A program made the translations under genes and the position numbers. Shown one piece after another: positions 1 through 64,000 of a stretch of DNA of 64,000 nucleotides. Positions within the stretch are counted from its first letter, which is position 1, and each line of letters begins with the position of its first letter. The stretch comes from an uncultured Trueperaceae bacterium (GTDB lineage: Bacteria > Deinococcota > Deinococci > Deinococcales > Trueperaceae), in the NCBI GenBank assembly GCA_963815215.1, contig CAWFFU010000003.1, positions 1,056,001 through 1,120,000 on the forward strand, given 5' to 3'. The notes under the pieces were generated by a model. It worked only from the letters and a program-made list of their open reading frames with translations. It did not search any database and was not told the origin of the DNA.

Positions 1-13984: not shown

Positions 13985-14167
13985 CCCGCTACTGTAGCCG
14001 CTCCGTGCGGCCCCGCCACGCGGGCGGGCGTGACGGTCGTCTCCGGGCGGCCGCGGCAGCACGCTAGGCTGAGGCGCTGGCCCCCGTCCTCGGGCCCTCC
14101 ACGGGCGCCTGGCGGGCCGAGCACGGCCGCTGTAAGAGTTCCGTAAGCGCGGAACGTTAGGCTGCCG

Positions 14168-14241
14168 GTGAGGAAGCGTTGAAGCTCGATCTGCATTTGG
14201 GCGCTTGGATCGAGTGGAGCTAGTAGCGCACCCGGCCTCAC
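14168..14241 (+). ncRNA. c-di-GMP-II-like riboswitch aptamer 1
   Basis: GGAAGC.TTGAAG...TGGGCGCTTG...TGGAGCTAGTAGCGCACCCGGCC. P1 GTGAGG/CCTCAC, inner stem CTCGATC/GATCGAG, pseudoknot GCGCT/AGCGC. Confidence 0.88.
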
Positions 14242-14286
14242 GTCTTCGGCGGCATCATCGTGCCGTACGCTCGTGACCCGCCCGTC

Positions 14287-14325
14287 AAGCGCCCATCGTC
14301 AGGTCGATGTGGCGCTTCGTTGTTT
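14287..14325 (+). terminator. Putative intrinsic terminator forming the expression platform of aptamer 1
   Basis: AAGCGCC-CATCG-tcaggt-CGATG-t-GGCGCTT followed by CGTTGTTT (imperfect U tract). Confidence 0.6.
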
Positions 14326-14354
14326 GCACCTGCCGCTCGGCCCCTCGACCGAAG

Positions 14355-14432
14355 GGTTCGGAGGCTATGAGCCGAGACTCCCAACATGGGCATCAAGGGA
14401 CTCGGGGAGCCAGTGATGCAACCGGCCGGACC
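14355..14432 (+). ncRNA. c-di-GMP-II-like riboswitch aptamer 2
   Basis: GGAGGCTATGAG...TGGGCATCAA...GGAGCCAGTGATGCAACCGGCC. P1 GGTTCGG/CCGGACC, stem CCGAG/CTCGG, pseudoknot GCATCA/TGATGC. Confidence 0.85.
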
Positions 14433-14518
14433 TGGTACCGCATGTGCGGGCCGGATGGCCCACGCTCGCGGGCGCCAGCGCTCCCCCGGTTGCATCCGTC
14501 GACGAAGGGGGACGACGG

Positions 14519-14998
14519 ATGCGCCGCACTGGCACGACCGCTCTGACGTTGCTGTTCGGCTGGATGCTGTTCTCCGGCGTGGCCGGAGCTCAGGCCACCG
14601 CCCGCAACACCGTAACCGTGCACATCCCCAGCGTGCTGCGACTGAGCATCGATCAGGGCACGGCGAGCGATTCGCAGACCCTCGACGTGACCGTCGGCGG
14701 CACCGTCGACGGCACCTTCGACGGCACGCTGGTGGACCCGGGAAGCGTGACCGTCAAGGTCTTCGCGAACACCCAATGGGTCCTGTCGATCGAGGACAAG
14801 AGCCCCGCCGCCCCGACCCTTCAGGTCTGCACCACGTACGCGAGCCTGGCAGGCTGCTACCCGCTCGATCCCACGAAGAAGTTCGCTACGCAGCCGCCCA
14901 CCGGAGGCTGGCAGGACATCCCCCTGACGCTCCGCGTGAATTCGCCCGTCGCCACCACCATGACCCACACCCTGACCTTCACCCTGAGCCGGCCCTGA
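14519..14998 (+). CDS. Secreted pilin/fimbrial-subunit-like protein
   Basis: Signal peptide ending AGA|Q, N-terminal alternating strand TVTVHIP, one Cys pair, C-terminal THTLTFTL strand. Confidence 0.7.
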   Translation: MRRTGTTALTLLFGWMLFSGVAGAQATARNTVTVHIPSVLRLSIDQGTASDSQTLDVTVGGTVDGTFDGTLVDPGSVTVKVFANTQWVLSIEDKSPAAPTLQVCTTYASLAGCYPLDPTKKFATQPPTGGWQDIPLTLRVNSPVATTMTHTLTFTLSRP

Positions 14999-15025
14999 AT
15001 CGCATGGTCCCGCGCGCGGCCGCCG

Positions 15026-15340
15026 CTACCCTCGGTCGCGCGCGGGTGGGTCGACGCCTCGACCGTCGACCGCCGGCTCCTCGACCTCTAGCTCCCCGGC
15101 GTCGCCCTCCCCGGCATCGCCCTCCCCGATCGCGGCCGCGCCTGAAGGAGGCGCCGTTCGCACCGTCCACCACAACAACGCTCCGATGATCAGCACGATC
15201 AAGGCCACGCCCAGCGGGTCGCCGTCGAACAGGCGGATGGCGCCCGCGAGTTGCGCCAGGGCCAGCAGCGCGAACGCCGCTCCGACGATCAGGAACAGCC
15301 GGGCGAGCATGGCATAACCGCGTCGGGCGTCGTCGCTCAT
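15026..15340 (-). CDS. Small two-TM membrane protein with acidic tail
   Basis: Two hydrophobic helices followed by GEGDA repeats. Confidence 0.65.
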   Translation of the reverse strand: MSDDARRGYAMLARLFLIVGAAFALLALAQLAGAIRLFDGDPLGVALIVLIIGALLWWTVRTAPPSGAAAIGEGDAGEGDAGELEVEEPAVDGRGVDPPARDRG

Positions 15341-15386
15341 GAACGCGGCCATGATAGCAGCGCCACGGTTCGGAGCGGTCCGGCCG

Positions 15387-15956
15387 TCAGGACACCAGCT
15401 CACGGAAGCGGAAGCACCCCACCGTGTGGTCATTGACGAGCCCCGTCGCCTGCATGAAGGCGTAGGCCACGGTCGGCCCCACGAAGCGGAAGCCGCGCCG
15501 CCTCAGATCCTTCGCCAGCACGGTAGACGCCTCGGTCACGGCGGGGACGTCCTCCGCCGAGCCCCTCTCGCCGACGATGGGAGCGCAGGGGACCGCACCC
15601 CAGACGAAGGCGTCGAAGCTACCGAACGCCTCCTGAACACGCAGGAAGGCCTGCGCGTTGGCGATGGACGCGCGGATCTTGCCGCCGTTGCGCACGATGC
15701 CTGCGTCGGCCAGCAAGCGGGCCACGTCCGCCTCGCCGAAGCGCGCGACCCTGGCCGGATCGAACTCCGCGAATGCGGAGCGGAAGGCCTCGCGCTTGTG
15801 GAGGATGGTGCGCCAGCTCAGCCCCGCCTGGAAGCTCTCCAGCAGCAGCATCTCGAACCAGTGCCGATCGTCGTGAACGGGTACGCCCCACTCCTCGTCG
15901 TGGTAGCGCCGCATCCGTGGATCGCTACCGGCCCAGGCGCAGCGGGACCGCGTCAC
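15387..15956 (-). CDS. tag: DNA-3-methyladenine glycosylase I
   Basis: RCAW, YHDEEWG, LESFQAGLSW, FRFVGPT, NDHTVGC. Confidence 0.96.
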   Translation of the reverse strand: MTRSRCAWAGSDPRMRRYHDEEWGVPVHDDRHWFEMLLLESFQAGLSWRTILHKREAFRSAFAEFDPARVARFGEADVARLLADAGIVRNGGKIRASIANAQAFLRVQEAFGSFDAFVWGAVPCAPIVGERGSAEDVPAVTEASTVLAKDLRRRGFRFVGPTVAYAFMQATGLVNDHTVGCFRFRELVS

Positions 15957-16873
15957 CCGTTGCCGCCGACGTGCAGCACCAGGGCGGCGTAGATGAAGTC
16001 GTTGACCGGTGTCGGAACCTCCAGCGCGCGCCCGAGCCGGGACGCGGCACCGTTGAGCGCCTCGAGCTCGAGGCGCTTGCCTGCGGCCAGATCCTGCGCC
16101 AGCGACGACGTCATGGTCGGCTCGGCGGTCTCTCTGGCGAACCTCATGGCCCCCTCGACCGCGTCGTCGGGAAGCTCCACTCCGCTGGCCGCCGCCAGCG
16201 CCGCGATCTCCTGCATGCTGCGCCTGAGGAGCTCGCGCGTCTCGGGTTGCTCCATGATCGGGCCGATCGGCCTCCGGGTCAGCGCGGTCAGACCGCTGAA
16301 CGCGCAGATGAGCAGCCATTTGCGCCACAGTGCGGCCCTCGGATCGGCCTCCAGCGTGACCTCGACCCCGGCGCTCTCGAAGGCGGCCAGGACCGCGTCG
16401 GCGCGTCGATCACCGGCCACCAGCGGGCCGAACACGACCCGCGCGAACGGACTCTTGTGGACGATCTCGCCCGGCGCGCCGAGCACCGCCTCGATATAGG
16501 CGACTCCCGCCAGCACCCGCTCGTCCCCGAAGCGACGCCGGAGCACCTCGACCCCGTCGACGCCGTTCTGGAGCGTGAGTACGCGACTGTCCCGGTTCAC
16601 CAGCGGCGCGATCAGCGCCGCTGCTTCGGCGCTGTCCTGCGCCTTCACCGTGAACAGCACCAGGTCCGCGTTGCCGGCGGCCCGCGCATCCTCGACCACC
16701 GCGATCCCCGCCAGGTGCGCGTCTCCGAGCGTGCTGCGAAGGCGCAGCCCGTCCTCCATGAGCGCCTCCAGATGGGCCCCACGTGCGACCAGCGTGACCC
16801 GGTGTCCGGCCTGGGCCAGGCGCCCGCCGAAGTACCCTCCTACCGCGCCGGCACCCATCACGACGACATCCAT
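15953..16873 (-). CDS. panE: 2-dehydropantoate 2-reductase
   Basis: GAGAVGG, VK, LQNG, WRKW, SSLAQD, LELEALNG. Confidence 0.9.
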   Translation of the reverse strand: MDVVVMGAGAVGGYFGGRLAQAGHRVTLVARGAHLEALMEDGLRLRSTLGDAHLAGIAVVEDARAAGNADLVLFTVKAQDSAEAAALIAPLVNRDSRVLTLQNGVDGVEVLRRRFGDERVLAGVAYIEAVLGAPGEIVHKSPFARVVFGPLVAGDRRADAVLAAFESAGVEVTLEADPRAALWRKWLLICAFSGLTALTRRPIGPIMEQPETRELLRRSMQEIAALAAASGVELPDDAVEGAMRFARETAEPTMTSSLAQDLAAGKRLELEALNGAASRLGRALEVPTPVNDFIYAALVLHVGGNG

Positions 16874-16952
16874 GGGCACGAGGATAGCACCGGCCCCGCC
16901 CGACTTCCGACCTGAGGCGGACGCCGGTGCTCGTTCGCTGCGCCGAAGCGCG

Positions 16953-17915
16953 TCAGCCTTCTCGCGGGGTGGAGCTCCGCTCGCGCTTGTGCTGGTACAT
17001 GCGCTCATCGGCGCGAGCGAGCAGGGCCTCGAAGGACTCGGCGTCGTCGGGGTAGAGCGCCGCGCCCACGCTGGCGCTGAGTTGCACGGTGTAGTCCGCG
17101 AGGTGGATGGGCTCCTCGATCGATTGGATGAGGCGCTCGGCGACGCGGTCCAGCGTGCCGACGTCGGCGTCGCCGAGCAGCACCGCGAACTCATCGCCGC
17201 CGATGCGGGCCACCATCTCGCCGGGGCGCACGTTCTGCTTGAGCCGCTGGCCGATGACGCTCAGCACGCTGTCGCCGGCCTCGTGCCCGTGCCAGTCGTT
17301 GATCCTCTTGAAGCCGTTGAGATCGAAGTAGATGATGGCCATCTGCATCCGGCGCTTGCGCCAGACCCAGAAGCGCGACTTCAGGTGGCGCCGGTTGGGC
17401 AACCCCGTCAGGTCGTCGTGGTTCATCAACTCGACTGCCTGGCGCAGCACGTCCTTGTAGTTGGTGATGGACCGGAACAGCACCACCACGTGATCCTCGT
17501 CGACAGGCACCACCGTCACCACATACCACCAGGCGGGCGCCGCCTCCGCGATCTCATCGTCCACTCCGTCCCCGTCGACCTCACTGATATCGGGTCGCTG
17601 AGCGCGGAAGGGCGCGGTGGGAATGGCGTACTCGAACTCGCGCGGCCGCCGCCCATGCAACGCCGACGCCAGCCGCCGCATCAGACGCGGGTCGAGGTGA
17701 TCGGGGTAGACGCTTCGCAGGCGCTCGCCGACGACTTCCTTCGGGGCCGTGCGCAGGATTCCGGCAGCGACCGCGTTGAGGTCCACCCAAACGAAGTCGC
17801 GAAGCCGGCCCGCGTCGTTGCGCACCGCCCGGAACACCACCACCCCGTGCGGCAGGTTTCGGAAGAAGCCCGTCCACATCTTGCCCCAGTCCTCGCTGTG
17901 CTCGGCCTCGCTCAT
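16953..17915 (-). CDS. PAS-like plus GGDEF diguanylate cyclase
   Basis: DDLTGLPNRR, DLNGFKRIND.HGHEAGD, RIGGDEF. Confidence 0.93.
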   Translation of the reverse strand: MSEAEHSEDWGKMWTGFFRNLPHGVVVFRAVRNDAGRLRDFVWVDLNAVAAGILRTAPKEVVGERLRSVYPDHLDPRLMRRLASALHGRRPREFEYAIPTAPFRAQRPDISEVDGDGVDDEIAEAAPAWWYVVTVVPVDEDHVVVLFRSITNYKDVLRQAVELMNHDDLTGLPNRRHLKSRFWVWRKRRMQMAIIYFDLNGFKRINDWHGHEAGDSVLSVIGQRLKQNVRPGEMVARIGGDEFAVLLGDADVGTLDRVAERLIQSIEEPIHLADYTVQLSASVGAALYPDDAESFEALLARADERMYQHKRERSSTPREG

Positions 17916-17962
17916 CCCTTGCCGTTCATCTTAGCGCTCCCCGAGGCGTGCTCGGACGTCCG

Positions 17963-18808
17963 CTAGCCGGATACCTCGTCGCCGAGCGCCACCGGCGACT
18001 CTCGATAGCTGCACCAGTCGCTCCACGATCCGGCGTACAAGCGGGCGCCGGCCATGCCGGCGACCTCCATCGCCAGGACGGCGTGCGCGGCGCTGACGCC
18101 GGAACCGCAGTAGGTGACCACCTCGCCGCGTCCCCGCGCCACCGCGAACTGCGCTGCCAGGGCCGGCGGCTCGACGAAGCGGCCGTCGGCGCCGAGCGTG
18201 CGCTCATAAGGTCGATTGACGGCCGAAGGGATGTGCCCGGCGATGGGATCGATCGGTTCGGTCTCGCCGCGATAGCGCTCCGGCGAACGCACGTCGATGA
18301 TGCACCAGCGCGGGTCGTGCAGCGCGGCCCTCACTCTCCCCCGGTCGACGATCATCTCCGGTCGGAGCCGGAGCGAGAGCGTCGCGGGCCGGTGGCGGGA
18401 ATCCTCCCGGCTCGACGGTCCGCCCGCCTCCCGGTACGCGCGATAGCCACCATCGAGGACGCGCACCCGCTCGTGGCCGGCGAAGCGCAGAAGCCACCAG
18501 GCGCGCGCCGCGAACATGGTGCCACCCTGGTCGTAGACCACCACCTCGTGCTCGTCGCCGACGCCGCGCTCGCCCAGCGCTCGGACGAACGCCTCCATGT
18601 CCGGCAGCGGGTGTCGGCCGCCGTGCTCGGCCGCGGGTGCCGCCAGATCCTCGTCCAGATCGACGAACACCGCACCCGGCACGTGCCCCTCCAGGTAGGT
18701 TCGCCGGCCGAGGCTCGGGTCCTGCAGCTCGAAGCGCGCGTCGAGGATGCGCAGACCCGGGTCGTCGAGCCTGCGCAGCAGCGTATCGGCGTCGATGAGG
18801 GGCTCCAT
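17963..18808 (-). CDS. Tandem-rhodanese sulfurtransferase (SseA-like)
   Basis: GHVPGA, GGRHPLP, YCGSGVSA, YAGSWSDW. Confidence 0.93.
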   Translation of the reverse strand: MEPLIDADTLLRRLDDPGLRILDARFELQDPSLGRRTYLEGHVPGAVFVDLDEDLAAPAAEHGGRHPLPDMEAFVRALGERGVGDEHEVVVYDQGGTMFAARAWWLLRFAGHERVRVLDGGYRAYREAGGPSSREDSRHRPATLSLRLRPEMIVDRGRVRAALHDPRWCIIDVRSPERYRGETEPIDPIAGHIPSAVNRPYERTLGADGRFVEPPALAAQFAVARGRGEVVTYCGSGVSAAHAVLAMEVAGMAGARLYAGSWSDWCSYRESPVALGDEVSG

Positions 18809-18859
18809 GACGCGAGTCTACCGGCCGGAGCCGACCCGGCGTCGTCGTTACAATGCCGC

Positions 18860-19678
18860 ATGCCGAGCCCGCGCCGCATCGACAGCGCCCGCAACCCGTT
18901 GGTGAAGGAGATCGCCGCCCTCAAGGTACGCCGCGAGCGGGACCGAACCGGCCGGATCCTCATCGAAGGCTTGCGCGAGGCGGAGCGCGCCGCCGAGGCC
19001 GGCTTGACGCTCGAGCGCCTGCTGCTGGCTCCGGAGTCGTGGCCCGACGGCAGCCGCGAGACGGCCGAGGCCCTGCAACGCGCCGCCGCGTCCCGCGGGG
19101 CGGACGTGGTCCACCTGTCCCCCGACGCCTTCCGGCGCCTCAGTCTGCGCGAGCGTCCGGACGGCGTCGCCGTGGTGGCGCTCTCCCCCGCGCGCGCCCT
19201 CGAGCGCCTGACGCTGCCGGATGATCCCCTGGTGCTGATCCTCGACGGCCTCGAGAAGCCGGGAAACGTGGGCGCGCTCTTGCGCACCGCGGACGCGGCC
19301 GGGGTCGATGGCGTGCTGCTCACCGGCGAAGGGACCGACCTGGGCAACCCCAACGTGATCCGCGCCAGCATGGGGAGCGTGTTCGCCCTCCCGATCGCCG
19401 CCGCCTCGGCAGACGACGCCCGTACCTGGCTGCGTGCCACGCGGCTCCGTGTGGTCGCCACCACACCGCACGCCGACCTCGCCCACTGGCAGGCGGACTA
19501 CCGAGGCGGCGTGGCGGTGGTGCTGGGCTCGGAGCATGTCGGCCTGGGCGCTGCATGGCTCGACGCCGCCGATCAACGGGTGCGCATCCCGATGCGCGCC
19601 CGCCTGGCAGACAGCCTCAACGTGGGGGTGGCGGGGGCGGTGGTGTTGTTCGAGGCGATGCGGCAACGGCGCGGGTGA
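18860..19678 (+). CDS. TrmH/SpoU family RNA methyltransferase
   Basis: EKPGNVGALLRTADAAG, GSEHVG, IPM, SLNV. Confidence 0.93.
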   Translation: MPSPRRIDSARNPLVKEIAALKVRRERDRTGRILIEGLREAERAAEAGLTLERLLLAPESWPDGSRETAEALQRAAASRGADVVHLSPDAFRRLSLRERPDGVAVVALSPARALERLTLPDDPLVLILDGLEKPGNVGALLRTADAAGVDGVLLTGEGTDLGNPNVIRASMGSVFALPIAAASADDARTWLRATRLRVVATTPHADLAHWQADYRGGVAVVLGSEHVGLGAAWLDAADQRVRIPMRARLADSLNVGVAGAVVLFEAMRQRRG

Positions 19679-19723
19679 GGGCTCCGGCTGTGAGGTACGC
19701 CGGTCGTGAGGACGCCGGAGGGG

Positions 19724-20116
19724 CTAGCCTCCCGCGGTACGGCGAGCGGCCAGCAGATCGCGCACCGTGGCGCGGAAGTCCTTGCCTTCGAGCGGCTTGA
19801 CCACGATGACGTCGGCCTTGGCGTCACGTGCCATCGCCAGGGTGCTCTCGTCCTTGAGCGCGGTCAGGATGATGACCGGCACATCTTTCAGGCGGGGGAT
19901 GCGCTTCATGCGATGGCAGATGTCGATCCCTGAGATGAAGGGCATGGCGACATCCAAGATCACCAGGTCCGGCGTGTGTGTCTTCAAGTAGTCGAGTGCC
20001 TCGCGTCCGTCGGCCACCGAGTCGACGCTGTGGCCGTCGGAACCGAGGAGCATGTCGAGAACCAGTCGCTGCCCTTCGATGTCATCGGCCACCAGGATCC
20101 TCATCGGCTCATCCAC
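19724..20116 (-). CDS. Single-domain response regulator (CheY-like)
   Basis: ILVADD, LVILDVAMP (phospho-Asp), LTA, KP. Confidence 0.92.
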   Translation of the reverse strand: MDEPMRILVADDIEGQRLVLDMLLGSDGHSVDSVADGREALDYLKTHTPDLVILDVAMPFISGIDICHRMKRIPRLKDVPVIILTALKDESTLAMARDAKADVIVVKPLEGKDFRATVRDLLAARRTAGG

Positions 20117-20184
20117 CCCCCCAGCTTACGAGACGAAGGGCCGGTACATCCCGTCGTGACACGCACCGCGTGGTAGGACGGAGC

Positions 20185-20571
20185 ATGCGACCGGGACCGC
20201 CTTCCGCCCCACCGCCATCGAATCTGGTGCTCGGCCTGACGGCACAGGACCTGACGGCCACGCGCGACTTCTACGTGCGCGACGTCGGGCTCGCGATGAC
20301 CGTGGAGGAGGCGAGCCGACTGGTGGTGCGCGTCGGCGCGACGACGCTGGAGTTCCTCCAACACGACGGCCCGCTGCCGCTCGAGCATGATCTGCGCCTG
20401 ACGTTCGAGTGCGACGATCCGGCGGCCCTGCTGCGCCGGCTGCGCGCCCTGAGCGTCGAGGTCGACGTCCCGCCGCCCGCGGAGGGTCGGGGTACCGTGT
20501 TCTCCGCGCGCGACCCCGACGGTCGCCGGGTGAGCTTCGCCACGCGCCCGCGCACCGACCGCGCTCAGTAG
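20185..20571 (+). CDS. VOC/glyoxalase family protein
   Basis: TRDFYVRDVGL and RDPDG motifs. Confidence 0.8.
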   Translation: MRPGPPSAPPPSNLVLGLTAQDLTATRDFYVRDVGLAMTVEEASRLVVRVGATTLEFLQHDGPLPLEHDLRLTFECDDPAALLRRLRALSVEVDVPPPAEGRGTVFSARDPDGRRVSFATRPRTDRAQ

Positions 20572-22358
20572 AGGACCTGTAGCTCCAGCTTCGCCGGACC
20601 GGCGCGGTAGATGTCGTCGGTGGCCACCAGACCGATCGTCACGGGACCGTGCAGCCGCAGCAACAGGCTCGTGAAGATGTCGTCGGTGACCTGCCCGAAG
20701 TCCGGTACCTGCATCTCGTCCAGCCCTGCGCGACGCAACTTGCGCACGGCGTCGCCCTTGAGCTGCGTCAGGGAGTTGCGGATCTCGTCCTGAGAGGCGG
20801 GCAGGTCGGCCGAGCCGAGGTGGATCTGCCGGGTGACGACGAGCTGGCCCTTGTCGAAGAGCTTGGTGTTCTCGATCGCCTCGATGGTGACGTCGACCGT
20901 GGAGCTGAACTGGTTGCGCGGCGAGATGAGCCTCACCAGATCCGAGCCCGGGGTCTGGGCGATGACGTCGACCAGGCTGTTGAACTGGTCGGGCGTGACG
21001 CGCAGCTTCTCGACGCCGCGCCGCGCCACGTAGGTGGTAGCCGAAGCGATGAACTTGGTCAGCTCGTCCTTGATGGCAGCCGGGTCCTGCGCGTAGATCG
21101 GTCCGGCATAGATGAGCTCGTCCTTCTGGAAGGTCACGTCCCCGCTGGTGGCGCGGTTGTACTCGGCGCTGACCTCGTTGAGCTTGCGCGCCTGCTCCTC
21201 GAGGCGCCCGTTGAGCGTCTGCAGCTGTCCCTGCAGGTCCTGCACCTTCTGGTTCTGCTGCTCGATCTGCTGCTGGAGCTGGTCCTTCTGCTCGCTCAGG
21301 AGCTGATTCTGCTGCACGAAGCGCGCGTTCTCCTGAGACAGGCCCTGGTTGCGCGCCTGTAGCTCCTGGTTCTGCTGCTTCAGGGCGCTGGCCTGCCCCT
21401 GGAGCTGCTTCTGTTGCTGTTGTAGGTCGGCGACCTCCCCCTGGAGCTGGCCCACCTGAGCGCCGAGCTGCTTGGTCTGCTGCTGCAGGTCGGTCGCCTG
21501 CTGCAGGGCCTGGTCGCGCTGCTGCAGGGCCTGGTCGCGGGCCGCCTCGGCCTCCTTCTGCGAAGCCTGCGCCTTCTCCAAGCCCGCCTGAGCCGCTGTG
21601 AGCTTCTGATCGGCGTCGGTCAGGCGCTTCTCGGTGTCGGAGAGCTTGCCCTGCAGCGCGCTGAGGCGCTGGTTCGCGTCGTCGAGCTGTTGTCGCGCGG
21701 AGGCCACCTCCAGCTGCAGGCGTTGCGCATCCTGTTTGGCCCTGGCCGCATCGGCCTGGGCCTGATCGCGGGCCTTGACGGCCTCGGCCTGCGCCAGTTG
21801 AGCCGTCTGCAGGTCACTCTGGGCGCTCGCCAGCTTCGCCTGAGCCTGATCGAGCTGCGCATTCACATCCGTGACCTGCTGGCTGAGCTGGTCGACCTGG
21901 TCCTGGAGCTGGGCGCGTTGCGCCTGCAACTTGTCGCGCTCCTGGCGGGCCTGGTCGCGCTCCTGCAGAGCGGCGTCCCGCTGGGTCTGGGCGTCCTGGA
22001 TGGTCTGCTGCGCCTGGGCGAGCTCGCTCTTGAGGCTGTCGAGCTGCTTGTTGAGCTCGTTGACTTTGTCCTGCTGGACCTTCTCCTGCGCACGCAGGCG
22101 CTGCAGCTCGTCGGCCGTGCGCTGCGCGTTCACGAGCGTCTGGGTGGCGTTCTGGAAGGCCAGCGACAGCACCGTCAGGGTCGTCAGCATGATGACGATG
22201 CCCACCACGACCCCGACGATCTGTCCCGTGCGGCGGGGCCGGGCGCCGAAGAGGCTGAGTCGCCGCCTGCCCACGAACGTACCGAGCCGGTCGCCGAGGT
22301 AGGCGATGATGCCGGCCAGGGTCGCCAGCAGGAGCACCAGACCCAGCAGGTAGCCCAT
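20565..22358 (-). CDS. DUF3084-like membrane-anchored coiled-coil protein
   Basis: IAYLGDRLG..VGRRRLSLFGARPRRT N-terminus and a long Gln-rich coiled coil. Confidence 0.88.
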   Translation of the reverse strand: MGYLLGLVLLLATLAGIIAYLGDRLGTFVGRRRLSLFGARPRRTGQIVGVVVGIVIMLTTLTVLSLAFQNATQTLVNAQRTADELQRLRAQEKVQQDKVNELNKQLDSLKSELAQAQQTIQDAQTQRDAALQERDQARQERDKLQAQRAQLQDQVDQLSQQVTDVNAQLDQAQAKLASAQSDLQTAQLAQAEAVKARDQAQADAARAKQDAQRLQLEVASARQQLDDANQRLSALQGKLSDTEKRLTDADQKLTAAQAGLEKAQASQKEAEAARDQALQQRDQALQQATDLQQQTKQLGAQVGQLQGEVADLQQQQKQLQGQASALKQQNQELQARNQGLSQENARFVQQNQLLSEQKDQLQQQIEQQNQKVQDLQGQLQTLNGRLEEQARKLNEVSAEYNRATSGDVTFQKDELIYAGPIYAQDPAAIKDELTKFIASATTYVARRGVEKLRVTPDQFNSLVDVIAQTPGSDLVRLISPRNQFSSTVDVTIEAIENTKLFDKGQLVVTRQIHLGSADLPASQDEIRNSLTQLKGDAVRKLRRAGLDEMQVPDFGQVTDDIFTSLLLRLHGPVTIGLVATDDIYRAGPAKLELQVLY

Positions 22359-22416
22359 TCAGCCGCCCCGCTTCGTGCTGGATTTCACCGGACGATTTCG
22401 CATGGCCGCCCGCGCC

Positions 22417-23190
22417 TCAGATCTGGAAGTCGGCGCCGAGGTAGTAGGTCCGGACGTCGGCATCACGCGCGAACTCCTCCGGAGTGCCGTCGAAGCGCAC
22501 CCGGCCGTCGAACATCAGGTAGACGCGGTCGGCGATGGCGAGGGTCTCGCGCACGCTGTGATCGGTGAGCAGGACACCCAGCCCCCGACGCTCGCGCAAC
22601 TCCGCGATCAGCGTCTGGATCTCCCGGATGGACTTCGGATCGACCCCCGTGAAGGGCTCGTCGAGGAGGATGAAGTCCGGCTCGATGGTGAGGCTGCGCG
22701 CGATCTCGAGCCGGCGTCGCTCGCCGCCGGACAAGGTGTCGGCACGCCGACGCGCCAGTGGCCGCAGGTGGAACTCGTCCAGCAGCTCGTGCGCCCTGCG
22801 CTCCTGATCGCCTCTGCTCAACCCCTGGAACTCGAGGATGGCGAGCAGGTTGTCCTCCACGCTCAGCTTCCGGAACGCGCTGGGCTCCTGCGCCAGGTAG
22901 CCGAGCCCCTTGCGGGCGCGCCGATGCATCGGCCAGCGCGTCACGTCCTGGTCGCCCAACCGGATCGATCCGGCGTTGGGCCGGACGAAGCCGACCATCA
23001 TGTAGAAGCTGGTGGTCTTGCCGGCGCCGTTAGGACCTAGCAGCGCCACGATCTCGCCGCGCTGGAGATAGATGTCCACGCCGTCGACGACCCTACGGCC
23101 ACCGTAGCGCTTGGTGAGGCCCGTGGCCCGGAGTTCGAGCCGCTCGGTGCTCGCACGCGCGTCCTGCGGGGCACCCATCACAGCCGACAT
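22417..23190 (-). CDS. lptB: LPS-export-type ABC ATP-binding protein
   Basis: [43 protein letters not shown]. Start approximate. Confidence 0.9.
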
Positions 23191-23299
23191 ACCGGGCCAT
23201 GCTACCACGAGGCCCCATGAGAGGCCCTTGAGCTTTGCGCGCCGCACACGGCGCTCGGGCGCATCCGGACGCCTGGGCCCTGTGCCCGCTCCGGGCGCC

Positions 23300-24598
23300 T
23301 CAGCCCTCCAGGGCCATCAGGAACGGCTCCTCGATGGCGGTGCAGATCCAGCGCAGGAACCGCGCTGCGGCGGCGCCGTCGATGAGCCGGTGGTCGTAGG
23401 TGACCGACAGCGGCATCATCAGGCGGGCGTCGAACTGCCCGCTGGCCTTGTTGTACACCGGCTCGTGGGCGGACCGGGAGACCCCCAGGATGGCCACCTC
23501 CGGCGGGTTGACGATCGGCGTGAAGCCGGTACCGCCGATGCCGCCGAGGTTCGAGACGCTGAAGTTGCCGCCCTGCATGTCGTCCGGCGTGAGCTTGCGG
23601 TTGCGCGCCTTCTCGGCGAGCACGCCCAGCTCGCCGGCGAGCTCGAGCACGTTCTTGTTGTCGGCGTTCTTGATGACGGGCACCAGCAGGCCGGCCTCGG
23701 TGTCCACCGCCACGCCCACGTTGATGTAGTGCTTGTAGACGATCTCCTGGCTGTTCGTGTCGATGCTGGCGTTGAAGTCGGGGAAGCGCTTGAGCGCAGC
23801 CGCGACGACCTTGAGCAGCATGGCTGTCGGCGTCAGCTTGGCGCCCATGGCCTCCGCCTGAGGCTTGTAGCGCTGGCGCAGACGCTCGAACTCGGTGCTA
23901 TCGGCCTTGTCGAACTGCGTGACCATCGGAACGGTCGACCAGGCTCCGGCCATGGTCCGCACCGTGGCCTTGCGGATCCCGCTCATCGCCTTGCGCTCGA
24001 CCTCGCCCCATCGACCGAAATCGGGCAGCTGGAGCGGCGCGGGGCCCGCCGCGGGGGCGGAGGCACCGCCCTCGGAGACCGACCGCACGTCGGTGGCGGA
24101 GATGCGCCCGAGGATCCCGCTCCCCTGCACCTGGTGGATGTCCACCCCGAGCTCGCGCGCGAGGCGCCGCACCGACGGGGCCGCAGGCACCAGGCCGGTC
24201 CCGCCGGCCGGGGCGGCCGCAGGACGCGGCGTGCTCTGGCGCTTCGTCGGTTGGGGTGCCGGCGGCTCGGACGGTACCGCGCTCTCCTCCGCCCCGTCCG
24301 TGGCGGTCTCCCGGGGGGGCGCCGCGCTGGGAGCTTCGGCCTCCGCCGCGCTCACCGCGCCGGCGGCATCGAGCGTGACGATCACCTGACCGATCTTCGC
24401 CTCCTGGTTCTCCTGGACGTCGATCGAGCGCACGATCCCGTCCGCGGACGAGGGCACCTCGACCACGGCCTTGTCGGTCTCCAGCTCGATCAGCGGCTGA
24501 TCCCGCTTGACCTCGTCGCCGACGCTGACCAACACACCTACGACGGTGCCGGACTCGATGCCTTCTCCCACCTCGGGCAGTCTGACTTCCGTTGCCAC
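23300..24598 (-). CDS. aceF: Pyruvate dehydrogenase E2 (dihydrolipoamide acetyltransferase), single lipoyl domain
   Basis: ETDKA lipoyl motif, [10 protein letters not shown]3-binding domain, DHRLIDG. Confidence 0.95.
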
Positions 24599-24619
24599 GC
24601 GCGCTTCCTTTCCAGATCC

Positions 24620-27346
24620 TCAGTAGACGAAGGGGTTCGGCTTGTCCGGATCGATGCCCAGCTCCCGACGCGCCTCCACGACCGCGGAAGGCTCGAGCGA
24701 GCCCTCCTGGGCCAGCGCCTGGAGCGTCGCCAGGACGATGTGCTTGGCATCGACCTCGAAGAAGTCGCGGAGCTCTTCACGGGCCTCGCTGCGCCCGAAC
24801 CCGTCGGTCCCGAGCGCAACGATGCCCTTCGGAACGTGACGCGCGAGCGCATCGGGCAGGATCTTCATGTAGTCGGAGGCGGCAACCAGCACGCCCTTGG
24901 CGTCCCGGAGCTGGCGCGCAACGAACGATTCGAGCGGCTCCTCGTCCGGGTGGAGCCGGTTGTGACGTTCCACCTCGAGGGCCTCGACGTGCAGCGCCTT
25001 GTACGAAGTGACGCTCCACACGTCGGTGGCGACCTTGTAGTCCTCCTCCAGGATGCGCGCCGCCTCGAGGGCCTCGTTCATGATCGAGCCGCTGCCCAGG
25101 AGTTGCGCGTGCAGCTTGCTGCGCTTGCGACCTGCCGGGCGGAAGAGGTAGAGCCCCTTGATGACGCCCTCCTCCAGCGCCTCACGGCTCAGGTGCTCGG
25201 GGGCTGCGGGCTGGGCGTAGTTCTCGTTGCCGACCGTGAGGTAGTAGAAGACATCGTCCTGCTCCTGGTACATCCGGCGCAGCCCCTCACGAACGAGGAT
25301 GGCGATCTCGTAGGCGAAGCTCGGGTCGTAGGCCAGCAGGTTGGGCACGGGGTAGGCGAGTACGTGAGAGTGCCCGTCCTGGTGCTGCAGGCCCTCGCCT
25401 GCGAGGGTGGTGCGCCCGGCCGTTCCGCCGATCAGGAACCCGCGCGCCCGGCTGTCGCCGGCGGCCCAGATCATGTCGCCGATGCGCTGGAAGCCGAACA
25501 TCGAGTAGTAGATGAAGAAGGGGACGGCGTTGACGCCGTAGTTCGCGTAGGCGGTCCCGGCGGCCAGGAACGACGCCATCGAGCCGGCCTCGGTGATGCC
25601 CTCCTCGAGGATCTGGCCGTCCCGCGACTCCTTGTAGTACAGCAGGTTCTCCCGGTCGACCGGCTCGTAGAGCTGACCGACGCTGGAATAGATGCCGATC
25701 TGCCGGAACAGCGCCTCCATGCCGAAGGTGCGCGCCTCGTCGGGCACGATCGGCACCACCAGCTTGCCCCAGGCCTCGTCGCGCAGCAGCTTGCGCAGGA
25801 TACTGACGAAGGCCATGGTGGTGGAGACCTCACGGCCATCGGTGCCCTGCATGAACTCTTCGAAGGCGTCGGCGGGAGGCGGGTCGAGAGGCTCGGACTT
25901 CGGCGAGCGGGCGGGCAGGAAGCCTCCCAGCTCCTCGCGACGCTCTAGCAGGTACCTCAGCTCGGGGCTATCCTCCTCGGGCCGGAAGAACGGGTACTGC
26001 GTGATCTCCTCGTCGGTGACCGGCAGCTCGAAGCGGTCGCGGAAGGCCTTCATCTGGTCCACGTCGAGTTTCTTCTGCTGGTGCGTGACGTTCTGCGCCT
26101 CGCCGGCCTCACCCATGCCGTAGCCCTTGACGGTCCGGAACAGGATGGCGGTAGGCGACCCCTCATGCTTCACCGCCCGCTGGAACGCGGCGTAGATCTT
26201 CACGGGATCGTGGCCGCCACGGTTGAGCTGCGCGATGTCGGCGTCGGTCCAGTCCTCGATGAGCTTCTTGAGCTCGGGGGTGTTGAAGAACCGGTCGCGA
26301 AGCTCCGGCGCTCCGAACGCCGCATAACGCTGCGACTCGCCGTCGACCATCTCCTCGAAGCGCCGGGCCAACGTGCCGTCGTGGTCGCGCGCCAGCAGCT
26401 CGTCCCACTTGCTGCCCCACGCCACCTTGATGACGTTCCAGCCCGCGCCCCGGAAGATGCCCTCGAGCTCCTGGATGATCTTGCCGTTGCCGTACACCGG
26501 GCCGTCGAGCCGCTGCAGGTTGCAGTTCACGACCCAGATGAGGTTGTCGAGCTTGTTGCGCGCCGCGATGCGGATCGCGCCCAGCGTCTCCACCTCGTCG
26601 GTCTCGCCGTCTCCGACGAAGGCCCAGACGCGTCCGTTGCCGCCGGGAAGCAGCCCGCGGTCCTCGAGATAGCGCCGGAAGCGCGCCTGGTAGATCGACG
26701 CCAGCGGGCCGATCCCCATCGACACGGTCGGGAAGGACCAGTAGTCGGGCATCAGCCACGGGTGCGGATAGGAGGAGAGGCCCGGCTCGTCCTGGAGTTC
26801 GCGACGGAAGTTGCGCATCGCCTCCACCGGGAAGCGCCCCTCCAGGAAGGAGCGCGCGTAGAAGCCCGGACTGGCGTGGCCCTGGAAGTAGACCAGGTCG
26901 GCGTCGGCGCCGGCCTTCGGACCGTGGAAGAAGTGGTTGAACCCCACCTCGTACAGGGTCGCGGCGGACGCGTAGGTGGCGATGTGCCCGCCGATGCCCG
27001 CCGAGACCTTGTTGGCCCGGACCACCATGGCCATGGCGTTCCAGCGGATCAGGTTGGTGATCCGCTCCTCGATCTCGAGATCGCCCGGATACTCCGGTTG
27101 CTCGTCCACGCTGATGGTGTTGATGTAGGGGGTGGTCGCGTTGTATGGGATCGGCACGCCGTGCTTGTAGGCGTGATGCTCCAGCATCTGCAGGATGTCC
27201 TTCACGCGATCGGCGCCGCCGCTGGCCAGCACGTAGTCGAGCGACTCGAGCCACTCACGCAGCTCTGTCTCGTTGAGCCGGCGTAGCTCGTCGGGCTCGA
27301 GCTGGGACCGATCGAGGTTGAGGAGTTCGTCCAGTACGTCCGTCAT
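24620..27346 (-). CDS. aceE: Pyruvate dehydrogenase E1, homodimeric type
   Basis: [43 protein letters not shown]. Confidence 0.97.
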
Positions 27347-27535
27347 CGTCGTGGTGTCCTCTCTCGAGGTGGCGCCTTGCGCGTGGCGCCGCACTGCAGC
27401 TTGCGGTGCAATCGAGGGCCGGCTCGTTGGCCGGCGGCTTCGGGCCCCTATTGTACGCCCCAGCCACACCGCCGCCCGAAGGGGCAGGCTACGCCGCCAT
27501 AGGCCGTCGGCACCGGACCGCCTACGCCACCGAGC

Positions 27536-28249
27536 TCACGGAAGCCGCCGGAGGATGCCGCGCACCACCTGCTTGGCACGTGCCGCGGCGAGCGGCGTGA
27601 ACGTTCGGAAGTCCACCTCGGCATCGTGATCGGCGGTGTCGCTGATGCTCCTGATGATGACGAAGGGAACGCCCCACTTCGCACACACCTGGGCCGTAGC
27701 GGCACCTTCCATCTCGGCGCAGTCCGCCCCGAACGTCTCGCGCAACACCGCGACGCGCGCCGGATCGGCGACGAAGACGTCGCCCGACGCCACCCGCCCC
27801 AGCACCGCTGCGACCCCCTCGAGCTCGCCGGCGGAGGCGAGGGCCAACTCCGCCAGACGGGCGTCCGCCGGCCAGCTCCACGCCTCCCCCGGCACCTCGC
27901 CCAGCCGGTAGCCCAGAGCACGCACGTCCAGATCGTGCTGCACGGCATCCCTCGAGATCACCAGGTCGCCGACATGGAGGCCGGGCCGCACGGCCCCGGC
28001 AACTCCCGTGAAGAGCACCCGCGCCGCCCCGAGCGTGAGCACCGCCTGCGTCAGCGCGGCCGCGTTGACCTTACCGACGCCGCAGCGCGCCAGCGCCACG
28101 GCCCGGCCCTCGAGGCGCCCGAAGTGGACGGCGAAGGGGCCGAGCCGGCCTTCGCGCCGCTCCTCGAGGTCGGCGAGCAGCGCCTCGAGCTCTTCGTCCA
28201 TGGCGCCGATGACGGCGGTGACCCTCTCGGCATGAGCACGGTCCATCAT
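27536..28249 (-). CDS. mtnN: 5'-methylthioadenosine/S-adenosylhomocysteine nucleosidase
   Basis: IGAMDEE, GVGKVNAA, EMEGAA, RSISD. Confidence 0.94.
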   Translation of the reverse strand: MMDRAHAERVTAVIGAMDEELEALLADLEERREGRLGPFAVHFGRLEGRAVALARCGVGKVNAAALTQAVLTLGAARVLFTGVAGAVRPGLHVGDLVISRDAVQHDLDVRALGYRLGEVPGEAWSWPADARLAELALASAGELEGVAAVLGRVASGDVFVADPARVAVLRETFGADCAEMEGAATAQVCAKWGVPFVIIRSISDTADHDAEVDFRTFTPLAAARAKQVVRGILRRLP

Positions 28250-28256
28250 GGCTCGG

Positions 28257-28787
28257 CTACGCGGGGCTGTTGTAGAAGACCAGTCGGCCGAGGTAGGCGC
28301 CCGCCACCACGCCGGGCACCGCCAGGCCCATCATCAGCCAGTCCATGGTGAGTGCCGGCTCCACCAGCCGGGCGACCGACACACCCACCGCCAGGAGCAC
28401 CCCCGACACCAGCGTCATGAGCAGCGCCCGGCCGCCCCCGCGCCGCTCCAGGTAGAGCAAGGAGAAGTACCCGAAGAGCACGAAGAAGCCCGCCCCGGTG
28501 ACGCTGTTGAGCGTCGTCATGTCCTTGGCGGGAACGGCCGCCTGCAGCACGATGAAGAACACCGTCGCGATCATGAGCGCGCCGGAGAACCGCCCGGGCA
28601 GCCGCCTTCCGCGACCGGCCGAGGTCTTCGGGCTCGCGGCGGAGCTCTTCCCACCTTCCTTGCGTTGGGCGGTGCGGCCACGACGGACGTTCTGGATGCG
28701 AGCGCGGCGGGCGGCCCTCTTCCGAAGCTTCTCTTTCTGCGCCTTCTTGTCCTGCTTGGCCTGCTCGCGCCGGATCTGTCTATTCAT
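28257..28787 (-). CDS. Hypothetical membrane protein with basic N-terminus
   Basis: Lys/Arg-rich N-terminus followed by about four TM helices. Confidence 0.75.
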   Translation of the reverse strand: MNRQIRREQAKQDKKAQKEKLRKRAARRARIQNVRRGRTAQRKEGGKSSAASPKTSAGRGRRLPGRFSGALMIATVFFIVLQAAVPAKDMTTLNSVTGAGFFVLFGYFSLLYLERRGGGRALLMTLVSGVLLAVGVSVARLVEPALTMDWLMMGLAVPGVVAGAYLGRLVFYNSPA

Positions 28788-28873
28788 GGGGGACAGCATA
28801 GCCGTCCGCGGAGCTCCTCCCACGAGGTCGCGCCGACGTCCGGCTCGGGACCGTGCTAGCCTCAACTACCCGC

Positions 28874-30211
28874 ATGGACGACGCTCTCTTACGCACCATC
28901 GCCGAGCGCTTCGCGACACCCACCTACGTCTACGACCTCGCGCGTCTGCGGCACCAGCGCGAGAGCCTGCTTGCGGCCTTCCCCGGCGCCCGGCTGCTCT
29001 ACGCGGTCAAGGCCAATCCCAACGGAGCGGTGTTACGGGCCCTGGCCTCGCTCGGGGTGGGCGCCGAGGTGATCACCGTCGGCGAGCTCGAGCGCGCGGT
29101 TCGCGCCGGCATGGCGCCGGGCGACGTGCTGGTCGGCGGGCCGGCGCAGGACGCACGGCTGGTGCGGCGCGCGTCCGAGCTCGGCGTAGGCCTCGTCAGC
29201 CTCGATTCCGCCGGTCAGTGGCTGGGTTGGCAGGCGGCGAACGCGCCGGCGCCGCGCTTCCTGGTGCGGGTCAACCCGGGGCTGGACCCGGGCACGCACG
29301 AGCACCTGGCGACCGGCGCGGCGAGCTCCAAGTTCGGCCTCTCGCCCGCGGCCGCGCTGGCGCTCGCGCGCGCGGTCCATGCCGCCGGCAGGCTCGCCGG
29401 CTTCCACGTCCACGCCGGCTCGATGATCCGCGATGCCGGCGTCTACGACGCCATCCGGGAGGTTCTCGAGCCGCTCTACCGCGCCCTGCCGGGGCTCGAG
29501 CTGCTCGATCTAGGGGGGGGCTTCGCGGTGCCCGAGCCGCCGCTGGACGCGTTCGGCGAGCGCGCCACAGCGCTGGCCCGGTCGCTGGGAGCGCGACTAC
29601 TGCTCGAGCCAGGGCGCCACCTCGTGGCCGACGCCGGGACGCTCCTCACCCGGGTACTCCACGTCAAGCAGGACGGGCCCCGCCGGCACGTCATCGCGGA
29701 TGCCGGCATGGCCGACCTGCTCCGGCCCGCGCTCTACGGCGCCGAACACCCGATCCGCGTGGTGACGGCGGCGACCGAAGGACCCGCGGACGGCGCCGCG
29801 GTCAGCGGCGACCGGGGCGAGCTGCAGGCGGACGGCCCCGTCCTCAGCGACCTGGACGGTCCGTTGTGCGAGAACGCGGACCGGCTGGGCCGCGATCGAC
29901 GCCTGCCCGGCGTCCGCCCCGGTGCCCTGCTCGCGGTGGAGCTGGTGGGCGCGTACGGCTTCGCCATGGCCTCGAACTACGCCTCCAGCCTGCGTCCCGC
30001 CGAGGTCGTCGTCGACGCCGCCGGCGACGGTGCCGGCGATGCGGCCGGCGGCGAGCCCGGCGAGGCGCCCGGCGGTCCCCGCGTGCGGCTCGCGCGGCGC
30101 CGCGAGCGTCCAGACGATCTGTGGCGCCTGGAGGACGAGGCGGGCTCCTCCGAGGCGGGGTCCTCCGAGGCGGGCGATCCGGACGCAGGCGATCGTGCCG
30201 CACGGGCCTGA
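28874..30211 (+). CDS. lysA: Diaminopimelate decarboxylase-like PLP enzyme (group IV)
   Basis: YAVKAN, SKFG, HVHAGS, DLGGG, EPGR, RPALY, GPLCENAD, GAYG. Confidence 0.85.
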   Translation: MDDALLRTIAERFATPTYVYDLARLRHQRESLLAAFPGARLLYAVKANPNGAVLRALASLGVGAEVITVGELERAVRAGMAPGDVLVGGPAQDARLVRRASELGVGLVSLDSAGQWLGWQAANAPAPRFLVRVNPGLDPGTHEHLATGAASSKFGLSPAAALALARAVHAAGRLAGFHVHAGSMIRDAGVYDAIREVLEPLYRALPGLELLDLGGGFAVPEPPLDAFGERATALARSLGARLLLEPGRHLVADAGTLLTRVLHVKQDGPRRHVIADAGMADLLRPALYGAEHPIRVVTAATEGPADGAAVSGDRGELQADGPVLSDLDGPLCENADRLGRDRRLPGVRPGALLAVELVGAYGFAMASNYASSLRPAEVVVDAAGDGAGDAAGGEPGEAPGGPRVRLARRRERPDDLWRLEDEAGSSEAGSSEAGDPDAGDRAARA

Positions 30212-30368
30212 GCCGGCCGGACCGCCGCTGAGCGGCGGGCGCCGGCGCCGGCTGCCCGAACGCAGCGCCCTGCCGGGCCCGGGCCGCGCCGGTAGCACCC
30301 GCGCCGGCAGGGTTCGCGCTGCCTCGCGCGCCACCAAGGGTGCGGCGTCGCGGTTGCTAGACTGACGC

Positions 30369-31805
30369 ATGGAACCGCTGCAGAACGTCGAACGTCGCTT
30401 CCTGACCGACCGCTGGCAGGACTCCGGCGAGACCTACACCATCACCAATCCGGCCACCGGAGAGGCCGTGGCCGAGGTCGCCGACTGCGGCGCCGAGGAG
30501 GGCCGCGCCGCTGCGCAGGTCGCCTGGGACGCCTACCAGAGCTGGCGGCAGGTGAGCGCCTTCGAGCGCTCCGACGTGCTCATGCGCTGGCATGACGCCA
30601 TGATGGCCGACCAGGAACGGCTGGCGCGAACCATGAGCCAGGAGATGGGTAAGCCGCTCAGGGAGGCGCGTGGCGAGGTCGCCTATGCCGCCGGCTTCGT
30701 GCGCTGGTACGCTGAGGAAGCCAAGCGTGTCTACGGCGAGACGTTCCCCTCACATGTCGCCAACAAACGATTGATGGCGATCCGTCAGCCGGTCGGGCCG
30801 GTGTTCGGGATCACGCCCTGGAACTTCCCGCTGGCGATGGTGACCCGCAAGGCGGCGCCGGCGCTCGCGGCGGGTTGCACCTTCGTGCTCAAGCCCGCCG
30901 AGCAGACACCGCTTTCGGCGCTGCTGCTGGGCGAGCTGTGGGAGCGAGCGGGCGGTCCAGCCGGCACCCTGCAGGTACTCCCCGCGCTCGACCCGGTGCC
31001 GGTCTCCGACGCGCTGATGGAGGACCCGCGCATCCGCAAGCTGACCTTCACAGGCTCCACCGAGGTCGGGCGCATCCTCTACGGCAAGTCCGCACGGACT
31101 ATCAAGAAGCTCTCGCTGGAGCTCGGCGGCCACGCGCCCTACCTGGTGTTCGACGACGCCGACCTGGAGCGTGCCGTAGAACAGGTGATCGCCTGCAAGT
31201 ACCGCAATGCCGGCCAGACCTGCGTGTGCACCAACCGCATCTACGTGCACAAGGGCATCGCGGACGCGTTCGTGGAACGCTACGTGGCGGCCACGAACGA
31301 GCTGGTGGTAGGCGACCCCCTGCAGGACGCCACCGACATCGGTCCTCTGGTCGACGCCGCCGGCCTCGACAAGGTGCAGCAGCACGTTCAGGACGCACTC
31401 GCCAAGGGCGCCACGGTCGCCGCCGGCGGACGCGCGCTGCAGGGCCTGTACTTCGCACCCACCGTGCTCCTCGGCGTCACCGCCGACATGCAACTCATGC
31501 AGGAAGAGACGTTCGGTCCGGTCAGCCCCATCCTCACGTTCGAGCGCGACGAGGAAGCGGTGCGCGCGGCCAACGACACCCCCTACGGTCTGGCCGCCTA
31601 CATCTACACCAACGACCTGTCCCGCGCCTTCCGGGTCTCCGAAGCCCTCGAGTACGGCATCGTCGGTGTCAACGACGGGGTGCCCAGCGTTCCCTACGCG
31701 CCCTTCGGCGGCGTCAAGCAGTCCGGCCTGGGCCGCGAGGGCGGCCCGTGGGGCATCGAGGAGTACCTCGAGACCAAATTCATCTCCCTGGCGCTACCCC
31801 GCTGA
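30369..31805 (+). CDS. gabD: NAD(P)-dependent succinate-semialdehyde dehydrogenase
   Basis: ITPWNFP, FTGSTEVG, LELGG, AGQTCVC, EETFGP. Confidence 0.9.
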   Translation: MEPLQNVERRFLTDRWQDSGETYTITNPATGEAVAEVADCGAEEGRAAAQVAWDAYQSWRQVSAFERSDVLMRWHDAMMADQERLARTMSQEMGKPLREARGEVAYAAGFVRWYAEEAKRVYGETFPSHVANKRLMAIRQPVGPVFGITPWNFPLAMVTRKAAPALAAGCTFVLKPAEQTPLSALLLGELWERAGGPAGTLQVLPALDPVPVSDALMEDPRIRKLTFTGSTEVGRILYGKSARTIKKLSLELGGHAPYLVFDDADLERAVEQVIACKYRNAGQTCVCTNRIYVHKGIADAFVERYVAATNELVVGDPLQDATDIGPLVDAAGLDKVQQHVQDALAKGATVAAGGRALQGLYFAPTVLLGVTADMQLMQEETFGPVSPILTFERDEEAVRAANDTPYGLAAYIYTNDLSRAFRVSEALEYGIVGVNDGVPSVPYAPFGGVKQSGLGREGGPWGIEEYLETKFISLALPR

Positions 31806-31868
31806 CCGGCCCACGATCGTGGCGGCCACCGCATTGCCAGTGGCGCGCCTCGCGCGGTAGAAGGGGAC

Positions 31869-32282
31869 GTGAGCCGATCGCCGTACCGACCCGGGTGCGA
31901 CGCCCCGACACCGGATCTGGGCGCACGTGAGGTGCTGACCCTGGTGCTGCGGGCGCTCGCCGCCAACGATTCACCGCGGACCGACCACGGCATCGGCGTG
32001 AGTTACGCCTTCGCTTCCGACCGCATGCGCGGCGGCATCGGCGACGAAGCCGCCTTCGGCCGAGCCTTGCACAACACCCTCAACGCACCGCTTCTGGGGC
32101 ACGACGCGGCGGAGGTCGAGAGTTTCGAGCGGCGCGGCGACGCGGCACGGGCCGAGATTCGCGTGACAGGCGGCGACGGCGCGGTCGCGCGCTTCACGGT
32201 GGCGCTGACCCTTGCGCGGCACGGCGTTCGCGCGAACTGCTGGCTCGTGAGCGGGCTGGCGCGCGCCGGCGTCGACCTCTAG
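31869..32282 (+). CDS. DUF4864-like (NTF2-like) hypothetical protein
   Basis: LRALAAND.P..D.GI...YAFAS ... CWLV pattern. Confidence 0.6.
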   Translation: MSRSPYRPGCDAPTPDLGAREVLTLVLRALAANDSPRTDHGIGVSYAFASDRMRGGIGDEAAFGRALHNTLNAPLLGHDAAEVESFERRGDAARAEIRVTGGDGAVARFTVALTLARHGVRANCWLVSGLARAGVDL

Positions 32283-32304
32283 CGCTCGTGCCCGCCCCGC
32301 CCCA

Positions 32305-32805
32305 TCAGCCCACGTGCAGGTCGATCCGCAACGGTTGGCTCGTCTTCTGGTAGGTCAGCGCGGCACCGAGGTGGTAGGGGCCCGAGACGGCTCCCTGCTT
32401 CGCGGTGATCGCCAACAGCACCGTCAGCGTGTAGGTCTGGGTGCTCTTGGAGAAGCTCGTCGCTCCCGCCACGGTGGCGCGCGTGGCCTGCACCTGCACC
32501 AGCTCCACCTTCCACCCGGCGGGCGCGCGTACCTGATCCAGTGAGAACTTCGCGGTCATGACCGACGAGGCCGCATTGTAGCCGCTGGGGAACCATAGCC
32601 CCCCCGTCAGCTTGGTGGGGTCGATGCCGAAGTCATCGAAGGTGAAGTGCGTCTCCACGTACACGGTGCCGCCCGGCTGCGCCACGATCGCGGAGCTGTG
32701 GATCGGGTAGGGGGCGCCTGGCGAGGTTCCCGTCGCCGCCGGCGCGCAACCCGCGAGCACGAGGGCCACCGCCAGCAACGGGGCGAGTCGACGGAGGACA
32801 GTCAT
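32305..32805 (-). CDS. Hypothetical lipoprotein
   Basis: Lipobox LAGC after a hydrophobic stretch; beta-rich body. Confidence 0.75.
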   Translation of the reverse strand: MTVLRRLAPLLAVALVLAGCAPAATGTSPGAPYPIHSSAIVAQPGGTVYVETHFTFDDFGIDPTKLTGGLWFPSGYNAASSVMTAKFSLDQVRAPAGWKVELVQVQATRATVAGATSFSKSTQTYTLTVLLAITAKQGAVSGPYHLGAALTYQKTSQPLRIDLHVG

Positions 32806-32828
32806 GGTGCCAACGCTAGCAAATCGGC

Positions 32829-33725
32829 TCATGAGAGTCGCTCCTGCCGCCGCACCGACGCGCGCCTCATGCTCGCGGCGAGGCTCAACGCCAGGATCCC
32901 GGCGAGCACCAGGGCGACCCCTCCCGCCTGCACCCAGGAGAGCCGCTCGGCGAACAGCAGCCGGCCCCAGATCACGGTCAACATCGGTTGCGCCAGCAGC
33001 GTCACCGAGGTCTCGAGCGCGGGGAGGCGGGGCAGAGCGGTGAGGATCAGGAGCCAACCCACCACCTGCGGCCCCAACGCCAGCAGGATCAACCAGCCGT
33101 GGGCCGGCCACGTGAAGGCCAGCGAGAAGCCGGGGTCGGTGAGCAGGCCCGATGCGAGGGTCGCCAACGACGCCCCCAGCGAGGCATCGAAGAGCACCCC
33201 GGCCGGGAGTCCGCGCCCGCGGTTCAGGGATCGGAACAGCAGCAGGAACGCCGCGTAGACGCCGGCGTTGGCGAGCCCCCAGAGAGCGCCGATCACCGGC
33301 GAACGACCGTAGGCGCTCTCCAACCCCAGTCCCGACGTCAGGACGACGCCGGCGAACACCAGAGGCACCGCCACCGCGGCGGTCCCGCTGGGACGCTCGC
33401 CGAACAGCAGCCAGGCAGCCACGCCGACGAACACGACCTGCGTGTTGCTGAGCACCGTGGCGGCTCCCGCCCCGATGTCGGCGATGGAGTAGTTCCAGAA
33501 CACGAACGCCAGGCCCATGAGCGTCCCCGCCGCCATCGTGGCCACGCGAAGTGCGGGTCCACGCGGATCGTGGCGCCTGGAGGCCAGCGCCAACACCAAC
33601 AGGACCGGCAGGGCATATGCCGGCCGGAAGAAGGCCGTCGTCGACGGCGAAAGGTCGGCGAGACGCACCAGGATGGCGGAGAAGGAGATGGTGACGGCGC
33701 CTAACAGCGCGAGGAGGCGGACCAT
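32829..33725 (-). CDS. DMT/EamA family transporter
   Basis: About 10 TM helices with a duplicated EamA pattern (LFGER, LFAER). Confidence 0.9.
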   Translation of the reverse strand: MVRLLALLGAVTISFSAILVRLADLSPSTTAFFRPAYALPVLLVLALASRRHDPRGPALRVATMAAGTLMGLAFVFWNYSIADIGAGAATVLSNTQVVFVGVAAWLLFGERPSGTAAVAVPLVFAGVVLTSGLGLESAYGRSPVIGALWGLANAGVYAAFLLLFRSLNRGRGLPAGVLFDASLGASLATLASGLLTDPGFSLAFTWPAHGWLILLALGPQVVGWLLILTALPRLPALETSVTLLAQPMLTVIWGRLLFAERLSWVQAGGVALVLAGILALSLAASMRRASVRRQERLS

Positions 33726-33829
33726 GAACTCGGCCCAGGATACCGTTGCCCGCCGCGCGCGCGCCGCACCGCGACGACGCGGTAGCGCAGACCATTCCCT
33801 TAGCCGCATGCGGCTCGTACAGTGGCGCC

Positions 33830-34792
33830 ATGTCCGAGGGACCGACGCTCCACGGTATCCATCACCTGACCGCGGTGACCGCCCGCGCCCGGGACAACCT
33901 GTCGTTCTACCGCGACACGCTGGGCATGCGCCTCGTGAAGAAGACGGTGAATCAGGACGACGTCCGTGCTTATCACCTCTTCTACGCCGACGGCCTGGGG
34001 TCGCCCGGGACCGACGTGACCTTCTTCGACTGGTCCATGGCCGCGCGGGAACGCCGCGGCACGCACAGCATCGCCCGCACCGGCCTGCGCGTGGCCGGTG
34101 GTGCCGACACGCTCGCCTGGTGGGCGACCCGCCTGCGTGCCGCCGGAGCCACGGTCGAGGAGCCGAGCGATCTCGACGGGCGCCCTACCCTCGCTTTCGA
34201 GGACTCCGAAGGCCAGCGCCTGGCCCTCGTCGACGACGGCGGCCTCGGGGACGCCCACCCCTGGGGGGCGAGCCCCGTGCCGAGCGAGCGGCAGATCCGG
34301 GGACTGGGCCCCGTCACCCTCAGCGTCCCCGATCCTCGCCCCACCGCGAGCGTGCTGGTGGAGGTGCTGGGGATGGAGCTCACGCGCAGTTACCGGCTCG
34401 GCAGCGGGCACGAGGTGCTGGTCGCCGCCATGGGAGACGGGGGGCCCGGCGCGGAGGTCCACCTGGCCGTGCAGCCCGACCTGCCGGCGGCGCGACCCGG
34501 GGCCGGCGGCGTCCATCACGTCGCCTTCCGCACCGCCGACGACGAGCAGCACCGCGCCTGGTTGGAGCGGCTCGATGCCCACCGCATCCCCAATAGCGGG
34601 CGAGTGGACCGCTTCTACTTCCGGAGCCTGTACTTTCGCGAGCCGAACGGCATCCTCTTCGAGATCGCCACCGACGGCCCCGGCTTCGACGTCGACGAGC
34701 CGCTCGCCAGCCTCGGGGAGGGTCTCGCGCTGCCGCCGTTCCTGGAGCCGCGCCGCGCCGACATCGAAGCGCACCTGAGGCCGCTGGCGTGA
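33830..34792 (+). CDS. Ring-cleaving dioxygenase (MhqO/MhqA-like)
   Basis: [49 protein letters not shown]. Confidence 0.93.
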
Positions 34793-35427
34793 CGGTGGCC
34801 GACGATCGACCTCTCGCCGATTGGGTCCACACCGTGCACGCGCCGGCGCGCGGCCCAACGCGTGGCGTGCTGTTCCTGCTGCACGGCACCGGCGGCGACG
34901 AGACCAGCCTGCTGGAGCTCGGCCGTGCGGTGGCCCCCGGCCACCTCCTCGTGGGCGTGCGGGGGCGCTCGAACGAGGAGGGCGTCACGCGCTACTTCCG
35001 CCGGTTCGATGCGCTCCGCTACGACCAGGAGCATCTCGCATCGGAGGCCAGGGCCCTGAGCGCGTTCGTGCGGGCTGCCGCTGCGCGATATGCCGGCGCG
35101 GGGTGGCGGCGCGCGGCGCTAGGCTACTCCAACGGCGCCAACGTCGCCCTGGCGGCCCAGCTCCTCGATCCTGCCACCTTCGGTGCGGTCGCGCTGCTAC
35201 GGGCTGTGCAGCCGTTCGAGCGCCCGCCGACGCCCTCGCTCCAAGGCACCAAGGTGCTACTGCTGCTCGGCGGGAACGACCCCTACCTGCCTGCCGGCCG
35301 CGCGCTTCCCTCGCTGCTGGAGGCGGCCGGCGCCACCGTGGAGGCGGACGAGGTCGAGGCCGGCCACGACCTCACGAAGGAAGATGTGGCACGCCTGGCG
35401 GCCTGGTTCGCCGCGCTCGAGACCTGA
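34789..35427 (+). CDS. Alpha/beta hydrolase (MhqD-like carboxylesterase)
   Basis: LLHGTGG, GYSNGA, GH; coupled to the dioxygenase gene. Confidence 0.9.
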
Positions 35428-35538
35428 AGCGCGCGTCCTTCGACCCGCGACCAGGACACTCGCCCCGTCGAGCACGCGGCGAAGGCGCTACCATGGTAAC
35501 GGTCGCAGGCCGAACCATCGACGACCGGAGGGGTGTGC

Positions 35539-36765
35539 GTGGCGTACTCGGTCGCCCGACTCGCGTGGCGCAACCTGTGGAGGCACCGCAGCCGCACGCT
35601 GCTGTTGCTCGTCGTGGTGGCGTACGCGTCGCTCGCGATCATCCTGTTCTGGGGTTTCTACGACGGCTTCGTCGCCTCCCTGCTTAGCAGCCAGGGACGC
35701 TATGGCAGCGCTCCCGTGCTGGTGACGACGACCGCGTACCGTGCCGATCCAGACCCACAGAATGCCCTGGCTCAGCTCGACTTCCGCGCCGGGATCGCGC
35801 GACTGCCCGGCGTCGGCGCGATCGCGGCTCGCCTCACCTTCCCTGCCCTGCTGCGCTCGCCGTACACCGCCCTGGCCGCGCAGGCGCGAGGCGTGGAACC
35901 TCAGCGCGAAGCGCAGGTGAGCAACGTTCCCTCGAGCGTCGGCATCGGCCGGATGCTCACAGGGCCCGGCGAGATCGTGCTCGGCAGCGAACTGGCGAAG
36001 CGGCTCGACGTACGGGTGGGCGAGCGCCTGGTCGTGGATGCGCAATCGCTCGCCGGTCCACAGGCCCTGGGGCTGCGGGTGGTCGGCATCGTGAACTCGG
36101 GCATCGCCTTCGTGGACCGCTCCACGGTGATGGTCGACATCGCCGACGCCCGTCGCCTCACCGGCGTGACGACGGCCACGGGCCTGGCCCTGGACGTGCC
36201 GTACCGCTCGGAGCGACGCGTCGCCGCGCGCCTCGACCGGGACGGCGCCCTGCCTGCCGGGGTGCGCGCCTACAGCGTTCAGGACATGCTGTCGGGACTG
36301 ATGAGCGGCATCGAGGCCAAGCGCCGCTCGATGATCCCGATGGCGCTGATCTTCTCCATCTTCGCTGCCGTGACCGTTCTCAGCACCGTCGTTGTCAGCG
36401 TATTCGAGCGCACCCGTGAGTTCGGGGTGGCGGCCTCGCTGGGCCTCGATCCGTTCAGCCTCGCCTGGATGGTGACGCTCGAGGCGACGTTCACAGCGGC
36501 CATGGGGCTGGTCATCGGCGCCGCTCTCGGCTACGCCATCGACTTCATCCTCAGCCAGGTGAACCTCGTGGGTCCGCTCATCATGACCTTCTACGGCGGC
36601 ATCCTCAAGGACGTTGCGCTGGGCGACGAGATCTACTTCGCGACCTCGATCGCCTACCTGGGATGGGCCTCCATCACCATCATCCTGGCCGCCCTCTTCG
36701 CGGCGCTGGCGCCCGCCCGCAGGCTGCTCCGCCTGCGGCCTGCCGAGGCTCTGCGCGCGCTGTGA
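35539..36765 (+). CDS. FtsX/LolE-like ABC permease
   Basis: LAWRNLWRH, large extracytoplasmic loop, ERTREFG. Confidence 0.9.
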   Translation: MAYSVARLAWRNLWRHRSRTLLLLVVVAYASLAIILFWGFYDGFVASLLSSQGRYGSAPVLVTTTAYRADPDPQNALAQLDFRAGIARLPGVGAIAARLTFPALLRSPYTALAAQARGVEPQREAQVSNVPSSVGIGRMLTGPGEIVLGSELAKRLDVRVGERLVVDAQSLAGPQALGLRVVGIVNSGIAFVDRSTVMVDIADARRLTGVTTATGLALDVPYRSERRVAARLDRDGALPAGVRAYSVQDMLSGLMSGIEAKRRSMIPMALIFSIFAAVTVLSTVVVSVFERTREFGVAASLGLDPFSLAWMVTLEATFTAAMGLVIGAALGYAIDFILSQVNLVGPLIMTFYGGILKDVALGDEIYFATSIAYLGWASITIILAALFAALAPARRLLRLRPAEALRAL

Positions 36766-36802
36766 GCGGCTTCAGGCAGCATCGCTCGCAGGAGGTCGCA
36801 GG

Positions 36803-38029
36803 GTGCTGAGCCTCGCCTGGCGCAACCTCTGGCGGCAGCGCCGGCGCAGCTTCACGACCGCGGCCGCGGTCGCGTTGGTGGTGCTGATCTCGATCCTCTT
36901 CTACAGCATGGGGGGTGCGCTGACCAACTCCTTCTACCAGGACGTGACGCAGCGGGCCGGACATCTGCAGGTGCACGTGAAGGGCTACCGCGACAAGGTC
37001 GATCTCCGGGATCGCCTGCTGCGCCCCGCCGACACGCTGCTGGCTACCGTCGCCCGGGCGGCGCCCGGAGGCGTGGTCTTCGGGGTGCTGCAGGTGCCGG
37101 CCTTGGTCGCCAGCGGCTCGCGTTCGCGCGGAGCGGCGGTCCTCGGCGAGGACCGGCCCCCGACGCTGGGCGAGTCCGGTAGCGGGCGCACCCTGCTCGC
37201 CGGGAGCCTCGTGCCGCCCGGCGACCGGCGCGACATCGTGCTCGGGGCGGGGCTCGCCGATGCGCTCCACGTCGGTATCGGCGACGAGGTCTCGGTGTAC
37301 GCCCCCGGTACCGAGGGGATCGGCGCGGCGCGGTACTCCGTGCGCGGCCTGGTGCACCTCGACGACCCCACCGCCGAGGCGAGCACCGCCTACCTGTCGC
37401 TCGCCGCCGCGCAAGAGCTCGCCGCACCCGACGCGGTGGGGCGCTTCGAAGTGCACTTCCCTTCGCTCCACGACATGCGTTCGGAGGCGGTCGTCAGCTC
37501 GACTGCCCACCGCCTCGAGCAGGTCCTGGGGGCCGGCTACGCGGTCGAGACCTGGCGCGAGCTCGATCCCACGTTGCTCGGTCTGGTGAAGATGATGAAC
37601 CCCATCCTCTACGGCATGTCCCTCATCTTCTACGTCCTCGCCGGCCTGCTCGTCCTCAACACCGTCTACCTCAGCCTCATCGAGCGGGTGCGCGAGTTCG
37701 GCCTTGTCATCGCGCTCGGCGCCGAAGGGCGGCAGGTCGTGCGCATGATCCTGACGGAGAGCGTGCTGCTCTGCCTCTGCGGCGCGGCCGTCGGCCTGGC
37801 CGCGGGGCTGAGCGCCGTGGCCGCCCTGGCGCCCGGTTTCGAGTTACCCGCCTTCGAGGGACTCTACGCCGCCCTCGGCATCTCACCCGTGCTCTACCCG
37901 AGCGTGACCGTCAGCCAGGTGACGTTCGCCCTGGTCTTCACCCTCGCGACCGCGATCGCCGCCGCGCTCTGGCCTGCGATGCTGGCCACCCGTATCGAGC
38001 CGGTGGAGGCCATGCGGCATACCGCGTGA
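36803..38029 (+). CDS. FtsX/LolE-like ABC permease (second subunit)
   Basis: LAWRNLWRQ, ERVREFG, IEPVEAMR. Confidence 0.9.
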   Translation: MLSLAWRNLWRQRRRSFTTAAAVALVVLISILFYSMGGALTNSFYQDVTQRAGHLQVHVKGYRDKVDLRDRLLRPADTLLATVARAAPGGVVFGVLQVPALVASGSRSRGAAVLGEDRPPTLGESGSGRTLLAGSLVPPGDRRDIVLGAGLADALHVGIGDEVSVYAPGTEGIGAARYSVRGLVHLDDPTAEASTAYLSLAAAQELAAPDAVGRFEVHFPSLHDMRSEAVVSSTAHRLEQVLGAGYAVETWRELDPTLLGLVKMMNPILYGMSLIFYVLAGLLVLNTVYLSLIERVREFGLVIALGAEGRQVVRMILTESVLLCLCGAAVGLAAGLSAVAALAPGFELPAFEGLYAALGISPVLYPSVTVSQVTFALVFTLATAIAAALWPAMLATRIEPVEAMRHTA

Positions 38030-39525
38030 ACGCGGAGGTCGACCCCCCGGACGCCCCCGCCGCGGGGCGCACCACGCGCCGACCCTGGGTGCTGGCGGCG
38101 CTGGTGCTCGCCATGTTCATGGCGGCCATCGAGGGCACCATCGTCGCCACCGCCATGCCCAGCATCGCGGCCAGCCTCGGCGGGTTCGCGCTGTACAGCT
38201 GGGTCTTCTCGGCGTTCTTGCTGATGCAGGCGATCTCGACGCCGATGTTCGGGAAGCTGGCCGATCTCTACGGCCGCAAGCCCGTCTTCGTGGGCGGCGT
38301 GCTGTTGTTCCTGGTCGGCTCCATCCTGTGCGGCCTGGCGCCTTCGATGGTGACGCTGGTCGTGTTCCGGGCCATCCAGGGGCTCGGAGCCGGCGCCGCC
38401 TACCCCACCGTAACCACCCTCGCCGGCGACCTCTACGCGCTCCGCGAACGCGCCCGCGTGCAGGGATACCTCTCCAGCGTCTGGGGCGTGTCCGCCGTGA
38501 TCGGACCGCTCGCCGGCGGGCTGATCGTGCAGGTCGCCCACTGGTCTTGGATCTTCTGGCTCAACGTGCCGTTCGGTGTGTTCGCCATCCTCGGCGTCGT
38601 GCTCTTCCTACACGAGGACGTGCAGACCCGCCGGCACCACATCGACGGTCTGGGTGCAGGCCTGTTCCTGGTGTCCATCTCTGCGCTCATGCTGGTGCTG
38701 ACCGAGGCGGGCCAATGGGGGGTCCCGCGGCTGGTCGTGCTCTCATGCGTGTCGGCGCTCGGACTGGCCGCCTTCCTCTGGCACGAGCGGCGCGCGCCCG
38801 AACCGATGATCGACCTCGCCCAGTGGCGCGACCGCCTCATCGCCACCTCCAACCTGGCCACCCTGACTTCCGGGGTGATGATGATCGGCCTCATCACCTA
38901 CCTGCCCACCTACGTGCAGGGGATCATGGGCCAGTCCCCGCTCGTTGCCGGCTTCACCCTCACCAGCATGTCGATCGGCTGGCCGATCGCGTCGGTGCTG
39001 GCCGGCAGGCTACTGGTTCCACTCGGCGCCCGCGCGACCGCCCGCATCGGCGGAGCCGCCGGCTTGCTCGCGGGCGCGCTCTTCGTCCTCATGCGTCCCT
39101 CGTTCGGTCCGCTGTGGGCCAGCGTATCGTCGCTGCTCATGGGGGTGGGGATGGGCTTCCTCTCCACCACCTTCATCGTGGCCATCCAGAGCAGCGTGGG
39201 CTGGGACAGGCGCGGCGTCGCCACCGCAACCAACTTGTTCATGCGAATCCTGGGGAACGCCATGGGCGCGGCCCTGCTCGGCGGGACGCTCAATCTCGGG
39301 CTGCGCCACAGCTTCGCACAACGCGGGTTGGCGGGCAGCGCATCGCTGGACAGCGTACAGAGCCTGCTGGAGCGGGGCACCTCCGCGGCCGGCGGAGGGC
39401 CTGCGATGGACGCGTTGCGCAGCAGCCTGGCGTTCGGCCTGCATCGGGTCTACCTCGTCGTGTTCCTGTTCACGGTGGCCACCGCAGCCCTGACCCTGCT
39501 ACTCCCCCGGCCCCGGCTCGAGTAG
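38026..39525 (+). CDS. 14-TM MFS drug efflux transporter (DHA2-like)
   Basis: IEGTIVATAMP, GKLADLYGRK, WIFWLNVP. Confidence 0.92.
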   Translation: MNAEVDPPDAPAAGRTTRRPWVLAALVLAMFMAAIEGTIVATAMPSIAASLGGFALYSWVFSAFLLMQAISTPMFGKLADLYGRKPVFVGGVLLFLVGSILCGLAPSMVTLVVFRAIQGLGAGAAYPTVTTLAGDLYALRERARVQGYLSSVWGVSAVIGPLAGGLIVQVAHWSWIFWLNVPFGVFAILGVVLFLHEDVQTRRHHIDGLGAGLFLVSISALMLVLTEAGQWGVPRLVVLSCVSALGLAAFLWHERRAPEPMIDLAQWRDRLIATSNLATLTSGVMMIGLITYLPTYVQGIMGQSPLVAGFTLTSMSIGWPIASVLAGRLLVPLGARATARIGGAAGLLAGALFVLMRPSFGPLWASVSSLLMGVGMGFLSTTFIVAIQSSVGWDRRGVATATNLFMRILGNAMGAALLGGTLNLGLRHSFAQRGLAGSASLDSVQSLLERGTSAAGGGPAMDALRSSLAFGLHRVYLVVFLFTVATAALTLLLPRPRLE

Positions 39526-39533
39526 CCGACCAC

Positions 39534-39573
39534 GAACGGGCTCCGCGGCCGGTCGCGGCCGCGGAGCCCGTTC
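39534..39573. terminator. Perfect 18-bp hairpin between convergent genes
   Basis: GAACGGGCTCCGCGGCCG-gtcg-CGGCCGCGGAGCCCGTTC; a second small hairpin follows at about 39577-39594. Confidence 0.75.
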
Positions 39574-39595
39574 ACCCTTCGGTCGTGACCGAAGA

Positions 39596-40288
39596 CTACT
39601 TGAGCGTCTTGAGGTACCCGAAGATGTCGCTGACTTCCTGGGCGGTGGGCGGCTTGCCGCTATCGGTCTTGAAGCCTGCCGCCTGCCAGCGCGGCATCGT
39701 CTGCTCGAGCGTCGCCCCCACGTCGTCGACGCCGACGCGCACAGAGCGGTTGAACTGCCAGATGCCCCAGCCGCCGATGCCGGCATCGGTGTAGGTGAGG
39801 TTCGGGAAATCGCCCTGACCCTGGGCCGTCGCGCCGTGGCACATGGCGCAGTTCTGGTCGTAGAGAACCTTGCCGTTCTTCACATCCGGCGCGGGTGCCG
39901 GCGTCACCGTGACCGGCACGTCGACGGTGGTGCTCTGGTAGCCCAGGGTGAGCGTGGTGGTGCCACTGTCGGCGTTCGGGAGCACGATGTTCGGGAAGGC
40001 GGGCTTGTAGTTCGGCCCGGTGAAGAAGGTGGCGACGCCCTTGACCTCACCCTCGCTGCCCGCTTCGGTAACGGTATGGGCCGGCTTGTAGGTCCAGTCG
40101 CCGGCCTCGGCGCCGGGCCCTTCGCTATTCAGTGGCGTGGTCTGGCCGTTGGCCACCGACGCCACCTCGGGGATCGCATACCCCGACGCCGGCACGGTGA
40201 TCGGCTTAGCCTGTAGCGTGAGGCCGGCGGCCACCGCGGTACCGGCGACCAAACCCCCCACGAGCAATATCCATCCTCGAATCTTCAC
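39596..40288 (-). CDS. Secreted c-type cytochrome with N-terminal beta-rich domain
   Basis: Signal peptide, CAMCH heme motif, distal MP. GTG start after GAGGAGG. Confidence 0.85.
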   Translation of the reverse strand: MKIRGWILLVGGLVAGTAVAAGLTLQAKPITVPASGYAIPEVASVANGQTTPLNSEGPGAEAGDWTYKPAHTVTEAGSEGEVKGVATFFTGPNYKPAFPNIVLPNADSGTTTLTLGYQSTTVDVPVTVTPAPAPDVKNGKVLYDQNCAMCHGATAQGQGDFPNLTYTDAGIGGWGIWQFNRSVRVGVDDVGATLEQTMPRWQAAGFKTDSGKPPTAQEVSDIFGYLKTLK

Positions 40289-40444
40289 ACCCTGCCTCCT
40301 CATTCATGCTGGAACCGGCGCACACATACGTACGGAGGCAACCATAAGCCTCGCTCGTTCCAGACGTCAACCACGTACCGGAAGGGAAGGTACTCACATC
40401 GTCGGCGCCCTCGACGGCCTAGCCTCGATGAGGGCAGGCACTCC

Positions 40445-41602
40445 ATGCACCAACGACGACACGCACCCCCGGCACTCCTCACGCTTCTCCTGGCGCTCGC
40501 TCCCCTGGCCCACGCGCTCGACGCCGCGCAGGTCGCCCCTGCCTTGGAGGCCCGCTTCCCCCCCAGCGCGGCGTACCTGGATTGTCCGTTCGACGGCAAG
40601 GCACGGACCTGCGTCCTCATCCCCCACGCCACGAGCCTGCGGCGTGCCTACACCGACGTGCTGGCGTTCGTCCGGGCGCTACCCGACGTCACCGCCATCG
40701 ATGGACATGGAGCCCCGTCCTCAGCGGCGTTCGTCATCGGCGACACGGCCTACCGGCTGACGCTCGCCCGGAGCCGGGCGCGAGCGGGCGCCGTTGCGGC
40801 GACCCTGCGCTTCGCATTCGATCGGCAGAGGGCCTTCAACGTGGCCTGCCTCCGCCCCGAGGCACTCTTCGACGACGCGCGTCTGGGCTCGATGGACGCC
40901 GCCACCTACGGAACGATGACCACCGCCATCGCCTGCCACGGGGCCGACACGGTCGACAGCCTCGGCCGCACCCCCCTGACCATGGCCGTTCTCAGCGGTA
41001 ACGTGCGGGCGGTGCGGGTACTGCTGCGCGGCGGAGCGGATCCGAACCACATCACGAAGAGCGGCTGGACCCCACTGCTGTTCGCCGCCCGAGCCGGCAC
41101 TCGCGTCATCCTGGACACACTCTTGCTCGCTGGCGCCGATCCGAGCTACTTCGCCCCCGACGGCTCGACGGTCGACACGCTCGAGCCCTTCAACCCGCAC
41201 CTCAGCGTCCACCCCGGTCTCGACGCGGCAGCACGAGCCGAAACCGGGCCGATCCGGCCGGCCGCCCTCTCGTGGACGCCCGGGACGAGCGCACCGGCGC
41301 TGCCACCGGCGGCCTCCGCCCCGGCGAACGCAGGCGGGACCGACGCGGCGACGGTCGCCCGCAGATCCCCGCCGCGCAGCGGATCGCGACTCCCCGTCGT
41401 CGTACTGGAGCTGCTGGCGCTGGGCACGATCGGCGCCCTGGCCGTCCTGCGCCGGCGCCGCGGCCCGTCCGACTCCGGCCCCGTTGCGGTGAGCATCACG
41501 CAGCCCGATCTGCCGGCGATGCCGGTACCCGGACCCTTCCGGCGACACCGTTCCGGCCGCCGCTTGGAGCCTGCCCCCCGCTCGGACGACCGGCCGCTGT
41601 GA
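40445..41602 (+). CDS. Secreted, membrane-anchored ankyrin-repeat protein
   Basis: Signal peptide AHA|L, GRTPLTMAV and GWTPLLFAA ankyrin repeats, C-terminal TM followed by RRRR. Confidence 0.8.
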   Translation: MHQRRHAPPALLTLLLALAPLAHALDAAQVAPALEARFPPSAAYLDCPFDGKARTCVLIPHATSLRRAYTDVLAFVRALPDVTAIDGHGAPSSAAFVIGDTAYRLTLARSRARAGAVAATLRFAFDRQRAFNVACLRPEALFDDARLGSMDAATYGTMTTAIACHGADTVDSLGRTPLTMAVLSGNVRAVRVLLRGGADPNHITKSGWTPLLFAARAGTRVILDTLLLAGADPSYFAPDGSTVDTLEPFNPHLSVHPGLDAAARAETGPIRPAALSWTPGTSAPALPPAASAPANAGGTDAATVARRSPPRSGSRLPVVVLELLALGTIGALAVLRRRRGPSDSGPVAVSITQPDLPAMPVPGPFRRHRSGRRLEPAPRSDDRPL

Positions 41603-41621
41603 GACCGCCCCGAGAGGGCCG

Positions 41622-42497
41622 CTAGCGGATGCGTGGGTCCAGCACGTCGCGCAGCCCGTCACCGAGAAGGTTGAAGCCGAGGACGGCGAGACTGATCGCC
41701 ACGCCGGGCGCGATCGCCATGATGGGATCGATGGCGAGGTAGAGCTGAGCTTCGCTGAGCATCGCCCCCCACTCGGGCGTCGGCGGTTGGACCCCGAGTC
41801 CGAGGAACGACAGTGACGCCGCGATGAGGATCACCGTACCGATGCGCAGCGTGATGTACACGAGGATCGGCGCCAGGATGTTGGGTAGCACGTGCCGGAA
41901 CATGATGCGCGCGGAGCTCGCGGCCAGCGCCTGGCTCGCTTCGACGTAGGCGCGCTCCTTGAGCGCCAGCGCCGAGCCTCGCACGAGTCGCGCGAAGATC
42001 GGGATCCCGAAGATGGTGGTGGCCAGGATGACGTTGCGGAACCCCGGCCCGGCGATCGCGATGATGCCGATCGCCAGCAGCAATCCCGGGAACGCGAGCA
42101 AGATGTCGGTGATGCGGCCCGAGAGGGTATCGAACCAGCCTCCCAGGTAGCCGGCGAGCAGGCCCCACAGGCCGCCGATGAGTGCGCTGAAGCCCGTTGC
42201 CAGGACGCCGATGCTCAACGAGAAGCGGGCGCCGACCAGCGTGCGGCTGAGGATGTCGCGGCCGTAGTTGTCGGTGCCGAGCCAGTGCGCCTCCGAGAGG
42301 GGCGCGTTGACGTGCAGGTAGTCGGCCTGTGCCGGATCGTAGGGCGCCAACAGGTGGCCGAAGAACGCCATGAGGACGAACACGGTGGTCAGCACCAGCC
42401 CCGTCATGCCGCTGCGGTGGCGCCGGAAGCGCCGCCACAGATCGCGGCCCCGGCTCTCACGGGCGGGCGTGGGCGTCGTCGACGCTGCGTCAGTCAT
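41622..42497 (-). CDS. Peptide/glutathione ABC permease (DppC/GsiD-like)
   Basis: HWLGTDNYGRD, LSFLGLG, PEWGAML. Confidence 0.93.
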   Translation of the reverse strand: MTDAASTTPTPARESRGRDLWRRFRRHRSGMTGLVLTTVFVLMAFFGHLLAPYDPAQADYLHVNAPLSEAHWLGTDNYGRDILSRTLVGARFSLSIGVLATGFSALIGGLWGLLAGYLGGWFDTLSGRITDILLAFPGLLLAIGIIAIAGPGFRNVILATTIFGIPIFARLVRGSALALKERAYVEASQALAASSARIMFRHVLPNILAPILVYITLRIGTVILIAASLSFLGLGVQPPTPEWGAMLSEAQLYLAIDPIMAIAPGVAISLAVLGFNLLGDGLRDVLDPRIR

Positions 42498-43410
42498 AGC
42501 GGATCCTCGGATCGAGGGCGCCGTAGGTGATGTCCACCAGAAGGTTCACCAGCATGAACTCCAGGGCGAACAGCAGCAGCAGGACCTGGAGCACGGCGTA
42601 GTCGCGGAAGCCGATCGACTGGATCAGCAACCAGCCCAGGCCCGTGAAGTTGAACACGGTCTCGATGACCACGGCGCCCCCCAGCAGGAATCCGAACTGC
42701 AGCCCGGTCATGGTCACTACCGGGATCAGGGCGTTGCGAAGGGCGTGCTTGTAGGTGACCGCGGTGTAGCCCAGCCCCTTGGCACTGGCGGTGCGCACGA
42801 AGTCCTCTCCCGACACTTCGAGGAAGCTCGATCGTACGAAGCGCGCGATGGTCGCCAGCGGCGCCAGCGCCAGGCTGATCGAGGGCAGCACGAGCCCGCG
42901 CAGGCTGACGTCCCCGGTCACCGGGAACCAGTGCAGGTCGACGGCGAACAGATAGATGAGGAGGATCCCGAGGAAGAACGAGGGCACGCTGATCCCGGTG
43001 GCCGAGAGCCCCGTGACCACCAGATCGAGCCACGAGTTGCGGCGGGTGGCCGCCATCACCCCCGACAGCACCCCGAGCACGAAGGCGATGACGATGGCGC
43101 TGGTGGACAGCAGCAAGGTGGGCAGGAAGTGTTCCTTGACCACCTGCAGCACGGGCACCTGCTGCCGGTAGGACAGGCCGAAGTCCCCGTGGACGGCGTT
43201 CCGAAGGAAGTAGAGGTACTGCACCGGCAGGCTGTGATTGAGGCCCAGCCGCACCCGCATCGCCTCGACGTCGGCGAGCGTCGCGTCCTGGCCGGCCGCC
43301 AGCCTGGCGGGGTCGCCCGGGATAGCGTGGATGAAGAGAAAGACCGCGATCGAGACACCGATCAGCGTCGGGATGAGCTCGAGCAGTCGCCGGATCAGAT
43401 AGCGCCACAT
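42490..43410 (-). CDS. Peptide/glutathione ABC permease (DppB/GsiC-like)
   Basis: IPGDPA, KHALRNALIP, GAVVIETVF, LDPRIR. Confidence 0.93.
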   Translation of the reverse strand: MWRYLIRRLLELIPTLIGVSIAVFLFIHAIPGDPARLAAGQDATLADVEAMRVRLGLNHSLPVQYLYFLRNAVHGDFGLSYRQQVPVLQVVKEHFLPTLLLSTSAIVIAFVLGVLSGVMAATRRNSWLDLVVTGLSATGISVPSFFLGILLIYLFAVDLHWFPVTGDVSLRGLVLPSISLALAPLATIARFVRSSFLEVSGEDFVRTASAKGLGYTAVTYKHALRNALIPVVTMTGLQFGFLLGGAVVIETVFNFTGLGWLLIQSIGFRDYAVLQVLLLLFALEFMLVNLLVDITYGALDPRIRYD

Positions 43411-43432
43411 GATAGAGGGTCGTCAACGAGCC

Positions 43433-43462
43433 GGAGCCGGCCCGCTGAGGCGGGCCGGCTCC
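43433..43462 (-). terminator. Intercistronic hairpin after the substrate-binding protein gene
   Basis: GGAGCCGGCCCGC-tgag-GCGGGCCGGCTCC. Confidence 0.65.
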
Positions 43463-43475
43463 ACTCGCGAAGGAC

Positions 43476-44993
43476 TTACTGCAGGCTCGCCGCCCGCGCG
43501 TCCACGGTGCCGTCGGGCATGTAGAACACGCCGCTCACGCTCTTGGAGACGCCGGCGATGTTGTACGGGCTGTACAGGAAGACCCAGGGAGCATCGTTCC
43601 AGATGGTCTTCTCGGCCGCCGCGTAGGCCTGGTTACGGATGTCCTGGTTGGCCGTGCTGAGGCCGTCGGCGATCAGCTTGTTGACGTTGGGGTTGTCGTA
43701 GAACGCCAGGTTGTACAGATCGGGCGGCCAGGAGGCCTTGTCGAACAACGGACGCAGGCCCCAGTCGGCGTCGCCGGTCGACGGCGACCAGCCGATGACG
43801 ACCGCCTGCAGGGTGGTCTTGTCGAACGGCGCGAACACGGTGCTGGAGAAGGTGCCGCTCTCCATGGGGTTGATCTTGGCGGTCACCCCGACCTTGGCGA
43901 ACATCTGCTGCAGCACCTGGTCGATCTGCTGGTAGGTGGTGCTGTTGAGCGAGTCGATGGTGAAGGTGAAGCCGTTCGGGTAGCCGGCCTCGGCCAGGAG
44001 CTGCTTGGCCTTCTCGGGGTCGTACGCGTAGGGCGTCTGCGCGGAGTAGCCCGTGACCTGCTTGGCGATGGGAGCGGTCAGCTCGGTGCCGAAGCCCTTG
44101 GCGATGACGTCGACGATGGTCTTCTTGTCGACCGCGTAGTTGAGCGCCTGGCGCACGCGCTGGTCGTTGAACGGCTTGGCCTGGGTGTTCATCGCCATGT
44201 AGCGCACGTAGATGCTCGGCTGGGCGGTGACGGTCAGGTTGGCCGCCGACTTGATGGGATCGACGAGCTGAGGCGGCAGGTCCTCGATGAACTGCACCTC
44301 ACCGCTCTGCAGCATGGCCACGCGGGTGGCGGCGTTCGGGACGAACAGGAACTGCAGCGTCTCGACCTTGGGCGCATCGCCCCAGTAGTTGGGGTTGGCC
44401 TTCAGGACGACTTTCTGACCGGGCGTCCAGCTCACGAACTCGAACGGGCCGGTGCCGACGGGGTTCTTGGCCACGTCCTTGCCGTACTTCTTGATCGCCG
44501 CCGGGCTGACGATTCGACCGGCGGGGTGAGCGAAGGTGTAGAGCATCGCGCCGAACGGCTTGGAGAGCGTGAACTTGACCTGGTACTCCGACACCGCGTC
44601 CACGGACTTGATGACGTTGTACAGGCTCTCGCGCTTGAAGTGGTTGGCCGGATCGATGACCCAGTCGAAGTAGGTCTTGACCGCTTCGGCGTTGAAGGGG
44701 GTCCCGTCCTGGAACGTCACGCCCTTGCGCAGGTCGAAGGTGAAGACCGTGGCGTCAGGGCTGGCCGTCCACGAGGTGGCCAGCTCGGGCACGAGCTTCC
44801 CAGCCTTGTCGAAGCCGACCAGGCCTTCGTAGATGGGACGCTCGATGGAGAAGTCGAGATTCCCGTTGGTGTCCCCGGGGTTGAGCGTGATGGCGTTGCC
44901 GGACATCGCCACACTGACCGTGCCGCTCGCAGCGAACGCGGCGCCCAACGACAGCACGACCCCGACAACGAGGAGTAGAAGCGTCTTTCTCAT
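43476..44993 (-). CDS. Family 5 ABC substrate-binding protein (GsiB-like)
   Basis: Signal peptide, IYEGLV, FQDGTPFNAEAVK, GTGPF, GWSPSTGDADWGL. Confidence 0.92.
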   Translation of the reverse strand: MRKTLLLLVVGVVLSLGAAFAASGTVSVAMSGNAITLNPGDTNGNLDFSIERPIYEGLVGFDKAGKLVPELATSWTASPDATVFTFDLRKGVTFQDGTPFNAEAVKTYFDWVIDPANHFKRESLYNVIKSVDAVSEYQVKFTLSKPFGAMLYTFAHPAGRIVSPAAIKKYGKDVAKNPVGTGPFEFVSWTPGQKVVLKANPNYWGDAPKVETLQFLFVPNAATRVAMLQSGEVQFIEDLPPQLVDPIKSAANLTVTAQPSIYVRYMAMNTQAKPFNDQRVRQALNYAVDKKTIVDVIAKGFGTELTAPIAKQVTGYSAQTPYAYDPEKAKQLLAEAGYPNGFTFTIDSLNSTTYQQIDQVLQQMFAKVGVTAKINPMESGTFSSTVFAPFDKTTLQAVVIGWSPSTGDADWGLRPLFDKASWPPDLYNLAFYDNPNVNKLIADGLSTANQDIRNQAYAAAEKTIWNDAPWVFLYSPYNIAGVSKSVSGVFYMPDGTVDARAASLQ

Positions 44994-45138
44994 GTCACCT
45001 CCGAATGGGAACTCTCGTCGCCCGTCACCTACCGCGGGCATACCAGGCGGTTGACTGGCCTGGCGGGTAGTGTAACTTGTTCCATCGTGAGCCATGAAGA
45101 TTCTCGAAGAAGGCCGTCGTGGAAGGGCATTCAGGGGA

Positions 45139-47610
45139 TCACGCCTGCGCGGGACCGCGAGGGGGCGTAACCTCCTCGCGGCCGCGCTGCACCCTGGCGC
45201 GCGCCAGGGCCCGGCGCGGGTCCCCCGGGGGGAGGGCGCCGACGGCAGCCTCCCACAGCTCGAGATCGTCGTGAAGCCGATCGGCGAGATCGAAGAGCGC
45301 ATCCGGGTCGGCCGCGTCGAGAGCCGCCTGGCGGAGCTCCTCTTCCAGGATCCAGCGCTGTTCCTCCACGCCGAGCGCGTCGCTCTGGGGGAGGAGGGGG
45401 CCGCGCAGCAGCGTGATGGCCTCACGGACCCGCTTCTCGAGGAGGTGGCGCCGCGCCTGAAGGATGTCGGCGGTGTACGCCACGGTGAAGCGGTAGGGAG
45501 CGTCACTCACCGGAAGCAGCGCCCGGAGGCGGGTGAGCGTGGCCCGCATCCCGCTGGGCGACAACCCGGCCGTGCCATCGGGCGCCAAAAACGCGCTGAG
45601 CTCCTCGCGAGCCATCCCGTCGGGGTGGAGCGCCAGCGCCAGCGCGGTCTCCGCCAAGCGCGGCCCGAGCCCGATCTCCTTGCCGTCCAGGCGGCAGGAC
45701 ACGCGCCCTAGGAACTCCAGCCGCAGCTCGGCGCGTACCGGCACGAGCGTGTCCCAGACGATCTGGAAGGCCGAGGCCGGGCCGCTGAGCACGCGCAGGG
45801 CGACGCCGTCTAGCCCGCGAAGCGCCTCGGAGACATCGGCGGGAAGTCGGTGCCAGCCACCGGGATCGGCCAGCAGGTAGTGGAGGGCCCCCGAGAGGCG
45901 TTGCTCGGCGGGCAACGATCCGTCGAGCACGATCCCCAGCAGGTCGTCGACGGCGCCGGCGGCGTCGCCCTTCAGCGCTCGCACCATGCCTCGCGCCAGG
46001 ACCCCGAGACGGCCGGCATGCACGGAGGCATCGTCGCCGAGCTCGGCGGCGACCTCAGCCATGCGGGCGGCCTCGTCGTAACGCCCGAACTCGTTCAGGC
46101 AGCGCACGAGCTGGTAGGCATACCGCGTCCGAAGCGACCGCGGGCTGCCTTCGAAGGTCGCCCGCATCAGCTCCAACGCCACCTCCGGCCGGCCGCTAGC
46201 CTGTTCGAACCACCCGAGCGTGCTCCGGTACATCGCAGCAAGGTCAGGCAAGCTCCCCTCGATGGAGGCCTGACCGTCCTCCAGGCCACGCCGCAGGCCT
46301 GCCAGATCCCCGCTGAGGATGCGCGCCACCGCCAGGTTGTTGAATAGCATCAGACGGCGCGCGCCGTCCCGGAGGCCGTTCTGGTCGAACACCTGGAGCG
46401 CATACTCCGCCCAGGAGCGGCCGCGTTGGAACTGGCCCAGGTGCACCAGCCGGTCGGCCAGGACGCCGGCACTCCGTGCAACCTCGTACGGCGTGCCGGC
46501 CTGCTCCGCCAGGCGCACGCTCTCCTTGAGCACTTCGACCGCCCGGTGCGCATCGGGGTGCATCCGCCCGTATTGCCACAGCGTCAATGGCGTGCGCCGC
46601 GCCCGCACGGCGGCCTCGGCCAGCGGGAAGCCGGCCTCGCGCGGCAGCGTGCCCGCGCGGCGCGCGCGCAGCTCCGGGGCCGTGAACGCCTCCAGGTGGG
46701 TGTCGACTTCCTCGACCATGGTGCGCCACTCGTTGGTCGCGAAGGCAGCCAGGAAGCGCCACTCCAGCACACGCTCCAGAGACCGGTAGGGCTGGGGCAG
46801 GCTCGAGAGGAGCAGATGCAGCCTGGGGAGCGCGCCCTCGTCCTGATAGGCGGGGCCTGCCGAGCGCAGCAGGTCCTCCGCCATCTCCGGCGCGGCGCGC
46901 ACGGCCAGCTCGAGAGCGTCGACCGGGCGCCCCTCGCGCTGGAGCGCCAGCACCGCCAGCGGCACGTCGACGGCTTCGGCCCGGCGCCGCGGAAGCACCG
47001 GCCCGAGTGGCGTCGGGATGGGGAAGCGCGGCAGCTGCGCCCGTTCGTGACTGAGCGACAGGAGGTCGGTGAACCGCCCTCCTGTCGCACGTCGAATGGC
47101 CTCCAGCTCACCGGTGGAGAGGCCACCGGGAGCGATCATGGCTGCATCTTCGCGGGTCACGGCGAGCTCGGGCGGGCCCAGCACCAGGCACCGATCGAGA
47201 CCCTGCACCTCCGGCGGCACATCCGTCTCGAACCCCAGTAGCACGCGGTAGCCGAAGTCGGCGAGCTGCACCAGCTCAGCCGCGAAGGCGGGCGCGACAT
47301 CGGCTCCGGAAACCGCGATCCACAGCGGTTGAAGGTCGTGCCGATACTGCCGCAACGATCGCAGGTGCGCCCGGTAGGGCAAGGCGTGCGACAGGAGCGA
47401 CTCGCCGAGCTGCCGGTTCACCGCGCTCGCGAGAGCGTTGCCCTGCGCCACCGCGTCGTCGCGCGCGCGCTGAGACAGCGCGACCCAGGCCAGTCGCTCC
47501 TGCTCACCGAGCGCGTCGATGAGGAAGGGAACGCCGTAAGGCTCGCCACCGAGCAACGCCACCGGCCGTTCGCTGGCGACGATGCGATCGAGCTGACGCT
47601 TCAGCCACAC
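45139..47610 (-). CDS. Large regulator: degenerate MalT-like N-terminus, helical TPR-like core, C-terminal winged-helix/BTAD-like domain
   Basis: GGEPYGVP resembles a Walker A lacking Lys, then LAWVAL..DD. Helical repeats (LFNNLAVARILSGD). C-terminus LRLEFLG...ALALHPDG...LTRLR...RGPLLP. TATGCT lies 6 nt before GTG. Confidence 0.75.
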   Translation of the reverse strand: MWLKRQLDRIVASERPVALLGGEPYGVPFLIDALGEQERLAWVALSQRARDDAVAQGNALASAVNRQLGESLLSHALPYRAHLRSLRQYRHDLQPLWIAVSGADVAPAFAAELVQLADFGYRVLLGFETDVPPEVQGLDRCLVLGPPELAVTREDAAMIAPGGLSTGELEAIRRATGGRFTDLLSLSHERAQLPRFPIPTPLGPVLPRRRAEAVDVPLAVLALQREGRPVDALELAVRAAPEMAEDLLRSAGPAYQDEGALPRLHLLLSSLPQPYRSLERVLEWRFLAAFATNEWRTMVEEVDTHLEAFTAPELRARRAGTLPREAGFPLAEAAVRARRTPLTLWQYGRMHPDAHRAVEVLKESVRLAEQAGTPYEVARSAGVLADRLVHLGQFQRGRSWAEYALQVFDQNGLRDGARRLMLFNNLAVARILSGDLAGLRRGLEDGQASIEGSLPDLAAMYRSTLGWFEQASGRPEVALELMRATFEGSPRSLRTRYAYQLVRCLNEFGRYDEAARMAEVAAELGDDASVHAGRLGVLARGMVRALKGDAAGAVDDLLGIVLDGSLPAEQRLSGALHYLLADPGGWHRLPADVSEALRGLDGVALRVLSGPASAFQIVWDTLVPVRAELRLEFLGRVSCRLDGKEIGLGPRLAETALALALHPDGMAREELSAFLAPDGTAGLSPSGMRATLTRLRALLPVSDAPYRFTVAYTADILQARRHLLEKRVREAITLLRGPLLPQSDALGVEEQRWILEEELRQAALDAADPDALFDLADRLHDDLELWEAAVGALPPGDPRRALARARVQRGREEVTPPRGPAQA

Positions 47611-47809
47611 ATCAAGAGCATACCGGCACGGGCTCGGGCTCCCGCTCGTGCCGGCGCGCGGGCTGCGCCGCGCGTCTCCCGAGCGTCCGAGCGATCACGC
47701 GCGGGGAGTCTTGCGCCATCTCCCCTGCACCCCTCTTCCCCGGAAGGAGCGCGCAGCGGACGCGACCGCGCCTGACTCCGCGGTCGATGGTCGCGATCGA
47801 TCCTCGCGC

Positions 47810-48001
47810 TCAATCGCCCGAGGCGGCCGCCCCTTCGAACGACGCCGCAGCGACGGGCGGACGCTGGCTCGCCGCCGACCGCTCGCGACGGATCGCGTTG
47901 ACGGCCGAGAGCAGACCCAGCTCTCGGATCAGCACCTGGTCCCCGACGACATCGAACGACCACGTTCCCTCCAGTCGCTCGAGGGCTTCTTCTCGCGTCA
48001 T
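47810..48001 (-). CDS. 63-aa hypothetical protein
   Basis: AAGGAGG RBS 5 nt before ATG; MTREEALERLEGTWSFDVVGDQVLIRELG... Confidence 0.7.
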   Translation of the reverse strand: MTREEALERLEGTWSFDVVGDQVLIRELGLLSAVNAIRRERSAASQRPPVAAASFEGAAASGD

Positions 48002-48032
48002 ACCGACCTCCTTGTTCCTCTTCTCAAGGTGC

Positions 48033-48117
48033 AGGGTAGGCCCCGGAGCGCTCCACACCCGCTTCACCTCGAAACGGTGGGCTTGAAGCGGGGTTGAAGC
48101 GGCCCCCCACGTACGCT
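48033..48117. promoter_or_regulatory. Divergent promoter pair with TGAAGCGG direct repeats at 11-bp spacing
   Basis: Plus: TGAAGCGG at 48084 and 48095, then 9 nt, then TACGCT. Minus: TGAAGCGG (48059-66) and TGGAGCGC (48048-55), then 9 nt, then TACCCT. Confidence 0.7.
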
Positions 48118-48177
48118 CCAGCTAGCTTCACAGGGTCAGAGACAGAGGAGACCCACGGGGAACCCAAGGAGGACGTC

Positions 48178-48321
48178 GTGCCCACGCTCAAGAAGATGAT
48201 CCGTAGCCTCATCGTCGCGCTCGTGTTGATCGGCTCGGCCGCCGGCGGAGTCACCGTCGCCCACCAGAGCATGACGCTGGCTGACTCGGGGAGTCAGTCC
48301 GGCAACCTCGACGCCGGCTGA
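48178..48321 (+). CDS. 47-aa secreted propeptide (candidate signalling peptide)
   Basis: AAGGAGG RBS; MPTLKKMIRSLIVALVLIGSAAGGVTVAHQSMTLADSGSQSGNLDAG* has a basic n-region, a hydrophobic h-region and a short polar tail. Confidence 0.78.
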   Translation: MPTLKKMIRSLIVALVLIGSAAGGVTVAHQSMTLADSGSQSGNLDAG

Positions 48322-48420
48322 GCGTGCGGCACGGGGCGTAGCGCCCCATCGACTCGCGCCTCGCGGCCTATCGGTCGCGGGGCGCGTCGCCCCCTTGGGG
48401 AGGCGGGATCTTACACCGTC

Positions 48421-49224
48421 ATGAAGTACGACCCCATCCACGTTCGCTACCCCCGCCTGCAGGATCTGCGCTACCAGTTCCAGCCGATCGAGTCGGCCGG
48501 AGACGGGGTGGTGCGCTGGTACGAGGCGCTGGTGCGCTGGCACCTTCCCGACGGCACCGTGCGCGGGCCGTTGGACGTGCTCCCCTACTGGCTCACCCCG
48601 ACCCGCAGCGAGGCCTTCACGAGATTCACCGTGGCGCGCGCGGCGAACGCATTGCTCGGCTCGCCGGGCGCGCGCCTGAGCATCAACCTCAGCCCCGCAC
48701 AGGTCACGCAACCGGCGGCGATGCACGCCCTTCGCAGCCTCAACCCGGAGCTTCAGCAGCGTCTCGTGGTGGAACTCACCGAGCAGCAGATCCGGAACCT
48801 CGACGCCTACTGGCAAGGGCTCGAGGGCGTGCGCGAACACTGCGCGCTACTGTTGCTCGATGACGTGACCTTCGACGATCTCGACCACCGCTTCCGCAAG
48901 GGCGCCCCGGTCGATGGCATCAAGCTCGACCGCAGCTTGCTGCCCGCGCTCCTCGGCGGTACCTACCACCGGCGCGCCGTCGATCTGGTCGAAGATGCGC
49001 TCGATCGCTTCGGCATCGTGGTCGCCGAGGGCGTTGAGGACCCGACCGCGCGCCAGCAGCTCGCAGAGCTCGGCATCACCCATCTCCAGGGTTTCGGCAT
49101 CGGCACGCCCTCGGCCACCATCCCGCTCGAGGCTCCATCGGTCGAGGCCGATGCGGCTCCGGTCGGCGTCGAGCGGCCGCGCTCCGCCGACCGTTCGCGC
49201 CCGGGCTCGGCCCCAAGCGAGTAG
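48421..49224 (+). CDS. Stand-alone EAL-domain protein (c-di-GMP phosphodiesterase family)
   Basis: FQPI, YEALVRW, SINLS, VELTE, LDD, IKLDRS, VAEGVE, LQGF. Confidence 0.9.
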   Translation: MKYDPIHVRYPRLQDLRYQFQPIESAGDGVVRWYEALVRWHLPDGTVRGPLDVLPYWLTPTRSEAFTRFTVARAANALLGSPGARLSINLSPAQVTQPAAMHALRSLNPELQQRLVVELTEQQIRNLDAYWQGLEGVREHCALLLLDDVTFDDLDHRFRKGAPVDGIKLDRSLLPALLGGTYHRRAVDLVEDALDRFGIVVAEGVEDPTARQQLAELGITHLQGFGIGTPSATIPLEAPSVEADAAPVGVERPRSADRSRPGSAPSE

Positions 49225-49238
49225 GGCGACCGAGCGAG

Positions 49239-50072
49239 GTGTCGGGGGAAGACGAACAGAGCGGCCGCCGGACGTCGGGCGCCCGTTCGCAAGGTTCGCT
49301 CCGGGAGCGGGTCGAGCGCACGACGGCCTGGGGAGAGCTCCGGGTCGTGCGCGAGCTCTCCAGAGCGAACCGCAATCCCGTCCTGCTGGTGGAACTCGGC
49401 GGCGAGCCCTTCGTCGCCAGGGAGACGCGACGCAGCGCCGAGGCGCTGAGCTGGCTCGAGGCGGTGCACGCCCAGGCCCGTGAGGTCGGGCTCGTGACGC
49501 CGGACGCCGTGCGCAGTCGAGACGGGAACCTCGTGGAGGACGGCGTCTCGCTGCAACACTTCATCGAAGGTCGGCCCCCCGATGCGCAGAACCTCGCACG
49601 GCTGCGCAGCCTGCTGAGAAGCCTCCACGAGGCGACCCGCGGTGCCCGCCAGCGCCCGGGCTTCGCGTCCAGCGCTGCGTTGGTGCGCCAGCCGCGCGCG
49701 GGTGACATCGATCTGTCGACCATGCCGGCGGACGTGGTCGGGGCCTGCCGGGCCGCGTGGGAGCGCCTCGCCGACGCTCCGCGATCGGTCGTGCATGGGG
49801 ACCTCCGCCGTGAGAACATCCTGGTGACACCGGACGGAACCGTGGCCCTCGTCGACTGGGACGAGGCGCGTGTGGACGCCTCGATCCTCGACGAGGTCGC
49901 CCTGTCCATCGCACTCGGCGGCCGCCCGCGGCCGGGGTGGGAAGCCGCCGAGACCGCGCTGCGGGCCTGGGAGGTCGCGTCCTGCTGGGGTCTAGAGCCG
50001 AACTACGCGCGCCGCCTGGCCGCCCGCCTGCCGGACCTGTTCGGAGGCGACGGCGCCGCTACCACCCCATGA
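49239..50072 (+). CDS. APH/choline kinase-like phosphotransferase
   Basis: VHGDLRRENIL and LVDWDEA motifs. Confidence 0.85.
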   Translation: MSGEDEQSGRRTSGARSQGSLRERVERTTAWGELRVVRELSRANRNPVLLVELGGEPFVARETRRSAEALSWLEAVHAQAREVGLVTPDAVRSRDGNLVEDGVSLQHFIEGRPPDAQNLARLRSLLRSLHEATRGARQRPGFASSAALVRQPRAGDIDLSTMPADVVGACRAAWERLADAPRSVVHGDLRRENILVTPDGTVALVDWDEARVDASILDEVALSIALGGRPRPGWEAAETALRAWEVASCWGLEPNYARRLAARLPDLFGGDGAATTP

Positions 50073-50074
50073 AA

Positions 50075-50119
50075 AAGGGTTCCCGCCCGGGGGAGACGAC
50101 GCCCCGGGCGGGAACCCTT
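50075..50119. terminator. Hairpin terminator between convergent genes
   Basis: AAGGGTTCCCGCCCGGGG...CCCCGGGCGGGAACCCTT, with an A-run on the left (U-tract on the minus strand). Confidence 0.8.
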
Positions 50120-50141
50120 GCGATGAGGAGGACGGGTCGGG

Positions 50142-50726
50142 TCAGCGATTGGGCGGGCTGAAGCGTGTGCCGGGCTGGTGGATGCCCATGCCGGGACCGC
50201 CCCGGTTGCCCGACTGCCAGCCCTGGCCGGCGCCGCGTTGCGCCTGCGCGCCCATGGGGCTGCGGTCGCCACTCATGGCCGCCGAGCCGAACATTCCGCC
50301 GGCACGAGGGCCGAGCTCGCGGGTGAGCATGGAAGCGATGGTGGTCGGGGTGCGGCTCTTCATCTGCGCGGCCCGCTGCGCGTCCAACGTGCCCGCCGCT
50401 ACCGCGGCATCGATGCGCGCGTCGCGCTCCGCCACGAGCGTAGCGCTGGCGCCGGCGGTCGTGAGACCGTGCTCGACCAGCAGGTCGGCAACGGTCTTGC
50501 CGCTCTGGCGCTCGGCCACGAGGGCGTCTTCAGAGATCCCGAGCAACGCCGCGAGGTCGGCGTGCGATCCGCCGACGATGCCGGCGACCGGGCCGCGGGT
50601 GCCGGCGGTGGTGCCCTGCGGGCCGGCGAAACGCTGAGCCGTGCGGGGTCCGTAGGCGAGCGCCATCGACGCAACGAGTGCGGCGGCGAGCGCGAGGCTG
50701 AGGGCGAGGGTCCGGTTCCGGATCAT
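50142..50726 (-). CDS. Secreted Gly-rich hypothetical protein
   Basis: Signal peptide, LAALLGISEDAL..GKTVADL and AVAAGTLDAQRA patterns, GAAGGAG RBS. Confidence 0.75.
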   Translation of the reverse strand: MIRNRTLALSLALAAALVASMALAYGPRTAQRFAGPQGTTAGTRGPVAGIVGGSHADLAALLGISEDALVAERQSGKTVADLLVEHGLTTAGASATLVAERDARIDAAVAAGTLDAQRAAQMKSRTPTTIASMLTRELGPRAGGMFGSAAMSGDRSPMGAQAQRGAGQGWQSGNRGGPGMGIHQPGTRFSPPNR

Positions 50727-50888
50727 GGTGGTCTCCTTCGGAGGGACCCTGGGTGGTTCGACGCGGGTCCCGATCTCGTCCGTAGCGTAGGTCCGTGCGC
50801 GGGAAGGTTGGGAGGAGGGTTCGTGAACGATCGACGAAGGGCCGGAGGGCGCAGTGGCCGGCGACGCATCACGGTAGGCTGGGCGCCG

Positions 50889-51665
50889 ATGACGGACGTG
50901 CTCGTTCTCGCCCAGGTGATCCTCGCCGCCGGCCTGATCGTGGTCGGCGGGATGGTGGAGGGGTATGGCTACGGCCTTTCGCTCGGCACGCGCTGGCCCT
51001 ACACGCGCAACATCGCGGGGCTGGCGTTCGCCGGTGACCCCGAAGCCTGGCACCGGATCATCGCTACGCTGCTCGGCCTCAACGCCCTCGCCATCCTGGC
51101 GCTGCACCCCGGCGCGCTGTCCTGGACCGGTCTCGGCCTCATCGTCTTCACCGCTCTGCTCGGCATGGCGACGCTCTTCGTACTGGCCGGCAAGGCTCCC
51201 TCCCCGCTGCAGGGTCTCCACGGCCTTCTCGCCTACTCGACCCTGTTCACCTACCTGCTGATCCTGACGCACGGACCCGGCCTCGGGTTCTACCTGGAGA
51301 CGGGCGTGCCTCTGCACTCCTTCCTGCTGGTGATCTTCATGGGAGGCGTGGTCACGGGGCAGCGGGGGTTCGGCAAGGCCATCGGCGTGTTCACCTGGCC
51401 GCGCTCCCTGGCCCAGTGGGCGTGGATCGTGCACGGCCTGGCGGTCCTGCTGTTCCTGCTCACGCTGGCCTACGAAACGCCGACGAACAACGTCGCCCTG
51501 CTGTTCCTTCTGGCACAGGTCGGGCTCGGCTTCCTCACGTTCCAGGCCGTCAACGCTTCCTCCGAACGACCCGGCGCGTTGGTCCCCTTCCATCAGCTCC
51601 TGTCCGTCGGGATCGCGATCGCGCTGTTCTACCACCTCCAGGTCCACGTGCCCTGGCTCGGCTGA
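50889..51665 (+). CDS. Heme A synthase-like (COX15/CtaA family) membrane protein
   Basis: EAWHR motif, several intramembrane His residues, about 8 TM helices. Confidence 0.6.
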   Translation: MTDVLVLAQVILAAGLIVVGGMVEGYGYGLSLGTRWPYTRNIAGLAFAGDPEAWHRIIATLLGLNALAILALHPGALSWTGLGLIVFTALLGMATLFVLAGKAPSPLQGLHGLLAYSTLFTYLLILTHGPGLGFYLETGVPLHSFLLVIFMGGVVTGQRGFGKAIGVFTWPRSLAQWAWIVHGLAVLLFLLTLAYETPTNNVALLFLLAQVGLGFLTFQAVNASSERPGALVPFHQLLSVGIAIALFYHLQVHVPWLG

Positions 51666-51851
51666 GGCCGCCTCTCCCGAGGACCGTTGAACCGGCCGAC
51701 GTCGGCGCCTTGCAGGGCCTGCAGGCGACCGTACGATCGGCTCAAGCCACGCGCGCTCCCCCTACCGACACTGATGAAGCGGCGCGCACCGGGACAACCC
51801 GGAACGCCCACGCCCCGGCGCTCTACAATCCAGCCACGGCAGGAGGCAGCC

Positions 51852-53501
51852 ATGGAGTTCCAGTCCTATGCGTACGGCACCAACGCCTGGCTACGCGACC
51901 CCGACCTGAAGGCGGTCCTGCGCGGCGTCTGGCCGGCGATGGCCGAGCATGAAGAGGCGCTCTCCGCCTTCGGCAACCTCGCCAACGGCGAGGCCTATGA
52001 GGTCGCCTACCACGTCGATCACGGTGCGCAGCCGGTGCTGGTCAGTCACGACCTCGACGGCAACCGCATCGACCGCGTCCGCCTCAGCCCCGCGCAGCGC
52101 GCGTTGATGCCGAAGCTGGCGCCGATGATGCGGCCGCCGTTCGAAGGCGGGAGCTGGCACCACCACTTCGCGCTGGGCTACCTGCTGGCCGACCCCGGCC
52201 TGTATTGCGTCCTCACCATCACGCTGCAGACGGCGTACGCGCTCCACAAGTACGCGCCCGAACACGAGGACCTGAAGCAGGCGCTCCTCGGCCTGGACGT
52301 CTACGGTGCCACCTGGATGACGGAGAACCAGGGTGGCAGCGACCTCGGTTCCAACCGCACCGTGGCCCGACGCGACGGTGACGGCTGGCGGCTCGAGGGT
52401 GGGGACAAGTACTTCGCGAGTGGCGCGGGACTGACCGACGTCGCCGTCGTCACCGCCCGGCCGGAGGGAGCGCCGGCCGGCCCCAAGGGGCTTGCGCTGT
52501 TCCTGGTCCCGCGGCTCGACGCGGCGGGCGCGCTCAACTTCCGCGTCCGGCGGCTCAAGGACAAGAGCGCCACGCGCGCCGTTCCCTCCGGCGAGGTCGA
52601 GCTCGAGGGCAGCCGTGCGGAGCGGATCGGTCGAGCCGACGAGGGCATCTACTACACGCTCGAGACCCTCACCGTCTCACGCCTCGCGAACGCCGTCGCC
52701 AGCATGGGTATCGCACGCAAGGCGGCGCAGGAGGTCGAGGAGCGGGTGCGCCGGCGCCGCGCGTTCGGGCGGCCCCTGCTCGAGCACCCCCTCGTCCGCC
52801 GCGACCTCGTCGATATCGCGGTTCGCCAGGCAGGGGGGCTTGCCCTCGCGTTCCAGGCCGTCGACGCCTTCGATCGTGCCTGGCACGAACGCCCGCCGTA
52901 CTCGGGCGACTACCACTACGCACGCCTTCTCGGGCACCTCGCGAAGAACCGCACCGCCGATCACGCCGCCGAGGTGACGCGGCTCGCCATGGAGCTGTTC
53001 GGCGGGCTCGGCTTCCTGGAGGAGTACGCCGTGGCGCGCTGGCACCGCGAGGCCCTGATCACGCCCATCTGGGAGGGACCGAGCAACATCCAGGCCCTCG
53101 ACCTGCTCGAGGTGATGGACAAGAAGGGGGCCCATCTCCCCTTCGCCGACGCCATGCGCGGGCTCCTTGGCACGGCCGCGACGCCCGAAGCGCAGCTCGC
53201 CTCACGAGTGCTCGACGACAGCCTGGCATCGCTCGCGGGCCTCGATGCCCTGCAGGCGCAGTGGTTCGGCAAGGATCTGTTGGCACGCCTGGCGGACGTC
53301 GCCCAGGTGGCGTTCCTGTATGCCCTCGATGCTGGGCGGGGCGGGCGCTACGGGAAGCTGGCCGCGCTCTACGCCGCCCGCTTCCTGCGACACGAGCCCT
53401 ACCCGGCCTGGGCGATGAACGACCCGGACGTACTCGCGCTCGCACCCGCCCCCGTCCGAACATCGGGAGGCTCAGGACGCCTCGACGACCTCGCTTCGTA
53501 G
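51852..53501 (+). CDS. Acyl-CoA dehydrogenase (AidB-like)
   Basis: MTENQGGSD, RRLKDK, GGLGFLEE, PIWEG. Confidence 0.9.
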   Translation: MEFQSYAYGTNAWLRDPDLKAVLRGVWPAMAEHEEALSAFGNLANGEAYEVAYHVDHGAQPVLVSHDLDGNRIDRVRLSPAQRALMPKLAPMMRPPFEGGSWHHHFALGYLLADPGLYCVLTITLQTAYALHKYAPEHEDLKQALLGLDVYGATWMTENQGGSDLGSNRTVARRDGDGWRLEGGDKYFASGAGLTDVAVVTARPEGAPAGPKGLALFLVPRLDAAGALNFRVRRLKDKSATRAVPSGEVELEGSRAERIGRADEGIYYTLETLTVSRLANAVASMGIARKAAQEVEERVRRRRAFGRPLLEHPLVRRDLVDIAVRQAGGLALAFQAVDAFDRAWHERPPYSGDYHYARLLGHLAKNRTADHAAEVTRLAMELFGGLGFLEEYAVARWHREALITPIWEGPSNIQALDLLEVMDKKGAHLPFADAMRGLLGTAATPEAQLASRVLDDSLASLAGLDALQAQWFGKDLLARLADVAQVAFLYALDAGRGGRYGKLAALYAARFLRHEPYPAWAMNDPDVLALAPAPVRTSGGSGRLDDLAS

Positions 53502-54083
53502 CAGCCGGAGCGAGCGCTCCCAACGCACCAGCTCGTCGAGCATGGCGTCCGCCGCCTGCTCCATCGTCTCGTTGGCCCGGATCCGCCCGTCCTCATCGAG
53601 GAACTGCTTCACGAACGGGATCGACACGGCCTCGACCATGGGCGTCATCTTCAGGGTGGTGAGCACCTGCTTCAGCATCTGGGCGGCGCGTGTTCCGGCG
53701 GCCACGCCGCCGTAGCTCACGATCCCGGCGGGCTTGTACGCCCACTCCCGGTGGAGGAAGTCGATCGCGTTCTTCAGGGGCGCGGTGAAACCGAAGTTGT
53801 ACTCGGGCGTCACGAACACGAACGCGTCCGCACGTTGGACGCGCGCGCTCCAGGCCCTGGTGTGCTGGTGTTGGTAGCGTTGCAGGCGGGGGTGCTGGGG
53901 CTCGTCGAAGAAGGGCAGATCGACCTCGGCCAGGTCCACCCACTCGACCTCGAAGCCACCGTGCTCCACGGCACGCTGATAGAACCATTCACCCACCGGC
54001 AGCCCTACACGGCCGGGACGCGTGCTCGCCACGACGACATGGAGCCTGGGAACGTAGGTCGTGGAATCTGAACGATCGGTCAT
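53472..54083 (-). CDS. NAD(P)H-dependent FMN reductase
   Basis: STRPGRVG, TPEYN, LKNAID, SYGG. Confidence 0.93.
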   Translation of the reverse strand: MTDRSDSTTYVPRLHVVVASTRPGRVGLPVGEWFYQRAVEHGGFEVEWVDLAEVDLPFFDEPQHPRLQRYQHQHTRAWSARVQRADAFVFVTPEYNFGFTAPLKNAIDFLHREWAYKPAGIVSYGGVAAGTRAAQMLKQVLTTLKMTPMVEAVSIPFVKQFLDEDGRIRANETMEQAADAMLDELVRWERSLRLLRSEVVEAS

Positions 54084-54382
54084 GCGCTCTCCTTCGGTAC
54101 CGGGTCCCGTGACGCAGGGAGCTCGGGGGGCGAGCTCGGCGGCCGCCGGATGCTGGGGCCCGTGGCGCCACCGTCCGACGTTATCGCCTTCCGTGGCGGC
54201 GGGGGTATCGCCACACACACGCTTCGCCTCGGGGCGCTCATGCCACGTACGCCCGGCTGGCCGGCCCGCACTCTGGTACCTTGGCAAACGGTATCGGGGG
54301 GCATAGCGCCGCACCCTCGAGTACGGCCTGCCACGTTCGAACCGCCCTGGGGTTCGGGCGGGAGCGCCAGGAGAGAGGCGAC

Positions 54383-55831
54383 ATGGAACGTCCCGGCATG
54401 GCAACGATCGACGGTGCACGCACCGCCCCACGAACCCGCGGATCGTCCGCGGCCTCCCGACACGGCGCGCTCGTCGGCACGGCGCACCCCAGGCGTCGAT
54501 CCCGATTCATCCGTCTGGCCTTCGCGACGCTGGCGCTGGCCGGCCTGGCGCTCCCAGCTTCCGCGGCCGCGCAGTCCGCGTGCACGACCACCCTCGACTA
54601 CCTGACGCTCTCGGAATTCGACAGCGGCATGCAGCCGATCATCCAGGCGTTCGAGAAGCAGCATCCCGGCGTGTGCGTGAAGATGGAGGGCTACTCCTTC
54701 GGCGACCTGTTCCAGACCACGCAGGTCAGGATGCGTGCGCACGACAGCGGCATCGACGTGCTGCTCGTCGATCAGCCGGTGGTGGCGGCCTACACGGCGC
54801 TGGGGTACCTGGCCCCACTGGACGGAGCCTTCACGGGCCAGCAGCTCGCGAACACCTGGGTCCGGCCCGCCATCGACGCGGGCAGGGTGAACGGTCACCT
54901 GATGGCCGCTCCCCAGGACAGCTCGATCCAATTGCTGTATTACAACCGCGCCCTCTTCCGGAACGCCGGCGTGACCCCGCCGGCCGGCCTCGTGCCCGGC
55001 AAGACCGTGACGTACGCCGACGTCGCCGCGCTGGCGAGCGAGCAGCGCTGGACCTGGGAGCAGGTGGTGGCGGCCGCGAAGCAGCTCACGATCCGCTCCG
55101 GCGGCGCGACCCGCGTGTGGGGCTTCACGTTCGGCCAGCCCGACGAGCTGTACCAGCTGCAGCCGCTGGGCCTGTCGCTGGGAGGGACCATCCTGAGCCC
55201 CGACGGCACGACAGTCGACGGCTACCTCAACGACGCGGCGTGGCTGAAGGCGGCCACCTGGTACGGCGCTCTCTTCAACGCCTCCAAGGTGAGCCCCAAG
55301 GGCGTGCCCTACCCGCAGACCGCCGACCTGTTCGCCGAAGGCAAGGTCGCGCTCTACGCCGGCGGCGCCTGGCAACTCAGCAAGTTCAAGAGCTCGGGCA
55401 TCGACTTCGGCATCGCGCCCTACCCGGCGTTCGCGGGCGGCACGGTCGCCACGCCGACCGGCGGCTGGTACCTGGGCGTGGCGGCGTACTCGAAGCACAA
55501 AGCGGAGGCGGCCGCCTTCATCCGCTTCCTGACCGCAGAACAGGGGGCCGCGTTGTGGTTCACCTCGTACGGCCACTTCCCGCCGCAACAGAGCGTGCTC
55601 GACCTCATCAGCTCCGGCAAGACCTACACCACCTTCCCGGACGATGCCTATCTGCTCGGGGCCTATCAGTCCCGCTCCACCGCCGTGGTGCGACCCAAGA
55701 CTCCAGCCTACCTGCAACTCCACAACATCTTCGACAGCGCCTTCAGCGATATCCGCAACGGCGCGGACCCGAAGCGATCACTCGACGACGCCGTCCGTCA
55801 GATCGACCCGTACCTGAAGCGCTTCCAGTGA
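54383..55831 (+). CDS. Sugar ABC substrate-binding protein
   Basis: Signal peptide, LYYNRALF, WTWE, GKVALY, PTGGW. Start uncertain. Confidence 0.88.
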   Translation: MERPGMATIDGARTAPRTRGSSAASRHGALVGTAHPRRRSRFIRLAFATLALAGLALPASAAAQSACTTTLDYLTLSEFDSGMQPIIQAFEKQHPGVCVKMEGYSFGDLFQTTQVRMRAHDSGIDVLLVDQPVVAAYTALGYLAPLDGAFTGQQLANTWVRPAIDAGRVNGHLMAAPQDSSIQLLYYNRALFRNAGVTPPAGLVPGKTVTYADVAALASEQRWTWEQVVAAAKQLTIRSGGATRVWGFTFGQPDELYQLQPLGLSLGGTILSPDGTTVDGYLNDAAWLKAATWYGALFNASKVSPKGVPYPQTADLFAEGKVALYAGGAWQLSKFKSSGIDFGIAPYPAFAGGTVATPTGGWYLGVAAYSKHKAEAAAFIRFLTAEQGAALWFTSYGHFPPQQSVLDLISSGKTYTTFPDDAYLLGAYQSRSTAVVRPKTPAYLQLHNIFDSAFSDIRNGADPKRSLDDAVRQIDPYLKRFQ

Positions 55832-55849
55832 ACGGCGGAGGGTCGGGCG

Positions 55850-56767
55850 GTGGCCGCAAGGGCTGATCGGCACCGCGCCGGACGCCGCCGGGACCGGCAC
55901 CAGGAACGCGTCGCCTACCTGTTCCTGGTGCCGGCTCTGGCGGGGCTCGCGCTGTTCCGGGTGGTCCCGATCCTGGAGGCGGTCGGCGGCGCCCTCTACC
56001 GCGAGGTGTTCTCCTCCCACGGTTCCGTGACGGCCTTCGTGGGGCTCGGCAACTTCGCGGCGCTGGCCGCCGATCCGGTGTTCTGGACGTCGCTCTGGGT
56101 GACGCTGAAGCTCAACCTGGTGATCGACCCGATGCAGGTGGGACTGGCCCTCGTCCTGGCGTTGATGGTCAACGGCGCCTCGCGCGGCATCAAGCTCTAC
56201 CGCCTGCTGGTGCTGCTGCCGATCGGGGTGTCGCTCCCCGTTGCCACCCTCCTGTGGCGCCTCATGCTCGACCCCAACAACGGCTTCGCGAACGCCTTGC
56301 TCGCGCTGGTCGGCCTTCCCCAACAGCCCTTCTTCACCAGTGCGGGCCAGGCGCTGTGGAGCATCATCCTGATCGCCAACTGGAAGGGCGTGAGCTACTG
56401 GATGGTGTTCGTGCTGGCGGGCCTGCAGGGGATCCCGACGGAGCTCCAGGAGGCGGCCGCCATCGACGGCGCGGGGAGGTTGCAGCGCTTCGTGCGCGTC
56501 ACCCTGCCGCTATTGCGCAGACCCCTCTTGTTCGTGCTGGTCGCCGATACCATCATCAACTTCGTGATGTTCGTGCCTATGTACCTGCTCACGCGGGGCG
56601 GTCCGTCGGGCGCCACCAACGTGCTCATGTACCAGGCCTACAAGGTCGGCTTCGCCTTCGGGGACATGGGGCAGGCGCTCGCCATCGTGACCGTGTTGCT
56701 GGCGCTCTTGCTGGTGGTGGTGGCGTGGCAGTTCCGATTGCTCGGCACGGCAACGGAGCGCCCGTGA
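55850..56767 (+). CDS. Sugar ABC permease (MalF-like)
   Basis: FVGLGNF, GLQGIP.ELQEAAAIDGA, LTRGGP. Confidence 0.92.
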   Translation: MAARADRHRAGRRRDRHQERVAYLFLVPALAGLALFRVVPILEAVGGALYREVFSSHGSVTAFVGLGNFAALAADPVFWTSLWVTLKLNLVIDPMQVGLALVLALMVNGASRGIKLYRLLVLLPIGVSLPVATLLWRLMLDPNNGFANALLALVGLPQQPFFTSAGQALWSIILIANWKGVSYWMVFVLAGLQGIPTELQEAAAIDGAGRLQRFVRVTLPLLRRPLLFVLVADTIINFVMFVPMYLLTRGGPSGATNVLMYQAYKVGFAFGDMGQALAIVTVLLALLLVVVAWQFRLLGTATERP

Positions 56768-57609
56768 AGCGACCTCTGCGGTGGTTGTGGGGTGCGCTCC
56801 TCGGCCTGCTCTACGTAGCCGTCGCCGCCTTCTTCGTGGTGCCCCTGTGGTGGGCGCTGGTGGGCTCGCTGACGCCGCTCAACGACGTCTTCCGCTACCT
56901 GGCGCCTTTCGATGTGCGCGCCTTGTGGCCTGCCCACCCGACGTTCGCGGCCTACGGCGCCCTGTTCCGGGACCACGCCTTCGCACGCGTGCTGTTCAAC
57001 ACGGCCTTCGTGGCGCTCGTGACAGTGGCGGCCGGGCTCGCGGTCAACGGCCTGGCCGGGTTCGCGTTCGCGGTGATGGCCTTCCGTGGCAAGCGTGTCC
57101 TGTTCGCAGCGGTGCTGGTCTCCGCCATGGTGCCCGCCGAAGCGCTCGCCATCCCCCTCTACCGGGTGGTGGGGGCGCTCGGCATGCTCGACAGCTACGG
57201 AGCCCTCATCGCTCCGGCCGTGAGCAACGGCATCGCCATCTTCCTGTTCCGCCAGTTCTTCGCCGAGGTGCCGGCCGAGATCAAGGAAGCCGCGCGGATC
57301 GACGGTGCCGGCTGGCTCACCATCCTGCTACGGCTGTACGTGCCGCTCTCCCTCCCCGTGACGATCGCGGCGGGCCTGTTGCTGTTCGTCTTCCAATGGG
57401 AGTCGTTCCTGTGGCCGCTGATCGCCGTGCATTCGCCGGACGTCATGGTGATCCAGATCGCGCTCGCCAACCTCCAGCAGCAACACAGCACGCAGTGGAC
57501 GCAGATCTTCGCCGCGTCGTCGCTCGCCTCGCTGGTACCGCTGCTGCTGTTACTGCCGCTGCAGCGCTACTACGTGCAGGGGATCGTCGACTCCGGCGTG
57601 AAGGGATGA
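56764..57609 (+). CDS. Sugar ABC permease (MalG-like)
   Basis: LFRQFF, EAARIDGA, WESFLWPL, GVKG. Confidence 0.92.
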   Translation: MKRPLRWLWGALLGLLYVAVAAFFVVPLWWALVGSLTPLNDVFRYLAPFDVRALWPAHPTFAAYGALFRDHAFARVLFNTAFVALVTVAAGLAVNGLAGFAFAVMAFRGKRVLFAAVLVSAMVPAEALAIPLYRVVGALGMLDSYGALIAPAVSNGIAIFLFRQFFAEVPAEIKEAARIDGAGWLTILLRLYVPLSLPVTIAAGLLLFVFQWESFLWPLIAVHSPDVMVIQIALANLQQQHSTQWTQIFAASSLASLVPLLLLLPLQRYYVQGIVDSGVKG

Positions 57610-57639
57610 CCGCGACGAGCAGCGTGGACGTCCGTGGCC

Positions 57640-58116
57640 TCAGTGTCCCCCGGGCGCCGAGGTCGATGCGAGGCCGGCGTGGGTCTGGAACTGGAAGATC
57701 CCGTAGAGCTTGCCGCCGACGCGCTTGCGCTCGACCGTGAGGGTTCCGCCCTGGACGTCGTAGACCACGCGAAGATCGCCGCCTGCGTTGGCCCAGGCAC
57801 GCGCCACCTGGACGGTCCCGCGAGCCAGGTATTCGTACAGGCGACCGTGCACGCCCATCTCGAAGTAGCCGAACATCGACTCCGGCACCCGAATGCAGAA
57901 CGCCTGCGTCGTCGACGGCGTGTTGGCATCGAGCAAGCCGTCGCAGGCCACCGGGCTGCCCCCGAGCGTGCGCGCCGCCTGTTCGACCATCGTGCCGTAG
58001 GCCGTGCCGGTGTCCATGGCCTGCGCGGCGAAGGCCGCAGGGCCCGCCGATCCCATCGCCACGCCCGCGACGAGCACAGCGATCCTGAGACGACGACCCA
58101 CGAACGATGAAGCCAT
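57640..58116 (-). CDS. Secreted hypothetical protein
   Basis: Signal peptide ending AFAA|Q, Cys pair, GAGGAAGG RBS. Confidence 0.7.
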   Translation of the reverse strand: MASSFVGRRLRIAVLVAGVAMGSAGPAAFAAQAMDTGTAYGTMVEQAARTLGGSPVACDGLLDANTPSTTQAFCIRVPESMFGYFEMGVHGRLYEYLARGTVQVARAWANAGGDLRVVYDVQGGTLTVERKRVGGKLYGIFQFQTHAGLASTSAPGGH

Positions 58117-58295
58117 GACGTTCCTTCCTCGCGGCGCCGCGATGAGCGCGTGCACCGTTCCAGCCGATATGCGAGCCCAAAGATACCAGAGCATGTATGA
58201 GAAGTGTTTCTCAGTGAGTCCACGGACCGCCCACTCGGGTGACGGCCGGTGGCGCTTCTCGTCACGCTCCCAGGCACCCTGCGGGAGGGCGACGC

Positions 58296-59117
58296 TCAGC
58301 GCGCGAGCGCCAGGATCCGGAAGGCGCCCTGTGCCACCACGATGAAGACGACCGCCCCGATCACCAGATCGGGGATCCCCGAGCCGGTCAGGCCCACGAG
58401 GACGCCTGCCGCGATGACACCGAGGTTGACGATGACGTCGTTGCTGGTGAAGATCACGCTGGCACGCATGTGAGCCTCGCCGCTTCTCGTCCGCGTCAGG
58501 AGGGTCAGGGTCCAGGCGTTCGCGGCGAGGGCGAGGACCGCGACCCCGATCATGGTGAGGACGTCGGGCCGAGTCGGAACGCCGAAGGCGCGGCGCAGCA
58601 CCTCGAGGAGTCCGAGGCCGGCCAGGGCGAGCTGCCCGTAACCGCTCAGCCGAGCGATGCGCCTCTTGGTCCGGATCGCGCCCTGCACGGCGATCAGGCT
58701 GAGTGCATAGACGAGGGCGTCCGCCAGCATGTCGAGGCTGTCGGCGAGCAGGCCCAGGGAACCCGCCAGCAGCCCGAACGTGGCCTCGAGCAGGAAGAAG
58801 ACTGCGTTGATGACCAGCACCGCGCGAAGCACGCCCGTCTGTGCCGGGCGGCCGGCCTCGACATCGGCGACCGCCTCCGAGCGCAGCAGACGCGCGCCCA
58901 GGCGCAACTCGAGCAGTGCCGCCTCGATGGCGTCGGCGGAGCCGTCGTGGAAGACCACGACCTCGCGCGCTCCGATGTCGACCTGCAGCGAGCGCACCGG
59001 CGGCAGCCCCTCCAGCTTCACCCGCACCAGCGCTTCCTCCGCGGCGCAGTCCATCTGCGCCACGCGGTACACGGAGCGCTCCAACCCCGACGGCCGCACG
59101 GACGCGCCGGGGTTCAC
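58296..59117 (-). CDS. CDF-like cation transporter with N-terminal HMA-like domain
   Basis: MDCAAEE, SLGLLADSLDMLADA, FTSNDV. Confidence 0.88.
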   Translation of the reverse strand: MNPGASVRPSGLERSVYRVAQMDCAAEEALVRVKLEGLPPVRSLQVDIGAREVVVFHDGSADAIEAALLELRLGARLLRSEAVADVEAGRPAQTGVLRAVLVINAVFFLLEATFGLLAGSLGLLADSLDMLADALVYALSLIAVQGAIRTKRRIARLSGYGQLALAGLGLLEVLRRAFGVPTRPDVLTMIGVAVLALAANAWTLTLLTRTRSGEAHMRASVIFTSNDVIVNLGVIAAGVLVGLTGSGIPDLVIGAVVFIVVAQGAFRILALAR

Positions 59118-59644
59118 CAGTCGCGGCGCTCGCGCAGCGCCACGATCTGGGCTACGTGGTGCTCACCGTGCCAGGCGTAGAGCCCGAGCGTCCATCCCAG
59201 CGTGCGCGGAAGACCGGTGCCGGGGTTGATGTAGCAGCGGTCGAAGTCTGGGTCGTCCATGCCGTCGAGCAGCAGGCCCCAACGAACGTGCAGGGACTCG
59301 AAGAGGGCCAGGGCGGGCTCCGGCGCGCCGTGAAGGCTGTCGGGAAGCCCCGCCCAGGCGGCCGGGTCGTACCCGGCCACCGCCGGCGTGTCCTCGGCGA
59401 GCGCCCACTTGAAGCGCAGGTAGGTGTGGAGGTGGCTGTCGGGGAGGTGGTGCACGACCTGCCGGACGCTCCAGCCGCCCTCGCGGTAGGGCGTATCGAG
59501 TTGGGCGTCGTCGAGGCCGGCGACCGCCCGCCGCAGCCGGGCCGGGGCCTCCGTCACGGAGTCGATCCATGCCGAGCGGCTCGCAGCGTCGATCGTCTCG
59601 GGCGGGGCGTAGCGGCCGATTGGGTAGCGCGGATCGTCCGTCAT
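59114..59644 (-). CDS. YfiT/BstA-family bacillithiol transferase (DinB superfamily)
   Basis: RYPIG, YREGGWSVRQVVHHLPDSH, YAWHGEHH. Confidence 0.9.
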   Translation of the reverse strand: MTDDPRYPIGRYAPPETIDAASRSAWIDSVTEAPARLRRAVAGLDDAQLDTPYREGGWSVRQVVHHLPDSHLHTYLRFKWALAEDTPAVAGYDPAAWAGLPDSLHGAPEPALALFESLHVRWGLLLDGMDDPDFDRCYINPGTGLPRTLGWTLGLYAWHGEHHVAQIVALRERRDW

Positions 59645-59677
59645 GAGGCCTCCGCAGCGAGTATAGCTGCGCCGCCG

Positions 59678-60034
59678 CTAGCCTCCGGCCATCGCTCCGA
59701 CCACCACGAACGGCTCCTCGCCGCCCGCGACGGCGTCGGGGAGCTCGGTCTCCATCGGTTCGTGGGAGAGATCGCGGCCGTTCGCGAAGAACCGCACGAA
59801 CGCCCGTCGGCGGCGCGTCGCGTGGTCCAGGATGGTGCCGCGGAGCACCGGGTAACGCGCCTCGAGGGCGTCCAGCACCTTCCCGATGGTCGCAGGCGGC
59901 CGCACCTCGAGCGTGACCTCACCGCGAACGTCGGCCAGGTTGCGGAGGTGCTCGGGGAGCACGACCCGCAGCCGCACGGGGACGTCCGCGCCGCCTGGCG
60001 CAATGGCGGGCCCCGCGGCTCCTCGAACCTTCAT
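59678..60034 (-). CDS. MoaD/ThiS-like ubiquitin-fold protein
   Basis: [20 protein letters not shown]-terminal AMAGG. Start uncertain. Confidence 0.88.
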
Positions 60035-61146
60035 GGCAGCGTCTGGACCTCGACCGACAACACGGCAGGGAGGTCGCGCACGATCGGCGCCCAGTGGTCG
60101 CCGTCGTCGGGCGAGACGTACACCTGCCCACCGGTGGTCCCGAAGTAGATGCCACAGGGCTCGAGAGAATCGACCGCCATGGCATCGCGCAGGACGTTCA
60201 CGTAGCAGTTCTCCTGCGGTAGCCCACTCGTCAGCGCCTCCCACTCGTTCCCACCGGTGCGGCTGCGGTACACCCGGAGCTTCCCGTCGGGCGGGTAGTG
60301 CTCCGAGTCGCTCTTGATCGGCACTACGTAGATCGTCTCCGGCTCGTGCGCATGGACATCGATGGGGAACCCGAAGTCGCTGGGAAGGTTGCCGCTCACC
60401 TCGGCCCACGAGCCGCCGCCGTCATCGCTTCGCATGACGTCCCAGTGCTTCTGCATGAACAGTACGTCGGGACGCGACGGGTGCATGGCGATGCGATGAA
60501 CGCAGTGGCCGACGTCCGCTTCGGGATCGGGCAGACCGTCGGAGCGCAACCCGCGGTTCATGGCGTGCCAGCTGACGCCGCCGTCATCGGTGCGGAACAC
60601 GCCGGCGGCGGAGATCGCGATGAACATGCGTTGCGGACGCGTGGGATCGAGCACGATGGTGTGCAGGCACATGCCGCCCGCGCCGGGCTGCCAGTTGGCG
60701 CCCGAGCCGTGCCGTCGCAGACCCGGGAGCTCGTGCCAGCTCGCCCCCGCGTCGGTGGTCCGGAACAGTGCGGCGTCCTCGACCCCGGCGTAGACCATGT
60801 CGGGATCGTCGAGCGAGGGCTCGAGGTGCCACACCCGCTTGAACGCCCAGGGATGGGCCGTACCGTCGTACCACTGGTGGGTGCCCGGCACGCCCTCGTA
60901 GGCGAACTCGTTGCCGACGGGGGTCCAGCTCGTGCCCCCGTCGTCGGAGCGCTGGATGAGCTGGCCGAACCAACCTGTGCTCTGCGAAGCGTAGATGCGA
61001 TTCCGATCGACCGGCGACCCCTTGAGGTGGTACACCTCCCAGCCGGCGAACAACGGACCCTGCACGTCCCAGCGGTCGCGTTTGCCGTCCGCCGTCAGGA
61101 TGAACGCGCCCTTGCGCGTGCCTACCAACACCCGTACACCGCTCAT
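60031..61146 (-). CDS. BNR/Asp-box beta-propeller protein (sialidase-like)
   Basis: Repeated S/T.D.G.SW boxes; VGTRKG N-terminus. Confidence 0.9.
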
Positions 61147-61233
61147 GGTCGACTCCTCTCCGAGCCGAACTCCTCACGCACTCTCCCGGCTCGCGTCCGG
61201 GCCTTCGAGCTTCGCGGCCGCACGCGCTGGTGA

Positions 61234-61368
61234 TCAGCCGTACGGCTTCAGGGCACGGTCGTAGACGTCGGCCGGCGAGCGCGTGGCACGACGCACGTGA
61301 CGGTAGATGCAGGTCCGCTCGATGACGGCGCAGTCGCCGAGGTCGAGTTCGACCGGAACAGCGTTCAT
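61234..61368 (-). pseudogene. Truncated MarR-family regulator remnant
   Basis: Manual translation MNAVPVELDLGDCAVIERTCIYRHVRRATRSPADVYDRALKPYG* stops before the winged helix. Confidence 0.6.
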
Positions 61369-61510
61369 GGACGTCAAGTGTAGAGGCACCCATGGTGGCG
61401 GTCAAGCCGCCGTCCCGGAACCGCGCCGCCGCGGGCCCGTCCGCTCGCGCGGGCGCCGGGACGTTCGCACTGGCAGGCATGCCGCCGCAGGCCCTACGCT
61501 TGGGGCAACC

Positions 61511-63124
61511 GTGGAACCTTCACCGCTACGTCCCGTCGTCGACGTTGCACGCGATCTCCATCTCGAGCCCGGCAGCGTCACCCCCTTCGGCCTCCACAAA
61601 GCGAAGATCGACCCCACGCTCGACGGTCCGCGTTCCGGTCCTTCGGGCAAGCTGGTGCTGGTCAGCGCGATCATGCCCACCCCGCCGGGCGAAGGCAAGA
61701 CCACCGTAAGCGTGGGCCTCGCCGACGGCCTGCGACGACTCGGCGCGGCCGGAGCGGTGTGCCTGCGAGAGCCGTCGCTCGGCCCGCTGTTCGGCGCCAA
61801 GGGGGGCGGCACCGGCGGAGGGCGCGCCCGTGTCGAGCCTTCGAACGACATCAACCTTCATTTCACCGGCGATCTTCACGCCATCACCAGCGCCCACAAC
61901 CTGCTGGCCGCGATGATCGACAGCGATCTCCACTTCGGCCAGGCCGGAGGGCTCGACCCCGAACGAGTGACCTGGCCGCGGGTGCTCGACGTCGACGATC
62001 GCGCGCTCCGGAGCGTGCTGGTAGCCGCCGGGCGACGCGCAGAGCGCAAGACACGCTTCGACATCTCCGCCGCCAGCGAGGTCATGGCGGTGATGTCGCT
62101 GGCCGAGTCGCTTCCGGACCTGCGCGCACGGCTGGCCCGCATGGTGGTCGGCTGGACGGAGGTCGGCACTCCCGTCACCGTCGAGGCGCTCGGCGCCACC
62201 GACGCCATGCTGGTGGTACTCCGCGAAGCGCTCCACCCCAACCTGGTGCAGACCGGCGAGGGCACACCGGCCTTCGTCCATACCGGCCCGTTCGGCAACA
62301 TCGCGCACGGTTGCTCCAGCGTCATCGGCACCCGTCTCGGCCTACGTCACGCCGACATCGTGGTGACCGAGGCGGGCTTCGGCTTCGACCTCGGCGGCGA
62401 GAAGTTCCTGCACCTGAAGGCGCGCCAGGCCGGGCTGTGGCCTCACCTGGTGGTGATGGTCGCAACGGTGCGCGCGCTGGCCTCGCACGGGAACGGCGAT
62501 CTGGAGCGCGGCCTGCGGCACCTCGATCGGCAACTCGCCAGCGTCCGCGCATTCGGCCTGCCGGCGGTGGTCGCCATCAACGTCTTCGACGGGGACACCG
62601 AGGAGGATCTGGCGTTGCTCGAGCGGCACGCCGACGGCCTGGGTGTGCGGTGCGCGCGCATCACCGCCTTCGCCGACGGCGGCACCGGTGCCGAGGCGCT
62701 GGCCTCGGTGGTGCTGGAGGCACTCGGCGGAGCCGGCGACGAGCCACCGGAGCCCCGCTTCCTCTACAACGACGACGCGCCCTTCCAGGGCAAGGTCGGC
62801 GCCGTCGCGCGCACCGTCTACGGCGCCGAGGACGTCGTCCTCACAGACGATGCCTGTCGCGACCTGGACACGCTCGCGGGCGCCGGGCTCGACCGGTTGC
62901 CGGTGTGCATCGCCAAGACCCACCTGTCGTTCTCCGACGATCCCAAGGGCGGAGGACTGGTCGAGGGCATGACGCTGACGGTCAGCGAGATCCGTCCCGC
63001 CGTCGGCGCCGGGTACCTGGTCGCCCTGATGGGTCGCATCATGACCATGCCCGGCCTGCCGCGTGACCCGGCGGCGCGCCACATGCGGGTCGACGACAGC
63101 GGGAGCGTGACCGGGCTGCGCTGA
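61511..63124 (+). CDS. fhs: Formate--tetrahydrofolate ligase
   Basis: PTPPGEGKTT, REPSLGP, INLHFTGDLHAI, GPFGNIAHG, EAGFG, MTMPGLP. Start approximate. Confidence 0.95.
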   Translation: MEPSPLRPVVDVARDLHLEPGSVTPFGLHKAKIDPTLDGPRSGPSGKLVLVSAIMPTPPGEGKTTVSVGLADGLRRLGAAGAVCLREPSLGPLFGAKGGGTGGGRARVEPSNDINLHFTGDLHAITSAHNLLAAMIDSDLHFGQAGGLDPERVTWPRVLDVDDRALRSVLVAAGRRAERKTRFDISAASEVMAVMSLAESLPDLRARLARMVVGWTEVGTPVTVEALGATDAMLVVLREALHPNLVQTGEGTPAFVHTGPFGNIAHGCSSVIGTRLGLRHADIVVTEAGFGFDLGGEKFLHLKARQAGLWPHLVVMVATVRALASHGNGDLERGLRHLDRQLASVRAFGLPAVVAINVFDGDTEEDLALLERHADGLGVRCARITAFADGGTGAEALASVVLEALGGAGDEPPEPRFLYNDDAPFQGKVGAVARTVYGAEDVVLTDDACRDLDTLAGAGLDRLPVCIAKTHLSFSDDPKGGGLVEGMTLTVSEIRPAVGAGYLVALMGRIMTMPGLPRDPAARHMRVDDSGSVTGLR

Positions 63125-63207
63125 GCCTTCCCTCCCGCCGAGTCCCAAGGCGGTCCGCCAGACGTCGCGGCTGCATCGCTGCAAGCGCAGCGATGCCGGG
63201 CCATTGT

Positions 63208-63282
63208 TGCTGATTCCGCACATCACACCTTGACGGGTTGCGGATTCCGGTGGATACTACGAGCACCGGCACGGATTCGGCA
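63208..63282. promoter_or_regulatory. Three 13-bp semi-palindromic boxes at 31-bp spacing over a TTGACG-17-GATACT promoter
   Basis: TGCTGATTCCGCA (63208), TGCGGATTCCGGT (63239), CACGGATTCGGCA (63270). Confidence 0.65.
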
Positions 63283-63301
63283 GCTCTTGGGAAGGGACGA
63301 G

Positions 63302-63820
63302 ATGGCAACACCCTTCGAGGACCCCTTCGACGCGATCGACCTGGCCATCCTGGGCGCGCTCCAGAGCGACGGCCGGATGCCCTTCAGCGTCATCGCGCGC
63401 CGCCTCGGCCTTCCCGAGAGCACGGTCCGGCTGCGCACCCGCAAGATCCTCGAGTCTGGAGCCATCGCCATCGTCGCGACCGGCGATCCGCTGAAGCTGG
63501 GCATCCCCGTCGATGCGGTGAGCCTCGTCCGCGTGGTCGCGGCCCGGGCCGATTCCGTCGCCGATGCGCTCAAGGCGATGCCGGAGGTCCGTTACGTCGG
63601 TGTCACCCTGGGCGGAACCACCATCGTGGTGGAGTCGCTGCACGCGGACGCCGACGCGTTGCATGCCTTCCTCGCCCGCAGACTGTCGAGGCTGGACGGC
63701 GTCAAGGAGGTGGACAGCCACCAGATCATCGAGAACCGAAAGAGCGTGTGGGACTGGCAATCCTGGCTGAGAGAGTGCACGCCCCTCGCCACCTCGCAAT
63801 CGTCCAGGGAGGACAAATGA
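63302..63820 (+). CDS. Lrp/AsnC family transcriptional regulator
   Basis: DAIDLAILGALQSDGRMPFSVIARRLGLPESTVRLR HTH plus a C-terminal RAM-like domain. Confidence 0.93.
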   Translation: MATPFEDPFDAIDLAILGALQSDGRMPFSVIARRLGLPESTVRLRTRKILESGAIAIVATGDPLKLGIPVDAVSLVRVVAARADSVADALKAMPEVRYVGVTLGGTTIVVESLHADADALHAFLARRLSRLDGVKEVDSHQIIENRKSVWDWQSWLRECTPLATSQSSREDK

Positions 63821-64000
63821 AGAGAACCGTACTGGCGCTCGTCGCCGCCATGGTGTTGGGCCTGGCTTTCGCCCAGCCCAGCGGCACGCTCACCATCGCA
63901 CAGCAACAGGATCCCCAGAGCTGGGACCCCATCGACACCTTCTACCTGGCGTGGGGGATGATCGGCTCGAGCATCTTCGACGGCCTGGTGCATCGCGGTC
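63817..64000 (+). CDS. Family 5 ABC substrate-binding protein, N-terminal part (runs off the window)
   Basis: MKRTVLALVAAMVLGLAFA|QPSGTLTIAQQQDPQSWDP...IFDGLV. Confidence 0.85.
   Translation, partial: MKRTVLALVAAMVLGLAFAQPSGTLTIAQQQDPQSWDPIDTFYLAWGMIGSSIFDGLVHRG

What the first reader, a model, noticed from the sequence alone, without database searches (positions are those of the whole stretch)
14168..14521. Tandem c-di-GMP-II-like riboswitches with two different expression platforms
Seen: two aptamers whose pseudoknots covary (GCGCT/AGCGC versus GCATCA/TGATGC). The aptamer 1 loop TGGGCGCTTG (14198-14207) is the exact complement of CAAGCGCCCA (14286-14295), the 5' arm of a terminator-like hairpin. 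The aptamer 2 3' strand GATGCAACCGG (14415-14425) is the exact complement of CCGGTTGCATC (14486-14496). That segment overlaps CATCCGTCG (14493-14501), which pairs with CGACGGATG (14513-14521) containing the ATG, with the SD in the loop. Inference: ligand binding frees the terminator (transcription OFF) and the start-codon hairpin (translation OFF). This would be a dual-mechanism tandem OFF switch, or a two-input gate if the ligands differ.
Basis: partly seen in the sequence, partly recalled or inferred. Interest (0 to 1): 0.85.

Follow-up and report, generated by a model that had tools for sequence, protein, structure and literature searches.

The report
Two-stage tandem c-di-GMP OFF riboswitch
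The leader of a small secreted-protein gene carries two cyclic-di-GMP-sensing RNA switches in a row, which most likely shut the gene off twice, first by stopping transcription and then by hiding the start codon; this is a tidy but not unprecedented design.

Summary
Rfam c-di-GMP-II (RF01786, cut-off 53.5 bits) matches 14163-14245 at 69.1 bits and 14351-14436 at 60.2 bits. Each of the two long complements occurs nowhere else in the 64 kb window.

The pair sits in the 5' leader of a 159-aa secreted beta-sandwich protein of no known family (CDS 14519-14998). The same doublet precedes the orthologue in 10 of 10 genomes of the genus.

Both switches read as OFF through three-strand logic. Ligand-held aptamer 1 releases 14286-14298 to form a terminator-like hairpin. 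Ligand-held aptamer 2 releases 14486-14501 to pair with the start codon.

The translational module is strongly supported: 26 distinct homologous platforms have varied inner stems. The terminator is plausible but weaker, because its T tract is imperfect.

Different ligands are unlikely, since both aptamers fit the canonical model best. However, aptamer 1 carries C at the position I map to the intercalating pocket adenine (A70 of PDB 3Q3Z).

Tandem c-di-GMP-II doublets and terminator-plus-translation ("bi-mechanism") tandems are both already in print, so this is a new variant of a known kind.

The parts
14132..14163 (+). Conserved upstream element GTAAGAGTTCCGTAAG (14132-14147) followed by a -10-like TAnnCT (TAGGCT, 14158-14163). 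It is a candidate promoter or protein-binding site. The transcription start is not settled.
   Evidence: The element is invariant or nearly invariant in 11 of 11 orthologous leaders. The same motif lies upstream of the singleton riboswitch on contig C11. The sigma-70 consensus scan found no site. RNA-library contigs begin upstream of it, at 14093-14111.
14163..14245 (+). Aptamer 1, c-di-GMP-II class. The pseudoknot pairs 14201-14205 (GCGCU) with 14225-14229 (AGCGC). The pocket string 14230-14234 reads ACCCG instead of the consensus AACCG, with C at 14231.
   Evidence: RF01786 scores 69.1 bits against a cut-off of 53.5. The variant models score lower: GAG 48.4 and GCG 52.7. The pocket mapping is inferred from PMC13715770.
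14239..14275 (+). Structured spacer 1: helix CACG/CGUG (14239-14242 with 14272-14275) enclosing a hairpin (14249-14255 with 14260-14266).
   Evidence: RNAalifold on 11 orthologues gives 11 pairs, 5 of them with compensatory changes.
14286..14298 (+). Switching strand 1. It pairs either with the aptamer-1 P3 loop 14198-14207 (anti-terminator, 10 bp) or with 14305-14317 (terminator 3' arm).
   Evidence: The complementarity is exact. Anti-terminator cells are 97.3% paired in 11 orthologues. The minimum-free-energy fold of 14160-14326 is the anti-terminator conformer.
14287..14325 (+). Terminator-like hairpin (AAGCGCC+CATCG / CGATG+GGCGCTT: 12 bp, one bulge, 6-nt loop) followed by the T-rich tail CGTTGTTT.
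   Evidence: The terminator scan flags its inner stem plus tail. Cells are 87.1% paired and 2 pairs show compensatory change. The tail holds 3-6 T in 12 nt across 11 orthologues, where the leaders are 13-18% T. A lower-GC relative has the equivalent element followed by a five-T run, GAGCGTTTTT.
14351..14436 (+). Aptamer 2, c-di-GMP-II class. The pseudoknot pairs 14390-14395 (GCAUCA) with 14414-14419 (UGAUGC). The pocket string AACCG at 14420-14424 is canonical.
   Evidence: RF01786 scores 60.2 bits. The variant models score GAG 53.4 and GCG 38.6. It is almost invariant in 11 orthologues whose proteins are only 31-89% identical.
14432..14478 (+). Structured spacer 2: closing helix 14432-14436 with 14474-14478, and inner hairpins. 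The spacing from aptamer 2 to the switching strand was a fixed 65 nt in all 8 Family-1 orthologues measured.
   Evidence: RNAalifold gives 16 pairs, 4 with compensatory changes.
14486..14501 (+). Switching strand 2. Positions 14486-14496 pair with the aptamer-2 3' strand 14415-14425 (anti-sequestor, 11 bp). Positions 14493-14501 pair with 14513-14521 (sequestor). The overlap is CAUC, 14493-14496.
   Evidence: The complementarity is exact. Anti-sequestor cells are 96.7% paired and sequestor cells 93.9%. The two conformers are nearly iso-energetic, -94.2 versus -92.9 kcal/mol.
14502..14521 (+). Shine-Dalgarno-like GAAGGGGGA (14503-14511) in the hairpin loop, and the sequestor 3' arm CGACGGAUG containing the start codon 14519-14521.
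   Evidence: Read. A homologous hairpin is present in 26 distinct sequences with 22 different inner parts.
14519..14998 (+). Regulated gene: a 159-aa protein with an N-terminal signal-peptide-like segment and a predicted all-beta sandwich. No family is assigned. It is monocistronic, because the next convincing gene (Adenine_glyco, 15387-16328) is on the minus strand; a 135-aa minus-strand ORF with no family (15026-15433) lies between.
   Evidence: ORF. No Pfam family at E up to 0.01. No NCBIfam family near its cut-off. AlphaFold2 gives pLDDT 82.9.

Best explanation
The 5' leader of the 159-aa secreted-protein gene holds two complete c-di-GMP-II riboswitches in series. Both repress when c-di-GMP is bound.

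Switch 1 is transcriptional (inferred). Without ligand, the P3 loop that would form the pseudoknot, together with the 5' half of the aptamer, pairs with 14286-14298 and the strand beyond it. The downstream hairpin then cannot form and RNA polymerase reads on. With ligand, the loop is locked in the pseudoknot. Positions 14286-14298 instead pair with 14305-14317, whose sequence mimics the loop, giving a 12-bp hairpin followed by a T-rich tail and premature termination near 14320-14326.

Switch 2 is translational. Without ligand, the aptamer's 3' pseudoknot/junction strand GAUGCAACCGG pairs with CCGGUUGCAUC, so the AUG is free. With ligand, that strand is held in the aptamer. GCAUCCGUCG then pairs with CGACGGAUGC, burying the start codon and confining the Shine-Dalgarno sequence to the loop. 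The start-codon context GGAUGC copies the aptamer's pseudoknot strand GAUGC, so a single switching strand can choose between them.

The result is a same-ligand, two-level ('bi-mechanism') OFF device with a steeper and tighter response than one switch would give.

What is shown: aptamer identity, the complementarities, and their conservation. What is inferred: ligand binding, termination, the direction of regulation in vivo, and the biological role.
For: Aptamers: two RF01786 hits score above the cut-off. The canonical model beats both variant models for both aptamers. The pseudoknot strands are complementary in both aptamers with different sequences. Further compensating versions occur in relatives: GCACCA/UGGUGC and GCGCCA/UGGCGC.

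Conservation: the orthologue of the gene was found in 10 of 10 genomes of the genus, each directly downstream of a doublet. The same holds in two genomes outside the genus, G019 and G030. The leader has 84% mean column identity, while the proteins are 31-89% identical.

Helices: the ON-state helices are 97.0% paired and the OFF-state helices 90.0% paired across 11 leaders. Slid controls give 25-51%. The OFF-state helices have 3 pairs with compensatory changes.

Energetics: for switch 1 the anti-terminator conformer is the minimum-free-energy fold (-69.6) against -65.2 with the terminator forced. For switch 2 the values are -94.2 (sequestor) and -92.9 (anti-sequestor). In both cases a ligand-sized stabilisation would tip the balance.

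Translational module: 26 distinct platforms came from 32 loci examined. All 26 fold into the GCAUCC...GGAUGC hairpin. 25 of 26 are more stable than the mean of their shuffles, 13 of 26 lie within the best 5% of shuffles, mean z is -1.95, and 22 inner sequences are distinct. Substitutions in the part of the switching strand that lies in the sequestor stem are all transitions that keep pairing with the start-codon arm (G-U pairs; by my reading they also still pair with the invariant aptamer strand).

Terminator: a hairpin plus T-rich tail is flagged by the scan. A lower-GC relative has the homologous anti-loop element inside a hairpin followed by a five-T run, GAGCGTTTTT. Loop/anti-loop complementarity recurs in 30 of 33 doublets at better than the shuffle mean, and in 15 of 33 within the best 5%.

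Context: the other two doublets in this genome precede a GH26 glycoside hydrolase and a right-handed beta-helix protein. A GGDEF diguanylate cyclase gene lies about 2 kb away.
Against: No experiment or transcript end supports termination. The T tract is interrupted (5 T in 12 nt here and 3-6 in orthologues). It is poor or absent in G019 and L071. One RNA-library contig runs across the hairpin from 14111 to 14557, so read-through molecules exist.

The ON-state helices show 0 compensatory changes among 11 orthologues. One strand of each is part of the invariant aptamer core, so support comes from conservation rather than covariation.

RNAalifold on an unguided MAFFT alignment recovered only the six outer pairs of the start-codon hairpin.

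The energy model ignores the pseudoknot and the ligand.

The class II switches characterised in C. difficile are ON switches (PMC11477304, passages), so the OFF logic here has no experimental precedent in what I read.

Aptamer 1 has C in place of the intercalating pocket adenine, which could weaken or abolish binding.
Confidence: 0.6

Rival explanations
1. This is a same-ligand tandem, but the hairpin after aptamer 1 is not an intrinsic terminator. The loop / anti-loop / loop-mimic exchange would act in another way, for example on Rho access, RNA stability, or the folding of aptamer 2. Only switch 2 would then have the output described.
For: The T tract is imperfect. The other two doublet families carry an anti-loop element but no hairpin-plus-T-tract involving it. 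G019 and L071 lack a T-rich tail. An RNA contig spans the site.
Against: The hairpin arms are kept in the orthologues with two compensatory pairs. The tail is among the most T-rich 12-nt windows of the leader in the four closest genomes. A lower-GC relative has a five-T run after the equivalent hairpin.
Confidence: 0.2
2. The two sensors are not equivalent. Aptamer 1, with ACCCG instead of AACCG in the pocket, would have a different set-point or prefer another cyclic dinucleotide. The leader would then be a two-threshold or two-input OFF gate.
For: C at 14231 replaces the adenine that I map to A70 of PDB 3Q3Z, which intercalates between the ligand bases. Among 99 distinct aptamer cores in the fetched loci, the AC form occurs 4 times; the window's own copy is identical to one of them and was counted once. 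Every AC form is the first aptamer of this gene family's doublet, in three separate lineages. Aptamer 1 also passes the cut-off of the GCG variant model, 52.7 against 47.9 bits.
Against: The canonical model still wins by 16 bits. A69 and G73, the two residues that read the ligand's bases, are unchanged. 8 of 11 otherwise near-identical orthologous aptamers have A at this position, so the position looks tolerant rather than diagnostic.
Confidence: 0.12
3. One or both switches are ON switches, as in the characterised class II examples.
For: The class II switches studied in C. difficile are ON switches (PMC11477304, passages).
Against: Neither output helix overlaps its aptamer. Each is separated from it by a switching strand that is complementary to both, and that arrangement gives OFF. 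No alternative pairing between an aptamer strand and the terminator 3' arm or the start codon was seen that would reverse the logic, apart from the extended anti-terminator, which also forms only when the aptamer is unfolded.
Confidence: 0.04

Closest known systems
Tandem ('pseudo-cooperative') c-di-GMP-II riboswitch doublets: Sherlock et al. 2022, RNA Biol, PMC9481103 (passages read)
   Same: Two complete c-di-GMP-II riboswitches lie upstream of one ORF for a surface or secreted protein. A sharper response to c-di-GMP is predicted.
   Different: That paper reports 59 doublets and 9 triplets, mostly upstream of COG4932 in Paraclostridium. It lists them as pseudo-cooperative. Its main text describes no mixed platforms for this class and does not contain the word stem 'Deinococc'. 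Here the platforms differ (terminator-like, then start-codon hairpin), both read as OFF, and the host is a 70% G+C genome. Its supplementary lists could not be read, so these loci may already be catalogued there.
Bi-mechanism tandem riboswitches, SAM-II/SAM-V and some SAM-II/SAM-II (described in PMC9481103, passages)
   Same: [quoted passage not shown] Both sense the same ligand and both are OFF.
   Different: The aptamer class and ligand are different. Here both aptamers belong to one class, and the second hides the start codon rather than only the ribosome-binding site.
Class II c-di-GMP riboswitches of Clostridioides difficile (PMC11477304, passages)
   Same: Same aptamer family. The targets are surface structures and adhesins.
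   Different: Those are described as transcriptional ON switches, or in one case a switch coupled to a group I ribozyme. The present ones read as OFF, and one is translational.
Triple-tandem c-di-GMP-I riboswitch Bc3-5 of Bacillus thuringiensis (PMC4759541, search listing and abstract only)
   Same: Several c-di-GMP riboswitches in series in one 5' UTR.
   Different: It belongs to class I (GEMM-I), which is not homologous to class II, and has three units.

Membership tests
c-di-GMP-II riboswitch aptamer (Rfam RF01786) | Covariance-model score at or above the curated gathering score, over the full model | tested here: met
   69.1 and 60.2 bits against 53.5, covering model positions 1-84 of 84.
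c-di-GMP-II riboswitch aptamer (Rfam RF01786) | Pseudoknot (P4) between the P3 loop and the strand 3' of P2 | tested here: met
   GCGCU/AGCGC (14201-14205 with 14225-14229) and GCAUCA/UGAUGC (14390-14395 with 14414-14419), read. Further compensating versions occur in relatives. The pseudoknot is not part of the covariance-model structure line shown, so this is independent of the score.
c-di-GMP-II riboswitch aptamer (Rfam RF01786) | Ligand-pocket nucleotides A69, A70 and G73 of PDB 3Q3Z. Their roles come from PMC13715770 (whole text). Mapping them onto the consensus AACCG is my inference. | tested here: inconclusive
   Aptamer 2 has AACCG (14420-14424). Aptamer 1 has ACCCG (14230-14234): A69 and G73 are kept and position 70 is C.
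c-di-GMP-II riboswitch aptamer (Rfam RF01786) | Binds c-di-GMP selectively | not testable with these tools
   Needs in-line probing or ITC.
c-di-GMP-II variant families (RF03169 GAG, RF03170 GCG) | The variant model scores better than the canonical model | tested here: not met
   Aptamer 1 scores 48.4 and 52.7 against 69.1. Aptamer 2 scores 53.4 and 38.6 against 60.2.
Bi-mechanism tandem riboswitch (as defined in PMC9481103) | Two independent, complete riboswitches for the same ligand upstream of one ORF with no ORF between them | tested here: met
   Two aptamers lie 105 nt apart, each followed by its own alternative-pairing elements. The ORFs overlapping the leader were not tested further; the leader's conservation follows the aptamers and platform strands. 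The 'same ligand' part is inferred from the model scores.
Bi-mechanism tandem riboswitch (as defined in PMC9481103) | The first riboswitch controls an intrinsic terminator | tested here: inconclusive
   The hairpin is conserved. The T tract is imperfect. A clearer five-T run is seen in one relative.
Bi-mechanism tandem riboswitch (as defined in PMC9481103) | [quoted passage not shown] | tested here: met
   The start codon lies inside a 9-10 bp hairpin that competes with an 11-bp anti-sequestor. The module recurs in 26 distinct sequences with varied inner stems. Function itself is not tested.
Two-input (Boolean) tandem riboswitch gate | The two aptamers sense different ligands | tested here: inconclusive
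   Both best fit one family. One pocket difference exists. Specificity cannot be computed here.

The most novel reading that the evidence does not exclude
The two aptamers are deliberately non-equivalent sensors. The first carries a recurrent A70-to-C pocket variant, seen only in the first aptamer of this gene family's doublet and in three lineages. That variant shifts its affinity or its cyclic-dinucleotide preference. The leader would then be a two-threshold (or two-input) OFF gate built from two unusual platforms: capture of the pseudoknot loop by the terminator arm, and a start codon that mimics the pseudoknot strand.
Probability: 0.15. Interest if true: 0.65.

Novelty: new variant of a known kind. 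Interest (0 to 1): 0.45.

Why it matters
Class II c-di-GMP riboswitches have been characterised as ON switches in Clostridia. This lineage offers predicted OFF versions in both transcriptional and translational forms.

The design rule is easy to test. A switching strand chooses between an aptamer strand and a copy of that strand placed in the output element: a loop mimic in the terminator, and a pseudoknot-strand mimic at the start codon.

The doublets in this genome precede a GH26 glycoside hydrolase, a beta-helix protein and an unknown secreted beta-sandwich protein. This suggests a c-di-GMP-repressed set of secreted proteins, and my inference is matrix remodelling or dispersal.

The module could also be reused as a compact c-di-GMP-repressible translation switch.

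It does not open a new category. Tandem c-di-GMP-II switches and bi-mechanism tandems are both already described.

Tried and rejected
- **Sigma-70 promoter scan of 13700-14900:** 0 sites. The promoter stays unassigned.
- **RNA evidence:** only Logan contigs were available. Four metatranscriptome runs gave contigs 95-99% alike (some pieces in X18 90-95%) that cover 14093-14557 and nothing beyond. Lack of cover over the CDS and contig ends (three short X18 pieces end at 14316, beside a variable site) cannot be read as transcript ends, so I draw no conclusion about termination.
- **RNAalifold on an unguided alignment of 26 platforms:** it found only the outer six pairs. I therefore used per-sequence folding against shuffles instead.
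- **Fold of the protein:** Foldseek against the PDB gave no match at E up to 0.001. VIA-align gave a best Z of 7.9 (a botulinum-complex HA70 domain), with pilin-like domains at Z 5-6.5, all within the noise range the tool states. The protein atlas gave only unnamed clusters, with SCPU at 0.91 and WxL at 0.90 as weak leads. No family is assigned.
- **Literature access:** PMC3093532 (cited as Smith et al. 2011, the 3Q3Z structure paper) and PMC4538695 (Lee et al. 2010) are not held. The paper that I recall defined the GAG/GCG variants (Weinberg et al. 2017) did not appear in my search, so the meaning of those names is only my guess. Earlier-findings search was not open.
- **Readings rejected:** the ON-switch reading was considered and rejected on the three-strand geometry. 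A chance origin of the complements was rejected.
- **Not verified:** ten of the 30 loci returned by the 13-mer pattern search (L061-L069, L076) showed no platform downstream and look like coincidental matches in coding sequence. I did not check them with the covariance model, and they were not used.
Full report
**1. The observation**

I read 13800-14900.
- TGGGCGCTTG is at 14198-14207 and CAAGCGCCCA at 14286-14295.
- GATGCAACCGG is at 14415-14425 and CCGGTTGCATC at 14486-14496.
- CATCCGTCG is at 14493-14501 and CGACGGATG at 14513-14521, with the ATG at 14519-14521.
- The two pseudoknots are GCGCT/AGCGC (14201-14205 with 14225-14229) and GCATCA/TGATGC (14390-14395 with 14414-14419).

Each of the two long complements occurs in the 64 kb window only at its two complementary places. 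The chance expectations are 0.21 and 0.04.

Infernal against Rfam gives c-di-GMP-II (RF01786, gathering score 53.5) at 14163-14245 with 69.1 bits and at 14351-14436 with 60.2 bits. Both are on the + strand and span the full model. A permissive scan of 13950-14700 on both strands adds only two sub-threshold hits at 16-17 bits.

**2. Surroundings**

The first ATG preceded by a Shine-Dalgarno-like GAAGGGGGA is at 14519. The frame runs to 14998, giving 159 aa. The protein begins with a signal-peptide-like segment (my reading of the sequence).
- It has no Pfam family at E up to 0.01.
- It has no NCBIfam family near its cut-off.
- It has only 7 homologues in the 5.8-billion-cluster search. One carries a source name, 'hypothetical protein'; the others have none.
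- AlphaFold2 on an 18-sequence alignment gives an all-beta model with pLDDT 82.9. Structure searches give nothing above the noise level. Atlas leads to SCPU and WxL clusters are weak.

Upstream, on the other strand, lies an MTHFR-like gene. Downstream, on the minus strand, come a 135-aa ORF with no family (15026-15433), a methyladenine glycosylase gene and a PAS-GGDEF diguanylate cyclase gene. The regulated unit therefore looks monocistronic.

**3. The arrangement is recurrent**

The window's own genome is 3.3 Mb with about 70% G+C. It holds 7 RF01786 matches: three doublets and one singleton. The other two doublets precede a GH26 glycoside hydrolase and a right-handed beta-helix protein.

In 41 related genomes, 33 have a match. 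The 134 listed matches sort into 24 doublets and 86 singletons, with no triplets. All 10 genomes of the genus have at least one doublet.

The 159-aa protein has a relative in 14 of 41 genomes, including 10 of 10 in the genus. In all 10 the gene lies directly behind a doublet. The same is true of G019 and G030 outside the genus. More distant doublet-plus-homologue loci turned up in the pattern search: L071, L073 and L075.

**4. Comparative test of the four helices**

Eleven orthologous leaders align with 84% mean column identity, although the proteins are only 31-89% identical to the window's. Aptamer 2 and the strand CCGGTTGCATCCGTC are almost invariant.

The ligand-free helices are the loop with 14286-14295 and 14415-14425 with 14486-14496. 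They are 97.0% paired, with no compensatory change. Slid controls give 29-44%.

The ligand-bound helices are the terminator-like hairpin and the start-codon hairpin. They are 90.0% paired, and 3 pairs show compensatory change. Slid controls give 25-51%.

The structures were derived from one of these sequences, and one strand of each ligand-free helix belongs to the invariant aptamer core. These counts therefore show conservation more than covariation.

**5. Independent support for the translational platform**

A search for the aptamer-2 type 3' strand in 251 genomes of the order found it in 41. Among 32 loci examined, I left out L038-L040 as near-duplicates of the window. Six loci lacked the motif as I defined it. 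The remaining 26 gave distinct platforms of 36-40 nt.

Each folds into a hairpin that pairs GCAUCC with GGAUGC, where the AUG is the start codon, and holds a purine-rich Shine-Dalgarno sequence in or beside the loop. The inner stems differ; examples are GUCG/CGAC, AAACAC/GUGUUU, CGACCAU/AUGGUU, UUCCAC/GUGG and AACCAA/UUGGUU.
- 25 of 26 are more stable than the mean of 300 shuffles of the inner part.
- 13 of 26 lie within the best 5% of shuffles.
- Mean z is -1.95, and 22 inner sequences are distinct.

In the part of the switching strand that lies in the sequestor stem, the only changes are C-to-U and A-to-G transitions. These keep pairing with the start-codon arm. By my reading they also keep pairing with the invariant aptamer strand. 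Three sequences carry a mismatch against the aptamer strand further 5' in the switching strand (my reading).

An unguided RNAalifold run recovered only the outer six pairs.

My reading is that the aptamer-2 pseudoknot variant GCAUCA/UGAUGC exists because it contains AUG. The start-codon context GGAUGC then copies the aptamer strand, and one switching strand can pair with either.

**6. The platform of aptamer 1**

The strand 14286-14298 can pair with the pseudoknot-forming loop. Alternatively it can pair with 14305-14317, which resembles that loop. The second pairing gives a 12-bp hairpin followed by CGTTGTTTG.

The terminator scan flags the inner stem and the tail. Across the 11 leaders the 12 nt after the hairpin hold 3-6 T, against a leader T content of 13-18%. 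The tract is interrupted, and it is poor in G019 and in L071. A lower-GC relative, L073, has the homologous element inside a hairpin followed by a five-T run, GAGCGTTTTT, which the scan also flags.

A loop-complementary element of the form AAG[CU]NCCC lies between the aptamers in all three doublet families. In 30 of 33 doublets the best loop-spacer duplex beats the shuffle mean, and in 15 of 33 it is within the best 5%. In the other two families, however, that element is not part of a hairpin with a T tract. Termination is therefore the weakest step of the model.

**7. Energetics and logic**

For 14160-14326 the minimum-free-energy fold (-69.6 kcal/mol) is an extended anti-terminator, in which the 5' half of aptamer 1 pairs with the whole hairpin region. 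Forcing the hairpin gives -65.2.

For 14345-14540 the fold with the start-codon hairpin (-94.2) and the fold with the anti-sequestor (-92.9) are nearly equal.

Pseudoknot and ligand energies are not modelled. Either balance could be tipped by ligand binding. In both switches the output helix does not touch the aptamer, and a switching strand lies between them. Ligand binding therefore favours the output helix, which means OFF.

This is the opposite of the class II switches characterised in C. difficile, which are ON (PMC11477304, passages).

**8. One ligand or two**

Both aptamers score best with the canonical model. Aptamer 1 scores 69.1, against 48.4 (GAG variant) and 52.7 (GCG variant). Aptamer 2 scores 60.2, against 53.4 and 38.6.

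PMC13715770 (whole text) states that in PDB 3Q3Z one ligand guanine is read by A69 and the other by G73 plus the ribose of A70. It also states that an adenine intercalates between the two bases. I map these residues onto the invariant AACCG of the consensus. This mapping is my inference.

Aptamer 2 has AACCG. Aptamer 1 has ACCCG, with C at 14231. In the 11 orthologues, 3 have C and 8 have A. Among 99 distinct aptamer cores in all fetched loci, 88 are AA, 7 are GA and 4 are AC. The window's own copy is identical to one of the AC cores. Every AC case is the first aptamer of this gene family's doublet, in three lineages.

I read this as a tolerated or affinity-tuning variant. A different ligand is possible but unlikely.

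**9. RNA evidence**

Only assembled contigs of metatranscriptome runs were available. Contigs 95-99% alike cover 14093-14557, and one runs from 14111 to 14557 across the hairpin. This shows at most that leader RNA of close relatives exists in the environment and that read-through molecules occur. It says nothing reliable about transcript ends.

**10. Comparison with what is known**

Tandem c-di-GMP-II riboswitches are in print: 59 doublets and 9 triplets, classed as pseudo-cooperative and mostly in Paraclostridium (PMC9481103, passages). The same paper defines bi-mechanism tandems, with a terminator first and translation control second, for SAM-II/SAM-V and some SAM-II pairs. A 2025 survey notes that contiguous c-di-GMP riboswitches are enriched in Thermodesulfobacteriota and Deinococcota (PMC12452182, passages).

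My searches found no description of several features seen here:
- a c-di-GMP-II doublet with mixed platforms;
- class II OFF switches;
- the loop-capture design or the start-codon-mimic design;
- the ACCCG pocket form.

Supplementary catalogues could not be read, and two key primary papers are not held. 'Not found' therefore applies only to those searches.

**11. Verdict**

This is a real, well-conserved tandem c-di-GMP-II riboswitch. It is most likely a same-ligand, two-level OFF device. It is a new variant of a known kind, of moderate interest.

Noticed in passing
window 14132-14163; also G000 contig C11 361486-361501 (minus strand): GTAAGAGTTCCGTAAG followed about 10 nt later by TAnnCT is invariant or nearly so upstream of aptamer 1 in 11 of 11 orthologous leaders. 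It also precedes the singleton riboswitch on C11. Five sites with at most 2 mismatches exist in the genome, and others have the form GTAAGAG-N5-GTAAG. It may be a promoter or a regulator-binding site. RNA-library contigs start upstream of it (14093-14111), and a second TAGGCT lies at 14065-14070, so the transcription start is open.
   Followed up: partly
G000 contig C11 288378-288653 (+) and contig C8 287590-287833 (-): Two more c-di-GMP-II doublets lie in the same genome, upstream of a GH26 glycoside hydrolase and of a right-handed beta-helix protein. I read both proteins as having lipoprotein-type N-termini. The C8 doublet's second aptamer uses the same start-codon hairpin module. The C11 doublet has two GCGC-pseudoknot aptamers and a clear TTTCAC-N17-TAGTAT promoter-like site.
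   Followed up: partly
G000 contig C11 about 359400-361426 (minus strand): A singleton c-di-GMP-II aptamer has GACCG in the pocket string, which is probably the 'GAG' form. It precedes a paralogue of the 159-aa protein and a chaperone-like ORF. The reading frames of both switch several times, so they are either pseudogenes or contain assembly indels.
   Followed up: partly
loci L081, L082, L084, L085, L088 (relatives): In one doublet family the P1 3' strand of the first aptamer is followed at once by a T-rich run (for example GGTCGAGTTCTTTTTGTG). The aptamer's own P1 helix may therefore serve as the terminator stem. The next element, AAGCACCCAC, forms a hairpin with a copy of the aptamer loop.
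   Followed up: no
loci L077 and L080 (relatives): Upstream of homologues of the 159-aa protein, the first aptamer position holds a shortened, degenerate-looking element. The loop GGGCGC and a GCGCACCCCG strand are kept, but the GGAGC-AGU junction is missing. It could be a decayed or 'ghost' aptamer.
   Followed up: no
window 14239-14275 and 14432-14478: Both spacers (aptamer 1 to switching strand 1, and aptamer 2 to switching strand 2) are themselves structured, with compensatory changes in 5 of 11 and 4 of 16 predicted pairs. The second spacer keeps a fixed length of 65 nt in the 8 Family-1 orthologues measured, against 16-25 nt in the other doublet family.
   Followed up: partly
window 32-1556 (minus strand): A complete bacterial 16S rRNA gene (1539 bits) lies 12.6 kb upstream. 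It was not used here to name the organism.
   Followed up: no
window 16953-17915 (minus strand): A PAS-GGDEF diguanylate cyclase gene lies about 2 kb downstream of the riboswitch-controlled gene.
   Followed up: no

What the first reader, a model, noticed from the sequence alone, without database searches (positions are those of the whole stretch)
45139..49224. Candidate undescribed peptide-signalling system: TPR/wHTH regulator, secreted propeptide and EAL output
Seen: an 823-aa protein with a MalT-like N-terminus lacking the Walker A Lys, a long helical-repeat core and a C-terminal winged-helix/BTAD-like region. Divergent from it is a 47-aa ORF with a strong RBS that is nearly all signal peptide plus a tail ending TLA-DSGSQSGNLDAG. 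A stand-alone EAL gene follows. Known: RRNPP systems (Rap-Phr, NprR-NprX, PlcR-PapR) pair a TPR receptor with a short exported propeptide that is re-imported through oligopeptide permeases. They are described in Bacillota, and their DNA-binding members have N-terminal HTHs. Inference: an analogous but architecturally different quorum-sensing circuit in Deinococcota that couples peptide sensing to c-di-GMP turnover. The peptide ABC operon just downstream of the regulator (41622-44993) could import the peptide, although it looks Gsi-like.
Basis: partly seen in the sequence, partly recalled or inferred. Interest (0 to 1): 0.88.

Follow-up and report, generated by a model that had tools for sequence, protein, structure and literature searches.

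The report
Peptide-sensing regulator cassette in Trueperaceae
A conserved four-gene cassette in Trueperaceae bacteria looks like a new kind of peptide cell-to-cell signalling system, with an exported 12-residue peptide, a large cytoplasmic receptor-activator and a c-di-GMP enzyme as output, though nothing has been tested at the bench.

Summary
The 823-aa protein has three parts. They are a MalT-like nucleotide-binding domain without the Walker A lysine, a TPR sensor whose best structural matches are peptide-bound Rap receptors and MalT domain III, and a C-terminal SARP module (AfsR/EmbR fold). The 47-aa ORF is a real, conserved gene. Relatives were found in 36 loci and 64 database clusters, and every one ends in D-x-G. 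Several relatives carry 2-4 tandem copies of the last 12 residues, and the copies differ almost only by synonymous changes. This marks a released 12-mer.

The core cassette is EAL and peptide on one strand, and the 63-aa gene and regulator on the other. Two divergent pairs of TGAAGCG heptamers at 11-bp spacing lie between them, which is the SARP operator layout. These are the only such sites in the 3.3-Mb genome. A controlled complex prediction (0.74, best control 0.00) places the invariant peptide C-terminus in the regulator's most conserved arginine-rich pocket. Paralogues without a peptide gene lack this pocket. Export, processing, re-import and c-di-GMP output are inferred. The neighbouring ABC importer is conserved only within the genus.

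The parts
45139..47610 (-). 823-aa receptor-activator: MalT-like NOD, TPR sensor and C-terminal SARP module
   Evidence: ORF. The model has pLDDT 91.7 and pTM 0.89. Orthologues were found in 9 of 9 same-genus genomes and 20 of 24 other genomes of the family. 144 database relatives are named only 'hypothetical' or 'TPR'.
46714..47610 (-). Residues 1-299: MalT-like nucleotide-binding oligomerisation domain and arm, with a degenerate P-loop (no Walker A lysine)
   Evidence: VIA alignment to MalT 8bob_C: Z 16.8, rmsd 3.3, 279 residues aligned, model range 1-299. The STAND-plus-TPR protein 6mfv_A ranks 3 in Foldseek. G21, E23, G26 and P28 are invariant and G22 is nearly so (90% or more); there is no lysine.
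45811..46786 (-). Residues about 275-600: TPR sensor domain
   Evidence: Best VIA rows: RapJ with CSF peptide 4gyo_A (Z 22.9, rmsd 3.6, 318 aligned), MalT domain III 1hz4 (Z 22.4), phage phi3T Rap with pheromone (Z 21.4-21.7), NprR (Z 17.6-18.5), AimR (Z 15.5-15.7). The generic TPR protein LGN scores 18.9.
46474..46764 (-). Residues 283-379: predicted peptide pocket, comprising E283, R285, R315, R317, R318, G320, L342, W345, Q346, R349 and R379
   Evidence: Interface residues. They are invariant in all 35 peptide-linked regulators tabulated, apart from positions 318 and 320 in one (L015). Most are replaced in three paralogues that have no peptide gene.
45166..45738 (-). Residues 625-815: SARP module (OmpR-type winged helix plus BTAD helices)
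   Evidence: Domain model pLDDT 90.9. The top 6 Foldseek hits are AfsR and EmbR. Pfam Trans_reg_C matches 7 of 26 members (best E 9.7e-6) and BTAD 3 of 26. The profile hits AfsR 8hvr_I at E 0.022.
47810..48001 (-). 63-aa gene of unknown function, the first gene of the regulator's unit
   Evidence: AAGGAGG lies 5 nt before the ATG. It is conserved upstream of the regulator, with a conserved N-terminal 45 residues. No Pfam, NCBIfam, PDB or PHROGs match was found, and the best Atlas score is 0.76.
48049..48066 (-). Operator pair facing the 63-aa gene and regulator: two heptamers at 11-bp spacing, one mismatch
   Evidence: A reverse-oriented pair occurs in 24 of 35 loci.
48084..48101 (+). Operator pair facing the peptide-EAL unit: TGAAGCG-N4-TGAAGCG, exact
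   Evidence: A forward pair (at most 1 mismatch per heptamer) occurs in 31 of 35 loci. In the whole 3.3-Mb genome the pattern, at up to 1 mismatch, occurs only here and at 48049-48066.
48112..48117 (+). Conserved -10-like hexamer TACGCT, 10 nt after the proximal heptamer
   Evidence: Conserved block in the same-genus alignment. No consensus -35/-10 promoter was found, as expected for an activator-dependent promoter. Its promoter role is inferred.
48178..48321 (+). 47-aa propeptide gene
   Evidence: Of 34 relatives, 34 have a positively charged N-region, 32 have a hydrophobic 15-mer and 31 have an acidic tail. Codons that differ between close pairs: 79 synonymous and 75 nonsynonymous.
48283..48318 (+). 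Last 12 residues: the predicted mature peptide, ending in D-x-G
   Evidence: The unit length is set by the directly abutting 12-residue repeats in L043. Other loci carry 2-4 copies with variable linkers. Between copies, 17 variable codons are synonymous and 1 is not. Residues 42 and 44-47 form the predicted interface.
48421..49224 (+). Stand-alone EAL protein, co-directional with the peptide gene and 99 nt downstream
   Evidence: Pfam EAL E 3.9e-33. Aligned to the solved PA3825 EAL domain, the motifs I recall as the metal-binding and catalytic residues are kept, but the stretch aligned to its DDFGTGHSS differs. It sits next to the peptide gene in nearly all loci.
41622..44993 (-). SBP_bac_5 binding protein plus two permeases (no ATPase gene). 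A possible importer, but not part of the conserved cassette
   Evidence: Pfam SBP_bac_5 E 9.8e-106. It neighbours the regulator only in the same-genus loci L001-L010. Other genera have unrelated genes there.

Best explanation
This is a self-contained peptide-signalling cassette. It works like the RRNPP systems of Bacillota but is built from different parts.

Proposed mechanism:
1. The 47-aa product is exported through its N-terminal signal-like segment. It is then cut to a roughly 12-residue peptide with a free C-terminal D-x-G. Relatives release 2-4 copies from one precursor.
2. The peptide returns to the cytoplasm through a general oligopeptide permease.
3. It binds the TPR sensor of the 823-aa MalT-like regulator. 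An arginine-rich pocket clamps the aspartate and the terminal carboxylate.
4. Binding releases the regulator, which assembles on two pairs of TGAAGCG heptamers through its C-terminal SARP module.
5. The regulator activates both divergent units. The peptide-EAL unit gives positive feedback plus c-di-GMP breakdown. The unit with the 63-aa gene and the regulator gives auto-amplification.

Shown by computation: the domain folds, gene conservation, the multi-core precursors, operator conservation and uniqueness, and the predicted interface.

Inferred: export, cleavage, re-import, activation rather than repression, density dependence, EAL activity and the role of the 63-aa protein.
For: Cassette conservation. 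EAL and peptide on one strand, the 63-aa gene and regulator on the other, recur across Trueperaceae loci, while the flanking genes differ.

Peptide. It was found in 36 loci. All 64 of 64 database clusters end in D-x-G, and D45 and G47 are invariant in 29 aligned sequences. Signal-like features are present in 32-34 of 34.

Tandem cores. Six loci and 16 of 64 clusters carry tandem cores. Copies differ at 17 synonymous codons against 1 nonsynonymous, and the linkers vary. The same arrangement is described for Rap-Phr propeptides (PMC11343458, abstract read).

Receptor. MalT NOD at Z 16.8. For the TPR core, Rap-peptide complexes and MalT domain III are the top VIA rows, at Z 21-23. AfsR and EmbR SARP modules are the top 6 Foldseek hits for the C-terminus.

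Operators. The heptamer-N4-heptamer pair is present in 31 of 35 loci in the forward orientation and 24 of 35 in reverse. In the window, 0 of 100 shuffles reached the observed count. These are the only two sites in the genome. The layout equals the classical 11-bp SARP box (PMC5930380, passages read).

Complex prediction. Score 0.74 over three runs (0.75, 0.74, 0.73), best of 3 controls 0.00. This mark was reached by 116 of 157 solved complexes and 2 of 215 mismatched pairs. Partner pLDDT was 39-40, and the runs agree in at least 32% of contacts. The interface is peptide residues 42 and 44-47 against regulator residues 286-349 and 379.

Pocket specificity. The pocket residues are invariant in all but one of the 35 peptide-linked regulators tabulated (L015 differs at 318 and 320). 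Most are replaced in paralogues that have neither the peptide nor the 63-aa gene nearby (best HMM E 0.83).

c-di-GMP network. The genome has 22 GGDEF matches.
Against: There are no experimental data of any kind.

The complex score is a model's own confidence, obtained with my own alignments. The partner's fold is uncertain (pLDDT 39-40), and only the last five residues are placed.

Helical repeats give high Z scores easily. The Rap rows lead generic TPR proteins by only about 3-4 Z units.

The cassette contains no exporter, protease or importer. The adjacent SBP and permease operon is genus-specific and has no ATPase gene.

Trueperaceae belong to Deinococcota, whose members have complex multilayered envelopes (recalled), so a peptide round trip is less straightforward than in Bacillota.

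The internal repeat boundaries are not classical signal-peptidase sites.

The regulator's P-loop is degenerate, so MalT-style nucleotide-driven assembly may not apply.

The EAL stretch that aligns to the reference's DDFGTGHSS is atypical.

The conserved 63-aa gene has no place in the model.

The loci come from related genomes, so the counts overstate independence.
Confidence: 0.55

Rival explanations
1. The peptide is the regulator's ligand, but the circuit does not signal between cells. The regulator would bind the free C-terminus of the precursor, or of peptide that never leaves the cell envelope. The loop would then report the cell's own secretion or processing state, or act as a purely autocrine switch for c-di-GMP.
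For: The D-x-G end is already present on the unprocessed single-copy precursor. The cassette encodes no importer or protease. The predicted contacts need only the last five residues.
Against: Multi-core precursors only make sense if internal units are cut free to expose new C-termini. The positive N-region and acidic tail predict that the tail is translocated away from the cytoplasmic receptor. The core differs between close relatives, for example at positions 43-44 between the window and L003/L004. This pattern is typical of signals that discriminate between strains.
Confidence: 0.15
2. The exported peptide has an extracellular job of its own, such as cation binding or an envelope, matrix or antimicrobial role. 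The regulator senses some other ligand. On this reading the predicted interface is a false positive and the linkage reflects only co-regulation with EAL.
For: The cores are acidic and rich in G, S and D, and they are repeated. The partner pLDDT is low. TPR grooves are promiscuous in predictions. The 63-aa protein could be the true partner.
Against: The invariant peptide end meets the most conserved motifs of the receptor, while all three controls scored 0.00. Those receptor residues are missing precisely in the paralogues without a peptide gene. The operator pair is unique to this cassette in the genome, so the regulator seems to exist only to control it.
Confidence: 0.2
3. The small gene encodes a RiPP precursor with repeated cores. 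Enzymes encoded elsewhere would modify the cores, for example the neighbouring APH-fold kinase.
For: Repeated identical cores with variable linkers are common in RiPP precursors (my recollection, not checked in the literature). The APH-family gene at 49239-50072 gives weak hits to lanthipeptide kinase models (E 2.1e-5 to 8.8e-5, far below their cut-offs).
Against: No modifying enzyme, protease or exporter is conserved with the cassette. The APH gene occurs only in the window and its closest relative. The N-terminal part looks like a Sec signal, not a leader peptide.
Confidence: 0.05

Closest known systems
RRNPP receptors with exported propeptides (Rap-Phr, NprR-NprX, PlcR-PapR, AimR-AimP) of Bacillota and their phages
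   Same: Both have a cytoplasmic TPR receptor next to a small gene for a signal-peptide-bearing propeptide whose C-terminal part is the active unit. Some precursors carry tandemly duplicated pheromones (PMC11343458, abstract). Rap-peptide complexes are the best structural matches of the sensor domain (Z 20-23).
   Different: The receptor is 823 aa, against 250-500 aa in the RRNPP_detector definition (PMC10075063, passage). It has a MalT-like NOD in front and a C-terminal SARP module instead of an N-terminal HTH. It shows no sequence-level RRNPP signal. The peptide is about 12 residues with an invariant D-x-G end. The host is Deinococcota. The output is an EAL protein.
MalT of Escherichia coli (STAND activator: NOD, arm, sensor domain III, LuxR-type HTH)
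   Same: The order of NOD, arm and TPR-like sensor is the same, and the DNA-binding module is C-terminal. The N-terminal 299 residues align to MalT (Z 16.8) and the sensor aligns to MalT domain III (Z 22.4). Ligand binding to the sensor is the expected trigger.
   Different: The Walker A lysine is absent. The output module is SARP, not LuxR. The predicted ligand is a gene-encoded peptide, not maltotriose.
AfsR and other large SARP regulators of Actinomycetota (SARP, NB-ARC, TPR)
   Same: The same three kinds of domain are present. The SARP module matches AfsR best (E 3.5e-6, TMq 0.65-0.69). Both use heptamer direct repeats in 11-bp units as operators (PMC5930380, passages).
   Different: The domain order is permuted, with SARP at the C-terminus. 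No phosphorylation partner is evident. The system is linked to a propeptide gene and lies in a different phylum.
TPR 'carboxylate clamp' recognition of C-terminal peptides (Hop with EEVD; recalled, not tested here)
   Same: In the prediction, basic residues hold an aspartate and the free terminal carboxylate of a short peptide.
   Different: This is only an analogy of binding mode. It was not compared structurally here.

Membership tests
RRNPP quorum-sensing receptors | Cytoplasmic receptor with a TPR-type peptide-binding domain | tested here: met
   There is a TPR solenoid at residues 275-600. The top VIA rows are Rap-peptide complexes (Z 20-23), with NprR and AimR also listed. No signal or transmembrane segment is seen in the model.
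RRNPP quorum-sensing receptors | Adjacent small gene for an exported propeptide | tested here: met
   It is adjacent in 36 loci. Signal-like features are present in 32-34 of 34. Export itself is not shown.
RRNPP quorum-sensing receptors | Receptor of 250-500 aa with an N-terminal HTH or Rap-type effector bundle | tested here: not met
   The receptor is 823 aa with a MalT-like NOD at the N-terminus and a SARP module at the C-terminus. The size criterion is taken from PMC10075063 (passage).
RRNPP quorum-sensing receptors | Sequence homology to known RRNPP families | tested here: inconclusive
   Pfam gives only sub-threshold TPR_12 and TPR_19 hits, NCBIfam gives none, and no PDB sequence scores below E 0.015. 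The structural likeness could reflect common descent or merely a shared TPR architecture.
RRNPP quorum-sensing receptors | Peptide binds the receptor and changes its activity | not testable with these tools
   There is only a prediction: score 0.74 against a best control of 0.00, partner pLDDT 39-40.
SARP transcription activators | OmpR-type winged helix followed by a BTAD helical domain | tested here: met
   The top 6 Foldseek hits are AfsR and EmbR. Trans_reg_C matches 7 of 26 members and BTAD 3 of 26.
SARP transcription activators | SARP module at the N-terminus | tested here: not met
   The module occupies residues 625-815 of 823.
SARP transcription activators | Target promoters carry heptamer direct repeats in 11-bp units | tested here: met
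   The pair is present in 31 of 35 loci. The layout follows PMC5930380. Binding itself is not tested.
STAND / MalT-type regulators | NOD with functional Walker A and B motifs | tested here: not met
   The fold matches MalT, but the P-loop has no lysine or Ser/Thr in any of 30 homologues.
STAND / MalT-type regulators | Domain order NOD, arm, repeat sensor, effector | tested here: met
   The model ranges are 1-299 (MalT NOD and arm), 303-624 (MalT domain III) and 625-815 (SARP).
EAL c-di-GMP phosphodiesterases | EAL domain with the metal-binding and catalytic residues | tested here: inconclusive
   Pfam EAL E 3.9e-33. Alignment to the solved PA3825 EAL domain keeps the E, R, N, E-x-x-E, D-D, K, E and Q positions. 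The stretch aligned to the reference's DDFGTGHSS is replaced. Calling these the catalytic residues, and that stretch loop 6, rests on recall. Activity was not assayed.

The most novel reading that the evidence does not exclude
This would be the first peptide quorum-sensing system with a cytoplasmic receptor outside Bacillota, found in Deinococcota (Trueperaceae). It would have arisen by joining a MalT-type STAND scaffold, a Rap-like TPR sensor and a SARP output. The receptor would read a genetically encoded, tandem-duplicable 12-mer through a carboxylate clamp on its invariant D-x-G end, and would switch c-di-GMP level with population density.
Probability: 0.45. Interest if true: 0.9.

Novelty: new variant of a known kind. 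Interest (0 to 1): 0.8.

Why it matters
Signalling by exported peptides that are read by a cytoplasmic receptor is treated as a speciality of Bacillota and their phages. Search tools are built around that assumption: RRNPP_detector looks for 250-500 aa receptors and was applied to Firmicutes and viruses (PMC10075063, passages).

A working system in Deinococcota, with an 823-aa receptor of a different architecture, would have three consequences. It would widen the known range of this logic. It would show that STAND regulators can take gene-encoded peptides as inducers. It would also link peptide signalling directly to c-di-GMP.

The cassette is small. Its predicted operator is unique in the genome, and the ligand can be synthesised. 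Every step can therefore be tested directly. MAGs labelled Truepera radiovictrix carry the cassette (L040, L054), so a cultivated relative may be usable.

Tried and rejected
- **Sequence searches of the regulator.** Pfam and NCBIfam gave only sub-threshold TPR hits or nothing. The PDB sequence search gave nothing useful. The family's precomputed Pfam label, PF27103, is not in the local library and appears in no paper.
- **Foldseek on the whole model.** Generic TPR proteins swamped the list. The domain-level picture came only from VIA and from the separate C-terminal model.
- **The 63-aa protein.** No match in Pfam, NCBIfam, PDB (profile) or PHROGs. The best Atlas score was 0.76, below the level that counts.
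- **Promoter, terminator and RNA scans of 47400-48600.** No sigma-70 consensus promoter, no intrinsic terminator, and no Rfam family apart from a chance snoRNA row at E 0.97.
- **A conserved protease, exporter, importer or modifying enzyme in the cassette.** None was found. The flanks are unrelated genes.
- **The paralogous regulator (own genome, contig 11).** No peptide or 63-aa gene lies near it or near its orthologues.
- **Expression.** One metatranscriptome run holds a single 306-nt contig over 48194-48500 from a close relative. Contigs in an RNA library do not prove transcription, and the rest of the stretch had no RNA cover.
- **Literature.** 'Trueperaceae, quorum sensing, peptide' and 'RRNPP, Deinococcus' each returned one irrelevant paper.
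- **Copy counting.** My regex count of copies overcounts where the core itself starts with D-S-G or D-G-G. I therefore counted the multi-copy clusters by eye: fifteen 69-aa two-copy forms and one 92-aa three-copy form, out of 64.

Full report
**What is there**

- On the minus strand: a 63-aa ORF at 47810-48001, with AAGGAGG 5 nt before its ATG. After a 199-nt gap comes the 823-aa ORF at 45139-47610.
- On the plus strand, divergent from these: the 47-aa ORF at 48178-48321 (GTG start, AAGGAGG 5 nt upstream). After 99 nt comes the EAL gene at 48421-49224 (Pfam EAL, E 3.9e-33).

Record titles and source names place the organism in Trueperaceae, Deinococcota.

**The regulator**

Sequence libraries say almost nothing about it. 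Pfam gives sub-threshold TPR_12 and TPR_19 hits, NCBIfam gives none, and no PDB sequence matches. A model built on 30 homologues is confident, with pLDDT 91.7 and pTM 0.89.

VIA alignment splits it into domains.
- Residues 1-299 align to MalT (8bob_C: Z 16.8, rmsd 3.3, 279 aligned).
- Residues 275-600 are a TPR solenoid. The best rows are:
  - RapJ with its peptide (4gyo_A: Z 22.9, rmsd 3.6, 318 aligned)
  - MalT domain III (1hz4: Z 22.4)
  - phage phi3T Rap with pheromone (Z 21.4-21.7)
  - RapF-PhrF (Z 20.5)
  - NprR (Z 17.6-18.5)
  - AimR (Z 15.5-15.7)

Generic TPR proteins such as LGN reach 18.9, so the lead of the peptide receptors is real but modest.

I folded the C-terminal 204 residues separately (pLDDT 90.9). 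Their six best Foldseek hits are the SARP modules of AfsR and EmbR (E 3.5e-6 to 1.4e-4, TMq 0.56-0.69). All later hits have E above 0.06 and are either bare OmpR-type winged helices or unrelated helical proteins. Pfam Trans_reg_C matches 7 of 26 members of the C-terminal alignment and BTAD matches 3 of 26.

The P-loop position has no lysine in any of the 30 homologues.

The protein is therefore a MalT-type STAND scaffold with a degenerate nucleotide site, a Rap-like sensor and a SARP output. It has the same domain kinds as AfsR, but in a different order.

**The small ORF is a gene, and its last 12 residues are the product**

tblastn and an HMM built from the first 13 orthologues find the ORF at the same place and orientation in 36 loci. 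These give 35 distinct sequences plus one identical copy. One further copy is hidden by an N-run.

Loci without a peptide ORF fall into three groups.
- Cut short on the upstream side: L002/L021, L040, L048, L052, L016, L018.
- A 30%-identity paralogue group: L019, L020.
- One rearranged locus with only a weak hit: L017, E 0.27.

A profile search of the protein database gives 64 clusters. All are unnamed or 'hypothetical', none carries a Pfam domain, and the named ones are all from Trueperaceae. All 64 end in D-x-G.

In the 29-sequence alignment, only M1, D45 and G47 are invariant. Of 34 sequences, 34 have a positively charged N-region, 32 have a strongly hydrophobic 15-mer and 31 have an acidic tail. 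This predicts N-in, C-out export.

Close pairs differ at 79 synonymous and 75 nonsynonymous codons. That is moderate purifying selection, as expected for a signal peptide with a short core.

The decisive feature is the tandem core. Six loci carry 2-4 copies of the C-terminal unit in one ORF, as do 16 of the 64 clusters (counted by eye). In L043 four 12-residue units abut directly, which fixes the unit length. Elsewhere, variable 9-13-residue linkers separate identical cores. Between copies within a precursor, 17 variable codons are synonymous and 1 is not. Selection therefore acts on the 12-mer itself. Each copy must be cut free after its terminal glycine.

Tandemly duplicated pheromones in Rap-Phr propeptides, matured by extracellular proteases, are the published parallel (PMC11343458, abstract read).

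**The conserved unit is four genes**

Clustering the ORFs of all loci gives one recurrent order: EAL and peptide on one strand, the 63-aa gene and regulator on the other. Everything outside this core changes between genera. The flanks include isocitrate dehydrogenase, an aminotransferase, an ABC exporter, an M3 oligopeptidase and others.

The APH-fold kinase after EAL occurs only in the window and its closest relative.

**Operators**

The intergenic region holds an exact TGAAGCG-N4-TGAAGCG at 48084-48101(+), 77 nt before the peptide start. A second pair, with one mismatch, lies at 48049-48066(-) and faces the 63-aa gene. In the window, 0 of 100 shuffles reached the observed number of matches. 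In the whole 3.3-Mb genome these are the only two sites at up to 1 mismatch.

A forward pair at 11-bp spacing is present in 31 of 35 loci (absent in L013, L031, L015, L051). A reverse pair is present in 24 of 35.

Heptamer repeats with 4-nt spacers, in 11-bp units bound by at least two monomers, are the classical SARP operator (PMC5930380, passages read). A conserved TACGCT lies 10 nt downstream of the proximal heptamer, and there is no consensus -35. This fits an activator-dependent promoter.

I infer that the regulator controls exactly two units: its own, and the peptide-EAL unit.

**Peptide and receptor**

I ran a controlled complex prediction with the regulator alignment and residues 18-47 of the peptide alignment. 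It scored 0.75, 0.74 and 0.73, against 0.00 for all three controls. This mark was reached by 116 of 157 solved complexes and by 2 of 215 mismatched pairs. The partner pLDDT was 39-40, and the runs agree in at least 32% of contacts.

The confident contacts are peptide residues 42 and 44-47, which is the invariant end. On the regulator they are residues 286-287, 290, 295, 317-318, 320-324, 342, 345-346, 349 and 379.

These positions lie in the two most conserved motifs of the family. E283, R285, R315, R317, R318, G320, L342, W345, Q346, R349 and R379 are invariant in all but one of the 35 peptide-linked regulators tabulated; L015 differs at 318 and 320. Positions 286-295 and 321-324 vary.

Three paralogous regulators were checked: the copy on contig 11 of the same genome and its orthologues in two same-genus genomes. 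Each lacks a peptide gene nearby (best HMM E 0.83) and lacks most of these residues.

This supports binding but does not show it. Rap-peptide complexes are solved structures, so part of the score may reflect likeness to them.

**Output**

The EAL protein aligns to the solved PA3825 EAL domain and keeps the motif positions that I recall as the metal-binding and catalytic residues. The stretch that aligns to the reference's DDFGTGHSS differs. Activity is therefore likely but open. The genome holds 22 GGDEF matches, so a c-di-GMP network exists for it to act on.

**What stays open**

- Export, cleavage, re-import and density dependence are inferred by analogy.
- The internal cleavage sites are not classical signal-peptidase sites, and the cassette encodes no protease or transporter.
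- The conserved 63-aa protein has no known relative and no role in the model.
- RNA evidence is limited to one metatranscriptome contig of 306 nt. It spans the peptide ORF and the EAL start and comes from a close relative that carries the L003/L004 peptide variant. This is a weak hint only.
- The loci come from related genomes, so the counts are not independent observations.

**Novelty**

Two literature searches for such a system in this lineage found nothing relevant. The family's Pfam accession appears in no paper. RRNPP_detector defines receptors as 250-500 aa and was applied to Firmicutes and viruses (PMC10075063, passages), so it would not have seen this cassette.

The logic is that of RRNPP systems. 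The receptor architecture, the peptide family, the phylum and the c-di-GMP output are new. I rate it a new variant of a known kind, with interest 0.8.

Noticed in passing
window 47810-48001 (-): A conserved 63-aa cytoplasmic protein of unknown family heads the regulator's transcription unit in nearly all loci. Its N-terminal 45 residues are conserved and its tail is variable. It could be an adaptor or anti-activator of the regulator.
   Followed up: partly
window 41622-44993 (-): A peptide-type ABC importer operon (SBP_bac_5 plus two permeases) has no ATPase genes. The next gene is on the other strand. It may depend on ATPases encoded elsewhere.
   Followed up: no
G000 contig 11, 94650-97088 (locus L055); also L056, L057: A paralogous 820-850-aa regulator (about 31% identity) is conserved in the genus. 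It sits next to a conserved 180-186-aa gene and another Dpp-like ABC operon, with no peptide gene and without the arginine pocket. It probably senses a different ligand.
   Followed up: partly
L018 364-1419 and L051 (between the 63-aa gene and the regulator); L053 8725-10446; L054 6448-8817: In some genera peptide-handling genes lie in or beside the cassette. A Peptidase_S58 gene lies inside it (L018, L051). An M3 oligopeptidase (PepF-like) lies nearby in 5 loci. A fused ABC exporter lies convergent to the regulator in 11 loci. These could be maturation, degradation or export candidates, or simply clade synteny.
   Followed up: partly
window 49239-50072 (+): An APH-fold kinase gene directly follows EAL. 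It gives weak, sub-threshold hits to lanthipeptide kinase and CcrZ models. It is present only in the window and its closest relative.
   Followed up: partly
window 47597-47615 (-): A third, weaker heptamer-pair match (2 mismatches) overlaps the regulator's start codon. It may be chance or an internal site.
   Followed up: no
window 40445-41602 (+): A 385-aa ankyrin-repeat protein has an N-terminal signal-like segment and a C-terminal hydrophobic stretch. This is an unusual architecture for a bacterium.
   Followed up: no
window 48283-48318, compared with L003/L004 and run X20: Close relatives (regulators 88-90% identical) differ at core positions 43-44 of the peptide, and this variant is also seen in a salt-marsh metatranscriptome contig. 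It looks like pherotype divergence.
   Followed up: partly
window 50142-51665, both strands: Long overlapping ORFs lie on opposite strands. A signal-peptide protein of about 212 aa on the minus strand (50142-50780) and a multi-pass membrane protein on the plus strand (from about 50900) seem to be the real genes. Neither has a Pfam match.
   Followed up: no
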